The notes under the pieces were generated by a model, which saw only the letters and a list, made by a program, of their open reading frames with translations, had not been told where the DNA came from and ran no database searches. The position numbers and the translations under genes were made by a program. From contig OZ024741.1 in NCBI GenBank assembly GCA_964016885.1, positions 90,396,001 through 90,460,000 on the forward strand: a stretch of DNA of 64,000 nucleotides, read 5' to 3'. Of this stretch, positions 1 through 64,000 are shown one piece after another. The stretch comes from Eledone cirrhosa. Taxonomy: Eukaryota. How positions within the stretch are numbered: position 1 is the stretch's first letter; the number at the start of each line of letters is the position of its first letter.

Positions 1-1240
1 TTTTGTGGGTCCCTAGCTACATTTGCATCACTATTAGTGTTTCTGGCACCTTAAAAGTGCTGGAGCCGAAAATCTTCCCCTCTCTCTCAATATGTTTACT
101 TCGTATTATGAAGGCCATGAGTTCTTCATTGGTCCTTCTCACTAGCGCGAAGTTTGGTTGTTGTATGTATTTTCATTTTGTGGGTAGTATTGGTGGTTGT
201 GTTGGCGGTTGTGGCGTTGGTGAGGTTGGTGTTGTGGTAGCTGTGTTTGTATATGTTGTAGGAAGTGGTTTCGGTGTTTTTGGAGTGTGTTGGAATGGGG
301 CAAGGTGTTTTTTATGTTTCATTTTTTAATTCTTGGGCTTTTGGAGTCATCCCTCTTCGTTGCGAGATGAGGAGCTTTCTGTATCTGAGTCTGTGGTGTG
401 AGTGTATGAGTGAGTATGTGTGTGTTTGCAAGAGGATGAGAGGAGAGCTATACTGGGAGTCCCCCAGGATGATTTTTATGATTATTGCTGCTGCTGCTGT
501 TGTAGTTGGTAGTGATTCTTTCACTGCTTAGGTAGTGTTGTTGGATTTGCTGGTGCTGCTGTTGCTGCAGATGGTGATGTTCTTGGTCTTGCTGATGCTG
601 GTGCTGATGTAGCTAGTGCTACCGGTGTTGGTGGAGTTGTTGGGCTCCTGGTGTAGTCAGCAATGGGGCTCGGTTGTTCGTTCCCGTCTTTCGTTGAAGG
701 CAAAAAGCTCTCATGTGGTCATTTCGACTTATGGATGGCAACGAGGCTTTTGGCCCTCAACCACAACATACAATCCATCCCTCCTGGAAGGTGAATGAAG
801 TGTGGGATCTTGTCTATTTTGTCCAGTTTTATAGAGAGAAGCACCTCCAAACTGATCCCAGAACTGATCTCTACGTCTTTACTTCTAGGACTACGCTTGC
901 CAAAATCCACCAGATATTCACCTCTAGTGGGATTCCAGAAATTCCCACCCTTACTGTTCTTCACCCTAAATATGAATGAAAAAGAACATAGCTGTCACTT
1001 TTATAAGGAACCACCGAGTGTTTTATGGTCATAGCTTCACTCTTAAAGAGAACTAAAACACCCACATAACGTCTGGCCTTTGAGATGTGTTCTATGTCGA
1101 ACATTGTCTTTCAGTGCCCTTTCGGTCTGTGTGGCTGGCTTCAGGTGCCTTGTCCTTGTGGAAATGGATTTAAACATTAAGGTTTTTCTTCCGTTGCTGC
1201 CAACACCCCTGGCAGTATGGCTATATCGGCCCATTCATTT
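1..1240 (-). mobile_element. Decayed LINE ORF1-like (gag-knuckle) fragment
   Basis: Minus strand reads ...IPHFIHLPGGMDCML / VEGQKPRCH...NDHMRAFC, a frameshifted CCHC knuckle, followed by a low-complexity Thr/Pro/Ala tract. Confidence 0.45.
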
Positions 1241-1875
1241 TGTATTTTGATTAGTTTGGCTGGTTGGGTCGAATAAGTGTCTTCCTCAGAAATGTTCATG
1301 GCAAAACGTCCTGTTGCTTTTGCAGCTGTTGCTACAAATGTATTATTGTCAGTTTATTAATTTATAGTTTTTTTTTGTGCTGCTTTCGGTATTAAATTCG
1401 GGAATTCTGTCATATATTTTTCTCTTGCTAAGTTATTTTGGTACTGTAGTTACTTTTGTTATTGTTATTGCTGTTGCTGTCGTTCATTTTTGAACTTTGG
1501 CTATTCCATTTCGTTGACAATTTGCTGTTCAGTTTAGCGGAGGAAATTTTATCACCCACCATGTTTATTTGTGTTAAATGAGGGGCGTATTTGTAAAAAG
1601 AAAAACAAAACAGTTAGTTACGAAGGGCTACAGATATAAGGAAACCAGTCCCCTCTCCAAGAAGATGGTTGCTTTACTCACAAAATAATATACAATGTTT
1701 AGACAAAAATGCTTTAGAAAAGCGTTAACAAATAATGGACTTACTCAGCCGATGTGTAACACATCTCGAGAGACTCAATAACAACACAATAGCAACAACC
1801 ACAGCAATAACAATAATAATAATAATGATTTCATTTATTGGCCACAATGGCCGAACAATAATAATAATAATAATA

Positions 1876-2354
1876 ACAACAAAAATACCTAATTACGAAT
1901 GATGGAGAGTTAATACAAATAGCTACAAAGTATGAACAAAGCAAAACAATATTTTCTGTCTTAAAAAATGCCAACAAGCAGAAAACAGAAGCTAAATTAA
2001 CAGATAGTTATGAAGAGAATGATGAAACAAAATGACAAAACAACAGCTCAAATGGTGAATGACCTAAAATCTAAAATGGAAACAGATATCCAAAATGTCA
2101 TGCTAAAATATTGGCAACAAGAACCCTTACGTGGCAAATACCTGAAAAAACACAATAAGGGGTAGGTAGACGTGGAAAATTCACAACACTGATACTAAAA
2201 AGTGCTGAACACAAAATCAAGACTGAGAGCTCCTTAATTGTAGCACAATTTTCAGCCTATAACTCAGGTAAACGCAGAGTTTAAAATTTGGGTCAAATGT
2301 TAGCAAATATGTTGGCGATTGTCCCAAAATGGATAAATAGAAACTCCCTTTTAT
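1876..2354 (+). repeat. Left arm of long inverted repeat (R4-like retroelement fragment)
   Basis: Near-identical reverse complement of 2973-3541 but lacking about 90 bp of it; reads LRGKYLKK...IKTESSLIVAQ, like R4/Dong C-terminal regions. Confidence 0.9.
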
Positions 2355-2504
2355 TTTTGTTGTTATTATTATTATTGTTATTTTACGTCTAATAATACTA
2401 AATGATACCCGAATAAGTTCTAAAAAAAAACAAAAGCATTTTCCCTCACTCGTTTTTTAGTTTACATCTATTTTTCCATATTAGAATTCTGTTATTCATT
2501 GCAG

Positions 2505-2635
2505 ATGAATTGAAGGGGAAACGAGTTGTGTTAACTGGAGCATCAACAGGTATAGGGGAACAGATGGCTTACCATTACGCTAGCAACAAGGCCCAGCTTT
2601 TGATAACAGCAAGAAGAACCAATGTACTTAAGAAG
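2505..2635 (+). CDS. HSD11B1L: 11-beta-hydroxysteroid dehydrogenase 1-like SDR, first visible coding exon (Rossmann TGxxxGxG)
   Basis: ELKGKRVVLTGASTGIGEQMAYHYA...LLITARRTNVLKK; acceptor ttgcag ends 2504, donor AAG|gtatg at 2636; phase 1 in, phase 0 out. Upstream exon(s) not found in the window. Confidence 0.9.
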
Positions 2636-2972
2636 GTATGCATTGTGGTATATATGTGTGTATGTGTGCCTGTTTATCTGACTGACTCTCTCCCTCAACA
2701 GCCCATTTTGGTTAGTTTTTGTCTCCATTAACGCTTTTCATTACAGTTCAAGGGCTGCATTCCAAACGATTTAATTCATTTTTTCTCATGCTCCCACTTG
2801 GCTACGTTTGATGCCCCTTGTTATCAGTGCGTTTTGTTTTCAATTTGGAATATCCTGTGGTTCGTATGTACTCATTTTGCCTAGTATTCGTAAGTTCGTC
2901 TAATTACTGGTGCACTGGGGTAATGCCCATAACTTAACTGAAATCATGTTGATCTGCAGCGGACAGCTGATG

Positions 2973-3541
2973 ATAAAAGGGAGTTTCTATTTATCCATTT
3001 TGGGACAATCGCCAACATATTTGCTAACATTTGACCCAAATTTTAAACTCTGTGTTTACCAGAGTTATAGGCTGAAAATTGTTGATGTTTGTTCTCCACC
3101 TTTACATACTATACAGTTACTTATTGTGTTCTGCTTCTTTATGCATATTTAGTAGTTTCTGGTGGGGAGGTTTGTGCTACAATTAAGGAGCTCTCAGTCT
3201 TGATTTTGTGTTCAGTACTTTTTAGTCAGTGTTGTGAATTTTCCACGTCTACCTCCTCCTTATTCTGTTTTTTCAGGTATTTGCCACGTAAGGGTTCTTG
3301 TTGCCAATATTTTAGCATGACATTCTGGATATCTGTTTCCATTTTAGATTTTACGTCATTCACCATTTGAGCTGTTGTTTTGTCCTTTTGTTTTCATCAT
3401 TCTCTTCATAACTATCTGTTAATTTAGCTTGTTTTCTGCTTGTTGGCATTTTTGAAGACAGAAAATATTGTTTTGCTTTGTTCATACTTTGTAGCTATTT
3501 GTATTAACTCTCCATCATTCGTAATTAGGTATTTTTGTTGT
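2973..3541 (-). repeat. Right arm of long inverted repeat (decayed R4-like fragment; related pieces at about 4150-4640)
   Basis: Base-by-base complementarity with 1876-2354; KELDQTQSCKYL remnant at about 4170. Confidence 0.88.
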
Positions 3542-3822
3542 CATGCAGTGGATATTTTATAATAGATTTTCTAGTTGCATACGACCCTTAATGTGTTCGT
3601 AGTAAGTAAAATCTTTTTACATCTGATTTTCTGTGGCGTATTCGGTCATTGTGTCCAGTTAAGAATATTAAAACTGTAGCTTATTACAGGGACAGTTAGA
3701 GAGAGTATTAGTGCCTATTACCCAATGCTTTGCATTTTGTTCTGTCTTAAGCAATAATCTGTGTCTATATAATTCCTTTCCAATATTTCTTTTCATTTGT
3801 GTGTGTTGTACACTGTCTAGTT

Positions 3823-4145
3823 CAGAGTTTCTCAAAGTGCGCGCTACCACCCGGGAAGGGGGGGGGGGGCTTTGAGAAGTTCCAGGGGGCGCTGGGGCCT
3901 AATGAGGTGGTGGAGGGCGGTAGAGATGATATAATAGTATATCAAATATCAAATGATACATATAAATGAATATAGTAAAATAAAAATATATATTTATTTA
4001 TACATAGTATATATTATATTTTTTATTATATATTATTTACAATTTGCATGTAGGCAGCTCTCTCTGGAAATAGGGTTGGAGGCGTTGAGGGTATTACGTG
4101 GCCGTGAGTAGATTGGCGGTGGCCCCAAAAGTTTGAGAACCTCTT
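3823..4145. mobile_element. hAT (Charlie-type) MITE
   Basis: Termini cagagtttctcaaa ... tttgagaacctct; 8-bp TSD gtctagtt (3815-3822) / ttctagtt (4146-4153). Confidence 0.75.
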
Positions 4146-4659
4146 TTCTAGTTTATTGATTGCTAAGTATTTGCATGACTGTGTTTGATCTAATTCTTTC
4201 ATCTCAATTTCTTTATCTAGCATGTTAGTGTTTTTTTTAAATAGTTCTCCTCGCTTTAGGATTGCCGTCACACACAGAAGAAGAAGAGTGGCCATATGGA
4301 GCCTCCTTGTTATATTCCTCTATTAATTAGGATGGCTTTAGTATTTATAACTTCCTCTTTCGTCTGTATCTGTTTGGTCAATTTCTTTGATATTACATGG
4401 ATTTGTAATTTTTGGAATTTGTTGTTTCATTATTATTGGGTATTAGGATGGCTTTTCTCCTAGTGAGCCAGACAGGCGTTATTTCTCGCTCTGTCAGCAT
4501 CCTTAATCTTTTCTGCAAATAACCCATGCCTCTGTTGAAAAGTTTCAACCAAAATTTTGGTATTTTGTCATGTTCTGCTGTCTTTCAGCTGGTTGTTGTT
4601 CTTTTTTCCAGTGTATTAGGGATTTCTTCTCTTGAGATGTCTTCGTACTATTGTTCAGG

Positions 4660-4785
4660 TCTTCTTCTTCTTCTTCTTCTTCTTCTTCTTCTTCTTCTTC
4701 TTCTTCTTCTTCTTCTTCTTCTTCTTCTTCTTCTTCTTCTTCTTCTTCTTCTTCTTCTTCTTCTTCTTCTTCTTCTTCTTCTTCT
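4660..4785. repeat. (CTT)n microsatellite
   Basis: About 42 perfect units; explains the poly-L and poly-S ORFs. Confidence 0.98.
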
Positions 4786-4789
4786 AAGG

Positions 4790-4960
4790 GTAGTGGACTG
4801 GCAGTATCAGTAGAGCGTCGGATAACATGCTTTGTGGTATATAGTTACGTCTCTTTACGTTCTGAATTAAAATCTCACCGATGTTAGCTTTAATAAAATA
4901 AAGTAACAGCAATGCACTGGGGTCGATTTAATCGACTTTCCCCTACTCCAAAATTATGAT
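4790..4960 (+). mobile_element. tRNA-derived SINE, degenerate
   Basis: gtggactggcagtatcagtagag head, aataaaataaagta...gcactggggtcgatttaatcgact body. Confidence 0.7.
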
Positions 4961-4994
4961 ATTTTTTGCCAATCATATCATAATTATGTCGCTG

Positions 4995-5600
4995 TGGATC
5001 CACCATGGACTCTTTCGGTCTCCACCTGCTTTCCTGTCGCCACAGTGCCGGCCGCCTTCCACGCGATGTTGCCCTCAACGAGGTCATAAATCATGGCTTG
5101 GACGCTGCAGGCTTCCCATCCCAGCTCGAGCCGGTGGGGCTGGACCGAAGGGACGGCAAAAGGCCAGATTGTATGACCATCGTCCCGTTCCGCGGTGGCA
5201 AACCCCTCGTCTGGGATGCCACTTGCAGGGACACTTTCTCCAGCTGCAACCTGGTGCAGTCTGCCACTAATCTAGGTTCTGCTGCACGTCGGCCTGAGGA
5301 GGCCAAACTCTCCAAGTACCGGTCGCTCTCCGACAGGTGCGCGGTCGTGCCCTTGGCAGTGGAGACTTCTGGTGTTCTTGGCCCTTGGGCTACCTCCCTA
5401 TTCACCACCATAGGCGCTGAGCTGGCCAGCCACAGGTGTGAGCCTCGTGAGTTAGAATGGCTCTTCCAGCGCATCTCCTTTACCCTCCTCCAGGCAAACA
5501 CCTCCATTCTGTCATCCAGGGCTGTGGGGAGGCCAGCACGTGGGACCCCATTTGCTCACCATACAGAGAGATAGGGAGGGGGAGAGAGATGGAGGCGGTG
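4995..5600 (+). mobile_element. 3' fragment of CRE-clade non-LTR retrotransposon (restriction-like endonuclease)
   Basis: ORF 5005-5574: HLLSC...DGKRPD...GKPLVWDATCRDT...AEEAK-like/KY...PLAVETSGVLG, a PD-(D/E)xK domain; homologous to 43500-44000 (-). Confidence 0.85.
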
Positions 5601-5841
5601 ACAGTGGGAGTTTGACTTTTCCACGTTCGGACCATATCCTTGTGGTTGTGTTCATTAAGCAGTTAATGAGTCTGTTTATGTATATTATATTATATTATAT
5701 TATATTATATCATATCATAATATGCATATGCAACACGCCGTACATCAGAAAAAAACTGAAATAAAATTCAATTAGCTATAAGAGACTGAGTTTTATATAG
5801 ACATAAAATTATTGTTCCTTGTTTGCATTATCATTGAACAG

Positions 5842-5940
5842 GTCATAGATCGCTGCAAAACCCTTGGTGATCCGGATGGGAACTACAACTATATCACAGC
5901 AGACATGAGTAATCTATCAGCTACAGAAAGTGTGATTAAG
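5842..5940 (+). CDS. HSD11B1L: HSD11B1-like exon
   Basis: VIDRCKTLGDPDGNYNYITADMSNLSATESVIK; cag acceptor ends 5841, gtacgt donor at 5941; 99 nt, phase 0/0. Confidence 0.88.
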
Positions 5941-6129
5941 GTACGTTCTTTCTTCTTAATGCAGTTTTTTTTACCAGTAGTTCAATGTAGCTTTATATTG
6001 CTTTTCCTAAGAAGACGTAAAGTTTTCACACCAACCTGTCGCAGATCAAACCTTGGTTGTATGATAAAAACATAATCCGCACATTCAAAAGTTAAAGATT
6101 TTCCAATTTCAAACATTCCACTATTCTTT

Positions 6130-6311
6130 TTTGTTACAATGAAATTCCGTTACAACGAAATTCACAGGTATAAAAAAATTTCGTTGTAAAGAAAAATTCT
6201 TTATAACGAGATCGACCTAACACATTGAGCGTGTGGCCGGAGATTGAAAATTTTTCGTTATACTGAATAATTTATTATAATAGTATTCGTTATAACGGAA
6301 TTTTACCTGTA
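6130..6311. mobile_element. Probable Tc1/Tigger-like MITE remnant
   Basis: Repeated ttcgttataac/gttacaac motifs ending in cgttataacggaattttacctg|ta; only one clear terminus. Confidence 0.45.
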
Positions 6312-6395
6312 TATATTTTCTTCTTTATACTCATCTAACAATGCATGTACACTCTTTTGCATTTTAGTATTAACATTTGTATGTATGTATGTATG

Positions 6396-6783
6396 TGTGG
6401 CGACATGGAAATACTCGGTGCGGTGCCCGAGCACGTGGTTAGTCCATCCGGAGAGAGAGAGAGACCCCTAGTTCTTGTTAAAACATCATTCTAGGAGAAG
6501 GAAAGCTCTGATGTAAAACATGCTATTCGGTAGCAGCCAGTGATGTTGACTTGTTCTTCTTTTTGACACCCGTCAGCGTTATTCAGAAAGTAGGATTGGA
6601 CCAATGCCGTTCTTCACTTAAAAAAGCTTCAAGCAGAGGCATCACTTAAGACTAAATATCTTACATACGTGTTGCATAAGCATAGCTAACCGTAGCCAAG
6701 AAAAGCTCTTTTTTCATGCCACCCATGTGTAAGTGGGAGATCAAATGATGGCAATTCTGGAAATCGAGATGCTGCCATCAAGT
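6396..6783 (+). mobile_element. Non-coding repeat family 'ctaggagaagg' with (TATG)n flanks
   Basis: Shares ttctaggagaagg, gatgttga..ttcttcttt and ggcat..ct blocks with 9505-9862, 13150-13490 and 53620-53975 (-). Confidence 0.7.
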
Positions 6784-6794
6784 ATGTATGTATG

Positions 6795-7537
6795 TTATCT
6801 CTTTCTCTTAATTTCGAGTATATTTTTTTGACCGGCCACCTTACTGGTGGCAAGGTTGTAAAAGAAAAGAAATTGTCATCCCTTGAATCGCAAGAATGTT
6901 TTGCAAAGTTTGAAGGTGCCAGCTATCGCAGCCATTTGTAGACTATGAATTAGGGAGCTGCGCTCTTTGTCTGCAAATCCAAGTTCAGTCATACTTTGGT
7001 CCAAACGGGTTGGTATATAACCCGTAGCTCCAATAATGATGGGTATGAAGCTAAAGGTGTATCTTGGATACTGGATTTGTAAACTCCTCATCAATGGTCC
7101 GTAGATGTCCTCCTTCTCCTGTATTTTTCTGACAACGTTTACATCAAGTGGGCAGCTGATCTCCACAACAGAACACGTTTTCAATGTGTGGTCCCAAGCA
7201 ACAATATCAGGCCGGTTGTGCTTTAATTTGGTTGCAGTTTTTATTTTCAGGTTCCACCAGTATTCCTTAGTGCCATCTGTCTCAATATATTCTTCCTCGT
7301 TTGCTGTTAATTTTGTTTTCCGAAGTGCGTTCCAGATGGTTCTAACTATCCCATCGTGTCTCATGGGGAGGTAGTAACGAGATGACATTCTTTCGCAGCT
7401 GGCAACAATGTGGCTTACATCCTCGATCTTTGTTTTACATAGCCTACATTTATTGTCAGCTGATGGCCCTCCCCTTTTGTGCAGCAGATATTTGGTAGGG
7501 AGTTCTTGTTCCTGTATTGCATAGAGATATCCCTCAT
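6795..7537 (-). mobile_element. R4/Dong-like non-LTR retrotransposon, 5'-truncated copy 1
   Basis: EGYLYAIQEQ...CRLC...HIVASC (CCHC), RHD, NRPDIV...VEISCP endonuclease; bounded by (TATG)n at both ends. Confidence 0.9.
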
Positions 7538-7560
7538 ATGTATGTATGTATGTATGTATG

Positions 7561-9313
7561 TTTTCTCTTTCTCTTAATTTCGAGTATATTTTTTTGACAG
7601 GCCACCTTCCTGGTGGCAAGGTTGTAAAAGAAAAGAAATTGTCATCCCTTGAATCGCAAGAATGTTTTGCAAATTTTGAAGGTGCCAGCTATCGCAGCCA
7701 TTTGTAGACTATGAATTAGGGAGCTGCGCTTTTTGTCCGCAAATCCAAGTTCAGTCATACTTTGGTCCAAGCGGGTTGGTATATAAAAAGTAGCACCAAT
7801 AATGATGGGTATGAAGCTAAAGGTGTATCTTGGATACTGGATTTGTAAACTCCTCATCAATGGTCCGTAGATGTCCTCCTTCTCCTGTATTTTTCTGACA
7901 ACGTTTACATCAAGTGGGCAGCTGATCTCCACAACAGAACACGTTTTCAATGTATGGTCCCAAACTACAATATCAGGCCGGTTGTGCTTTAATTTGGTGG
8001 CAGTTTTTATTTTCAGGTTCCACCAGTATTCCTTAGTGCCATCTGTCTCAATATATTCTTCCTCGTTTGTTGTTAATTTTGTTTTCCGAAGTGCGTTCCA
8101 GATGGTTCTAGCTATCCCATCGTGTCTCATGGGAGGTAGTAGCGAGATGACATTCTTTCGCAGCTGGCAACAATGTGGCTTACATCCTCGATCTTTGTTT
8201 TACATAGCCTACATTTATTGTCAGCTGCTGGCCCTCCTCTTTTGTGCAGCAGATATTTGGTAGGGAGTTCTTGTTCCTGTATTGCATAGAGATATCCCTC
8301 AAGGTGTGATGTCATAAACTTGTCGGAACTCCATGCCAGGCTTTTTGAGTGGTTTATCCCCTCTATGGTCTGTGTTTTACGCCTCAAGTATCCATGCACA
8401 ACTTTTTCTGTAAATTGGTCAATTTTTTTATCTTGTTTGAACATTGAATAGGATCTTCCGATTTCTCTGGGTGAGAGATTTATATCAGGCTTTATTCCAT
8501 ATCTCTCCTCCAGATCAGTCGCTATTCTAATGATATTTCTTTTTTCATGGTCATAAACCTGGGCAAGATGGTTGCCAACCTTTTTCCTCTGTTGAAGGTG
8601 TTGCTTCAGTGTTACTATCCGGGTCTCATATGTTGTTAATATTGATTTTAGACCCCGGCCACCTTCCTTGCGTGAGAAGTATAGCCTATCCACATCACCA
8701 TTGATGTTAAAGTTCCCAGTAACACTGAGAAGTTTTCGAGTTCTAACATCCATCTCACTTAGTTCTTGCAATGACCAGTTCAGTAGGCCAAATGTTGGCG
8801 TTAGAATTGGCACAGCATAAGTATTGTGGGCAATGTATTTGTTGTATGCTGACAGTTCTGATGACCATATTTTCTTTACTCTTCTGAGGTATTCAGTTCT
8901 GGTTCTCTCCTTATTTATGGGTCCATCATATCTGACATTCTCATCCTGTCCAAGATATCTGTAGTTGTCACCTGACTGCAGAGGTTGTATTGTCAGGCCG
9001 TTCATCTCTAGATTTCTAGAGGAGGGCACAGCTCTTCCACGTTTTACTGCCAAATATGCACACTTGGACTCACCAAATTTCATTTTGATGTCGGTTGAAA
9101 ATTGTGTAATGAGGTCCAATTGTTTCTTGATGTCATTGATATTTGACCCATACAACTTCAGGTCATCAACAAAGAAAAGATGGGAGATACTTCTGGGCCC
9201 ACTTCTTTGTCCACCTTGTTTCCTGAGTAGGTAAGATAGTGGATTCAGTGAGAGAACGAAGAGTAGCACTGACAAGCTATCACCCTGAAAGATGCCCTTC
9301 TGGTAATGTATCT

Positions 9314-9316
<3 letters not shown>
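7561..9316 (-). mobile_element. R4/Dong-like non-LTR retrotransposon, 5'-truncated copy 2 (RT + CCHC + RLE)
   Basis: [32 protein letters not shown] motifs; 1-bp frameshift near 8130; 3' part nearly identical to copy 1; (TATG)n at both ends. Confidence 0.93.
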
Positions 9317-9345
<29 letters not shown>

Positions 9346-9504
9346 TGTATGTATGTATGTATGTATGTATGTATGTATGTATGTATGTATGTATGGGCGG
9401 AAGACCTCATAAGAGTCAACGGCCATCCAAAAATGTGTAAACATGTATATACACATGTACATATATATCTATATGTATATATGTATATACATGCGTGCAT
9501 GTAC

Positions 9505-9862
9505 ATGTATATGTGCGGGGAAATAGAAATAATCGGGCTGGATACCCGATCGTGCGGTTAAACCACTGGGAGGGAAGGACCCCTAGCCTTTGTCAGGACA
9601 TTCTTCTAGGAGAAGGTAACTCAGGAAACTGGGATAATTCTGATATAAAACCTGCGGCTCAGTAGTTACCGATGATGTTGATCTTTTCTTCTTTTCGGGT
9701 TATAGCTTCTGTCGCTCAGAGAGTGGGATTGGCTCAGTGCACAGTCTTTCCTCACTTTAAAAATAATCTTCACGCACAGGCATTGCTCGATAGCATTAAC
9801 TGAGAATTATTAATAATGTTATATCGTGAAATGTCCATACTCGATGACAAGGGGGCAACCGT
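9505..9862 (+). mobile_element. Non-coding repeat family 'ctaggagaagg' with (TATG)n tail
   Basis: Highly similar to the reverse complement of 53620-53975; followed by (TATG)n at 9863-9937. Confidence 0.8.
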
Positions 9863-10009
9863 CATGTATGTATGTATGTATGTATGTATGTATGTATGTA
9901 TGTATGTATGTATGTATGTATGTATGTATGTATGTATTTGTAAATACATTTTAATCTTTTTTTAACTTTTTAACAACTTAATCCTTTTTATCTTTTAACC
10001 TTTAACGTG

Positions 10010-12900
10010 TTTTGATGGGTGGGGGGATACTAGCTCTGTAATCTTGGTTAGTGATCTACCTAGGAGAACAAAAACTGCATTGTAAAACTTGAGGTTCATG
10101 AAGTATTTAGTCTTGTCATACTATTTGTCACACTGAGTAGCAACTTCAAGCACCGAAAAAACGGGAGATAGTGCTGTGCAAGATACATCCATTTTGAAAA
10201 TAATATTTCGAACAAGTACACCTTGTACCCTTTCATCATTATTTAAGATGGTAACGAGAGGTTGAGAGTAACCTAAAAATTCATCCATAATTTTAATTGA
10301 AAAGTCTGTAAATGGCAGAAAGGGCTTCGGATCTTCTGGTGAACAGATCCGACCCAGCAGGTGCCCTATGATGCCATAGTTTGGGCCTGGTGGTCATTTT
10401 GCTACTGTGACAAATACAAACAATCAACTCCAAAAGAAACCGAGGGTGAGTAATGAAGTTCGCTTGTTGGAATGTACGTACCCTCTTAAACAACAATAAG
10501 TCTGATAAAGCAGAAACTTCACATGGCATTAATTGCAACAGAAATTGGTAAATGTGATCTGGACGTCATTCCATTATCAGAGACATATCTACCTGGAGAT
10601 GGTGAACTTACTGAAAAGCCATTAGGTTACACTTTCTTTTGGAAAGGTTTGCCTGAAGGACAAAAGAGAGATTCAGGCGTTGGTTTTGCAAATAAAAGCC
10701 CAATCCAAGAATTTCCAAGCGGTGTATCTGAACGCATGATATCTTTCAGACACGAAGTAAAAGATCGATTCCTGACAATCATGAGTGTTTACGCACAGAC
10801 AATGTCACATTCCATTGAAAGCATTGAAAAATGTTATCAGCATCTTGGGAATCTGGTGCGAAATGTTCCAAGGGAAGAGAGGCTAGTCATCATGGGTGAC
10901 TTTAATGCTAGAGTGAGAGTCGATTATGCAATGTGGCCAGATTTAGGGAAGCATGGCAGTGGAAAATGTATCGAAGATGGACTATCTCTTCTCAATTTTT
11001 GTACCGAACACTAGCAAAAAGACAAATATAAAAACAGATGGATGCACCCTGGGTCTAAGCGCAGCACCTTCATGATTATATATTGGTTCGCAAAGCAGCT
11101 CTGAATGACGTCACTAGTGTCCGAGTAATGAAAGGTGCAGAATTTTGGATGGACCATATACTTGTTAGTGGGAAATTCAATTTCTCGCCCAGGTAAAAAA
11201 TCAGAAAGTTGGGATCTAAAATACCAAAGAGAATAAACACTGCAAGCTTCAAATTTCCTATGTTGGTGAAAGGTTTTCAAGATGGACTTATGTGCATTAC
11301 TCCCGATGACGACAACCTTTGTGAGAGTTTCAAGTCTCAAGTCTATGAAGTTGCATCAAGTACTTTGGGTTTTAAATCCAAGAAAGTGGCAGATTGGTTT
11401 GCTGAAAACGACTTCGAAGTGTCCAGAGTTGTGTAAAAACATTCTAGGAAAGTCCGAAAATCTCAATAAAACAGTAAATTCAAGGCTATGAAATCAAAAC
11501 TTCAGAGCAGTCTTCGGCAAATCAAGGAAAATTGGTGGAACCAGAAAGCCAATGAAGCACAGTCGGCTGCAGACTGCAAAGACTCTAAAGCTTTCTTTTC
11601 ATATATAAAAGAGGTATTTGGTCATAGAGTAACAGAGATATCCCATGTGAGATCCTTTGATTGACAACAAATCTTTACGGATGCCATATCCATACAGAAA
11701 CTACTCTGATCTGTTTAATAGGTCATCAACTGTAAATATGAACACAATTGAGAGAATAGACAACCTTCTAGTTATCGAGGAAATGTCTTCTGAGCCTTCA
11801 GTAGGTGACATTACCGCAGTATCGACGGTATCACATCAGAAATATTGAAATTTGGTGGAAAATGAATGATTGAAATGCTTCACTTACTACTTTTGCATTG
11901 TTGAAGAGCAGAGGAAGTATCACAGGACTGGGTCGATGCTGTTTTAATATAATTTTTTATAACCGGTCCTAAATATTTATGTGGTAACTTTATTTGAATA
12001 TGTTTGTTATCTGTTGGAAAGGTACTTTTGTGTATTCTTTCAGAGCGTCTTCACAAATTCATTGTTCCAAGAGCTGTGTCAGAATCACAGTGTGGTTTTC
12101 AGCCCTCTCGCTGTACAAGAAAATTGCACTGAGCAAAACATGGGGTTATATCACTGCGTTGTTGACCAGCAAGGCATTCGAAACTGTTAATAGGACGGCA
12201 TTGTCGTTAGTGTTGAGAAACATTGACTGCTCCGAAACGTTTGTGAATATGTTTAAGGCCCTCCATAAGGATATGAAGGCCCGTATTAATTTTGGTGGTA
12301 CTCTTTCAGAACCGTTCGCAGTGAAAAATGTAGTAAGGGAGGATAAGGGAGGGCAACCTTGAAAAACCACCATCACCCCTCGCCATATATTTTGTGGCGA
12401 TGTGGCCAAATGCATTTGCAACATCAACAGACGGAGTCTTTATTCTGTATCGCTCTTTAGGCAATGTGCTCAATTTGACTAGAATGAGATTCAAAGTTTT
12501 CACTTCTAAATCTAGATGATTGCGACCTAATAAGTCACACTAAGGAGTGTTTGCAAAGCCTGATCAGTGATTTCAACGCTGATTGTGATATGTTCGGTCT
12601 TGTAATTAATCTGAAAAAGACTGTTGTAATACACAACTTGCTTCTCGAATCCTCGTTAAGGGCACAATGCTAAATATCATGAATTCTTCTGAATACTTTA
12701 GTAGAGTGATACAAGCTGATGGCAAATTGGACACTGAAATCACATCTCGTTTACAAAAGGCATCAAAAGAGTGAGACCAACAATAATAATGATGAATCTT
12801 ATCCAGCGTTGGTTTTAAAATGCCTTGTATCCCCAAAGGTGCACCTTTCGAATGCTGGCTTGAAGTCACACCAATGAGCACATGATGGTAAAGTCCAAGT
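10010..12900 (+). mobile_element. Decayed RTE-clade LINE (APE endonuclease + RT), multiple stops and frameshifts
   Basis: MKFACWNVRTL, LSET, SGVGF, SVYA, MGDFNARV APE motifs; KAFETVNR and later RT remnants; 5' leader from about 10010. Confidence 0.88.
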
Positions 12901-13149
12901 TAACTATTCAAACATCGTTACAGAGAATCAGTTCCAGTGCCACAAAATGTTTGTCAGAAAATTTGCAAATCAGGTGGTGGATTGTACGACATCTGAACAT
13001 ACACAATAAGTAAACCGAAAGTGGAAACAAGAACAAAATGAGACATCATTGTATTAACTGTAGATGGGATTTTCACAGTCTTTCAGCTGCTCAAAAGCCA
13101 TTTGAGATCTCACGCCAGAAAAGAACCAGCATAAAGTGCAAGAAGTGGT

Positions 13150-13490
13150 CAAGCTTTTTTGCCCCCCACCTGGGAGTGAATGGCCCCCAGTTGTTGTCAC
13201 AGCATCTTTCCAGGAGAGGGAAACTGTAGGAAAAAAAAATACCTGTGGCTTCAGAAGCATCCGATGATGTTGACCAGTTCTCCTTTTCGGGTAGCGTTTT
13301 CGATGCTCAAAGAGTGGCATTAGTCGAGTGCAAGGCCTTTCCCCACTTAAAAAAACTTCAAAGCACAGGCATTGCTTGTTCAGGATATGTTACAGGTTCG
13401 TGTGGCTGGCCGTAGCCTAAAAGTGCACCAAACTCTAATCTGACAAGCGATTGCAATACTCTTAGCAGAGTCTGCAGTCATCATATGGAT
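13150..13490 (+). mobile_element. Diverged copy of the 'ctaggagaagg' non-coding family
   Basis: ccaggagagggaaactg...ccgatgatgttgaccagttctcctttt...gcacaggcattgct...gcagtcatcatatggatgtatg. Confidence 0.6.
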
Positions 13491-13539
13491 GTATGTATAT
13501 ATGCATGGGAATATGCATACACGCATACGAATATATATG

Positions 13540-14089
<550 letters not shown>

Positions 14090-14105
14090 TATATATATAT
14101 ATATG

Positions 14106-14200
<95 letters not shown>

Positions 14201-14297
14201 TTGCGAGGTTTTTTATATGAAATCGTGTGTCGAAACAAATATTGTTATACATGGGGAGGGTCATATTTGTGTAATATTGCCAGAATTAATAACAGAA

Positions 14298-15086
14298 ATG
14301 GAAAGACACATCCAACACTTCATCAACCGCATGTAGTTCTCTGGCTACAACCAAAGAGACAGAGTCAGAGTATACGAAGGAGTCATGGAGAAGTATAAGA
14401 CCCTCATAGAACTGGACATGAAAGGAATTTGCCCATTATACAGGAGCAAATCATGGAATAGCTTAGATAGGGCTAGACACAAGATAGGGAAAGCCACCTC
14501 ATGGTACGACAACCAAAGATACCAGAGTGTCATGTTTGTGGACGCTACCCCTGGAGAGAAATTAGCTAACCAGTGTAGAAAGGCCCTGAGAAAGACCCAC
14601 TTGAAAATAAAGGTGGTAGAAAAGCCAGGAACCACCATAAAATCCCTGATCAGCAAAACCTACCCTTTTAAGAAAACCCACTGTACCAATAGGAAATGTA
14701 TCATATGTAAGGTGAACCCCCGGATAAACTGTAAAACTAGAAACGTAGTCTATAGCATAAGATGTACAGAGGGTACATGCAGAAACATGACAACAAAATA
14801 CATAGGTGAGACAGCTCGTAGTATAGGTGAAAGGATAGACCAACACTGGGGGGAACTAAAAGGACGAAAAAACGGGTCAGTACTATACGAACATGCTAGA
14901 CAACAACATGACAGTAACATAGACAACATAGAAATTAGAATAATATCTAAACATAGAAATGACCCAGCAGATAGGCAAATCAGAGAGGCCAGTGAAATAG
15001 AAATTAGAAGACCAAGGCAAAACAGAAAGAATGAATGGAATAACAACAACACCCAAACAAACAACACTGACCTAAGAGAAGTATAA
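14298..15086 (+). pseudogene. Penelope-like RT C-terminus + GIY-YIG endonuclease (one in-frame stop)
   Basis: FINRM*FSGY; C..C.IC; NVVYSIRC...C...KYIGETARSIGERIDQH...RQIREASEI...NRKNEW. Confidence 0.88.
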
Positions 15087-15326
15087 ATAAGTAAATAAAA
15101 TAAAATAAAATAAATAAAATAAATAAATAAATAAATAAATACACAAGCACAATAACAACAAGCACATAAACACACACTAGTCACCCATCATACAGCAAAC
15201 AAAACACTATACACACACGCAAACGCATGCGCAAAGAAGACAAAATAAACAAACAAACAAATAAATAAATAAATATATAGACAGACTGAATAAAAATGGC
15301 GTAGGCATACAATACAACAGGAGGAA

Positions 15327-15408
15327 AATATAGCACCACTGACGATGTTGCAGATGTGCAACGAAAGATTTATGATAAACTATATATATGTGTTTGTGTC
15401 TATATTGT
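15327..15408 (+). ncRNA. Degenerate hammerhead ribozyme in the PLE 3' region
   Basis: CTGACGA (15339-15345) T GTTGCA-gatg-TGCAAC GAAA, then a possible stem III and CTA; stem I is disrupted. Confidence 0.5.
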
Positions 15409-15603
15409 ATCTGTATTATTTTTGACCGTCGGTCAGTCAATGGCAACATTGAGGACCGAGTAAGTTAGATTACCAATATAAAAGACACAGAAGCGAGAAG
15501 CGAAAACCAACCATACAGTGAGTGTGTTCTGTTATTAATTCTGGCAATATTACACAAATATGACCCTCCCCAAGTATAACTATATATATATATATATATA
15601 TAT

Positions 15604-15933
15604 ACTATATTTATAAAACCATATTTATTTCATTATACATATTTCAAGGACACCAAGTTAAATTATGGTGTGCTTTCATCAGACAAAATATAATATAGAT
15701 CAGTTTTATAAATAAATATTGACAGACCCTTAAAAAATGCAACCATTACTGTTGGAAAGCACACCATAATTTAACTTGGTGTCCTTGAAATATCTATAAT
15801 GAAATAAATATGGTTTTATAAATATAGTTTCCATTTGTTAATATCGTATGTTTACTCCAAATACTTGTTGAGTGCTTTATATCAGTTATAAAAATATTTG
15901 CTTGTTGTATCCTAACAATTTAAATAGAACTTT

Positions 15934-15935
<2 letters not shown>
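15604..15935. mobile_element. Fold-back HHR element, family A (internally deleted)
   Basis: Arms 15604-15677 / 15755-15828; near-identical to 62645-63085. Confidence 0.85.
15626..15690 (-). ncRNA. Minimal type I hammerhead ribozyme (family A)
   Basis: Minus strand: tattttgt CTGATGA aagcacacca-taatttaact-tggtgtcctt GAAA tatgta TA | atgaaata. Confidence 0.7.
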
Positions 15936-15973
<38 letters not shown>

Positions 15974-15974
15974 T

Positions 15975-16331
15975 AGAAGTGGTATTTAATTTGTTGGAAG
16001 TCCGACAAATATAAATGTTTATAACTGATTTAGAGCACTCAACAGTTACTGGAGTAAATATTCGATGATATTAAATAAATGGAAACTATATTTATAAAAA
16101 CATATTTAAAATTTTAATTTTAATTTTAATTTTAATCTTAATAATTTTTAATTCTTTATTTTTTATTTCTTTAATTTTTTATCTATTTTAAAAAATTACT
16201 TATCTCTTATAAATTATTATTTTTTTTAATTTTCCCGAATTTTTTATATTTTTTCAATATCTTTTATTAGATTTAAATGTAAGTATGTATGTATACGTAC
16301 ATACATATATGTATACAGACGTACAGTAGCA

Positions 16332-16385
<54 letters not shown>

Positions 16386-17560
16386 TACATACAGGCACAT
16401 ATATATATATGTACGTATCAGTTTACGAACATTTATTATAATGTTCGCTTTGTTCGTTTGTAAACAAACGGACAGCCTGATTTATGCCGTACGGTGTTAA
16501 GGCAACCACGTCACCTTTTTGTTCAACACTGACACAGGAACGATGTACTAGTTTCAAGCTTGTTAGCTATCGTCAGCACCGTATACCCTTCTGCCAGATG
16601 GTTGAACGTTCGAAAGTATATACTTTCCTTATGAAAATTAACGGCTGAGCAGCCTAATTTGCATATCGAGTGAGTTCAGTCGGCCAGGCGCACCGAAAAC
16701 GATAAATGGAATAGAATAGAATGAAACGAAATTTCATTTTATTAGATTTATAACCACTAACTAATTCTGGCTAAATATATCTTTCAACATTTATACTTAT
16801 TTTGACAAAATAGTCTCATACTAACGAATAAATAAACAAAACTGGAGTTTTTTTCCGTATCTTCCCATTTTAAAATATATAAATATAAATATTCTTATTA
16901 ACTCAGTTAACATAATTTAATTTAACTTAATATTTACTTACATTAAATACAAAACCAATATCCCTCATAACTCATTAAAACAATAACACGACATACCCAT
17001 CTATTCATTTATTTATCTATTTATCCATTTATCTATTTATTTATTTTTTTATTTATTTATCTATTTATTTATTTATTTTTCTATCTGTTCTTCTATCTAT
17101 TTATTTTTCTATCTACTTATAACATTAAATATTATATTAGAAAAGAATTTTAATAACTAATTAATCGTAAATACACGTACCATTAGATATATACTTAGAA
17201 TATATTCCCCCAAGAGTTTTATTCATCCTCTTGTTAATTTCTTCTCTCTCGTAATATCTCTCTCGTAATATTTTTTTATTTTTTCTCTCTCTCTCTTTCT
17301 CCAGTGTCATTTAAATAAACGGTTGTTTTTCAATTATTTACATATTCATTTGCATATTCACACATAAGTTTGAATAATCCCTAATATATTTCCACTATCC
17401 AGTGAATTTCCAAACGATAAGGTATCTCTCTATTTATAAAACAAACTTTGTATTTTATCTGATGAAAGCGTACCAATGTTGTCTTGGTTGTCCTTGAAAT
17501 ATATATAATAAAATAAATATGGTTTTATAAATATAGTTTCCATTTATTTAATATCATTGT
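15975..17560. mobile_element. Larger family A-related unit with inverted ends and internal insertions
   Basis: 16066-16108 is the reverse complement of 17514-17556; HHR in the right arm; unrelated repeat at about 16260-16740 inside. Confidence 0.55.
17451..17515 (+). ncRNA. Minimal type I hammerhead ribozyme (family A), sense within the HSD11B1L intron
   Basis: tattttat CTGATGA aagcgtaccaa-tgttgtc-ttggttgtcctt GAAA tatata TA | ataaaata; perfect 8-bp stem I; predicted cut after 17507. Confidence 0.7.
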
Positions 17561-18238
17561 ATATATATATATTCTTTTATTCCTCATTTTCTCTTCCAAT
17601 GAATAACTAGCTTTCGAAACATTAAGTCTCTTTTCTTAGTATATCAAGCGTTAAACTAATATATGCCTTCACTGTACTGTATCGTTTACTGTTTGTATAT
17701 ATATATATTGTGTGTGTATTAATAAATTTATGAAATCACTTTTCAACGAGATATTTTCCGCATCTGTGGCATTTGTAACATCGGATCACCTACCAACTTA
17801 CTCAATGCTAACTGAAGTGAATTCAGGAAAGCAGAGTACTTATTTCCAGAATCAGTAGTGTAGTGTCAATATTGAACAAATTAATTAGGGTTATCAATGA
17901 AATCAATATGATTAACAACCAACTGACCATCAAATCAATTAATAAAAATATCAAAAGTGTTGTTATATAACCACAAATTAATTAGGGGTACCAATAAAAT
18001 TAATACATAATCGATAATTAAATCAATTAATAAAAATACTATAAAATATTGATATATACCCAAACCAGCGTCTCTGTCACCAAATGCCGAACTGCTGGTA
18101 TCAATTACGTAAATAAATGCATATTCAAATAGTCAGTTGCGTCACAACCCGGAATCGGCATAGTATCATCAGTGGGCATTATAAATATGTATAAATATTG
18201 TATGTGAATATATCCATGTCTCCATTCATCCATTACAG

Positions 18239-18452
18239 GAAGCTGAGGAAAAAATGGGTGGTATTGACTTCTTGGTTTTGAATCATATCAAAGTAATATC
18301 TTTGGGCGAATGGACTGGATCCCCTGACAACCTGACCATGCTCTCCAATCTCATTGATATCAACTTCAAAGCATACGTGCATTTGGCTTCCTATGCCTTG
18401 CCCTTACTTCAGAAAAGTGGTGGTAGCATCATTGTAGTTTCCTCTATAGCAG
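18239..18452 (+). CDS. HSD11B1L: HSD11B1-like exon
   Basis: EAEEKMGGIDFLVLNHI...INFKAYVHLASYALPLLQKSGGSIIVVSSIA(G); the LNHI variant of NNAG is typical of 11b-HSD1 proteins; catalytic Ser present; tacag acceptor, G|gtatat donor; phase 0/1. Confidence 0.92.
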
Positions 18453-18686
18453 GTATATCCGTTTTTCATGTATAAATAACTTTTAAGAATCTTCATGCTT
18501 AAAGAACTTATATTTATAAACAATTGTTATTTATAAACAATTGTTATTTATAAACAATTGTTTAAAACTTGGTCATAAAATAGTTACGGTTTTTTATATT
18601 AAATTGTTTAAGCCATAATTATTATTATTATAATGAAGTCCTGTTGCAATATTTATTTCATGATATTCAAACTTTTCTATTTTCAG

Positions 18687-18824
18687 GTAAATTGGCCCAA
18701 CCCTATCTTTCGGTATATTCTGCCACTAAATTTGCTCTCGATGGGTTCTTCAGTGGACTACGTATCGAATTAGAGTTGAAGAAGTGTGATGTTTCGGTGA
18801 CACTGTGTGTGATTGGGCTTATTG
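18687..18824 (+). CDS. HSD11B1L: HSD11B1-like exon with catalytic YxxxK
   Basis: (G)KLAQPYLSVYSATKFALDGFFSGLRIEL...VTLCVIGLI(G); YSATK motif; tttcag acceptor, G|gtaggt donor; phase 1/1. Confidence 0.93.
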
Positions 18825-19693
18825 GTAGGTCATATTTGGTTTTCCAGTAAATACAGTAAATACTACTATAATTTGACTGTTATATTTGTTGTTGTTTAGC
18901 CTTAGGTTAGCTTTAATAAAGTGATTCTGTTATTGACTTTTCTAAATTACTTTAATATAGTGAATGCAATGGTTATTTTGCCTTTCTAATGTGGGGATGC
19001 TCGTGAGGGTGCCTGGTTCAATCAGCGCCTTAGTCACGCCATCAGCCGTGGCAATGCTGCGAACGTATTGGCTTGCCTCAAAGTATTTATTTTACCCTTA
19101 TGATGTGATATGCAGCCAATTGGTGCACTTGGTGTTGAATTGAAGGTCGTTTTTATTTTGCACCCCGTCTTTTTTCTATTTTCTTTTTTTTTCTTCTATT
19201 TATTTCTCTCTTTAAAGCGTTTATATTTGTGTTTATCAACGCTATTATATTTATAATGTTCTTCTGATCGAATTGCGAGCAATTTATAATGTTTTATTTA
19301 TTTATTTTTTTATTTATTATTTACGCATTTGTAATGTTATTTATACAACTGTGAATAAAAGGTGGGCAACATATTGTATATCATAGATGTAAGCATAGCT
19401 GTGTGATTCATAAGTCTGCTTTGCAACCATTTGGTTTTGGGTTTCATCCCACTGCACAGTATAGTAGACAAATATCTTCTACTATAGCCTCAGTTTAACA
19501 ATGCCTTGTGAGTAAAATTAGGTAATCAGAAAGCGTGCAGACACCCGTCATATATGTAATATATAAGTACGTATATATTTTATGGTGATATACATTAGCG
19601 AAAGATAAAAAAAAAAAACGTTAATGAGAAAACTGGAAGACTTTTGTTTTCAAACCACCATTTCTTCGATTAAACATTGCCCTTTCATTACGG

Positions 19694-20520
19694 TGCTGGA
19701 TTGGCAGTATTGGTAGATAATCAGATAAAATATCATTCCGAGTTCAAATCCCACCAAGATCATTTTTGTTTGTCATCCTTCTGGGGTCGATAAAGTAAAG
19801 TTCCAGTCATGTATTGGGGTTGATGTAATCGACACCTCCTCCTCCCCACAGATTATTGGCCTGGTGTCTAACTTAAAGATTATTAACTATTTCTGTCTCA
19901 CTGCATGTCTACTTCCTATTATTAGGGCACAGGGCGGTGGATTGGCAGTATCGGCAGAAGGTCGGACGCCATGCTTTGACGCATTGAGTTACGGCCCTTG
20001 CCATTCTGAGTTCAAATCCTGCCGAGGTTAACTTTGCCTTTCATCCTTACGAGGTCGATAAAATAAAGTACCAGTAATACACTGGGGTAATAGCTGGCCT
20101 TGTGCCAAAAGTAGAAACAATTATTAGGGCAGCATCGATAGAGCGTCGGACACCATGCTTCACAGCATAGTTGCGTCCCTTTACGTTCTGAGTTCAAATC
20201 CCGCCGAGATTAACTTTGCCTTTCATCTTTACGGGGGTTGATAAAATAAAGTACCAGTCACGCACTGGGGTCGATTTAAGCGACTTTCCCTTCCCCCCAA
20301 ATTACTGGCCTTGTGCCTATATAAGAAACCAGGGCGGTGGATTGGCAGTATCGGTAGAGAGTCGGACACCATGCTTTGAAGCATAGAGTTACGTCCCTTT
20401 ATGATCTGAGTTCAAATCCCGCCGAGGTTAACTTTGCCTTTCATCCTTACGGGGTCGATAAAATAAAGTACCAGTAATGTACTAGGTAATTGCTGGCCTT
20501 GTGCCTAAAATAGAAACAAT
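19694..20520 (+). mobile_element. Cluster of four same-orientation tRNA-derived SINEs (about 19694, 19931, 20130, 20332)
   Basis: A-box tggcagtatcgg, B-box gagttcaaatcc, conserved core actttgcctttcatccttacggggtcgataaaataaagtaccagt. Confidence 0.9.
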
Positions 20521-20633
20521 TATTAGTTAAGATTTAGAGTTATCTCCCCTGTGTCTCCTGAGATGGCTTAAACATTGTTCAAACAAAATCAGTTTGGAAA
20601 CCACATTTTTATCTTTTTGTTGTGTCTTTTCAG

Positions 20634-20857
20634 GAACCGAAAATGCTGTTTCCAAATTAAAGGAGTTCCAAAGAGGATATGTTCTCGATTTAATCAAACC
20701 CGAACGACCAGAAGATGCTGCCATGGCTATTATCAAAGGGGGAGCTATGCGCAAACGAGAAATATACTTTCCTTACTGGTCTGCTAAGTTCTATACAATG
20801 TGTAGGGATTTGTTTCGTGACATTCTAGAACATTCTATAAAATATATGTATGAGTGA
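20634..20857 (+). CDS. HSD11B1L: HSD11B1-like terminal coding exon
   Basis: (G)TENAVSKLKEF...PEDAAMAIIKGGAMRKREIYFP...YMYE*; ttttcag acceptor; phase matches the previous exon; TGA at 20855-20857. Confidence 0.9.
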
Positions 20858-21074
20858 ACTAGCTTATTTGTTGTATAACTTGAGTTACTAGTCCTGTTTA
20901 CTGCCGCGCATGTAAGTATTGTTCTCTGGCTGTGTATTTATGTCATGTCTGTATGTGTGTTGTTTATGACTGTCTGTACGACGGTATATGTGTGCATACA
21001 CATATTGCAGAAGTCTTATTCTACTGCTGAAATGGTATTTACACCACATTGATAAATGGATTTAACAGAAAATA

Positions 21075-21080
21075 ATAAAA
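21075..21080 (+). promoter_or_regulatory. Candidate polyadenylation signal (alternative at about 21531)
   Basis: AATAAA about 220 nt after the stop codon. The motif is common in AT-rich DNA. Confidence 0.3.
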
Positions 21081-21707
21081 CAACAAAAACATTTATATAT
21101 CTACTTACTATGTATTTGCGCAACTACACTGTGGTGTTTTCTTCATTTCGTCTTTACTAATATAGAAGTCAGGGGTGGATAAATCGTTGCAGTTGTGGTA
21201 AAAGTATCGGATAGCTTGTAGCATTTATATACCTTCGTATCATCGCTGTAAGTATTTGTACGGTACAATATATGTATTGCTAACGCAACTCAAATTTTCA
21301 CTATGTGATCCGTGAAAACAAATTCCGCAGCATACAATATATCATCATTTCACCACATATAATTGTGCTAATATCCTTTTCTATTCTTTTTTTGTACAAA
21401 AACTATCATGTTTTATTTATTCATAATAACCCAGTTAACTCACATTTTATTTGCTCTTTAATCCAAGCCAAATTCTGTTTCTAACTCTTCGTTCTCTCTT
21501 TCATTTGATGCTGTTGAAGTTATGTAAATAAATAAACAATGTAAAGTGTTGGTGAAGTACTTCAAGAAAGAATCACTATTGTTTACACACATACACACAC
21601 ATACACAAATAGATTAAATAAATAAAAATTCTAAATATATTTATATATTTATATTGAGCTTTATCGAGGATCAGTTTTGGCGAAACCAGGGATATTACGT
21701 GAGGTTT

Positions 21708-21844
<137 letters not shown>

Positions 21845-21926
21845 GTTGTATGGTTGCATGAAAAGTGCGTCCGTAGGCGGTATGCCGGTTGAGCACTCGA
21901 TGCTCGCGCAGAGCAGAGTATAAATA

Positions 21927-22135
21927 ATACTATAAGGATAAGAAACAAGGATTCAGCGTTGCATCATAACATATTTAATAACATATTACATATGTTTCAC
22001 TATCGATCATCTCGAGGCAAGACCTATTATAGATCGAACCTGACTCTGTAATCGAAAGGCCGTGAGATATATGTAATATGTTATTCAATATGTTATGATG
22101 CAACAATGAATCCTTGTTCCTTATCCTTATAGTAT
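21927..22135. repeat. Fold-back palindrome with decayed HHR remnants
   Basis: About 70-bp imperfect arms; minus strand ...gaGATGA tcgatagt GAAA CATATG TA. Confidence 0.75.
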
Positions 22136-22145
22136 ACACACACGT

Positions 22146-22176
<31 letters not shown>

Positions 22177-22199
22177 CATACATATTCTTTTTCTTCCCC

Positions 22200-22880
22200 T
22201 CCCCCTCTTTCTTGGCGTGAACAGCCAAGCTTATGGATGTTAGCCAACAATTTTGTTCGGGGATCTACATCTGGGTCTTCTACCTGGTTGGTTTCGCCCG
22301 TAAAAATCTGTCCAGCGATACTTTCCTGAGACATTCTAACCACATGCCCACAGTATAGGAGCTGTGATCTCTCAATTCGGAGAAGTAGCGGCTATACCTG
22401 GAGTGATTCTGATCTTCGAGCTACGCATTTTATCGAGTAACGTTACTCCAAAGACCGTTCGGAGGAACTCCATTTCGGCTGCTTGTATTCGCGATCGCAT
22501 TCTTTCGGTCATTACCCTAGATTCATGACCATAGGTAAGGGTTGGCACGAATACCGAATTGAAGACAGCAAGTTTGGTTTTTTACGCTTACCTCCCTTCT
22601 GATTACTGAATGCTGAAGCTGGCACATTACTGCACCAGCTTTTGCAATTCTTGCACTTAATTCAGCCTCCTGCCTTCCACCATTCAAGGTACTTGAACTT
22701 CTCTACCTGCTGTAGTGGAACTCCATTCACATGTAGAGTGCACTGCGCAGGCTTCATTTAGAGGACGAGTGTCTCACCTTTCGCAGTACTGATTTTCATT
22801 CCAGTCATGCAGAACTCGGTATCAAACCTATCAAGTGCAAGTCGAAGATCATCTTCTGTCGATCTGAGTAACACCATGTC
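22200..22880 (-). mobile_element. Decayed RTE-like LINE 3' fragment
   Basis: Minus strand shows ADD-like, FKYL, KTKLAVF and R.WGHVVRM remnants. Confidence 0.65.
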
Positions 22881-25811
22881 ACCTGCAAATTCCAGTCAAC
22901 ATATATATTACATTAAAAAATATAGATATCATGTTTGAAAACATCTCAAATATGCCCCTTATCACTTGTAGAATAAGCTCAAAGAAAATTTCAAGGAATA
23001 AATCCGAGCATTTATTATAAAATACTGAATGACATACAGTATATACATATATAACGATTGATATAATCGTACAATATAACATATCAAGCTTTAACAGGAG
23101 ACAATCTGTATAGAATGTAAAAACATATAGTTCAGTAAGGTAACATAACATTTAAGAAAAAATTTAAATATAGATACCTGGCAAAACTTATACATATTCC
23201 TTCATATGTATCCTCCAAGAGTCATGAATACGTTTCACCAATATCAGTGCAGTTCGATGATCGATCAGGATCGTCAGTGAAAGAAATCGAACCATCTGAA
23301 CTTACATACATTAAATACAGAACTGAGAAAAACGGGAGAAGTACATAGTGTTTGCAAAAACCTATGCGCGCTTACGCTCTCTGTAACGTATTAACCGTAA
23401 ACGTCAAGCGAAGATCGATATGGGTGCTTGGCCTCTGGAATATTGCCTGACGCTCATAGAGCTATACTAGTCCGGTAATATGATCAGTGGAAATTCCATT
23501 CTAGAATTCTACAGAGGACTAGTAGTGGACAAGACCGACAACGTTCTCGGAGAAACTCTGGAGTCGATGAAATCGAACTAACCATTCTGTCCCGGAGAAT
23601 TTTCGAGTGGGAGACTATGGTCAATTTCCAGAAATCTCTGACTTGGCAGAACTACTGGGGAGCACTGCCGGTTCGACGGGCACAGAAGTAACTTAGTGGT
23701 TAAAAGACAAAAGAGCTCAATATTCAGAAGCAGAGCCAATATATATTTATAATTCGTACACACGATATTACATCATCAGTTACCAATGATTTCGTGAATT
23801 AGTAAATATGCATGGATAATGTGTTTATAATTGGCTAAGTGATGAACAACGAAATTCTTTTAAAAAGAAGCGAGAAAAAATTGAACAAAGGAATAAGCAG
23901 GTTAATATGATTAATACCTACTGTGTGTAAATCCACTTCAAATAATCACGCATGCACCCCCCACATTCACAAACAGACACGTGCCTATTTCAACAAAGGG
24001 ATGCTTGTGTAAACATTTATATGCTTCTACACAGAGGTATAAGGTGCATTACACGAACGTAACTGTGCGTGAGAACAAAACATATAAAAATGAGACTATG
24101 GGTGGCAGTGAATAGAAAGTAAAGAGGAAAAATAATGAAAAAAGGAAAGAAAAACAAATAAAATGAAGTGTATAGATTAAAAAAGGATTGGTTAGTATTT
24201 GGTGAGTAAATGCAATGTTGATACATGTTAAAAGAAACCAGTTATATGGAAGAAAAGTGTAATATTTTATAAAGTTCAAGACATCGAAGTTTATAAGAGT
24301 TCAGTTAATGTGAGCTTTATCAGTTATATTTCACTTGTTGTTTGTATGGTGGGCCGATATTTCCAAGAAGAGAACATATATTTTTAGAAATGTAGGCAAT
24401 TCTTGAAGATCTTCATGTTAGATTTAAGGTAGTCACTGGATGATTTTAGTTCATGGGACATGTTAGCTTTTTCACTCGCACTTTTGAGATCCATTGATAT
24501 ATGGTTTACCCTTTTCCAGTATTATCTGATTTATGTTATGGAGTATGCCCGTCTTTTAGAGCCCATACTGTTAAGCCACGATGGCAGATCATTTATTGGA
24601 AACTGAAAAATGGAAATATTTAAGTAGAAAGCATCCTTATCAGAAGCGGTGACATAGCAGACACCCTAGTCAGATCAGACGAAAACTGGGGTAATGTGTG
24701 ACTGAGGCGGCAATATACGACAGAACAAATGCACCTCTTCGCCACCTCTCTCTGACCTTTCTGGAATAGCTTTTTAGCTCATTCCTAGAGATCACATTAA
24801 CCAGTACCAGATTAGACATGTCCATGCCACTGATAATGGCATGGGCCTTCCTGTTTAAGTGTTAATTTGCAAACCCACCGACTTGTGTGTGCTAGGTTTT
24901 GCCCTGTAACCATCTTTTACTCTTGTTAGTCTTTTAAGAACGTCTCGGTATAAATCCAACATACTTCTCTTTGTACCATAGGTATAACAGCTGGATCTTC
25001 TTTTTATTTTTCCCCACCATCGTATCACATATCGCTTTTCAACACGCAATCGAGTACAGATCCAAGGTAGCTGTGGTGATCAAAAGTCATCAGGATATGC
25101 AACTGACCATATATACTATTTTGAACCATCTTGACGCACATCAGCTGCTCTTACAATAAGGAAACGGGGTCTACGAGACACGAGGCTACATTGCAACCAA
25201 TTCTCCTGGCTGTGACTTTCGTGCTACGTCATCTCCTGTATTGCAGCATCAGTTTAAAAACAGGTATTTGGAGCAACAGTTGCTTGTTTTTTTTTACCTC
25301 TTCCTTAAATTCAGCCCTGCCTTAACAATCATTACAACCGCTTCTGCACTCCTAACAAAATATTTTTTTACACTCTTCCACTAAACGTAGCCAATTCAGT
25401 CGTTTCTCTTTCTTTTCTCACCTGTTTGGTCTCAATCCCATACCTAGTTCTAAACACTACGCTGAAACTTAGCTCTCAATAATTGTATCACTCCATAAGG
25501 TCCTTTTCTATGATGAAAAAATTAGATCTGAACAATAAAAATATGTTTACACATTACACTTAGTAAACGGAATATAGAGAGCGAAATCGAGTAAAAGAAA
25601 ATACGAGACCTCTATTGGCCTACCATATCTTTATTCTTTTATTGCCTTAACTTATTTTACACCTTCGATCTCCCGGGGAGTTGAAGAAGCAGCGCTGTTG
25701 TGACATACGGCATCTCAGGCATTTATGTCTTGCGGAGCCTACCTCATTCGTGGTTTGAAAAGCCGATTTCGTCTTCTTCTTGAGAGAGCGAGAGAAGAGA
25801 GAATAGAGTAG

Positions 25812-25859
<48 letters not shown>

Positions 25860-26522
25860 GCCTCAGTACTGGACTAGTACTTTAATTAACGATCTCAAAA
25901 GGATGAAAGGCAACGTTTACATCGGTGAGACTTGAATTCAGAGCACAGAAAGCCGCAAGGGAATTAATCTGAGATTCTAACGGTCGTTTTCTCCTTACAT
26001 TTATTTCATATAGTTTAAGTGGAAACCATATAAAAACTAAAAATTATTGCTTTAAGCTATGACTCTAAGGGAGACTACTATTATTGTCTTAATTTACATC
26101 CCCTTCCTCAGCAACTATAGTTATTTCCCTTATAATTCTCTGCGCGCGAATTTGCTTTCTATAAATAGCAAGCATAAAATATGTCGAAAAATAATAACCA
26201 TTTGATCTTTTATCAACACTGTGGCGTGTCGTAGTATGGTGTTGTGTGGCGTGGTTTAGTTTTGTTCGATCAGATATGACCTTGACTAAACAACCACAAC
26301 TATATAACCTCAGCAACAACACTAACATAGTGTATTTGATTGTATGTGTGTATAGATCTGTAACTATTGATTTGAGTCGTAGGGGCGCCGTTGTAACATA
26401 TGATGTATTGGTTACATTAAACTTAGAAGAGCCCAACCCCTCTCCATTTTTGAACACAGGTGATTTCCTCAAAAGAATGAAACAGTGGGAGCGAGCGAGC
26501 TAGCGAGCGAGAGAGAGAGAGT

Positions 26523-26556
<34 letters not shown>

Positions 26557-27989
26557 GTGTCAGAAAGAGATATACATGAAGAAGGAAAAACGACACCAGT
26601 AGTGGATTGTGGTATTTTTTATCGTCCTAGATTACATTCCGATATGATTATTATTCAACATTTCTTCACTAGACCGAACCAATAATTGTACGACACTACC
26701 CTATTCAATACTTCATATATTTCTGTTTTTTGAAGAAATTATGGAAGCAGTATCACATACAAGTGTTATTAACTCATTAAATTTATGTCTGAGAGAGTCG
26801 TATAACACATTAAAAAGCGTCACTTGAAAACTCTGTGGCAATTTATAGCAGACCAACCAACTCAAACATAACTTTAAGCTGTATACATTTTCTTTTATTG
26901 TTTAGTCAGAAAGAAAATGATATTGCTCATGATTATTTCAAAGGCAATCGAGACTGAGACGACCAGAGTGCTATAGTTGCTATTCACCTACATTCATTTA
27001 TATTTATCCTTGATTGTATACATCTTAGCATAGTATTTGGTGCAAATAGGTTAATAAGAGCATTTCCAGGTAGTCGTTTGACCTATTAGAAAGAACTGCT
27101 AAATATTTTTAAAAAATCCACCCGAAAATGTTACAGAACCCTACAGAAACATTTTAACTCATCTACTGCTTAATGAACACAACCACAAGGATATGGTCCG
27201 AACGTGGAACAGCCGAACTCCCACTGTCATCAGCCCCATCTCTCTCGCCCTCCCCATCTCTCTGTATGGTGAGCAAATGGGGTCTCACGTGCTGGCCTCC
27301 CCACAGCCCCGGCGGACAGAATGGAGAAGGCGTTTACCCGGAGGATGGTAAGGGAGATGCGCTGGAAGAGCCATTACAGCTCGCGAAGCTCACACCTGCG
27401 GCTGGCCAGCTCAGCGCCTATGGTGGTGAGTAGGGCCAAGGACACCAGAAGTCTCCACTTACAAATTTAACGGAATTATTAGAGCGGTATCTATCATAGC
27501 TCTATGCGTTCTAAGTTCAACTCCCGTTTTGTTTTGCCACTAGTAAAAATGTTTCATGATAGGATTGGAGCCCTATCCTTAAAATACACACGATACCTTC
27601 TACGAGATGCAACCTCATTGGAAGCCGGTAAACCTGCGCGAGTGTGAGCTGTAACAAGGAATAACACATATAAGAGAGTTCTTAAAGGACTTCAGTGATT
27701 TGAAGGAATGCTACATTTCTGGGACTTGCTCGTTCCTTGACCACAATAAAAACACATATATATAGTGGAATGGATCTTCTTCAGTTTCGACGATGATCGT
27801 TCTAGTTGTTAGATCAATTGAACTGCCCTCTCGTCAAATTAACGCGTATGTGTCTGGGCATTTCACAGACACATGTAAACTAAATTTATTTATAAGGTAT
27901 GTGTTGGTCGGAGGCTATGGTAATGACGCTCGCAGTTCGTTCTGAAATCATTAGGTCTCATAAAATTGGACAGATGAAAACTTTCGATC

Positions 27990-28185
27990 CCCACTAGATG
28001 GACTGTACCTGTAATTCAAAAGACCAGCCTTGTCACATAACATGTCACCCTGAATCTCCGCGAGAAATGCTTTAGGAGTGCATGCGACTGTGGAATGCTC
28101 AGTCACTTACCCATTAATTTCAGGAGCAGGCTATTCCATCGATCGAACAACTGGAACACCCATCGTCGAAACCGATGGAATACCA
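27990..28185 (+). mobile_element. Second SINE-like family (copies at about 27770 -, 29490, 34500 -, 36740, 40385-40710)
   Basis: Shared gatggactgtacctgtaattcaaa...gccttgtcaca...gatcgaacaactggaacac; tRNA-like head in the 40385 copy. Confidence 0.65.
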
Positions 28186-29619
28186 TCGATAAAACTAAAA
28201 AGTAAGAACCTTGATTATTGTTATTTTCGCTGATACTTGTGAGAAAACATGAATTTTATAAAATTTCCTTTTGCTCCTCTCTCTTAGAAGACAGATATCA
28301 AAAATAAAGAAAATGTCTGAAGCATAATGTTATTCCATGTTATTTCGCATAGACTCTTTATATGTATTGGAGGTCACTGTATTCGTCACCATGAGGAGAT
28401 AGCAAGTGAGCTTGTTCTATAGAAACCATCAGATGGATACACAAACAGGGGCAGAAGGAAAAAAAATTACATTAATAACCTGCTGGAAGTTAGCAGATTG
28501 GAGAGTTCAGAGCACCGATGATAGATAGAGAGCTTTTGAGAGTGTGTAAAGACAGATGGGCGACCTGGGAATCGGCTTAGTTAGTTATATAGATATTTCT
28601 CTAGATATTTTTTCGACTTAGCCGTTTTCAATTTAAAGCTGTTGGTTTTTTTTAGGCTTACTTATCTGTTCTCACGAAATGCTGATCGAACGATTAGCTC
28701 TGGCCATCGGCACCTAGGCTTAATTTGAACTCAGAAACCATAGAGCTGGAATATACCTCGATCGATGCTCTAATAATCCCGCCAACCCATCGTCCTGGAC
28801 TGACACTTTATTCATCTATCCCGAAAGGATGAAATACCAAAGTGATCTATGGTGGTTTTGATCTCGGGATATAGAGTCAGAATAAATACGGTGAAGGAGT
28901 CTATCCGACGCTCTAATGATTTTGCTAACTCAACGCCTTTCATGGTACTAATGATCAATAGAAAGTTTATACATTTAATGTTGTTTAGCTCCATGTCATT
29001 ATGATCAAACTGACCTATCATCAAATTTATTACATCCATGACCAAGAAATATTTCTTCTTTAAGCATCCCGCATATAGGACTAAATATCCAATGTATCCT
29101 TTCTTTTTTTAGGAGTAGCGTGTGATAAGTAAACTATTTTACTGCTATTTCTAGCAGGCCATGCGGCCACATAGAGACTTCCTTGTTGACCTAAGAAAGT
29201 TTATTTTGCAACTGTTACCATCTGTTACCATCTGTTTGATATTGGGATCAAATAAGGTAGCAAAGCACTATATTTTTAGAATTAATTAATAAAGAGCGTT
29301 TATTACTATATCTGAAGCCCATAATATCTCATATAATCAAATGGTCTTCCAGACACCAATCATGGTTGGTAAATGCGCATTACAGTTTTCAAGTGTTAAT
29401 TTCTGTTTCCTTTAAGAAATATGACACACTACCGTATTCTTATGGCCTCAACTTTTGGATTTTGAAAAGTCATTGATTTTTGTAAGGTTGTGAGTTCGAT
29501 TTCCGACCTGAGCCACACGTTGTACCCTTGAGTAAAACAAAGCAATTCCCGTTGTTTCAGTCCAGTGAGTTGTATCTGTAATTCAAAGGGCTAGCCTTGT
29601 CACACACTGTCGCATGTGG

Positions 29620-30170
29620 GACGGATCTGGCTATCAACCGAATTCATATTGAAGATCACCCTGTCGCCTTCTTTTGGCCAGGAAGGGCACGCAGTTTTCC
29701 CCTGTCTGGTGGCCGTTGCGAAAGAGCTTGTGTGGTGGACGAGGTTGAAAAGACTGCAGAGAGACATTTTTCTCTTTATCAACTTTTTCAAGTTTCACTT
29801 GGTAGGAAGGTGAGGATGGAGAGGGAAGTTCTGCACCCCCCACCCAATACAGTTGCTAAAAAGTGGGCAAATGTTGCAAGAATGGCTCGTGTGAATGGGC
29901 CTACTCTGACCATGTGCATGCAGGCTAGTTGATTTGAAGAGAAGCAGGGTGCCCTCCCCAGCTTCTCTCGGAGCCTCGGGTGATCCAGGATTGATGGGGT
30001 TCTTGAGTCGCCCCTGGGTGGTTCTCCCTCCTATTTGGGAATTTATATTGTTATAGTTTTCTTATTGATTATTATTGTTTTTTTATATTGTTTGTTAAAG
30101 TTTTATTACTCCCCACTATCACTGTCTTTTGTATTGTGCCCTATACGTCGGTCCTTGAGCCTAAACCAGA
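29620..30170 (+). mobile_element. Probable Tx1/L1-like LINE 3' end
   Basis: CLVAVAKELVWWTRLK...FFKFHL...RKVR.ER...KKW resembles Tx1-type ORF2 C-termini; ends in an (ATT)n tail. Confidence 0.45.
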
Positions 30171-30199
30171 AACCGTTATTATTATTATTGTTACTATTA

Positions 30200-30415
30200 G
30201 GACGGTGGATTGGCAGTATCGGTAGAGGGTCGGACACCATGCTTTGCAGCATAGAACTATGGCCCTTTATGATCTGAGTTCAAATCCCGCCGAGTTTAAC
30301 TTTGCCTTTCATCCTTACGGGGTCGGTAAAATAAAGTACCAGTCAGGCACTGGGTTTGATTTCATCGATTTTCCCCTCCTCCCGAATTGCTGGCCTTGTG
30401 CCTATATAAGAAACC
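30200..30415 (+). mobile_element. tRNA-derived SINE
   Basis: Full head, B-box and core as at 20332. Confidence 0.9.
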
Positions 30416-30479
30416 ATTATTATTGTAACTATTTTTGTTTCTTCGCTCAGTTTCTAACGCTGGAGATGTAGTACAGTGT

Positions 30480-31850
30480 TAGCTGTTCATTAGCAGTCAA
30501 CTGAGGTAACATCCCTTATTTTTCGAGTACCCTCCGGAGTATTCGAACTGGTTCCAAGCAATGCTGTTTTGTAAGTGCTCCATCCGTATTGCAATCCCTA
30601 TTTTTTGTTTAATGTAATTCCCAAGACTCCAACTATTATTGGTATTACCACCACCTTTTTCAGTGACTACAGCTGCTTAATCTCCCAAGCTAACCTGACA
30701 TATATAGCAATTGTTTTCCTTCTTTATCACACACCTTGTTATCAGCTGGACAGGCTATATCTATGATCCAACACTGTTTGCTTTCTTTCTCAATACAATA
30801 TCTGGTCTCTTATGTTCAATCTCATTGTTACATTGTATCACAAAGTCCAAAAAGATCTTTGCATCATCATTTTTTATAACGCCCTCAGGGTTATGTTCGT
30901 ACCACTTTTCTGCTCTGTCAAATGTATATTTGCCACAGCTTGCCCAATGGACTCCTCATGCCATATATGCTATACAGTTTCTCTATTTATGCCACAAATT
31001 CTACACTTATCACTTTATGTTGGGTGGTCTACTCTGTGCTTGTAGTTAGTTTTCAGTGCTTGTTCTTGAGCAGCATAGATCAAGGTCTGTTTCCAATTTT
31101 AGATCACTTTTAGCCCTTTTTCTCTGTCTGTGCTATCTTCAACATCTCTATGGAATTGTCCATACATTCTTTTTTTCTGTTTCATCCAACTTCAAATGCT
31201 TGCACTGTGTTTTTTCTTTACAATCTCTTTGAACATCTCTTACCTTCTTACTTCTAGCAACAGGGGTTCTGTGGAATTTTTTATGTATCACGCTATGCTA
31301 TTTTCGTCTCTTCTTCCTCTTTTTCATGGAACATATAATCTGTCTGTGTCGATCTTATTCCGTCCATTCAGTTTCCACTTAAGTGTAAGTCTCAGTCTGT
31401 GCATATATCTCACCCTAAATTTTTATTTCCTTTCCATCTGTATTATCTCATCAACTTCCAATATCTCTAAGTACTTATAATTTTCATCTTCTATTTGCTT
31501 CATAACCTTTCCTGGTGGCAACACCAATCCCTAAATGCTTTTAATTTTGCCTCTGTTCAAGATTAATGTACCACACTTTTTAAATCTGATGTCAGCACTA
31601 AATGTATATACCGTATCAACGAGGGAACCTAGCTGGGATTCATTCTTACTATAAAACACAAGGTCGTCCATGAATGATAAGTGGTAGACCTTTTGCTGGC
31701 GATTTTTGAATTCATACCCAGCCTCAGCTTTTTCCAAAAGCATTATCAGTGGTATGATGCACAGTAGAAACATCAGTGGTGACAGGCTGTTCTCTTGGAA
31801 TATATTGTTTCTAAATTTCCTATATATGCTGTCAGTTAAGTCTTCCACTC
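30480..31850 (-). mobile_element. Decayed R4/Dong-like retrotransposon
   Basis: IFQENSLSPLMF, HLSFMDDL, YKYL remnants; 3' VVVIPIIVGVLG. Confidence 0.8.
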
Positions 31851-31930
31851 TTTCATACTTTCCCTTAAGAATTGCTCACAAAAGTAGCCCCAACAATGCA
31901 CTCAAACACAGAAATAGGGCCGATGCTTAT

Positions 31931-31960
<30 letters not shown>

Positions 31961-31962
<2 letters not shown>

Positions 31963-32356
31963 TAGTATCAGTGCTCTGAAATAGCGATGTATGTATGAAT
32001 GTATGTATAGTATATTTGGTAATATACTGTATGTTTATTTAAAAACATCGCTATTTCAGAGCACTGACACTAATTTCTCATTTTTGCTGGACCGGCAACT
32101 GTTCTGCTTAATCAGCTCTTAAACATCACTGGAATTCTATAAGTATCCAGCTTCGATAAGTCTCGGCAGAAGCGGAGGGATAAGCAATCTTGATAACCGT
32201 TAACAAACGAGAAACAGCTGTCGGTTGCTTCCCTTTGTTTTTGCCGAGACAAAGTAAGTGACATAGTCAGTACTTTAAAACTCATAGCGAATGGTCTTCA
32301 AAATGTTTTAAAATAAACATACAGTATATTATCAAATATACTATACCTACATTCAT
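31961..32356. mobile_element. Fold-back HHR element, family B (related to 55393-55810)
   Basis: Hairpin 31961-32074; 31995-32045 inverted at 32310-32356; shared block tttttgctggaccggcaac...ctggaattctataag; (TA)n flanks. Confidence 0.8.
32160..32250 (+). ncRNA. Type I hammerhead ribozyme, UUGAUAA (C3U/G8A) core variant
   Basis: aagcaatc TTGATAA c cgtt-aaca-aacg a GAAA cagctg TC | ggttgctt; stem I extended by ggga/tccc and gtctcggcag/ttgccgagac; predicted GUC cut after 32222. Confidence 0.8.
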
Positions 32357-32464
32357 ATATATATATATATACCCATAATCTCAAAAATCACAACAAAACA
32401 GTATATTTTTTGTTGAATCACCAGTCTGAACAGCAAATCAATAGTGGATTCCGGCCCATAACTT

Positions 32465-32510
32465 CCCTAGATGAACCGGAGCCAATCCTCTGCGAAACGC
32501 GCGTAATAGG
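32465..32510 (+). ncRNA. Decayed hammerhead motif
   Basis: ccta-GATGA a ccggag-ccaatc-ctctgc GAAA cgcgcg TA atagg; the CT of the core is missing. Confidence 0.5.
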
Positions 32511-32556
32511 TCGTTAGACAATAAAAACCTAAATACATGTAAACGAAACTTCAACG

Positions 32557-32579
<23 letters not shown>

Positions 32580-32592
<13 letters not shown>

Positions 32593-33164
32593 CTGAAAGT
32601 CTGTGATTGCTAGCTTGCTTGCTTGCTTGTCTGTAATGTAATACAGACAAAAGGGCGCACAATGGGAAAATACTTTGAAAGGAAGTTGACCCTGAAATGG
32701 GAATACAAATGGAATAAAAGAAGTTTCGCATAAATCGGACCACGGATTCCCTAGATATGGGTTTTTTCCGGGTACCTTCATAAACAAAGAGAGAGAAAGA
32801 TAGTGAGGAAGAGATAGTGGTTGTGACAGAGTAGATTGAAAGAGAGACATAGGGAGAGGGAGGGGAGGCATAGAAGGAGAATGGAAGAGAGCTGGTGGTG
32901 TTGTTGTGTATATATATGTGTGTGTGTGTCTATGACCAGTGTATATAGATCACAGACACCCACATATATATCTTCACACACACATACATATATATATTTA
33001 TATATATATATATACATACACACACGTATATATATGGGCCTTCCAGTTTCACATTATATAAATGTCTGTGTATATTTTAATTATTTAAAAATTATTTTTA
33101 AGTGAACATGATTAAAAAAAAATATTATGAAGTGAATGTGACCAAACGGGTCACGGGTGATCTA

Positions 33165-33165
<1 letters not shown>
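32580..33165 (+). mobile_element. Non-autonomous Helitron-like element
   Basis: 3' hairpin gtgacc-aaacg-ggtcac then gggtgatCTAG|T(A)n; the 5' end merges into (TA)n. Confidence 0.6.
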
Positions 33166-33226
<61 letters not shown>

Positions 33227-34709
33227 GTGTGTGCGTGTGTATGTATATAGTATAGAAAATTACACATCAGTATATATGATATATAGTATATAAAAATATA
33301 CATAAGCATATATGATATAAAGACTCTATTGCTAATATATTAGTACACGAAATGCAAAATGTTAAGTCTATGAGAGAAAACTTTCTTAATAGTAGACTTG
33401 TTATTAATATAAATGGGCGTGATCAAATAACTATGATTGACGGTTTTACTTCTGATATAACTGCGTGCAAATGGATATCTAGGTCAATTGTATTGAATTG
33501 ACCAGAATAGATGACTCAATACAACATGACGTTCTACAAAAGAAGGATAAGGTAACGAATAATCCTCGATCGACATGAAGTTGACAGTGAGAGTGGCATT
33601 AACTGGGAGTAACCATTTAGCTGCACTTAAACATTAACTAAGATTAATGGTTTGACTAATGCACGATAAAAAACCCCTCAAATAAAGAATACTTGTTTTT
33701 CTCTTTTAGTCATGGAGGGAAGGGCAAGCCTGTGGAGGTATATTTTTCAGATTCTCAAAATCTGGTGCGAAGAAATTACTCCCAAGCCGGAAACCCAAAT
33801 GCTAGCAACAGAATGAAATTCAATAAATGGACCCACGGTTCCAGGTGGTGGTATTAAACCAGATGACATTAAATCTACCGCACAAGGTTTCAGGACATAA
33901 AGAACCGGAACAGATATCGCAAGGCATCCCGTCTGACTTTGTGACATTTCTGCCAATTCACTACCCTGGATTGATTCTTTTTTATCGACCCCAAAAGATG
34001 AAAGACAAAATTGACATCGATTGCATTTGAACTTAGACTGTAGAGAGCCGAAATATATACCCACAAGTCATTTTATCTAACATTTTAGTGGTTCTGCTAG
34101 TGCACCACCCCTTGATGAGGTTATAATAGTGTCAGAACATCTTCAGTGACGTCTCCCATACTTGCCGAATTAATGAATATAATACTACTAATTGATTAAT
34201 AGACTTTTTCATCTTCAACAAACAATTATATCTAATTAACCTTTTGATGCGTTCTTCATTAAAGGTTTCTACAGATTGAACTGATGTTACTTGCTTTTAT
34301 AAAATTTATTTTGTCAATTTATTTCTACTTAATAAATTCTTCGAAAGTGTCGAAGCAGTGTAGTGAATATTTAGTAAAAAAACGTTGGATATTCCGTTTT
34401 AACCTAAATGTACTAGAATGTCTTTGGTATAGGATTACCATCTTGGTATTGGTTAGAATCAGTAGTTCCGGGTAGTGATGAGATCATACGTCGGGTTTGA
34501 CGCCGAGTATTCAGTTATTCGATCAACGGAAATATATGATCATTGAATTAGGGTGTTAGTAATTGAGTATTCCACAGATACGTGTAATTTTAACATAAAT
34601 CTCAGTTAGAACCAATGCGAAACGATATGTGAAAAAGCTAGGCTAGACGTTTGAATTACAGATACAATCCCTCTGGCGGGCTTCCATACGATTTTGTCTA
34701 CCCTATTTT

Positions 34710-35660
34710 ACTCACGGCGAATTGCCAGAGTCGTTATAACATCAGATAGAATGGCAGAGTCGTTATAACATCAGATAGAATGGCAGAGTCGTTATAACAT
34801 CAGATAGAATACTTTATGGTATTCATTCTGGCTCTCTGTTCTCTGAGTTCAAATCCCGCCGAGGTCAACTTTGTCTTTCATCCTTTCGAGGTCGATAAAA
34901 ATAGTACCAGTCTTGTACTGGATTCTTCGTCTCTCTGAAGGAAATCTGCTGTACTCAGGCCTGGAGAGGGATGGATTCCGCCAGGCTTAAAATGCCCTAC
35001 GACTCTATCAGGAGTTACGAGATCATACCATACCATTTTAGTCACAAAGCTTCGGTCGATCCAAGACTTCAGTCGATGCAAATACTCGACAAGATTCAGT
35101 GCGATCGAATCCGGAACTTATTTGTAGTGCAGGAATATAAACAATTAAATCCACCGACGGTAATTAATTGTTTCTACTTTCGGCACAAGGCCAGCAATTA
35201 ACCAGTACATTACTGGTACTTTATTTTATCGACCCCGTAAGGATGAAAGGCAAAGTTAACCTCGGCGGGATTTGAACTCAGACTGTAAAGGGACGTAACT
35301 ATGCTAGAAAGCATGGCATCCAACCCTCTACCGATACTGCCAATTCACCACCCTTGGTAATTAATGATAATTATTTTGTCGACTCTTGTGTATTGGAACT
35401 CAAAATATAAGTGGATGTAACTAAATACAGCCACTGGATTAGCATGGCTCTCTACTGTTTCTGTTTCTCTATCATCTTTAAAGAAATTTAACTATTGCGA
35501 TGTTTACTTACAGGCGGCGAATTGACAGAGACGTCAGAACGTCGGATAGAATGCTTTGTGGTATTCAATTCTGCTCTCTGAGTTCAAATCTCGCCGAGAT
35601 CAACTTTGCCATTAATCCATTCTAGGTCGATAAAAAAGTACCAGTCAAGTACTGGGCCGA
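34710..35660. mobile_element. Three SINEs in +/-/+ orientation (34710-34920, 35165-35352, 35512-35660)
   Basis: SINE core on alternating strands; the first copy has a triplicated 29-bp head segment (ggcagagtcgttataacatcagatagaat). Confidence 0.85.
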
Positions 35661-35845
35661 TTCTTCCCCTATATCTCTATATCTCTTTCTCACTTCTATT
35701 ATCTCGTTCTCTATTCTCCTCTGGAGGAAATCTGTTGTATTCAAACCTGGAGAAGATTGGGCTTCATCAGGTTTAAAAGGCCATAGAAACAGCGTCACTA
35801 CAACCCCCTCAGAAGCTACGGGACCACGCATGCATGTTTACGTAT

Positions 35846-36463
35846 ATCCATATAACTATGTAACTATGGTGAAAGTTTTATTTTTAAGCAAGTCAAAATA
35901 AATATTTATAGCTCTCAAATTTTAAAGCAAAATAGAATTTATCATTGCACATCCTGTAATAGCTTTATATTTTGCATTTGTTGTTCAAGGACGGCGTGGC
36001 AGCCGCTTAAATATTTAAAAATACCACTTTTAGACTCAAATTTCCACTTTTTCGGCTCTAGCTCCCACATTAGTCAACCTTAGGTTGTTCAAATTTTACA
36101 CTACGCTAGATCTGATTATTTCACGTCTTAAAGTGCTTTACATTTTGGATTTTTTGCTCAGGAGCGGCGTGGCAGCCGCTTAAATATTTGAAAATACCAC
36201 CTTTTCGCTCAAATTTCCGCCTTTTCGGCTCTAGCTCCCACATTTTTCAACCGATTTCGTTCAACTTCGAAACTCCCTCCCCCATCATGCCGTTCGTCAG
36301 TGACCCACGTTTCTCGGTGATAGAGGTCATCACCACCCTTCCCCGCATGGCCTGTGTGTGGCCATAGATGGGTCATCGAGAAGCAGTCGCTAAGATCAAC
36401 ACCTTTTCATCAAAGCAGATATTATTTTACCTACCCAGGCAACACGCTGGGTACTGCTGCTAG
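35846..36463 (+). mobile_element. Non-autonomous Helitron-like element with internal 85-bp direct repeats
   Basis: Hairpin tacccag/ctgggta then ctgctgCTAG|T(A)n; repeats at about 35986-36071 and 36159-36244; 5' TC position uncertain. Confidence 0.65.
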
Positions 36464-36549
36464 TATATATATATTGTATATATGTATATATACGGTATAT
36501 ATTTATATATATATATACTGTATATATATATATATGTATACATACTGTA

Positions 36550-36635
<86 letters not shown>

Positions 36636-36984
36636 CGTGCGTGTGTGTACGGTCCCATTACACGGCGTCTTAGGTAAGCTTTTTTTCTCTTAGCCGCAAG
36701 TCGACTCAAACCATAGAAGTGAAATTGAGTGGAAGGAAATTGTGGTGAAGCCTGTCAGATGGATTATTCCTGTAACTGTAGCAGCCTTGGTGGTTCTACT
36801 CGAAAAGTTTGCATGTGTTTGCAGAATACTCGGTCACTTTGTATGCTAATTCAAAGAATAGATCATTCAGTTGATCGAACAACTAGATACTCAACCGACA
36901 TTATCGACGAGAGTGCCCATCACACACACACGCGCGCACACACGTGCGCACACACGCACACACACACACGCGCGCGCACACACG

Positions 36985-37032
<48 letters not shown>

Positions 37033-37370
37033 AATATACGTTCTATTATGTTCACATAATTTATTGTAAAATAATTTAAAAACAAACAAAAAGAAACAAA
37101 CACTCTCTATGACAAGTATTATATCCATATATCAGAAATGGAGATATATTTGCATGGTTTGTCAGCAGTAAAAGGGGATATAATAGCCGAATTATGAAGT
37201 TGTCCGCAGGGAATTTGCCAAACCTTTCTAATGATGTGTCATATTTGAACATTTAGACAAGGAAATTTAATTTCAAAACGAAGAAATGATTGTGCTATGA
37301 AATTATTCATTTTGTTATTAAGCTACACCGTTCACGACATTTTTAGAAACATAAAGACATTAATTTCACA

Positions 37371-37552
37371 CGGTGGATTGGCAGTATCGGTAGAGGGTCG
37401 GACGCCATGCTTTGCAGAGTTACGGCCCTTTATGGTCTGAGTTCAAATCCCGCCGAGGTTAACTTTGCCTTTCATCCTTACGGGATCGATAAAATAAAGT
37501 ACCAGTAATACACTGGGATAATTGCTGGCCTTGTGCCAATAGTAGAAGCAAT
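37371..37552 (+). mobile_element. tRNA-derived SINE
   Basis: Near-consensus head, B-box and core. Confidence 0.9.
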
Positions 37553-39209
37553 TAATTTCGCACTAAAACCATATGGGGATATAATAAACGTGTGAAGAAA
37601 TCGTGTTAAACCTCTTTTTGTAAATATCAGCATCTACTTAATTTCTAAACTGAGATAAACCAAGCAGTTCTACATAAAACACTCAAACGTGTACTTTATT
37701 ATCAACAATGTTTGAATCAAGAAGCCCCTAAGAAGCTGTATGATCATTGAAACGGATAAATCTCTATTAGAGAAAGAATTTTAAAGGAAATAAAAGTAGT
37801 AGAACTCAGAGCAAACCACATAATTCAGTAGGTCTAAGAGCTCCCTGGAAACAAACAGGAAAAAAATTCAACAGGAAATAATATATGCCAGAGGTATAAT
37901 ATATCAAAGAAAATATCAAAGAAAATATCAAAGAAGAAGACTTACTGAACAAATTAATATCCTTTTTTACTTCTAAAAGTTTAATGATCTTTCATTATAA
38001 ATATTTCCGCTATTGTAATAATTATCACTGTTTATAATTTGGTGATAACTAATGCATTAGTTACCTAGCATTGCTAACTCTTAACATCCTGTAATGATTT
38101 AGCAGAAAATATCTAAAGACAGGTTTGTTAATCCAAATGTTTTGTAGTAATTTTACTAGTGCTCAAATCGCTGCGAAGATTTGCAGTAAAGGTTTTAATT
38201 TTCTATGTAAGTCAATCATAGTGCTCTTTTGTATGTTTCGCGAATGTCTTGCTAATTCAGTTTCACGTAGTACTGGGTGTTCAGAGTTAACGTATTTTAG
38301 TTTGGTTTACTATAGTACTCAAACATTTCTCCCCCCTTCTCTCTGTTTATCTATCTATCTCGTACACAGAAAAACAAAACAAACAACACAAAACACATAC
38401 ATTTTATGTTTTCAAAATATTGTATGTTTAGAAAATATACTCATTTAGCGCCAATGGTATTTAAACTGAGACTCTTAGGTGGAGTTTAAACTTTCTGTTG
38501 CGGGGGTTCCAGTTCGTATTCTGTGGTTGGTTCCTCGCCATTTCCATAGCAAAGACAGCTCCAGGTCATCCCAATTCAATCGGAGTTATAAACAAAGGTG
38601 TTCCAGTCATGACCATCCCGTCGTTTGGTATATCCAAAAGTACATTATCGATATGTCCTTTTTAAAAAAGAATAGTAATGTGTGATGTGATTTCAAGAAG
38701 TTTTGGCTGTTATTTCTAGCAAGTTGAGCGACCGCGTAGATGTTCCTTTGAAACCAGTTAGCACTGTAAACTATAAGAGCGCTGTATATAATTGCTGCAA
38801 CCAACCATTTCTCATGCCGAGAAGTTACGGATCCATACATACATACATGGGCGGTGAATAATAGATATGATTTCTTAGAAAAAGACAAGGTTAGAAATCA
38901 GGAAACATCGACTGGTACTATATTATCGAGACTGGAGAGATGAGAGGTAATTTCGACTTTAAATTCAGAACGTAGTGTCGTAACTAAATAATACAAGCAT
39001 TTGCCTTACGTTCTAACGATTCTGTTAATCCAGCTTCGACATGTATATTGAAGTTTACAAACTCAGCTATTTCTCATTCATCCACCTGGGAGTCAGAAAA
39101 TAAATACCAATAATATGATAAGGGACCACGGTTATCGATTATACAGTTTTGAATTATTATTGTCAGAACAACGAATATAAATAAATAGGTAAGTGCATGG
39201 GTAAATAAT

Positions 39210-39630
39210 TCGTTTTACTTTTGGCACAAGGTCAGCAATTTGAAGAGTAGGGGGAAAGACGATTTATTTTATCGACCCCCGTAAGGATGAAAGGTAAAGC
39301 TAACCACAGCGGAATTTGAAACCAGGACGTAAAAACCGTAAATATATACCGCAAAGCATGTTGTCCGGCGCTTTACCGACACTGCCACTCATTGCCTTCA
39401 TAATGATTTCTACTTTAGACACAAGGCCTGTTATGTTTTTTTTTGAGAGGGTGGGTTGAGGGGGGATGGAAAAGTCGGATATATCGACTCCAGTCTTTGA
39501 CTTGTACCTTATTTTATCGAAAGATGAAAGGCAAAGTTGACTTTGGTGGGGTTCGAAACCAGAATGTAAAAAAGCGTTACAAAACACTGTAATGCATTTC
39601 ATCCGACGCTCTAACGACTCTGCCATCCTG
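39210..39630 (-). mobile_element. Two minus-strand SINE copies
   Basis: ttttatcgaccccgtaaggatgaaagg and gatgaaaggcaaagttgac cores. Confidence 0.75.
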
Positions 39631-41769
39631 CTGCTCTGCACGGGTAAATACTGATGTGGAAAGTTCAAATGTCGATGGGTTTTGTTTTTTATTTTTATAT
39701 CGTCGAGATCAATACAGATCAATTTTATGGTGCGGGCAGATCCAATCGACTATAGTAATATCACTATAATGTTTCAGAAAATAATATATAAAAAATAATA
39801 ATCTATTAATAATAATGAATTATTTCTTTAAAAATAAAATCAATTTACAACTCATCAACGTTTGTATATTGAAAAGAAAAACGAAAAAGAAAAAGAAAAA
39901 GAAAAAGAAAAAGAAATAACATTAAATAGCGAAAGCAAGGGAGAGGGAAAGGGAGCAGAATACACCACATCACAGTCTAAACGGTTTATCTCAGCTGCAC
40001 CCCGTGGACAAAATGAAGAAGGCATTGCCGCGGGGAACAGCTAACGAAACCCGCTGTATCTATTAATTGAAAATTCTGAGTGTAAATGCCGTCACAATTG
40101 CTGATTAAAAAGAAAACAATTGATATAGGTGACATTCATTTCAATATATCGATATATCGGGCCGATAGCTTTAAGACATGATAGCACTGGAATAGAAAAA
40201 TAAAAAATAAAATAAGACTCAAACCAACAATGTTGAAGTCGACAGCAGTTTGGAAAATGTTATTAAGAAATTAGAGCTAAAGAGATGAATGGTGGGTCTC
40301 CTGTCCTGGCCACTGTGCTAGGTTAGCAGTCAATTAACTCTCAAACTGCCCAGTTCAACAGTAAGTAGGTGCCTGTAAGTGAACGTAACATGACCGAATG
40401 GTTAATGGATTCCCTTCACAATCATTAGGTTCCGGGTTCAATCCCACTACGTAACGCATCAGGGCGACCCATGCCTTTTGAGTGAAATTAAGGTTGACAG
40501 AAACGACTTGGAAGTCTGTCAGATGGACTGTACCTGTAATTCAATGGCCCATCCTTGTCACACACATTGTGTCCCGCTGAATCTCACTGAGAATTATGTT
40601 AAGGGTACACGTGTGTGTGTGTGGAATGCTCAGCCACTTAAACATTAGTTTCATAAACAGATCGTTCCATCGATCAAACAACTGGAACACTTATCATCGA
40701 AAGTGATGCAGGTGTATGGGTGCCTGTACGTAGGTGGTACAAGATAGAGTACCGCAGTGTACTGTGAATTGGTAGTTTGATAAAGAAACATGGTCGTCAC
40801 AGATCCTATCAATGTAGGGAGTGAGAAGATTTATTAAAAAAAATATAAGTTAGAATAGTTAGTCATCGAAAGTTGGGTAAAATCTGGGTGGGGTGAATTA
40901 GTATAATGGTTCTTTAGTTATATTTACTCTGACAAAATGGGATGGAAAAAAAAATGATTTACGTATTGTGCGATAAATTACGTGTATGTTTGGACATTAC
41001 TTCATACAGATATGGTAAATCTGGCTAAGATAAGTGGCAGGAATTACGGTTAATAGAATAAGTTATACACACAAACTTACTCATTCCAACCCAATATTCT
41101 TAGTGACTAGTCTTTTGTTTATGAGTTTTAAAAACCATCTGTCTGGAGAATATAATAAAAAAACCCTGCTTTTGTCATCATATGATTACGTCACACCTCA
41201 TCGTTATTTAGTCAAACAGCAATTTAATTCATTTTAATGTAATAACGTATATATTCTGACGTATAAGGGAAGGAGAAGGCATTAAACATTCACTGTTTAT
41301 CTTAAACCACATAAATTGATTAATAAGTTTGTGTTAAAAAGATAACAGACTATAAACTAGTATCTGTTACTCGCATAAAGTTGGTTGTTATAAGCGTAAT
41401 ATAAAATAATCATGAAAAAATACAGAACTACACATGTGATATGGGTTTAGGAAATCATGCATGAACTTGAAAAATAACGAAAAACAGCCGACATAATGAA
41501 CGTAATATAGGGCAATATTAGTAACCCTAATACGCAACCTGGTTTAGAGGCAGTGTTTAGGCATTTGGTGATTTTAGGAGTTCTTTTTAGTTCAAACATT
41601 CGAACTGGATCTCCACCCACCTACCCCCGTGTACTTCGCGAAAGAGTTTTTTTCTGTAAACATTGACCCACAGATGCCCAAAACGAAAAGTTGCAGCATC
41701 AATCTCGCCAGTCTGAGAACGTGACCTGCAAAAAGGTCATGGATATTATACCCCCTTCTCTGAATAACA

Positions 41770-43000
<1,231 letters not shown>

Positions 43001-43400
43001 ACGAAAAATAAATAAGATATTAATTAAAAGACAGTCAAAATAAGCAGCATAAATTGGTAAGTGTAACATAAAATAATACTTATTTCTCTATTGTCTGGCA
43101 GATTATTCTCAGTTTTCCATTATATTTGTGATTTCAAAAACAATGAAAAGTTGAGTCAAGATAATTATCAAGGACAACAGCCTTAAAACAACGTAAACAC
43201 CTGCCAGTAACATGCGTTGTTAACAATAAACTTGTACATCTATCTATCTTCGTATCTTTCTCTCTAGACAGACGCACACATATAAATACATACATACATA
43301 CACACACATATATATACGTATATATGTATATATGCACACAAATGTATACATTCATGTAAGTGTACAGACATTTATATAAATGGTTATGTAAGTATATATA

Positions 43401-43490
<90 letters not shown>

Positions 43491-43499
43491 ACACACACG

Positions 43500-46350
43500 T
43501 ATGAAACTGACAGGGGATTGAAAGGATATTACCCTGGATGTCACTGAGGGAGACGCGCTGGAACAGCCAGCCCACATCACAGGGGCAGCTAACTATATCT
43601 AATGATAGCAGCGAGGGGGGTGTAGTCCGAGAGCCAAGAACGCCGGAAGTCTCTACTGCCCCAGGCTCAACCACAAACCTATCAGAATGCAGCCGATACT
43701 TTGACAGTTTGCTATCTTAAGCCTGGCGGGCAGCGAAATCTGGGTTGGTAGTCGATGTATCAGGTTGCCGCTAGAGAAGGTGTCACGACATATAGCATCC
43801 AAGACGAGGGGTTTACTTCCGCGGAAAGGGGAAGATTGTTATGCCATGTTCCCTGTCTTGCACCTCTGGCTCGAGCTTGTGCCGTCCAGACCATGTTTTA
43901 TGTTCGCATGGGAGGCGGCCAGCACTATAAGGGCATGGTAGTGGGTAGAGGCCGAATGAATCCACATTCGAATGGCAGCAGCATTTGTGAGGCTCGCAGA
44001 TCCGGAGGCCGAGCCTCAGGGAAACACTGATGCGCAAGCAGTCGCTATCCATCTGAGTGCCAGTCGCAAGTGATTGGGTTGTGTTGATCCAGGAACCGCT
44101 GTGGGGTTGAGAGGCCGAGCGAAAACATGCCAGAGGGTGTTGTTCGAGCTGGCGCAGCAGCCTGTCTGAAGTCATGTTGCACTGGATGGCGTCCCATTTG
44201 TTTTGAATGGACTGGACGTCTACGGAGGAGAGAGGAAGATAGACGTCCACAGAGCGAAGGCTTAGCTGGTCCCATGTCGGTTAGGTCGTATTGCGTTCCC
44301 GATCACAGTGGGATCAATTATGTTGTGGAGAACCCTGCTGGCGAGGACTCGACAAGGACACTAACAAAAGAAAAGCCGACAGGGCCAACGAGACTAGAGA
44401 CCAGAATCTGAAGCCGCCATATCTGACTGGTAAGGAGCCCTGTTGCCAACCGTTTTCATCAAACCGGACGTTGCATATCTCCCCAGCAACCCGTCGGATG
44501 CAGATGTCGAGATCTGTGAGGAGAGATGTTTTGCTTTAGCTGGGGGTACTGCGGAAGGTGTACAGGAGCTTTGCAACGGCGAAGAAATTTCTTTAACAGA
44601 AAGAGTGCCAGGTTGGTGCCGATCAGGTTCAGTCTGCTTGTCAGTTTCTAGTTGGCGTAAACTGGCCCGGAAGGTAGAATGAATGGCAGGTGGAAGGATC
44701 GGTGAGCCGAGGATGTGGACGCGTTCTTCGGAGATCACCTGCATCTGATGAAGTAATCGCATATCCGAGACGGAAGCCGCGAAGCCCTCTGCGTCGTTAT
44801 TAACGTTTACGACTTGGATGTATTAATCTCGATGCCGTTCCTTGGCAGAGCGGAAACCACTGATAGGAGATCATGACGGACATTCTGCGGGCGCGCCTAT
44901 CATCACATCATCCAAGCACCAGACGTTGAGAGGGGTAGTGATGCTTCGAGCAACGTTGTCTAACGAGATCAAAGAGGAGGGAGCCAATGGATCGCCCTGT
45001 TAGACGACGATTGAAGATGGTATAACCTTGACCGCAGTGAGGAGAATGCCGACTGACAGGTAGGCCACTGGGTAGGCGGACGGGGCACGGCTGTGTCAAG
45101 CACTGAGCAAGTGGTCACGGCGCAGAAAGTTGAAGTTATTTCTCATGTCAAGCTTTGCGATGAAATGCCTGGAATCAATCGGCACTGGCTCGGGAGGACA
45201 GTCGTTGATAAACTGTCTAGCAGCTGGCGGCCCATCGCATTCTCTGGCCATGCTGACTCCTAACTGCACTCGGCTTAGTTCCTCATCTAGTTCACGTGCG
45301 ACAGATTTGCAGATGACCTTAGCTGCGAGCCTCCGAAAGACATCTGCTACCGCGATGGGGAATATTCCACTCGTCTTTTTTCCTGAGAGTAAGCGATGAA
45401 GTGGGCTGAAAAGAAGAAGCCTCAGGAATAAGGATTCAGAGTGCCGTGAAGGAACCTGTTAATGAGGGTGACAGCAGTGCTTAACATGTGGCACGCGGCT
45501 TTGGCAGTATGGTGGGTAACAAGTTTTTGAGGTGGCCGCATCGGAGACCATCGGCAACTCTACTGCTGCTGGCAGTAAATGACCCCAGAGCAGAGATATC
45601 TTCATCCGAGACCAGGTAAAGCGGTTGAGGGTCAGGTCGGTGTATGGATCTGAATTCTGCATGTGAGCTCGGTATGTTTTAGCCGGAGAGCGGCCAAGAC
45701 ATCCTCGGTGGGGTAGAGGACGGTGTCGTAAGAGGTGACTACTCTGAAAGCAACCGAGACATCACCCTCATCGAGGGTGATGTCCATTTATCTGGTCGCG
45801 AAAACGCTTTAAGCTGGTATCAGATGTGGATGACTGTGGGCACACAAATGAGTGGTGTATCGTCTTCTCAGACTCACTGAGTATAGGCATCTACTGGAAG
45901 ATCGAAATGTACACCTTGACTAAGGCCGTTGTCGACAGGATGCATCGATTGGCACCAGAGTTGAGGAGTCCGAGGGTGAGTGGAGCGAAATAAAACAATC
46001 ATCCCCAATCATTGTGTCACTCGGAGCTCAAGGCTTTCTAGGTTGACGATGCAAGGGCATCGGCCAGCGGCACTCAGGCTATCTTCCGAAGTCGACTGAG
46101 CCGAGTGACATTGACCAGCCAGGGTTGGGCGACGGACAGGCGCGTTCTATCATCTGGGGGTGTGGTGGATGGCCGCAGCTGCGCTGGAGAGAAAAGGCTG
46201 CTACTGCATCTCCACGTTGAGAGCGCATTCGAGGCCCATCGTGTCAGGCCGACGCAATAAAGATGATGGAAACCATCGCACGCAGAACAGTTTCGGCCTT
46301 TTTTCCATCTGTATGTGCTCCAGATAGCTCCCTACGGAGAAGAGAGGTAA
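43500..46350 (-). mobile_element. Decayed, near full-length CRE-clade retrotransposon
   Basis: IAVADVFRRLAAKVIC, NVWCLDD (RT), ILGSPI, LRISVSLRLGLRICEPHKC.C, AVETSGVLG, WLFQRVSL; many frameshifts. Confidence 0.85.
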
Positions 46351-46583
46351 GGCTGGCAATTATTCTGGGTTTTCTGTTATATTTGGGATTTCAAAAACAA
46401 TGAAATGTTGAGTCAAGATAATTATCAAGGACAACAGCTTGAAAACAACGTAAACACCTGCCAGTAACATGCGTTGTTAACAATAAACCTGTACATCTAT
46501 CTATCTATCTTTGTCTCTTTCTGTAAACACACATACAGCCACATACACACACACATATATATATGTCTACATATATATATGTA

Positions 46584-46629
<46 letters not shown>

Positions 46630-46675
46630 TATATACACACATACATATAAGTGTATATATATATGTATACATATG

Positions 46676-46747
<72 letters not shown>

Positions 46748-46856
46748 TATATATAAGTATTGAAGTTTCCGTTGAAAATTGAAAAAGTCATAGGAGTGAA
46801 GAGTGCTCTATGTAAGTTAGAGAGCTAAATTTAAAGTATAATTAACAATACAATAT

Positions 46857-46934
46857 AATTACCTCATTACCAGAGGTTTCCCGAATAAGACGAATACAAG
46901 AAACGTCCTCATTCGTTCGTCGGACAAGGCAATT
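46857..46934 (-). ncRNA. Hammerhead ribozyme, CCGACGA core variant (family C, minus copy)
   Basis: Reverse complement of 47708-47785 with one A>G change in stem I that breaks one pair. Confidence 0.65.
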
Positions 46935-47707
46935 TAAAACATAGTGAAATATTTGAAAAATCTCCTCAAGAAAGGCAAAAGTTCAACGGGCAAAAAAAAT
47001 ATATAAATAAAAGTAATGCAAGAGATATATAAAAATAAAATAATGAAATATAGTTAGGGTATGTGTATAAATGTGTGTATATTCACTCACAAATGTACAT
47101 ATGTGTGTATGTACAAATGCATGTGTATGGTGAAAAAATGTGTGCATAAGTACATATATGAGGGCAAGCATATCAGTGTATGTGTGACCACAAATACGTA
47201 TATAATATATGTTGAAAAAGAAATTGTAAGATAATAGAGTTAACGTACATCCAGACTCAGGTATTAAGGATTGAAATATATACACATACAAGTATGAAAG
47301 CACGCGTATAAACACACACACACGCGCAACCACATACATGCGAGTGATATATACAGGGAAGGGAGTGTATCAGTCAAAGCAGTGTCAGTCTGAAGGTCGA
47401 TATATATATAAATGTACGTTAAGTCTATTATCTTACAATTTATTTTTCAACATATATTATATACGTATTTGTAGTCACACATACACTGATATGCTTGCCC
47501 TGATATATGTACTTACGCACACATTTTTTCACTATACACATATGTACATTTGTGAGTGAATATACACACATTTATACACATACCCTAACTATATTTCATT
47601 ATTTTATTTTTATATATCTCTTGCATTACTTTTATTTATATATATTTTTTGCCCGTTGAACTTTTGCCTTACTTGAGGAGATTTTTCAAATATTTCACTA
47701 TGTTTTA

Positions 47708-47785
47708 AATTGCCTTATCCGACGAACGAATGAGGACGTTTCTTGTATTCGTCTTATTCGGGAAACCTCTGGTAATGAGGTAATT
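47708..47785 (+). ncRNA. Hammerhead ribozyme, CCGACGA core variant (family C, plus copy)
   Basis: aattgccttat CCGACGA a cgaatgaggacg-tttcttgtatt-cgtcttattcg g GAAA cc-tct-gg TA | atgaggtaatt; 11-bp stem I, long stem II, GUA site. Confidence 0.68.
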
Positions 47786-50619
47786 ATATTGTATTGTTTA
47801 TTATACGCAGAAGTGGATATTTCAAAAAACGTTGCAACCGGAGGAAGACAGGAAGACGATACTTTGGTTCGTGGAAACGTTCCCTGGCAAAGAACGGGAA
47901 AAAAAGAATATAATACGTCATTAATAGGAGCGGTTTTTTCACTTTAATCTGTTATTTTAATAAATATTTGCTCTACGGTTCTTATATATTTGATATATAT
48001 TTATCCTTATCGAGCCCTCTTTGGATTTTAGTCTTCAAATTTATTATTATTACTATATATATATATATATATATAAAATGTATATGTATTTATATATATA
48101 TATGTATATTCATATATGTAAATATTTATGGACAGTAAAAGCATCGAAGATTAAGGCATGGGAGGACTTTGGGGTAAACTGGAATCTGACTTTGCATTAG
48201 CAAATAAATTGTTCTGGCAGATTGTTTATCGTCTTCGTAATAAGAAATCATCTACATCTGCTGTTTAGAATGCGTCTAGGGGCCTCCTCTCTTTAGAAGG
48301 GTGCATCTTTCCGAGGTGGAGAAAATACTTTGCTGATCTTTTAAATCAGATCACAACAGTAATCTTCTAATGTGCACGAAGTGCATCTGGAAACGATGAC
48401 TAATCTCTTGGAGACCGTGCGGTTAGAAAGAAGCTGATGAGTTCATACGACGCTAAAGTTCTATTTTTCTTGTTAGCTTACTTTCGTTATCCTTTCTCCA
48501 TTATGTTTTATTCGCAATTCTCCAAACGTTCTGTACCATCGATCTCATTCCCGCTTTTCTCTTCTCCTCTTCTCTTCTCTCATTTCTCACCTCATGCTTT
48601 AGACTATCTTTCTTTCTCTCCCCTTTTCCGTTACTCGGCTTAATATGTGGTCATATCTTACAGCAACCCATCGCGCTGAGAATCTTACAATTTATGAAAA
48701 TGCACATATAGATGATGATTTCTTTCGAATGAACCAGTTCTAGTCCTGTAGAAACCATTTCTATATTAAATTTGATATATGGACTGTCGCCACCAGTTGG
48801 AGTAGTGGAAACTAATTAATTAATCCGGGGAGAGAGAATCTAATTCACCACCTACACAAAATCGCCTTTCTCACTATTTAACGTATTAACGTGCATCTGT
48901 TTTCATTTGGGTTGGCATCTTAAGGATACTAGCTTAATTAAAACATCGAGTGAGTGGGAAAACAATCGAAGATTTCCGGTACTATCCGATGACCTCGTCT
49001 CAGTATAATTATTTATACCCCTAGGGATAAGCCGTATCTAAATTGTAAGTCGAACTTGTTATTCCGTTTATTATAGTTCGATTTTATTAATTGTTTGCAG
49101 TTTTTGTCTTTGCTTTCTACTTAGAGGTTCTGGTCGAGTGCATCTTGGTTCATTTTTTCTTTGTTCATTTTGAAAGAATGCGCCAGCGTGATCTTTTAAA
49201 ATAGTACGTGCCTGATTACCTGATTACACTGTCACATGACACTGAGAGTGGAGGAGATTACTACTGCAATGGTGATATCAAACCAAGACGGTACACAGAC
49301 ACTAAACTATTCAGAAGAGGCTAATATCTCCATCTATTTCACGAAGTCCAGCCTGTTTACCTATCCCAATAATCTCCCCATGCGCATTTTGTATTACCTT
49401 CTTAAAACTCAGCTGTTATGCAAAGGAATTTGAATATATTTTACCCCAGAGAAGATTCAATGTAGTTATTTTCACTTCTCACTATGCATTTATCAATTTT
49501 TAATACTGTTAACGATATGGTAACTACGTCAAAATTAATTTATCACACATTTAGGCTCACCATCTAAGAATGTAATCAATTGCCTAAAGGTGTGTTGTAA
49601 AAAGTGGGCCTTCAATGTAACACTAAACTCAAGCCGGTTGTGTTTGGAAGCGGAAAAATTAGTTGAATATTATTTGTCAAGTCATCCAGGTTAGATGGGT
49701 GACCTGGAGCATTTTCCATAAAATGCAAGGTTGGTTTTATTTTCAAGATTCATAACAATATTTTTTGACATGAAGCAAACCAATATTAAACGTCACTCTA
49801 GTCGTGCATACCTTTATATTTGATCCCATATCCATGTACCAAGAACACGATAATTACACTACCAGTTTATAGTCGCTGGCAGTTCAGTTGTAGATAACTT
49901 AAAGCATTATCACCAAATTGGGGAACCACATGAATTTTCTACTGTTCGTATCTTCCTTCGTTAATAGTATTACTGTAAAGCGGCTGCAGCTTTACTACCA
50001 GCATTTGCAACCTCACCTGTTATTTGCATGTTATCCAATTTCGAGCGAATCGTGAAACGCCCAAAACAATCATAACCCACCACGAAATTTTCACATTTAG
50101 CACTAGAATCCTGCTTCTTCTTAAGGTCATCAAATAAAAGTTAAGATTTTATTTCTACAACAAGTAGCGAATACGGAAAGCGACGCTCGTGCACGTCCCC
50201 CATTCCTATGTTAACATTTTTTTTCATATTTTTCAATATGCTGGTTTTATTCTTAGTTAATTTTGTAGCAGCTAGAAGTGTTTCACTTTTGCACACAATC
50301 TTTAATTATTTTGGCAATAACCGCAAATTGTTCATGCAGTTGTTGGCTGCAAACCGAGAACTCTTCAAATATCTTCAACACACTGTCCGTCATCGAATAT
50401 CACTTGGAATTTCATATCTAAAGTTATATATTTTCTCTGTGCTCAAAGATAACAGTAGTGCACTGTATAAGTTTAACCCCTATTGTAACCGATAACTCAA
50501 GGACGAAATTGACAAGTTTTGAATTTGACAGATTTGTAGTAGTTTGATAACCAACCACTTTGTTTTAATTTGTATACTAAGCTCCTTCTACATTAAGCAA
50601 TTGATTAATTAGTTATTTA

Positions 50620-51360
50620 TTTGTTCATTGTCTTGTCCATTGTATGATAGGCAGCAAGTTCAGCTTTTCTTACATCACTTAAACACAAACAAGGAAGACA
50701 AATATTTCAAGAAAATATCTTTGGCGGATATTGTGCAATTCGAGAAGAGTCTATCTGGTACTATTGAATATATCAGAAATCTGGATTTTGTGGTCAGTGA
50801 CATTGAAGCCTCTTGGAAAGAAACCTACGCAAAGCTGTCTACACGTCATCTGCTGAAACCATAGGGTTTTGTAAATGGAATCACCAGGACTGGCTTAATG
50901 AAAACAATTCTGAAATTCCCTATCCATGGATCCCACAGGGTGAGGACTGCTGGCAGGGATCCCTCATCCAAAGAGCTGTTCATTCCTTTGATAAGCACGC
51001 CGCCCAGGGTTGCCTTAAGAAAGAAGTCTGGTGGTGAAACTAAGCAAGAGAAATGCAAGAGGGAGCAGATATCCATAATATGAAATCATTTTATGACAGT
51101 TTAAACACTGTTTATGATTGAAAAACTAAATAATACTTCACATCTATTTTCTTCGGAGTGGGTGGGGGTGGGGGTCACAGTTACAGATTGGAATAATATC
51201 CTTAAAATATGGGCGGAATCTCTTAATCGTCTGTTGAATCGCAAATCTATCTGTTGTTGATGATGAAGTAATGTAATAAACTCAATCAATGAGAGGAATC
51301 TATATATGGGAAATTGGCTGTGGTTCCAACTGTTAATGAAGTTAAAAAAAGTCGATTAAT
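50620..51360 (+). mobile_element. Highly decayed RTE-like fragment
   Basis: GF...HQDWLNENNSEI and ILKIWAESLNRLLNRKS parallel the 10010-12900 element. Confidence 0.6.
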
Positions 51361-53396
51361 CACATGCCTTATTGCAACGGAATACCTTCGGGGATTTTAC
51401 GACTAAATAGGCTTGAATTTTACTGCACCTATAGTGAAAATTGAGATGTGTGCTGTGCTGCAATGAGTCAAACAACCGAAATTTCAAATCCCACAGTAAA
51501 AACATTCCAGTATTTGTCCCTGGTCTATGAATTCTGAATTTAAGTCCTACCAAGGCTAACTTTGCTTTCATCATTTTGGGCGTCGATTAATAAAGTGCCT
51601 TTACGGGAGTTGATTTTTCTCTCAATTTCTCCCCTTACATTTTTTTCCGAAGAAATCGGCTGATGTCAGATCAGTAGAATAGGTTCTGCTAAATTTAAAC
51701 GTCCATACACGCCGTTTGTCTTTTTGGTGTCCCTACGATTCCCTCAAAGTTAAGAGTCCTAGGAAGGAATAAAAGAAGAAAGAAAGAAAAGTTGATTATA
51801 TTAACCCAGTGGTTTACTGACAATTTATTTTATCGAGACCGGGTGGATAAAATATAACGTCACCCTCGACGGGATTTGAACTCAGAATTTAAAAGGTTAT
51901 AATTAATACATTTTTCCTAAAACTCTACTGATTCTGCTAATATTTTCTAGATATAAAGAATATTAACATAACAAACTATATTATAAGAATCTTATGCTCC
52001 TGTATATCATATATATTTACATTATTCTTTTATGGAAATTTGGTCAGCCGTTAAAATGTATCCAAGTCTTCCTTTCATTTTATGAGATGGAACAAGTTTT
52101 ATAATATGATCTGTACTCTAGTTTGTTAAGAAATGTCCTCTAGCATAACCTTGTTGATTATGTCATGACTTCCTGGATAAATATAACATTGGCACAAGCC
52201 CAGACAGCTTCAGGAAACAGTGAATTCATCAAGAATGTTTCACTACTGAGAAGAGAAAATATATGATAAGATTATGACAATTATCATTTTCAGAATTACT
52301 CTTCGAAGAGATAGAAATCACAATACTATGTTTCTATACTTTTAGAGCCAACTAATCTCATTTAAACTCAGACTCTTGTGCTTCTATCAGATTTGACCTC
52401 CTCATCAGTAATTCCTTCAATTCCAAGTGATCCTTTAGCTGTTTATTATACCTAAAATACTTCCATCACCACTATGGAGGATCTAATAAGAACCAATTCA
52501 AATAAATTTAGTATAACGAGACAGCGATTTGGCTGAGTCGTTAGAGCGTCAGATTAGAAGCTTTGCACTACTTGTTTTGGTTTTCTGCGCTTCGAATTCA
52601 AATAACACTAAATTCAAATTTACTTTAATCCTTTCAGAGTCGATAAATAAGTAGCAATCCAGGGCGGTGGATTAGCAGGATCTTTAGATCGCCGGACAAG
52701 ATGCCTTGTGTCTGTTCCAGTACTGTGCGCTTTTAGTTCAAATCTCGCCTATTATCCCCTGGTAAAACTTCGTAAACCGTCACTTCCTATGAGATGCAGC
52801 CCCATAAAAGGCAGATAAAATCTCCGTAGATGTGAACCATAACAACTAACAACAACAGCGGCAATTAATGTTAAATAATTACAATACCATTAGGAAAATT
52901 GGTACTTTATTTCTTCTAGCACTTGTAGATTTTCATTGGATTAACCATAGAGTTCTTTTCAAGGCGACAAAATTGAAGACAAAAATATTTTGGAAAAAAA
53001 AAACAACTAATATTAGGGACATTTTTTAGCATTTGTTTTACATTTGCTGCAATTTGAACCATAACCATTAGAAGTTTATTTTAATTCTGAGTGTGTCACT
53101 CACGCCTTAAAATAGAACTAAATTTTATTTCATTTCTGTGAAAGTATTCGTATGTTGAACTAGTTCAGTTAGAATAAGGTTTGTATAATGTGTTTTCTAG
53201 CATCTTTTGTCAGTCATTTCCAAATGTCCTTCCCTTTCTCTGTATCGTTCTTATCACATCAATCTTCAAGTAGGTAACATATCAACTATCAACATTTACT
53301 GATATTATCTACACAGGGGATTTACGTCTTTGATTTTTACTTTCCATCTTCTCTGCCTCTTTATTTCTTTCTCTTTCTCCCTTCACACAAATATTC

Positions 53397-53427
<31 letters not shown>

Positions 53428-53619
53428 TGTATGTATGTATGTATGTATGTATGTATGTATGTATGTATGTATGTATATATATATATAATAATCCAAGGTC
53501 AAAAGGAAAGACTAACACAGAGAACAATTACACAAAATGGTATTAGTTTAACATTTGCGGGAAAAGGAAAACAATGTCTCACCAACGTATCGGATGTCAG
53601 CCCTTCACCAGTGAATATA

Positions 53620-53975
53620 CATACATATGATGGCTGCCGCCTCGCTATCGAGTATGTCCATTGCACGATCTAATATTATTAATAATTATAAATTAATTCT
53701 GATGCCTGTGCGTGAAGATATTTTTTAAAGTGCGGAAAGACTGTGCACTGAGCCAATCCCACTCTCTGAGCGACAGTAGCTATAACCCGAAAAGAAGAAA
53801 ATATCAACATTATCGGTAACTACCGAGTCGCAGGTTTTATACCGGAGTTATCCCAGTTTCCTGAGTTACCTTCTCCTAGAAGAATGCCCAGACAAAGGCT
53901 AGGGGTCCTTCATTCCCAGTGGTTTAACCGAACGATCGAGTATCCCGATTATTTCTATGTTCCCGCGCATATACA
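53620..53975 (-). mobile_element. Non-coding 'ctaggagaagg' family copy
   Basis: Reverse complement of 9505-9862. Confidence 0.8.
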
Positions 53976-54568
53976 TACACATACACATTATATATATATA
54001 TACATGCATAAATACATACACATATGCATTCTTCTTCTTCTTCTTGACTTGTACGAGTCGTTTAGAAAAAAACTTTTCCGTTGTATAGGAGCAATCATCC
54101 GCTGATGAAGTGCTGCAGCTCCCAGTTATGTAATGTCTGTAGATATTACATAACAACTGCGAATAACAGTTACAATTGTAACTATTGTGAGAAGATAGTA
54201 CAACAAAAACTATCTATAGTCCAGGTTCATATCACACACACACACACCCACACACCCACACACACACACATATATATATATGTAATCTGTGCCGTTTATT
54301 TACTAATAATGAAATTGTGTGCACTCGGAGTTATAGATTTGCATTTCTTATGTACAGATCTTGTAATACTATTGAGTGAATAAGTGACGACCGGGGCTGT
54401 ACTGATTCTGTTTAGCTAGTTTTGTAAACCATATATAAGAAAAGAGATATTTAATTTGCTGCTAATTCAACAAATATATTTATAACAGATTCGAAGCACT
54501 CTACATGTTTTCTGGAGTATAATATCAATGATATTAATAAATGGAAACTATATTTATAAAACCATATT

Positions 54569-54629
54569 TATTTTATTATATATATTTCAAGGGTACCAAC
54601 ATTTTAGTACGTTCTCATCAGATAAAATA
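54569..54629 (-). ncRNA. Minimal type I hammerhead ribozyme (family A)
   Basis: Minus strand: tattttat CTGATGA gaacgtactaa-aatg-ttggtaccctt GAAA tatata TA | ataaaata. Confidence 0.68.
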
Positions 54630-54810
54630 CAAAATTTGTTTTATAAATGGTGACATACCCAAGAAACCTAACCTTATCGGTTCAGGTTCAGTTTGAACCG
54701 ATAACTGAACCTGAACCGATAAGGTCTGGTTTCTTGGGTATGTCAACATTTATAAAACAAATTTTGTATTTTATCTGATGAGGGCGTACCAAATTTTGGT
54801 ACCCTTGAAA

Positions 54811-55271
54811 TCTAAACTATAATAAAGGAAGGTCTGCGGGATTGCGTACGGTTTATTTTTTTTATCCTGTTTGTAAAATAAGTTGGATTACTTTGAATAA
54901 ATAATGAATGAATATTACATAATTTATCTACAAAATTTCGTGGCTGTTTATTAAATATATTTTATTATTTATTTAAAGATTCACTTCTTTAAAATTTTCA
55001 AATGTGAACACTTCCGGTGGAGATCGCTTAAATAAACATACTTTTTTTCTGTCACTAATTTTCTCCTAATGCAGTTTATATATAATATCGTCTTTTTTAG
55101 TGTATCATGGATTACGTTACTGATTACATAACGCAGTCTTCGTTCAATTTCTGTGTAATTTCGATTTTATTTGATGTATCATATCAACATGTATATATAC
55201 TTGCGTATAATATCAATATACACACTACACATGCTAGCAGAAAACCACCCGAAGGGTGGTTTTTCTGCTAG
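54811..55271 (+). mobile_element. Complete non-autonomous Helitron (461 bp)
   Basis: Starts TC, ends CTAG, inserted between A and T with no TSD; subterminal hairpin ctagcagaaaaccaccc-gaa-gggtggtttttctgctag; the empty site is defined by the palindrome's other arm. Confidence 0.88.
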
Positions 55272-55328
55272 TATATATAATAAAATAAATATGGTTTTAT
55301 AAATATAGTTTCCATTTATTAATATCAT

Positions 55329-55392
<64 letters not shown>

Positions 55393-55399
<7 letters not shown>

Positions 55400-55810
55400 T
55401 TGGTGCTCTGAAATAGCGATATATATATGAATGTATATATGAATGTATATATATATGAATGTATATATGAATGTATATATGAATGTATTTTGCAATATAC
55501 TGTATACTTAATTAAAAGCATTTTCAAGACCTTACGCTATTGTTTTAAAGTAGTGACTATATCAAACAAAGGGAGATAAGCTGACAGTACGCATACAGTG
55601 TATTGCAAAATACACTATATATACATTCATATATATATATATATCGCTATGTTAGAGCCCCAATTCTAATTTTCAATTTTTGCTGGACCGGCAACCGCTC
55701 TGTATAATCAGTTCCTGATTATTACTGGAATTCTATAAGAATCCAACATTCATAATTTTCAGCAAGCAAAGGGAGTACTAAGCTCTGAGGAGTACCAACA
55801 GTACGAAACC
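55393..55810. mobile_element. Fold-back HHR element, family B, rearranged; canonical core at 55785-55808
   Basis: aagct CTGAGGA gtac-caaca-gtac GAAA, truncated after GAAA; the matching 3' half (ctgTC agctt..ctccctttg) lies inverted at 55567-55590. Confidence 0.75.
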
Positions 55811-55979
55811 AACAAAAATCTCATCCCACACGTGTACCCAGAACAAACAACAGGAAGACACAGTAAATATATATCGTTTAATGTATGAGTGTGTATGTGT
55901 GCATCCGTATGCAAATGAGGATGTGTGACGCGTTTGTTTTCCTTTAATATTTCTAAGTGGTGTTTTCTTTTATTGTTAC

Positions 55980-57062
55980 GTAATTTACAATCTGAATTCA
56001 AATCCCAACGAGGTTAGCTTTGCCTTTCATCCTTACAGGGTCGATAACATAAAGTACCAGTAACGCACTGGGGTCGATTTAATTGACTTTCCGCTCCCCA
56101 AAATTGATGGCCTTCTGCTTAGAAATCCCGCCGAGGTTAACTTTGCCTTTCATCATTATGGGGGCGATAAAATAAAGTACCAGTAATACCCTGGGATAAT
56201 TGCTAGCCTTGCGCCAAAAGTAGAAACAATTATTACGTAATAAGTAAAAAAGGATAAATAGATATGTAGACAGGCAGAGATTACATAGATACATAGGGAG
56301 ATAGATAGATAGATAGAGAGTGAGGTGATAGTTAGTGTGACAGACACACATCTAAAAGGAAGTTTACATATATAAACTACAGCAATTACTCATCATTGTG
56401 TATGACTTTATAGCATTTACTACATTTATCATATAAACCATATATCTAATAATATATTAAATTATGCATTAAGCAGCCGAAGCATACATTATATGTATAT
56501 CTTTATAAATCTAACATGTCTACGTGATTATATACCCAATATGTGTATAATTATATATACATTTACGCAGTCTCAGTAAAACTCTGTACTGCATATGTAC
56601 AGATTAAGTGTAACGTCTACTATCCAAGTGTGTCGCGGGGAGATTTGAACTCAAAATGTAAAGAGCTTGAACAACCCCACATGACATTATGTCCGATGCT
56701 CTAAAGATTTCGTCAGTTCACTGCCCAAGACCGGTACTTTATTTATATAATCTAGAAGGATGAAAAGTAAAGTTTATCTCGGCGGGATATGAACTCAAAT
56801 TATAGTTTTACCCTAGCAGAGATTATGATTTTATCCTACCAGAATAAGTTTTCCAACACTTCCACTAATAATTGTTTCTACTTTTGGCACAAGGCCAGCA
56901 AATTCTCCAGTACATTACTGGTACTTTATTTTATCGACCCCGTAAGGGTGAAAGGCACAGTTAAACTCGACTGGAGTTGAACTCAGAATGTTAAGGGACA
57001 TAACTCTATGCTGCAAAGCATGGTGTCTGACGCTCTACCGATACTGCCCCCAATCCCCCGCC
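55980..57062. mobile_element. SINE cluster: + copies 55980-56230, - copies 56630-56800 and 56868-57062
   Basis: SINE core on both strands, forming an inverted pair about 640 bp apart. Confidence 0.8.
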
Positions 57063-57765
57063 CTTTCCATTAATAATAGTAGTTTCACTTAATAGAAGTT
57101 TCGTTGTATTTATTACTACTGGTGACAAAATATGAATAATTTCTCGAATGATATTAAATCTAAAAATATCACTTTATTACAGATTATATATCACATATTA
57201 AAGCTACCCCGATATTCCAATAAGTTGATGACACAGAGTCTAGTTTTTGACTCGTTAATGAGCAAGTGTTAGTCATGTAAAGGAATATCTACGTGATCAT
57301 TCGACCAAATAGCAAGAGTTGCCAAACCTTTAAATTACGCCCTAACGTCAAATAAAAGATGGTACTTTTGATAATATAGTTCTTTATATAGCAGCCAATG
57401 GGAGACCCTCTGTATAGTATCGTTCGTATCCTACTATTTTAGAGGAAAATGAAAACATTGTAGTCTGTGATGCATTATATCTGCAAGAAAGGCAATGTGA
57501 GCAAAACATTGAGATATATCAGGGTTTTTTTTAAGGAAATTTCAGTGCTGCCCAGATCTTTGAAACAGATGCCAGGGCCCATTATTTTACCGAATGTTTT
57601 ATATTCTCTGAGTCTTAGAACCATTTGTAATGTTTTTTGTTTGTTTAAGTCATTAAGTTTGTTTGTCATTTAAGAATGATTTACACAAATTTAAACTTAC
57701 TGCGCAAAATTAGATTTAGAACAGCACAAGCATGGGTCAACTGACGTCAAAATAATTACAGTATG

Positions 57766-57796
<31 letters not shown>

Positions 57797-57803
57797 GTAT
57801 ATG

Positions 57804-57900
<97 letters not shown>

Positions 57901-57982
57901 GTTATTCCGGGTTGAATCGGAGGTAACCACAGTAAGTAAGGTACTCAATACATTGCAGAGTATACAAGTTTTAATATAGATG

Positions 57983-58033
57983 AGATTCTACAGGACTAGA
58001 ACTGTTTCATTCTTTAGAAATCATCAGGAATCT
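57983..58033 (-). ncRNA. Type I hammerhead ribozyme (family D, minus copy)
   Basis: Exact reverse complement of 60365-60415; within arm 57968-58190, which is inverted at 60200-60430. Confidence 0.72.
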
Positions 58034-58697
58034 GGGTATCAAAAAATAAATTTGGTATTTATAGGTCTCTACAAGTGGTAGGAGAGGGTGGGGAGTGGGA
58101 TGGGTGTAGGTCATTGGTTGATAGAAAAGGGAATTCATTAAAAGCTAATTCTACAAAGCTATAGTTTATTTTTATTTTTATTTATTTTTGTTTTTAGAGT
58201 AACAAAGGCAGACAGAATTCTATAAACAGGTTCAGGATGGCATGCCACTCCTTATTATTAAGTTTCTCTTAAGCTAACAGGTGTCTATAAGATCAGTGGG
58301 GGGTCAGTCATGGTAGATAGATTTAAAGGAAAGGGAGATTCTTTAAAAGCTAAATTCATTAAGGTTCTACTAAGTGACAAAGGTTTAGAGAATTCTGTAG
58401 ACAAATTCAAAATATTGAGCGCATATCTTACAATTATCTTCAAATTTCTCTTAAACTATTCAACTATATGCCAAAAATCAACAGACACATTCACAAAACA
58501 CACTCACTCACACACTCGCGCGCACCCATAAACACACATACACATACACATATACACACATATCCACACACACATATAAATATATTTATATATATATATA
58601 TACATATATACATATACATACACACACATACATACACACATATATATGTATATATATATATAAGTATATATATATACATACATATACATACACACAC

Positions 58698-58732
<35 letters not shown>

Positions 58733-59591
58733 TATACACATATATAAGGAAACATTGAACGGGAACAAAACAGAGGGGCAGAACAAACAAATGTTTATTA
58801 ATTTCACGCTCTTGAGAGTGGGGTCACACACACACACACACATATATATATATACACACACATACACCATACATACATATATTCATATATATACATACAC
58901 ATATATATATATATATACATATATATATTACCCACACGCGAAATTGACTTCTAACCAAATCTCCAAACATCCGTGGAACTTACCAACTTTTCAACCATCC
59001 TCTTACATCATCACCTATATAACTCACCCCCCCCAATTTTTTTCTATCCACACGCCACCCACACCCACAACACGCTTAAACCAAACACACGTGCTTCCCA
59101 CCACATATTTACACCCTCAGCCTCCTGATTCCTCTCCCCCCCACCCCCCTATCCACACACGCACAGACACTCCGACCCACAAAAACACCCCCCACACACA
59201 CCTTCCTGAACATGCAACCCCGTTCTTCCCCCAACCCTCACTTTCACATACACACACACACACACACACACGCACACCTAACCACACACACCACCTTCAG
59301 CCCTCCCCGCTCGGACACCCCGTCTCCCTCTCCCCACTCCACCCGCCACCACCCCTACTCACCCCACACCCTTCCACCACCTGTTTACCCCCCTTTTAAT
59401 TTCAGTTTATTTTGATCATGCCTTTATTTTTAAATTTTCTCATTCCTTGTATTTTGATCATGCTTTATTTTTATTTATTATATTTTTTGTCTTTATTTGT
59501 TAATTTTTCATTCGCACCGTTTCCTTTCGCTATATGTCTCTCCACCACTCCCCTACACACCTTTTGAACTCTGTTCCCACACACTTCTCAC

Positions 59592-59619
59592 CTGAAGAAG
59601 GGCTTATGCCCGAAACGTC
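59592..59619 (+). ncRNA. Hammerhead core (family E), stem I lost
   Basis: CTGAAGA a gggc-ttat-gccc GAAA cGTC; the downstream segment 59635-59707 is inverted at 58748-58823. Confidence 0.6.
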
Positions 59620-59782
59620 GTCCCCCACCTACCCCCCACTCTCCTGAGCGTGAATTTAATAAACATTTATTGTACTGCCTCTCTGTTCTGTCCCTGTTCA
59701 ATTTTTCATTATATATATATATACACACATATACATATATATATACATATATACACACATACATACACATACACATACACAC

Positions 59783-59840
<58 letters not shown>

Positions 59841-59888
59841 ACACACTCACACATACATATAAATACATACATACACATACATATACAC

Positions 59889-59941
<53 letters not shown>

Positions 59942-60046
59942 TACACACACACACACACACATATATATATACGCACACACATCTCTATATATATATATAT
60001 ATATACACACACATATATACATACACATACACACATATATATATAT

Positions 60047-60077
<31 letters not shown>

Positions 60078-60094
60078 CACATACACACATATAC

Positions 60095-60143
<49 letters not shown>

Positions 60144-60364
60144 TACACACACACATATACATACACACATACACACATACATACATACATATATATATAA
60201 AACAAAATAAAAACAAAAATAAATAAAAATAAACTATAGCTTTGTAGAATTAGCTTTTAATGAATTCCCTTTTCTATCAACCAATGCCCTACACCCATCC
60301 CACTCCCCACCCTCTCCTACCACTTGTAGAGACCTATAAATACCATACTTATTTTTTGATACCC

Positions 60365-60415
60365 AGATTCCTGATGATTTCTAAAGAATGAAACAGTTCT
60401 AGTCCTGTAGAATCT
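60365..60415 (+). ncRNA. Type I hammerhead ribozyme (family D, plus copy)
   Basis: agattc CTGATGA t-ttc-taaa-gaa-t GAAA cag-ttctagtc-ctg TA | gaatct; 6-bp stem I, 4-bp stem III, weak stem II. Confidence 0.72.
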
Positions 60416-60430
60416 CATCTATATTAAAAC

Positions 60431-60461
<31 letters not shown>

Positions 60462-60541
60462 GTGAGGTTTTTTTTACAAAATGAAAAATAACCGAGGTGT
60501 CCTACACGTGAGAAAAACCACAGACCCTCCATCTCAACTCA

Positions 60542-60579
60542 CCTTTTGAAAAGCTGAAGAACTGCGAAACCGGTAAAGG
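60542..60579 (+). ncRNA. Minimal hammerhead, UUGAAAA core variant (family F)
   Basis: cctt TTGAAAA gctg-aagaa-ctgc GAAA ccgg TA | aagg; followed by aataaa. Confidence 0.55.
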
Positions 60580-60687
60580 AACCAAATAAATATATATATT
60601 TAAAAAAAAAAAAAAAAAAAAAAATAAGACTTCAGTTGCATTTTCGATTTCATCTCTTTTTATATATATATATACATACTGTATATA

Positions 60688-60753
<66 letters not shown>

Positions 60754-60821
60754 AAGTCAAATATTTAAAATTTGGCTTCGTTTATCGTAGTAAACAACCA
60801 ACATATACTCAATATATCATC

Positions 60822-62319
<1,498 letters not shown>

Positions 62320-62348
62320 GGTTACCTCCGATTCAACCCGGAATAACG

Positions 62349-62382
<34 letters not shown>

Positions 62383-62437
62383 AATATATATATATAAATA
62401 TATAAATATATATATAAATATATATATAAATATATAA

Positions 62438-62559
<122 letters not shown>

Positions 62560-62776
62560 TCCATATACTGTACCGAATGTGTTGTTATTTCTGTTTACCT
62601 TTTACATACCACACACACACACAAATATATATATATATATACATGTAGAAGTTCTATTTAAATTGTTGGGATACAACGAGCAAATATTTTTATAACTGAT
62701 ATAAAGCACTCAACAAATTATTGGAGTAAAAATACGATATATATACAAATGGAAACTATATTCATAAAACCATATT

Positions 62777-62841
62777 TATTTCATTATACATATTTCAAGG
62801 ACACCAAGTTAAATTATGGTGTGCTTTCATCAGATAAAATA
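62777..62841 (-). ncRNA. Minimal type I hammerhead ribozyme (family A, minus copy)
   Basis: Reverse complement of 62976-63040. Confidence 0.72.
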
Positions 62842-62975
62842 TAATATAGAGCAGTTTTATAAATAAATATTGCCATACCCTTAAAGAATGCGACTATTTC
62901 TGTTGGAAGCTCCCGGATAGTGGTCGCATTCTTTAAGGGTATGCCAATATTTATTTATATAACTGCTCTATATTA

Positions 62976-63040
62976 TATTTTATCTGATGAAAGCACACCA
63001 TAATTTAACTTGGTGTCCTTGAAATATGTATAATGAAATA
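62976..63040 (+). ncRNA. Minimal type I hammerhead ribozyme (family A, plus copy)
   Basis: tattttat CTGATGA aagcacacca-taatttaact-tggtgtcctt GAAA tatgta TA | atgaaata. Confidence 0.72.
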
Positions 63041-63336
63041 AATATGGTTTTATAAATATAGTTTCCATTTGTTAATATATCGTATATATATATATATATT
63101 TATACATATATACATACATATATGTATATATATATGTATATATGTATATATATGTATATATAACATACACATATATATATACATATATATATATACATAT
63201 ACATATATACATATATACATATATATATATATACATATACATATATACATATATATATATACACATATATACAAATATATATACACATATATACACATAT
63301 ATATATACATATGCATATATATATATACATATACTA

Positions 63337-63563
63337 ATAATAATAAATTTGAAGACTAAAATCCATAGAGGGCTCGATAAGGATAAATATATATCAAATA
63401 TATAAGAACCGTAGAGCAAATATTTATTAAAATAACACATTAAAGTTTAAGCAAAGAATCGCTGCTTTCACCCTTAACGGGATCTTCTGAAACTCAGAAG
63501 ATCCCGTTAAGGGTGAAAGCAGCGATTCTTTGCTTAAACTTTAATCTGTTATTTTAATAAATA
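63337..63563. mobile_element. Fold-back element, family G (related to 47940-48050)
   Basis: Palindrome 63421-63563 with about 70-bp arms (inner about 52 bp perfect) and a 3-nt loop; left extension is the reverse complement of 47941-48050. Confidence 0.85.
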
Positions 63564-63604
63564 TATATACACACATATATATATATATATATACACATAT
63601 ATGC

Positions 63605-63685
<81 letters not shown>

Positions 63686-63721
63686 TGTGTGTGTGTGTGT
63701 GCATACGATGGTTTGTACACA

Positions 63722-63763
<42 letters not shown>

Positions 63764-63778
63764 AATATATATATAATA

Positions 63779-63814
<36 letters not shown>

Positions 63815-64000
63815 CACACAAGCCTATTTCCGGATTTTCTCTGCTAATTGAAAAGCCAGTTTCAACACTGTAATGTACTCTGAGATTTACTTTGTTTATA
63901 TTTCAGCACTAACCATTTTTGAACATATATATTCATTTATTATTTTTACTTCGTTTTTGCAACAGATTTTTAAATAAATTTAGAACTTAGTGATTACAGA

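Follow-up and report, generated by a model that had tools for sequence, protein, structure and literature searches.

The systems closest to the locus described here are the non-LTR retrozymes of metazoans (Cervera and de la Pena 2020, PMC7229834; Li et al. 2026, preprint 10.64898/2026.07.22.740005) and the Penelope-like elements (PLEs). According to the main text of Craig 2021 (PMC8557442), PLE insertions include inverted 5'-truncated copies and partial tandems, carry tails of 30-40 bp and occupy (TA)n or other AT-rich targets. For an anole PLE, the main text of Frangieh 2024 (PMC11167929) describes hammerhead mutants without effect on insertion in vitro, and cleavage that needs the PLE protein; this result keeps alive the alternatives to self-cleavage that are weighed below. 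Compensatory changes have served as a footprint of hammerhead structure before, in the main text on a cave-cricket satellite (PMC2837043), and that of a squid genome study lists 235 hammerhead loci without analysis (PMC6962438).

The U3-A8 form of the hammerhead core occurs naturally in Schistosoma Cercyon elements, with about 1,300 matches given in the main text (Cervera and de la Pena 2014, PMC4209133). The main text of Perreault 2011 (PMC3088659) reports U3-A8 covariation in several natural hammerheads as well as a U10.1·U11.1 mismatch. In that survey 10.1-11.1 is the most conserved pair after 15.1-16.1, U·U is its best-tolerated mispair, and matches with 10.1·11.1 unpaired were rejected by default. 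No paper on the family described below was found in the literature consulted, mostly open main texts whose supplements may list the family or C·A and A·A at 10.1·11.1.

We analysed a stretch of 64,000 nt from Eledone cirrhosa (GCA_964016885.1, contig OZ024741.1, positions 90,396,001 to 90,460,000 of the forward strand), referred to as the window, and the relatives of two of its sites in the whole assembly (3.0 Gb, 1,796 contigs). A first-pass annotation had read the sites, at 32 kb and 55 kb, as sister hammerheads whose differences at positions 3 and 8 and in stem II indicate selection on catalytic structure.

Results

The hammerhead at 32 kb

A type I hammerhead fold lies at 32160-32250 (+), with core to cut site at 32190-32222. 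Its parts and the repeat that contains it are as follows.

31961-32048 (-): inverted 5'-truncated piece of the unit with a tail of about 30 nt; (TA)n before it at 31928-31962
32046-32364 (+): whole unit of about 320 nt, S1 monomer, 36% GC, (TA)n end; 94% to the S1 reference over 319 nt
32160-32189 (+): stem I 5' arm and long rod, 2-nt bulge at 32181-32182
32190-32196 (+): core 5' box U3 U4 G5 A6 U7 A8 A9 (UUGAUAA, U3-A8 variant)
32197-32210 (+): stem-loop II, 14 nt, with C10.1·A11.1 mismatch, 4 pairs and 4-nt loop
32211-32222 (+): G12 A13 A14, palindromic stem III and C17; predicted cut after 32222
32223-32250 (+): stem I 3' arm and long rod

The features annotated at this site (U3/A8, palindromic stem III, GUC and a long interrupted stem I) were all located. 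GAAA occupies 32211-32214, the palindrome ACAGCUGU 32214-32221 and GUC 32220-32222, and stem I has 28 pairs with a single 2-nt bulge seven pairs from the core. The copy carries U4, G5, A6 and A9, G12, A13 and A14, the A15.1-U16.1 pair and H17. Positions 3 and 8 form a Watson-Crick pair (U3-A8), and three stems surround the core, stem I being open and stem III 2 bp long in the monomer. Stem II pairs cgtt with aacg (32198-32201 / 32206-32209, pairs 10.2-10.5). Its core-adjacent pair, usually a closing G-C, is lost to a C32197·A32210 mismatch (C10.1·A11.1), and other stem II registers in S1, tried by eye, either keep C·A or break the GAAA box.

Besides the pair, C·A takes away the purine N7 metal ligand at 10.1 known from structural work on hammerheads, and it should slow the ribozyme. 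Since published exceptions exist, the mismatch lowers the expected rate and leaves the fold unaffected. From this mismatch and the 2-bp stem III the 32-kb copy is predicted to cut slowly; as a dimer, S1 stem III becomes an 8-bp duplex (-11.1 kcal/mol) in place of 2 pairs. The annotation expected either single mutant to lose activity. A8G alone would leave a U·G wobble and need not be inactive, while U3C/A8G gives the consensus core.

The hammerhead region folds with z -7.55, a value equalled by none of 200 shuffles, and a custom type I descriptor matches the window at 32190 (+), 62065 (-) and 16576 (-). In its minimum-energy fold, 2.3 kcal/mol below the hammerhead fold, the copy has its core buried. 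Rfam gave no hammerhead match in the window at the gathering score and none for 31900-32450 at E<=10.

Further hammerhead-like motifs were seen in the window. The matches at 62065 (-) and 16576 (-) are complete type I hammerheads of unrelated repeat families, with relatives in loci L297 and L283. Five sites, 15682 (-), 17459 (+), 54775 (+), 62833 (-) and 62984 (+), make up a family with CUGAUGA...GAAA and a long stem II that resembles PLE minimal hammerheads, 62833 and 62984 being an inverted pair; 58027 (-) and 60371 (+) are near-identical inverted copies of a hammerhead-like motif followed by (TA)n. On the opposite strand of the unit itself, 32054-32115 (-) holds CUGAUUA...GAAA around a 6-bp stem that pairs, with a U at position 8 that breaks the core; it is possibly a second-hammerhead relic, or merely the complement of a hairpin.

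The sister copy at 55 kb

The second site consists of two parts.

55393-55587 (-): inverted S4 pieces: tail, 3' end and, at 55563-55587, a cut-site fragment of 25 nt that lacks the core
55644-55809 (+): 5' part of an S4 unit, C3/G8 core, G-C-closed stem II, ending after GAAAC; 95% to S4 reference 1-166

The two copies are homologous (75% over 145 nt), and the sister has, as annotated, a CUGAGGA core (C3/G8) at 55785-55791 and a gtac/gtac stem II at 55792-55795 / 55801-55804. It is not a complete hammerhead, however. The copy tracks the intact S4 reference to 55809, 11 nt before the cut site (reference position 177), and has no stem III, NUH site or 3' arm on the strand of the core (fold z -0.06). 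Judged by what it retains, it cannot cleave in cis. The stem II comparison between the copies was set one register apart, the C32197·A32210 mismatch having been overlooked. As proof of selection, which the annotation took it to be, the two-copy comparison is weak: it represents a single event with stem II out of register, and it proves little because the 55-kb copy is truncated, without stem III or cut site.

The repeat unit and its insertions

Both window sites belong to one non-coding repeat unit of about 320 nt. A 26-mer common to most of its subfamilies has 1,972 exact matches in the genome. The unit contains no open reading frame of at least 110 aa. In size and composition it falls within the range of non-LTR retrozymes (150-450 nt, non-coding, GC below 50%, one type I hammerhead), with GC of 35-36% and circular folds of z -6.3 (S1) and -6.5 (S5).

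In order, the 32-kb insertion consists of (TA)n, the tail and the 3' end in inverted orientation, a whole unit and (TA)n again. A fragment of non-LTR retrotransposon reverse transcriptase (RT) lies just to its left at 31531-31875 (-), and more such sequence, with RVT_1 and zf-RVT matches, at 6876-9557 (-). Across the family, 3' ends are fixed and 5' ends scattered: 370 of 439 pieces reach the last 13 reference positions. Copies also include inverted partials and more-than-unit lengths, their tail of about 30 nt duplicates the start of the unit, and (TA)5 occurs within 60 nt of 207 of 391 3' ends.

Head-to-tail tandems, as expected of non-LTR retrozymes, are present in the family; the 32-kb copy is a monomer. 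Two-core tandems number 7 among 171 parsed copies, are spaced 301-340 nt apart and occur in S4, S5 and S6, while the 51 parsed S1 copies contribute none. Two further tandems are one of S3 (L287) and one S1-like (L131, with G12 altered in one copy). The cut-to-cut distance in tandems equals the unit length (319 nt). One tandem, L216:1164-1620 (+), joins S6 to S5 head to tail, 340 nt apart, and may have arisen by template switching or from mixed arrays.

The 5' starts of pieces (n=436) are in excess just past the predicted cut, 57 falling at 0 to +29 from it against 15 at -30 to -1, with none at 0 or +1. The 0 to +29 zone is the 3' arm of the rod, and a second excess, 42 starts between +80 and +99, sits next to other hairpins; stalled reverse transcription accounts for the 5'-end excess as well as cleavage does.

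A candidate mobiliser

Autonomous PLEs are present in the genome. A young, abundant element with a GIY-YIG-like end gave 30,855 first-look candidates, 150 of which were scored. One locus (L282:1985-5626) holds a 1213-aa frame with a long Asn-rich insert, flanked by 480-nt terminal direct repeats that carry their own hammerhead core. Its motifs are, as we take them to be, those of RT and GIY-YIG; PLE identity also draws on the repeats and on its Atlas neighbours (HTH_animal, GIY-YIG, RVT_1). Pfam and PDB sequence searches returned no family for the frame. Within the window, a 3' fragment of the abundant young PLE lies at 14337-15535 (+), with the CUGACGA core of its terminal repeat near 15339.

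No RT-endonuclease frame was attached to the unit in the 90 of 311 loci checked for frames with 1.5-kb flanks, and in the single PLE family compared the pseudo-LTR has no homology to the unit. The young RT/GIY-YIG element is thus a candidate mobiliser only.

Subfamilies and core states

From 231 loci, 171 distinct copies were parsed and 7 dropped. The S1, S4a, S5 and S6 loci were found via hammerhead similarity and are biased to that extent; L091-L120 and L151-L206 were found otherwise. The family comprises at least seven subfamilies, here given with their states at 3-8 and 10.1-11.1.

S1 (32-kb type): U3A8 in 49/51 and C10.1·A11.1 in 49/51 parsed copies
S2: U3A8 with A·A at 10.1·11.1, 3/3; 5-bp stem III
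S3 group: mostly C3G8 with A-U or U·U; also a U3A8, A·A subgroup
S4 (55-kb type): C3G8 in 48/51, G-C or A-U at 10.1-11.1
S5: U3A8 with G-C at 10.1-11.1, 26/27
S6: U3A8, 24/24
S7: U3A8 in 40/40 pattern matches, with positions 3 and 8 free

U3-A8 is present in six subfamily groups, and the pair at 10.1-11.1 in S3a, S4, S5, S6 and S7. Among 40 exact-flank genome matches of S1, with eight core positions left free, A8 was found in all 40, U3 in 38, C10.1 in 39 and C3/G8 in none. The first 100 of 415 S3-type matches, counted by hand, gave C3G8 75, U3A8 9, U3G8 5, C3U8 5, C3A8 2 and other 4.

Copies of S3, S5 and S6 align to the full Rfam model HH9 (RF02275, clan CL00010) with 23-27.5 bits (E 0.0025-0.063), below the gathering score, which is 52; the S2 and S4a copies searched gave no match. 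Among 14 subfamily representatives the hammerhead is the minimum-energy fold in one, from S2. In that subfamily (L102:1545-1614 (-) and relatives) a 4-nt duplication makes stem III a stable 5-bp hairpin, which suggests, on the folding model, a shift from dimer to monomer cleavage.

Covariation and the repeated 3-8 switch

The 14 representatives are hand-picked and related. They have 92.9% of cells paired and double changes in 11 of 14 pairs, and slid controls are 16-41% paired. The covariation score was reached by none of 500 shuffles, a control that is not a probability because the representatives are hand-picked and related; a measure of further pair types gave no excess over shuffles (365/500). 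Positions 3 and 8 are paired in 14/14 representatives (U-A 8, C-G 6), in states fixed by subfamily. Position 17 is never G, and G12, A13, A14 and A15.1-U16.1 are invariant. The weakest pair is 10.1-11.1, unpaired in 7/14. Across six subfamilies compared, invariant positions are 9/9 in the core, 0/20 in stems I and II and 164/215 among flank columns. The flanks are probably constrained too, so change faster than in the flanks is not the same as change faster than neutral.

Trees were built from flanks only, leaving out the hammerhead, with 58 and 66 rows and with large subfamilies subsampled. U3A8 subfamilies S5 and S6 nest within C3G8 S4 behind several starred branches, far from S1. The fewest 3-8 changes on this tree is two, and a single origin of U3-A8 is rejected (AU p=2.8e-5, in a test run after the tree had been inspected); with 14 more, noisier rows (66), five changes are needed (AU p=0.005). 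As unrooted trees they give no direction of the switch. To either side of its core S5 has S4-like letters, which speaks against the transfer of a module from S1. The double switch between C3G8 and U3A8 thus occurred independently at least twice.

Single copies

Once inserted, single copies lose their core about as fast as their flanks. In S4b, where bias from selection on the hammerhead is smallest, private changes stand at 2.6% in the core against 3.1% in the flank; S1 copies carry 15 changes in 320 free core positions (hand count). As the core decays like the rest once inserted, selection acted on the lineages that transposed. In contigs of three runs from one study, possibly of the assembly's own sample and of unrecorded run kind, paired variants were found at 32200/32207 and 32216/32219, with none listed at position 3 or 8.

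Three further readings were rejected. An amplified broken-core C3·U8 lineage is not seen, the copies being scattered without forming a clade (4/5 in the tree); two of them share an insertion with a C3G8 copy. Nor is there an amplified C3·A8 lineage: the stem-I-deleted copies L098 and L116 share outer flanks and represent one locus duplicated, 20 Mb apart. For RNA editing as the origin of variants, the flanks have private A>G changes as often as T>C ones (9.6 vs 9.5 per 1000), hammerhead and rod give 8.0 vs 6.5 per 1000 (p=0.50), and a C>T/G>A bias is absent.

The comparisons support a conclusion on selection that rests on transposing lineages, which likely were selected to retain the self-cleaving fold. 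The annotation's claim of structural selection stands for the subfamilies, with their invariant core, compensatory stems and at least two switches, and falls for single copies. The 32-kb copy is a solitary insertion and probably no longer under selection.

Discussion

We propose that the unit, present in thousands of copies, is a non-LTR retrozyme moved by a PLE, whose lineages were likely selected for a self-cleaving fold and passed from C3-G8 to U3-A8 at least twice; we hold this reading as a whole to be probable. By analogy with published retrozymes, tandem copies would be transcribed and their hammerheads would cut after GUC, in S1 as dimers via the 8-nt palindrome. Cut monomers could then be ligated into circles, from which a PLE RT/GIY-YIG protein might copy more-than-unit cDNA into AT-rich sites.

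The alternative that survives best, which we regard as unlikely yet worth keeping, accepts the retrozyme family and holds that S1 is catalytically crippled, spread by a PLE protein copying uncleaved RNA or through being cut out by its neighbours in mixed arrays, with a core conserved only because S1 is recent. This would fit a subfamily that is small (40 exact-flank matches), has lost the 10.1-11.1 pair to a fixed C·A and has its hammerhead fold 2.3 kcal/mol above the minimum. The mixed S6 and S5 tandem exists, and PLE insertion in vitro did not depend on hammerhead cleavage according to the main text of PMC11167929. Against it, the lineage leading to S1 changed letters in stems I, II and III yet kept pairing and core, and stems II and III of S1-like copies, L131 among them, still show double changes. 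The main text of PMC7229834 gives 22% cleavage in 1 h for the monomer of an axolotl retrozyme whose stem II begins with U·U, and more for its dimer.

Selection across the family might instead have acted on the hammerhead-shaped fold as a signal for binding or folding of a retroelement protein, and not on cleavage. That most representatives favour a non-hammerhead fold would agree with this, as would the anole PLE hammerhead, which in the main text of PMC11167929 cut only with the PLE protein and was unneeded for insertion in vitro. We consider the idea improbable, however. The 3-8 pair forms solely in the active core and was retained through two double switches; G12, A13, A14 and A15.1-U16.1 are invariant, and none of the 14 representatives has G at 17; and the unit length matches the 319-nt cut-to-cut distance in tandems. 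That the 3-8 difference is chance drift between two copies, and the motif an accident of a hairpin-rich repeat, is scarcely credible: the 32-kb copy has no Rfam match and 16 of the first 100 of 415 S3-type matches, single old copies, are neither C3G8 nor U3A8, but the 3-8 states are fixed by subfamily, the C3·U8 copies form no clade, the C3·A8 pair L098/L116 is one duplicated locus, and the descriptor matches 0/200 Markov-simulated windows.

A retrozyme family selected for self-cleavage accordingly remains our preferred reading, and natural U3-A8 cores and the retrozyme class were already known. The novelty is modest and lies in the repeated switch and in the amplification of a U3-A8 lineage carrying C·A or A·A at 10.1·11.1. 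One backbone offers a dated natural series, running at 10.1·11.1 from A·A to C·A, A-U, U·U and G-C, at 3-8 between C-G and U-A, and through five stem III lengths. This makes testable whether self-cleavage is needed for the spread of retrozymes and what core variation is tolerated in vivo. The family also illustrates that thousands of copies can escape Rfam thresholds. More speculatively, and in our judgement doubtfully, the family may record evolution as an RNA population, in which the hammerhead stems are replaced entirely, the remainder of the unit scarcely changes and the core pair flips again and again; its U3-A8 copies with C·A or A·A at 10.1·11.1 would still be efficient in vivo, cleaving as dimers or together with the PLE protein. 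If true, animal retrozymes would include a natural hammerhead that works though it lacks the conserved 10.1-11.1 pair, and there would be direct evidence that they replicate and are selected at the RNA level.

The points that the family shares with metazoan retrozymes, as given in the main text of PMC7229834, are a type I hammerhead in a low-GC non-coding unit of about 320 nt, its occurrence as monomer and as head-to-tail dimer, a genome that also contains PLEs, and a short palindromic stem III. It differs from them in being mostly dispersed monomers and inverted pieces, with dimers the largest arrays seen and no long arrays, and in having U3-A8 in six subfamily groups and C·A and A·A at 10.1·11.1. 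Axolotl HHR_Amex2 in the same text also has a mismatch at the base of stem II, U·U there and C·A here. In the main text of Perreault 2011 (PMC3088659) neither C·A or A·A at 10.1·11.1 nor repeated switching inside a single family appears; the 8-bp dimer duplex of S1 stem III agrees with the dimer model in the main texts of PMC3088659 and PMC4209133. Like PLEs, as described in the main texts of PMC4209133 and PMC8557442, the family has inverted 5'-truncated copies, tandems, tails, (TA)n targets and variable stems with compensation. PLE minimal hammerheads, in those texts, combine a long stem II with little stem III and carry one more base after A9, whereas here stem II has the canonical 4 bp and stem I is long and bulged. 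In the 90 of 311 loci checked, finally, the unit stands without an attached RT-endonuclease frame, and it has no homology to the one pseudo-LTR tested.
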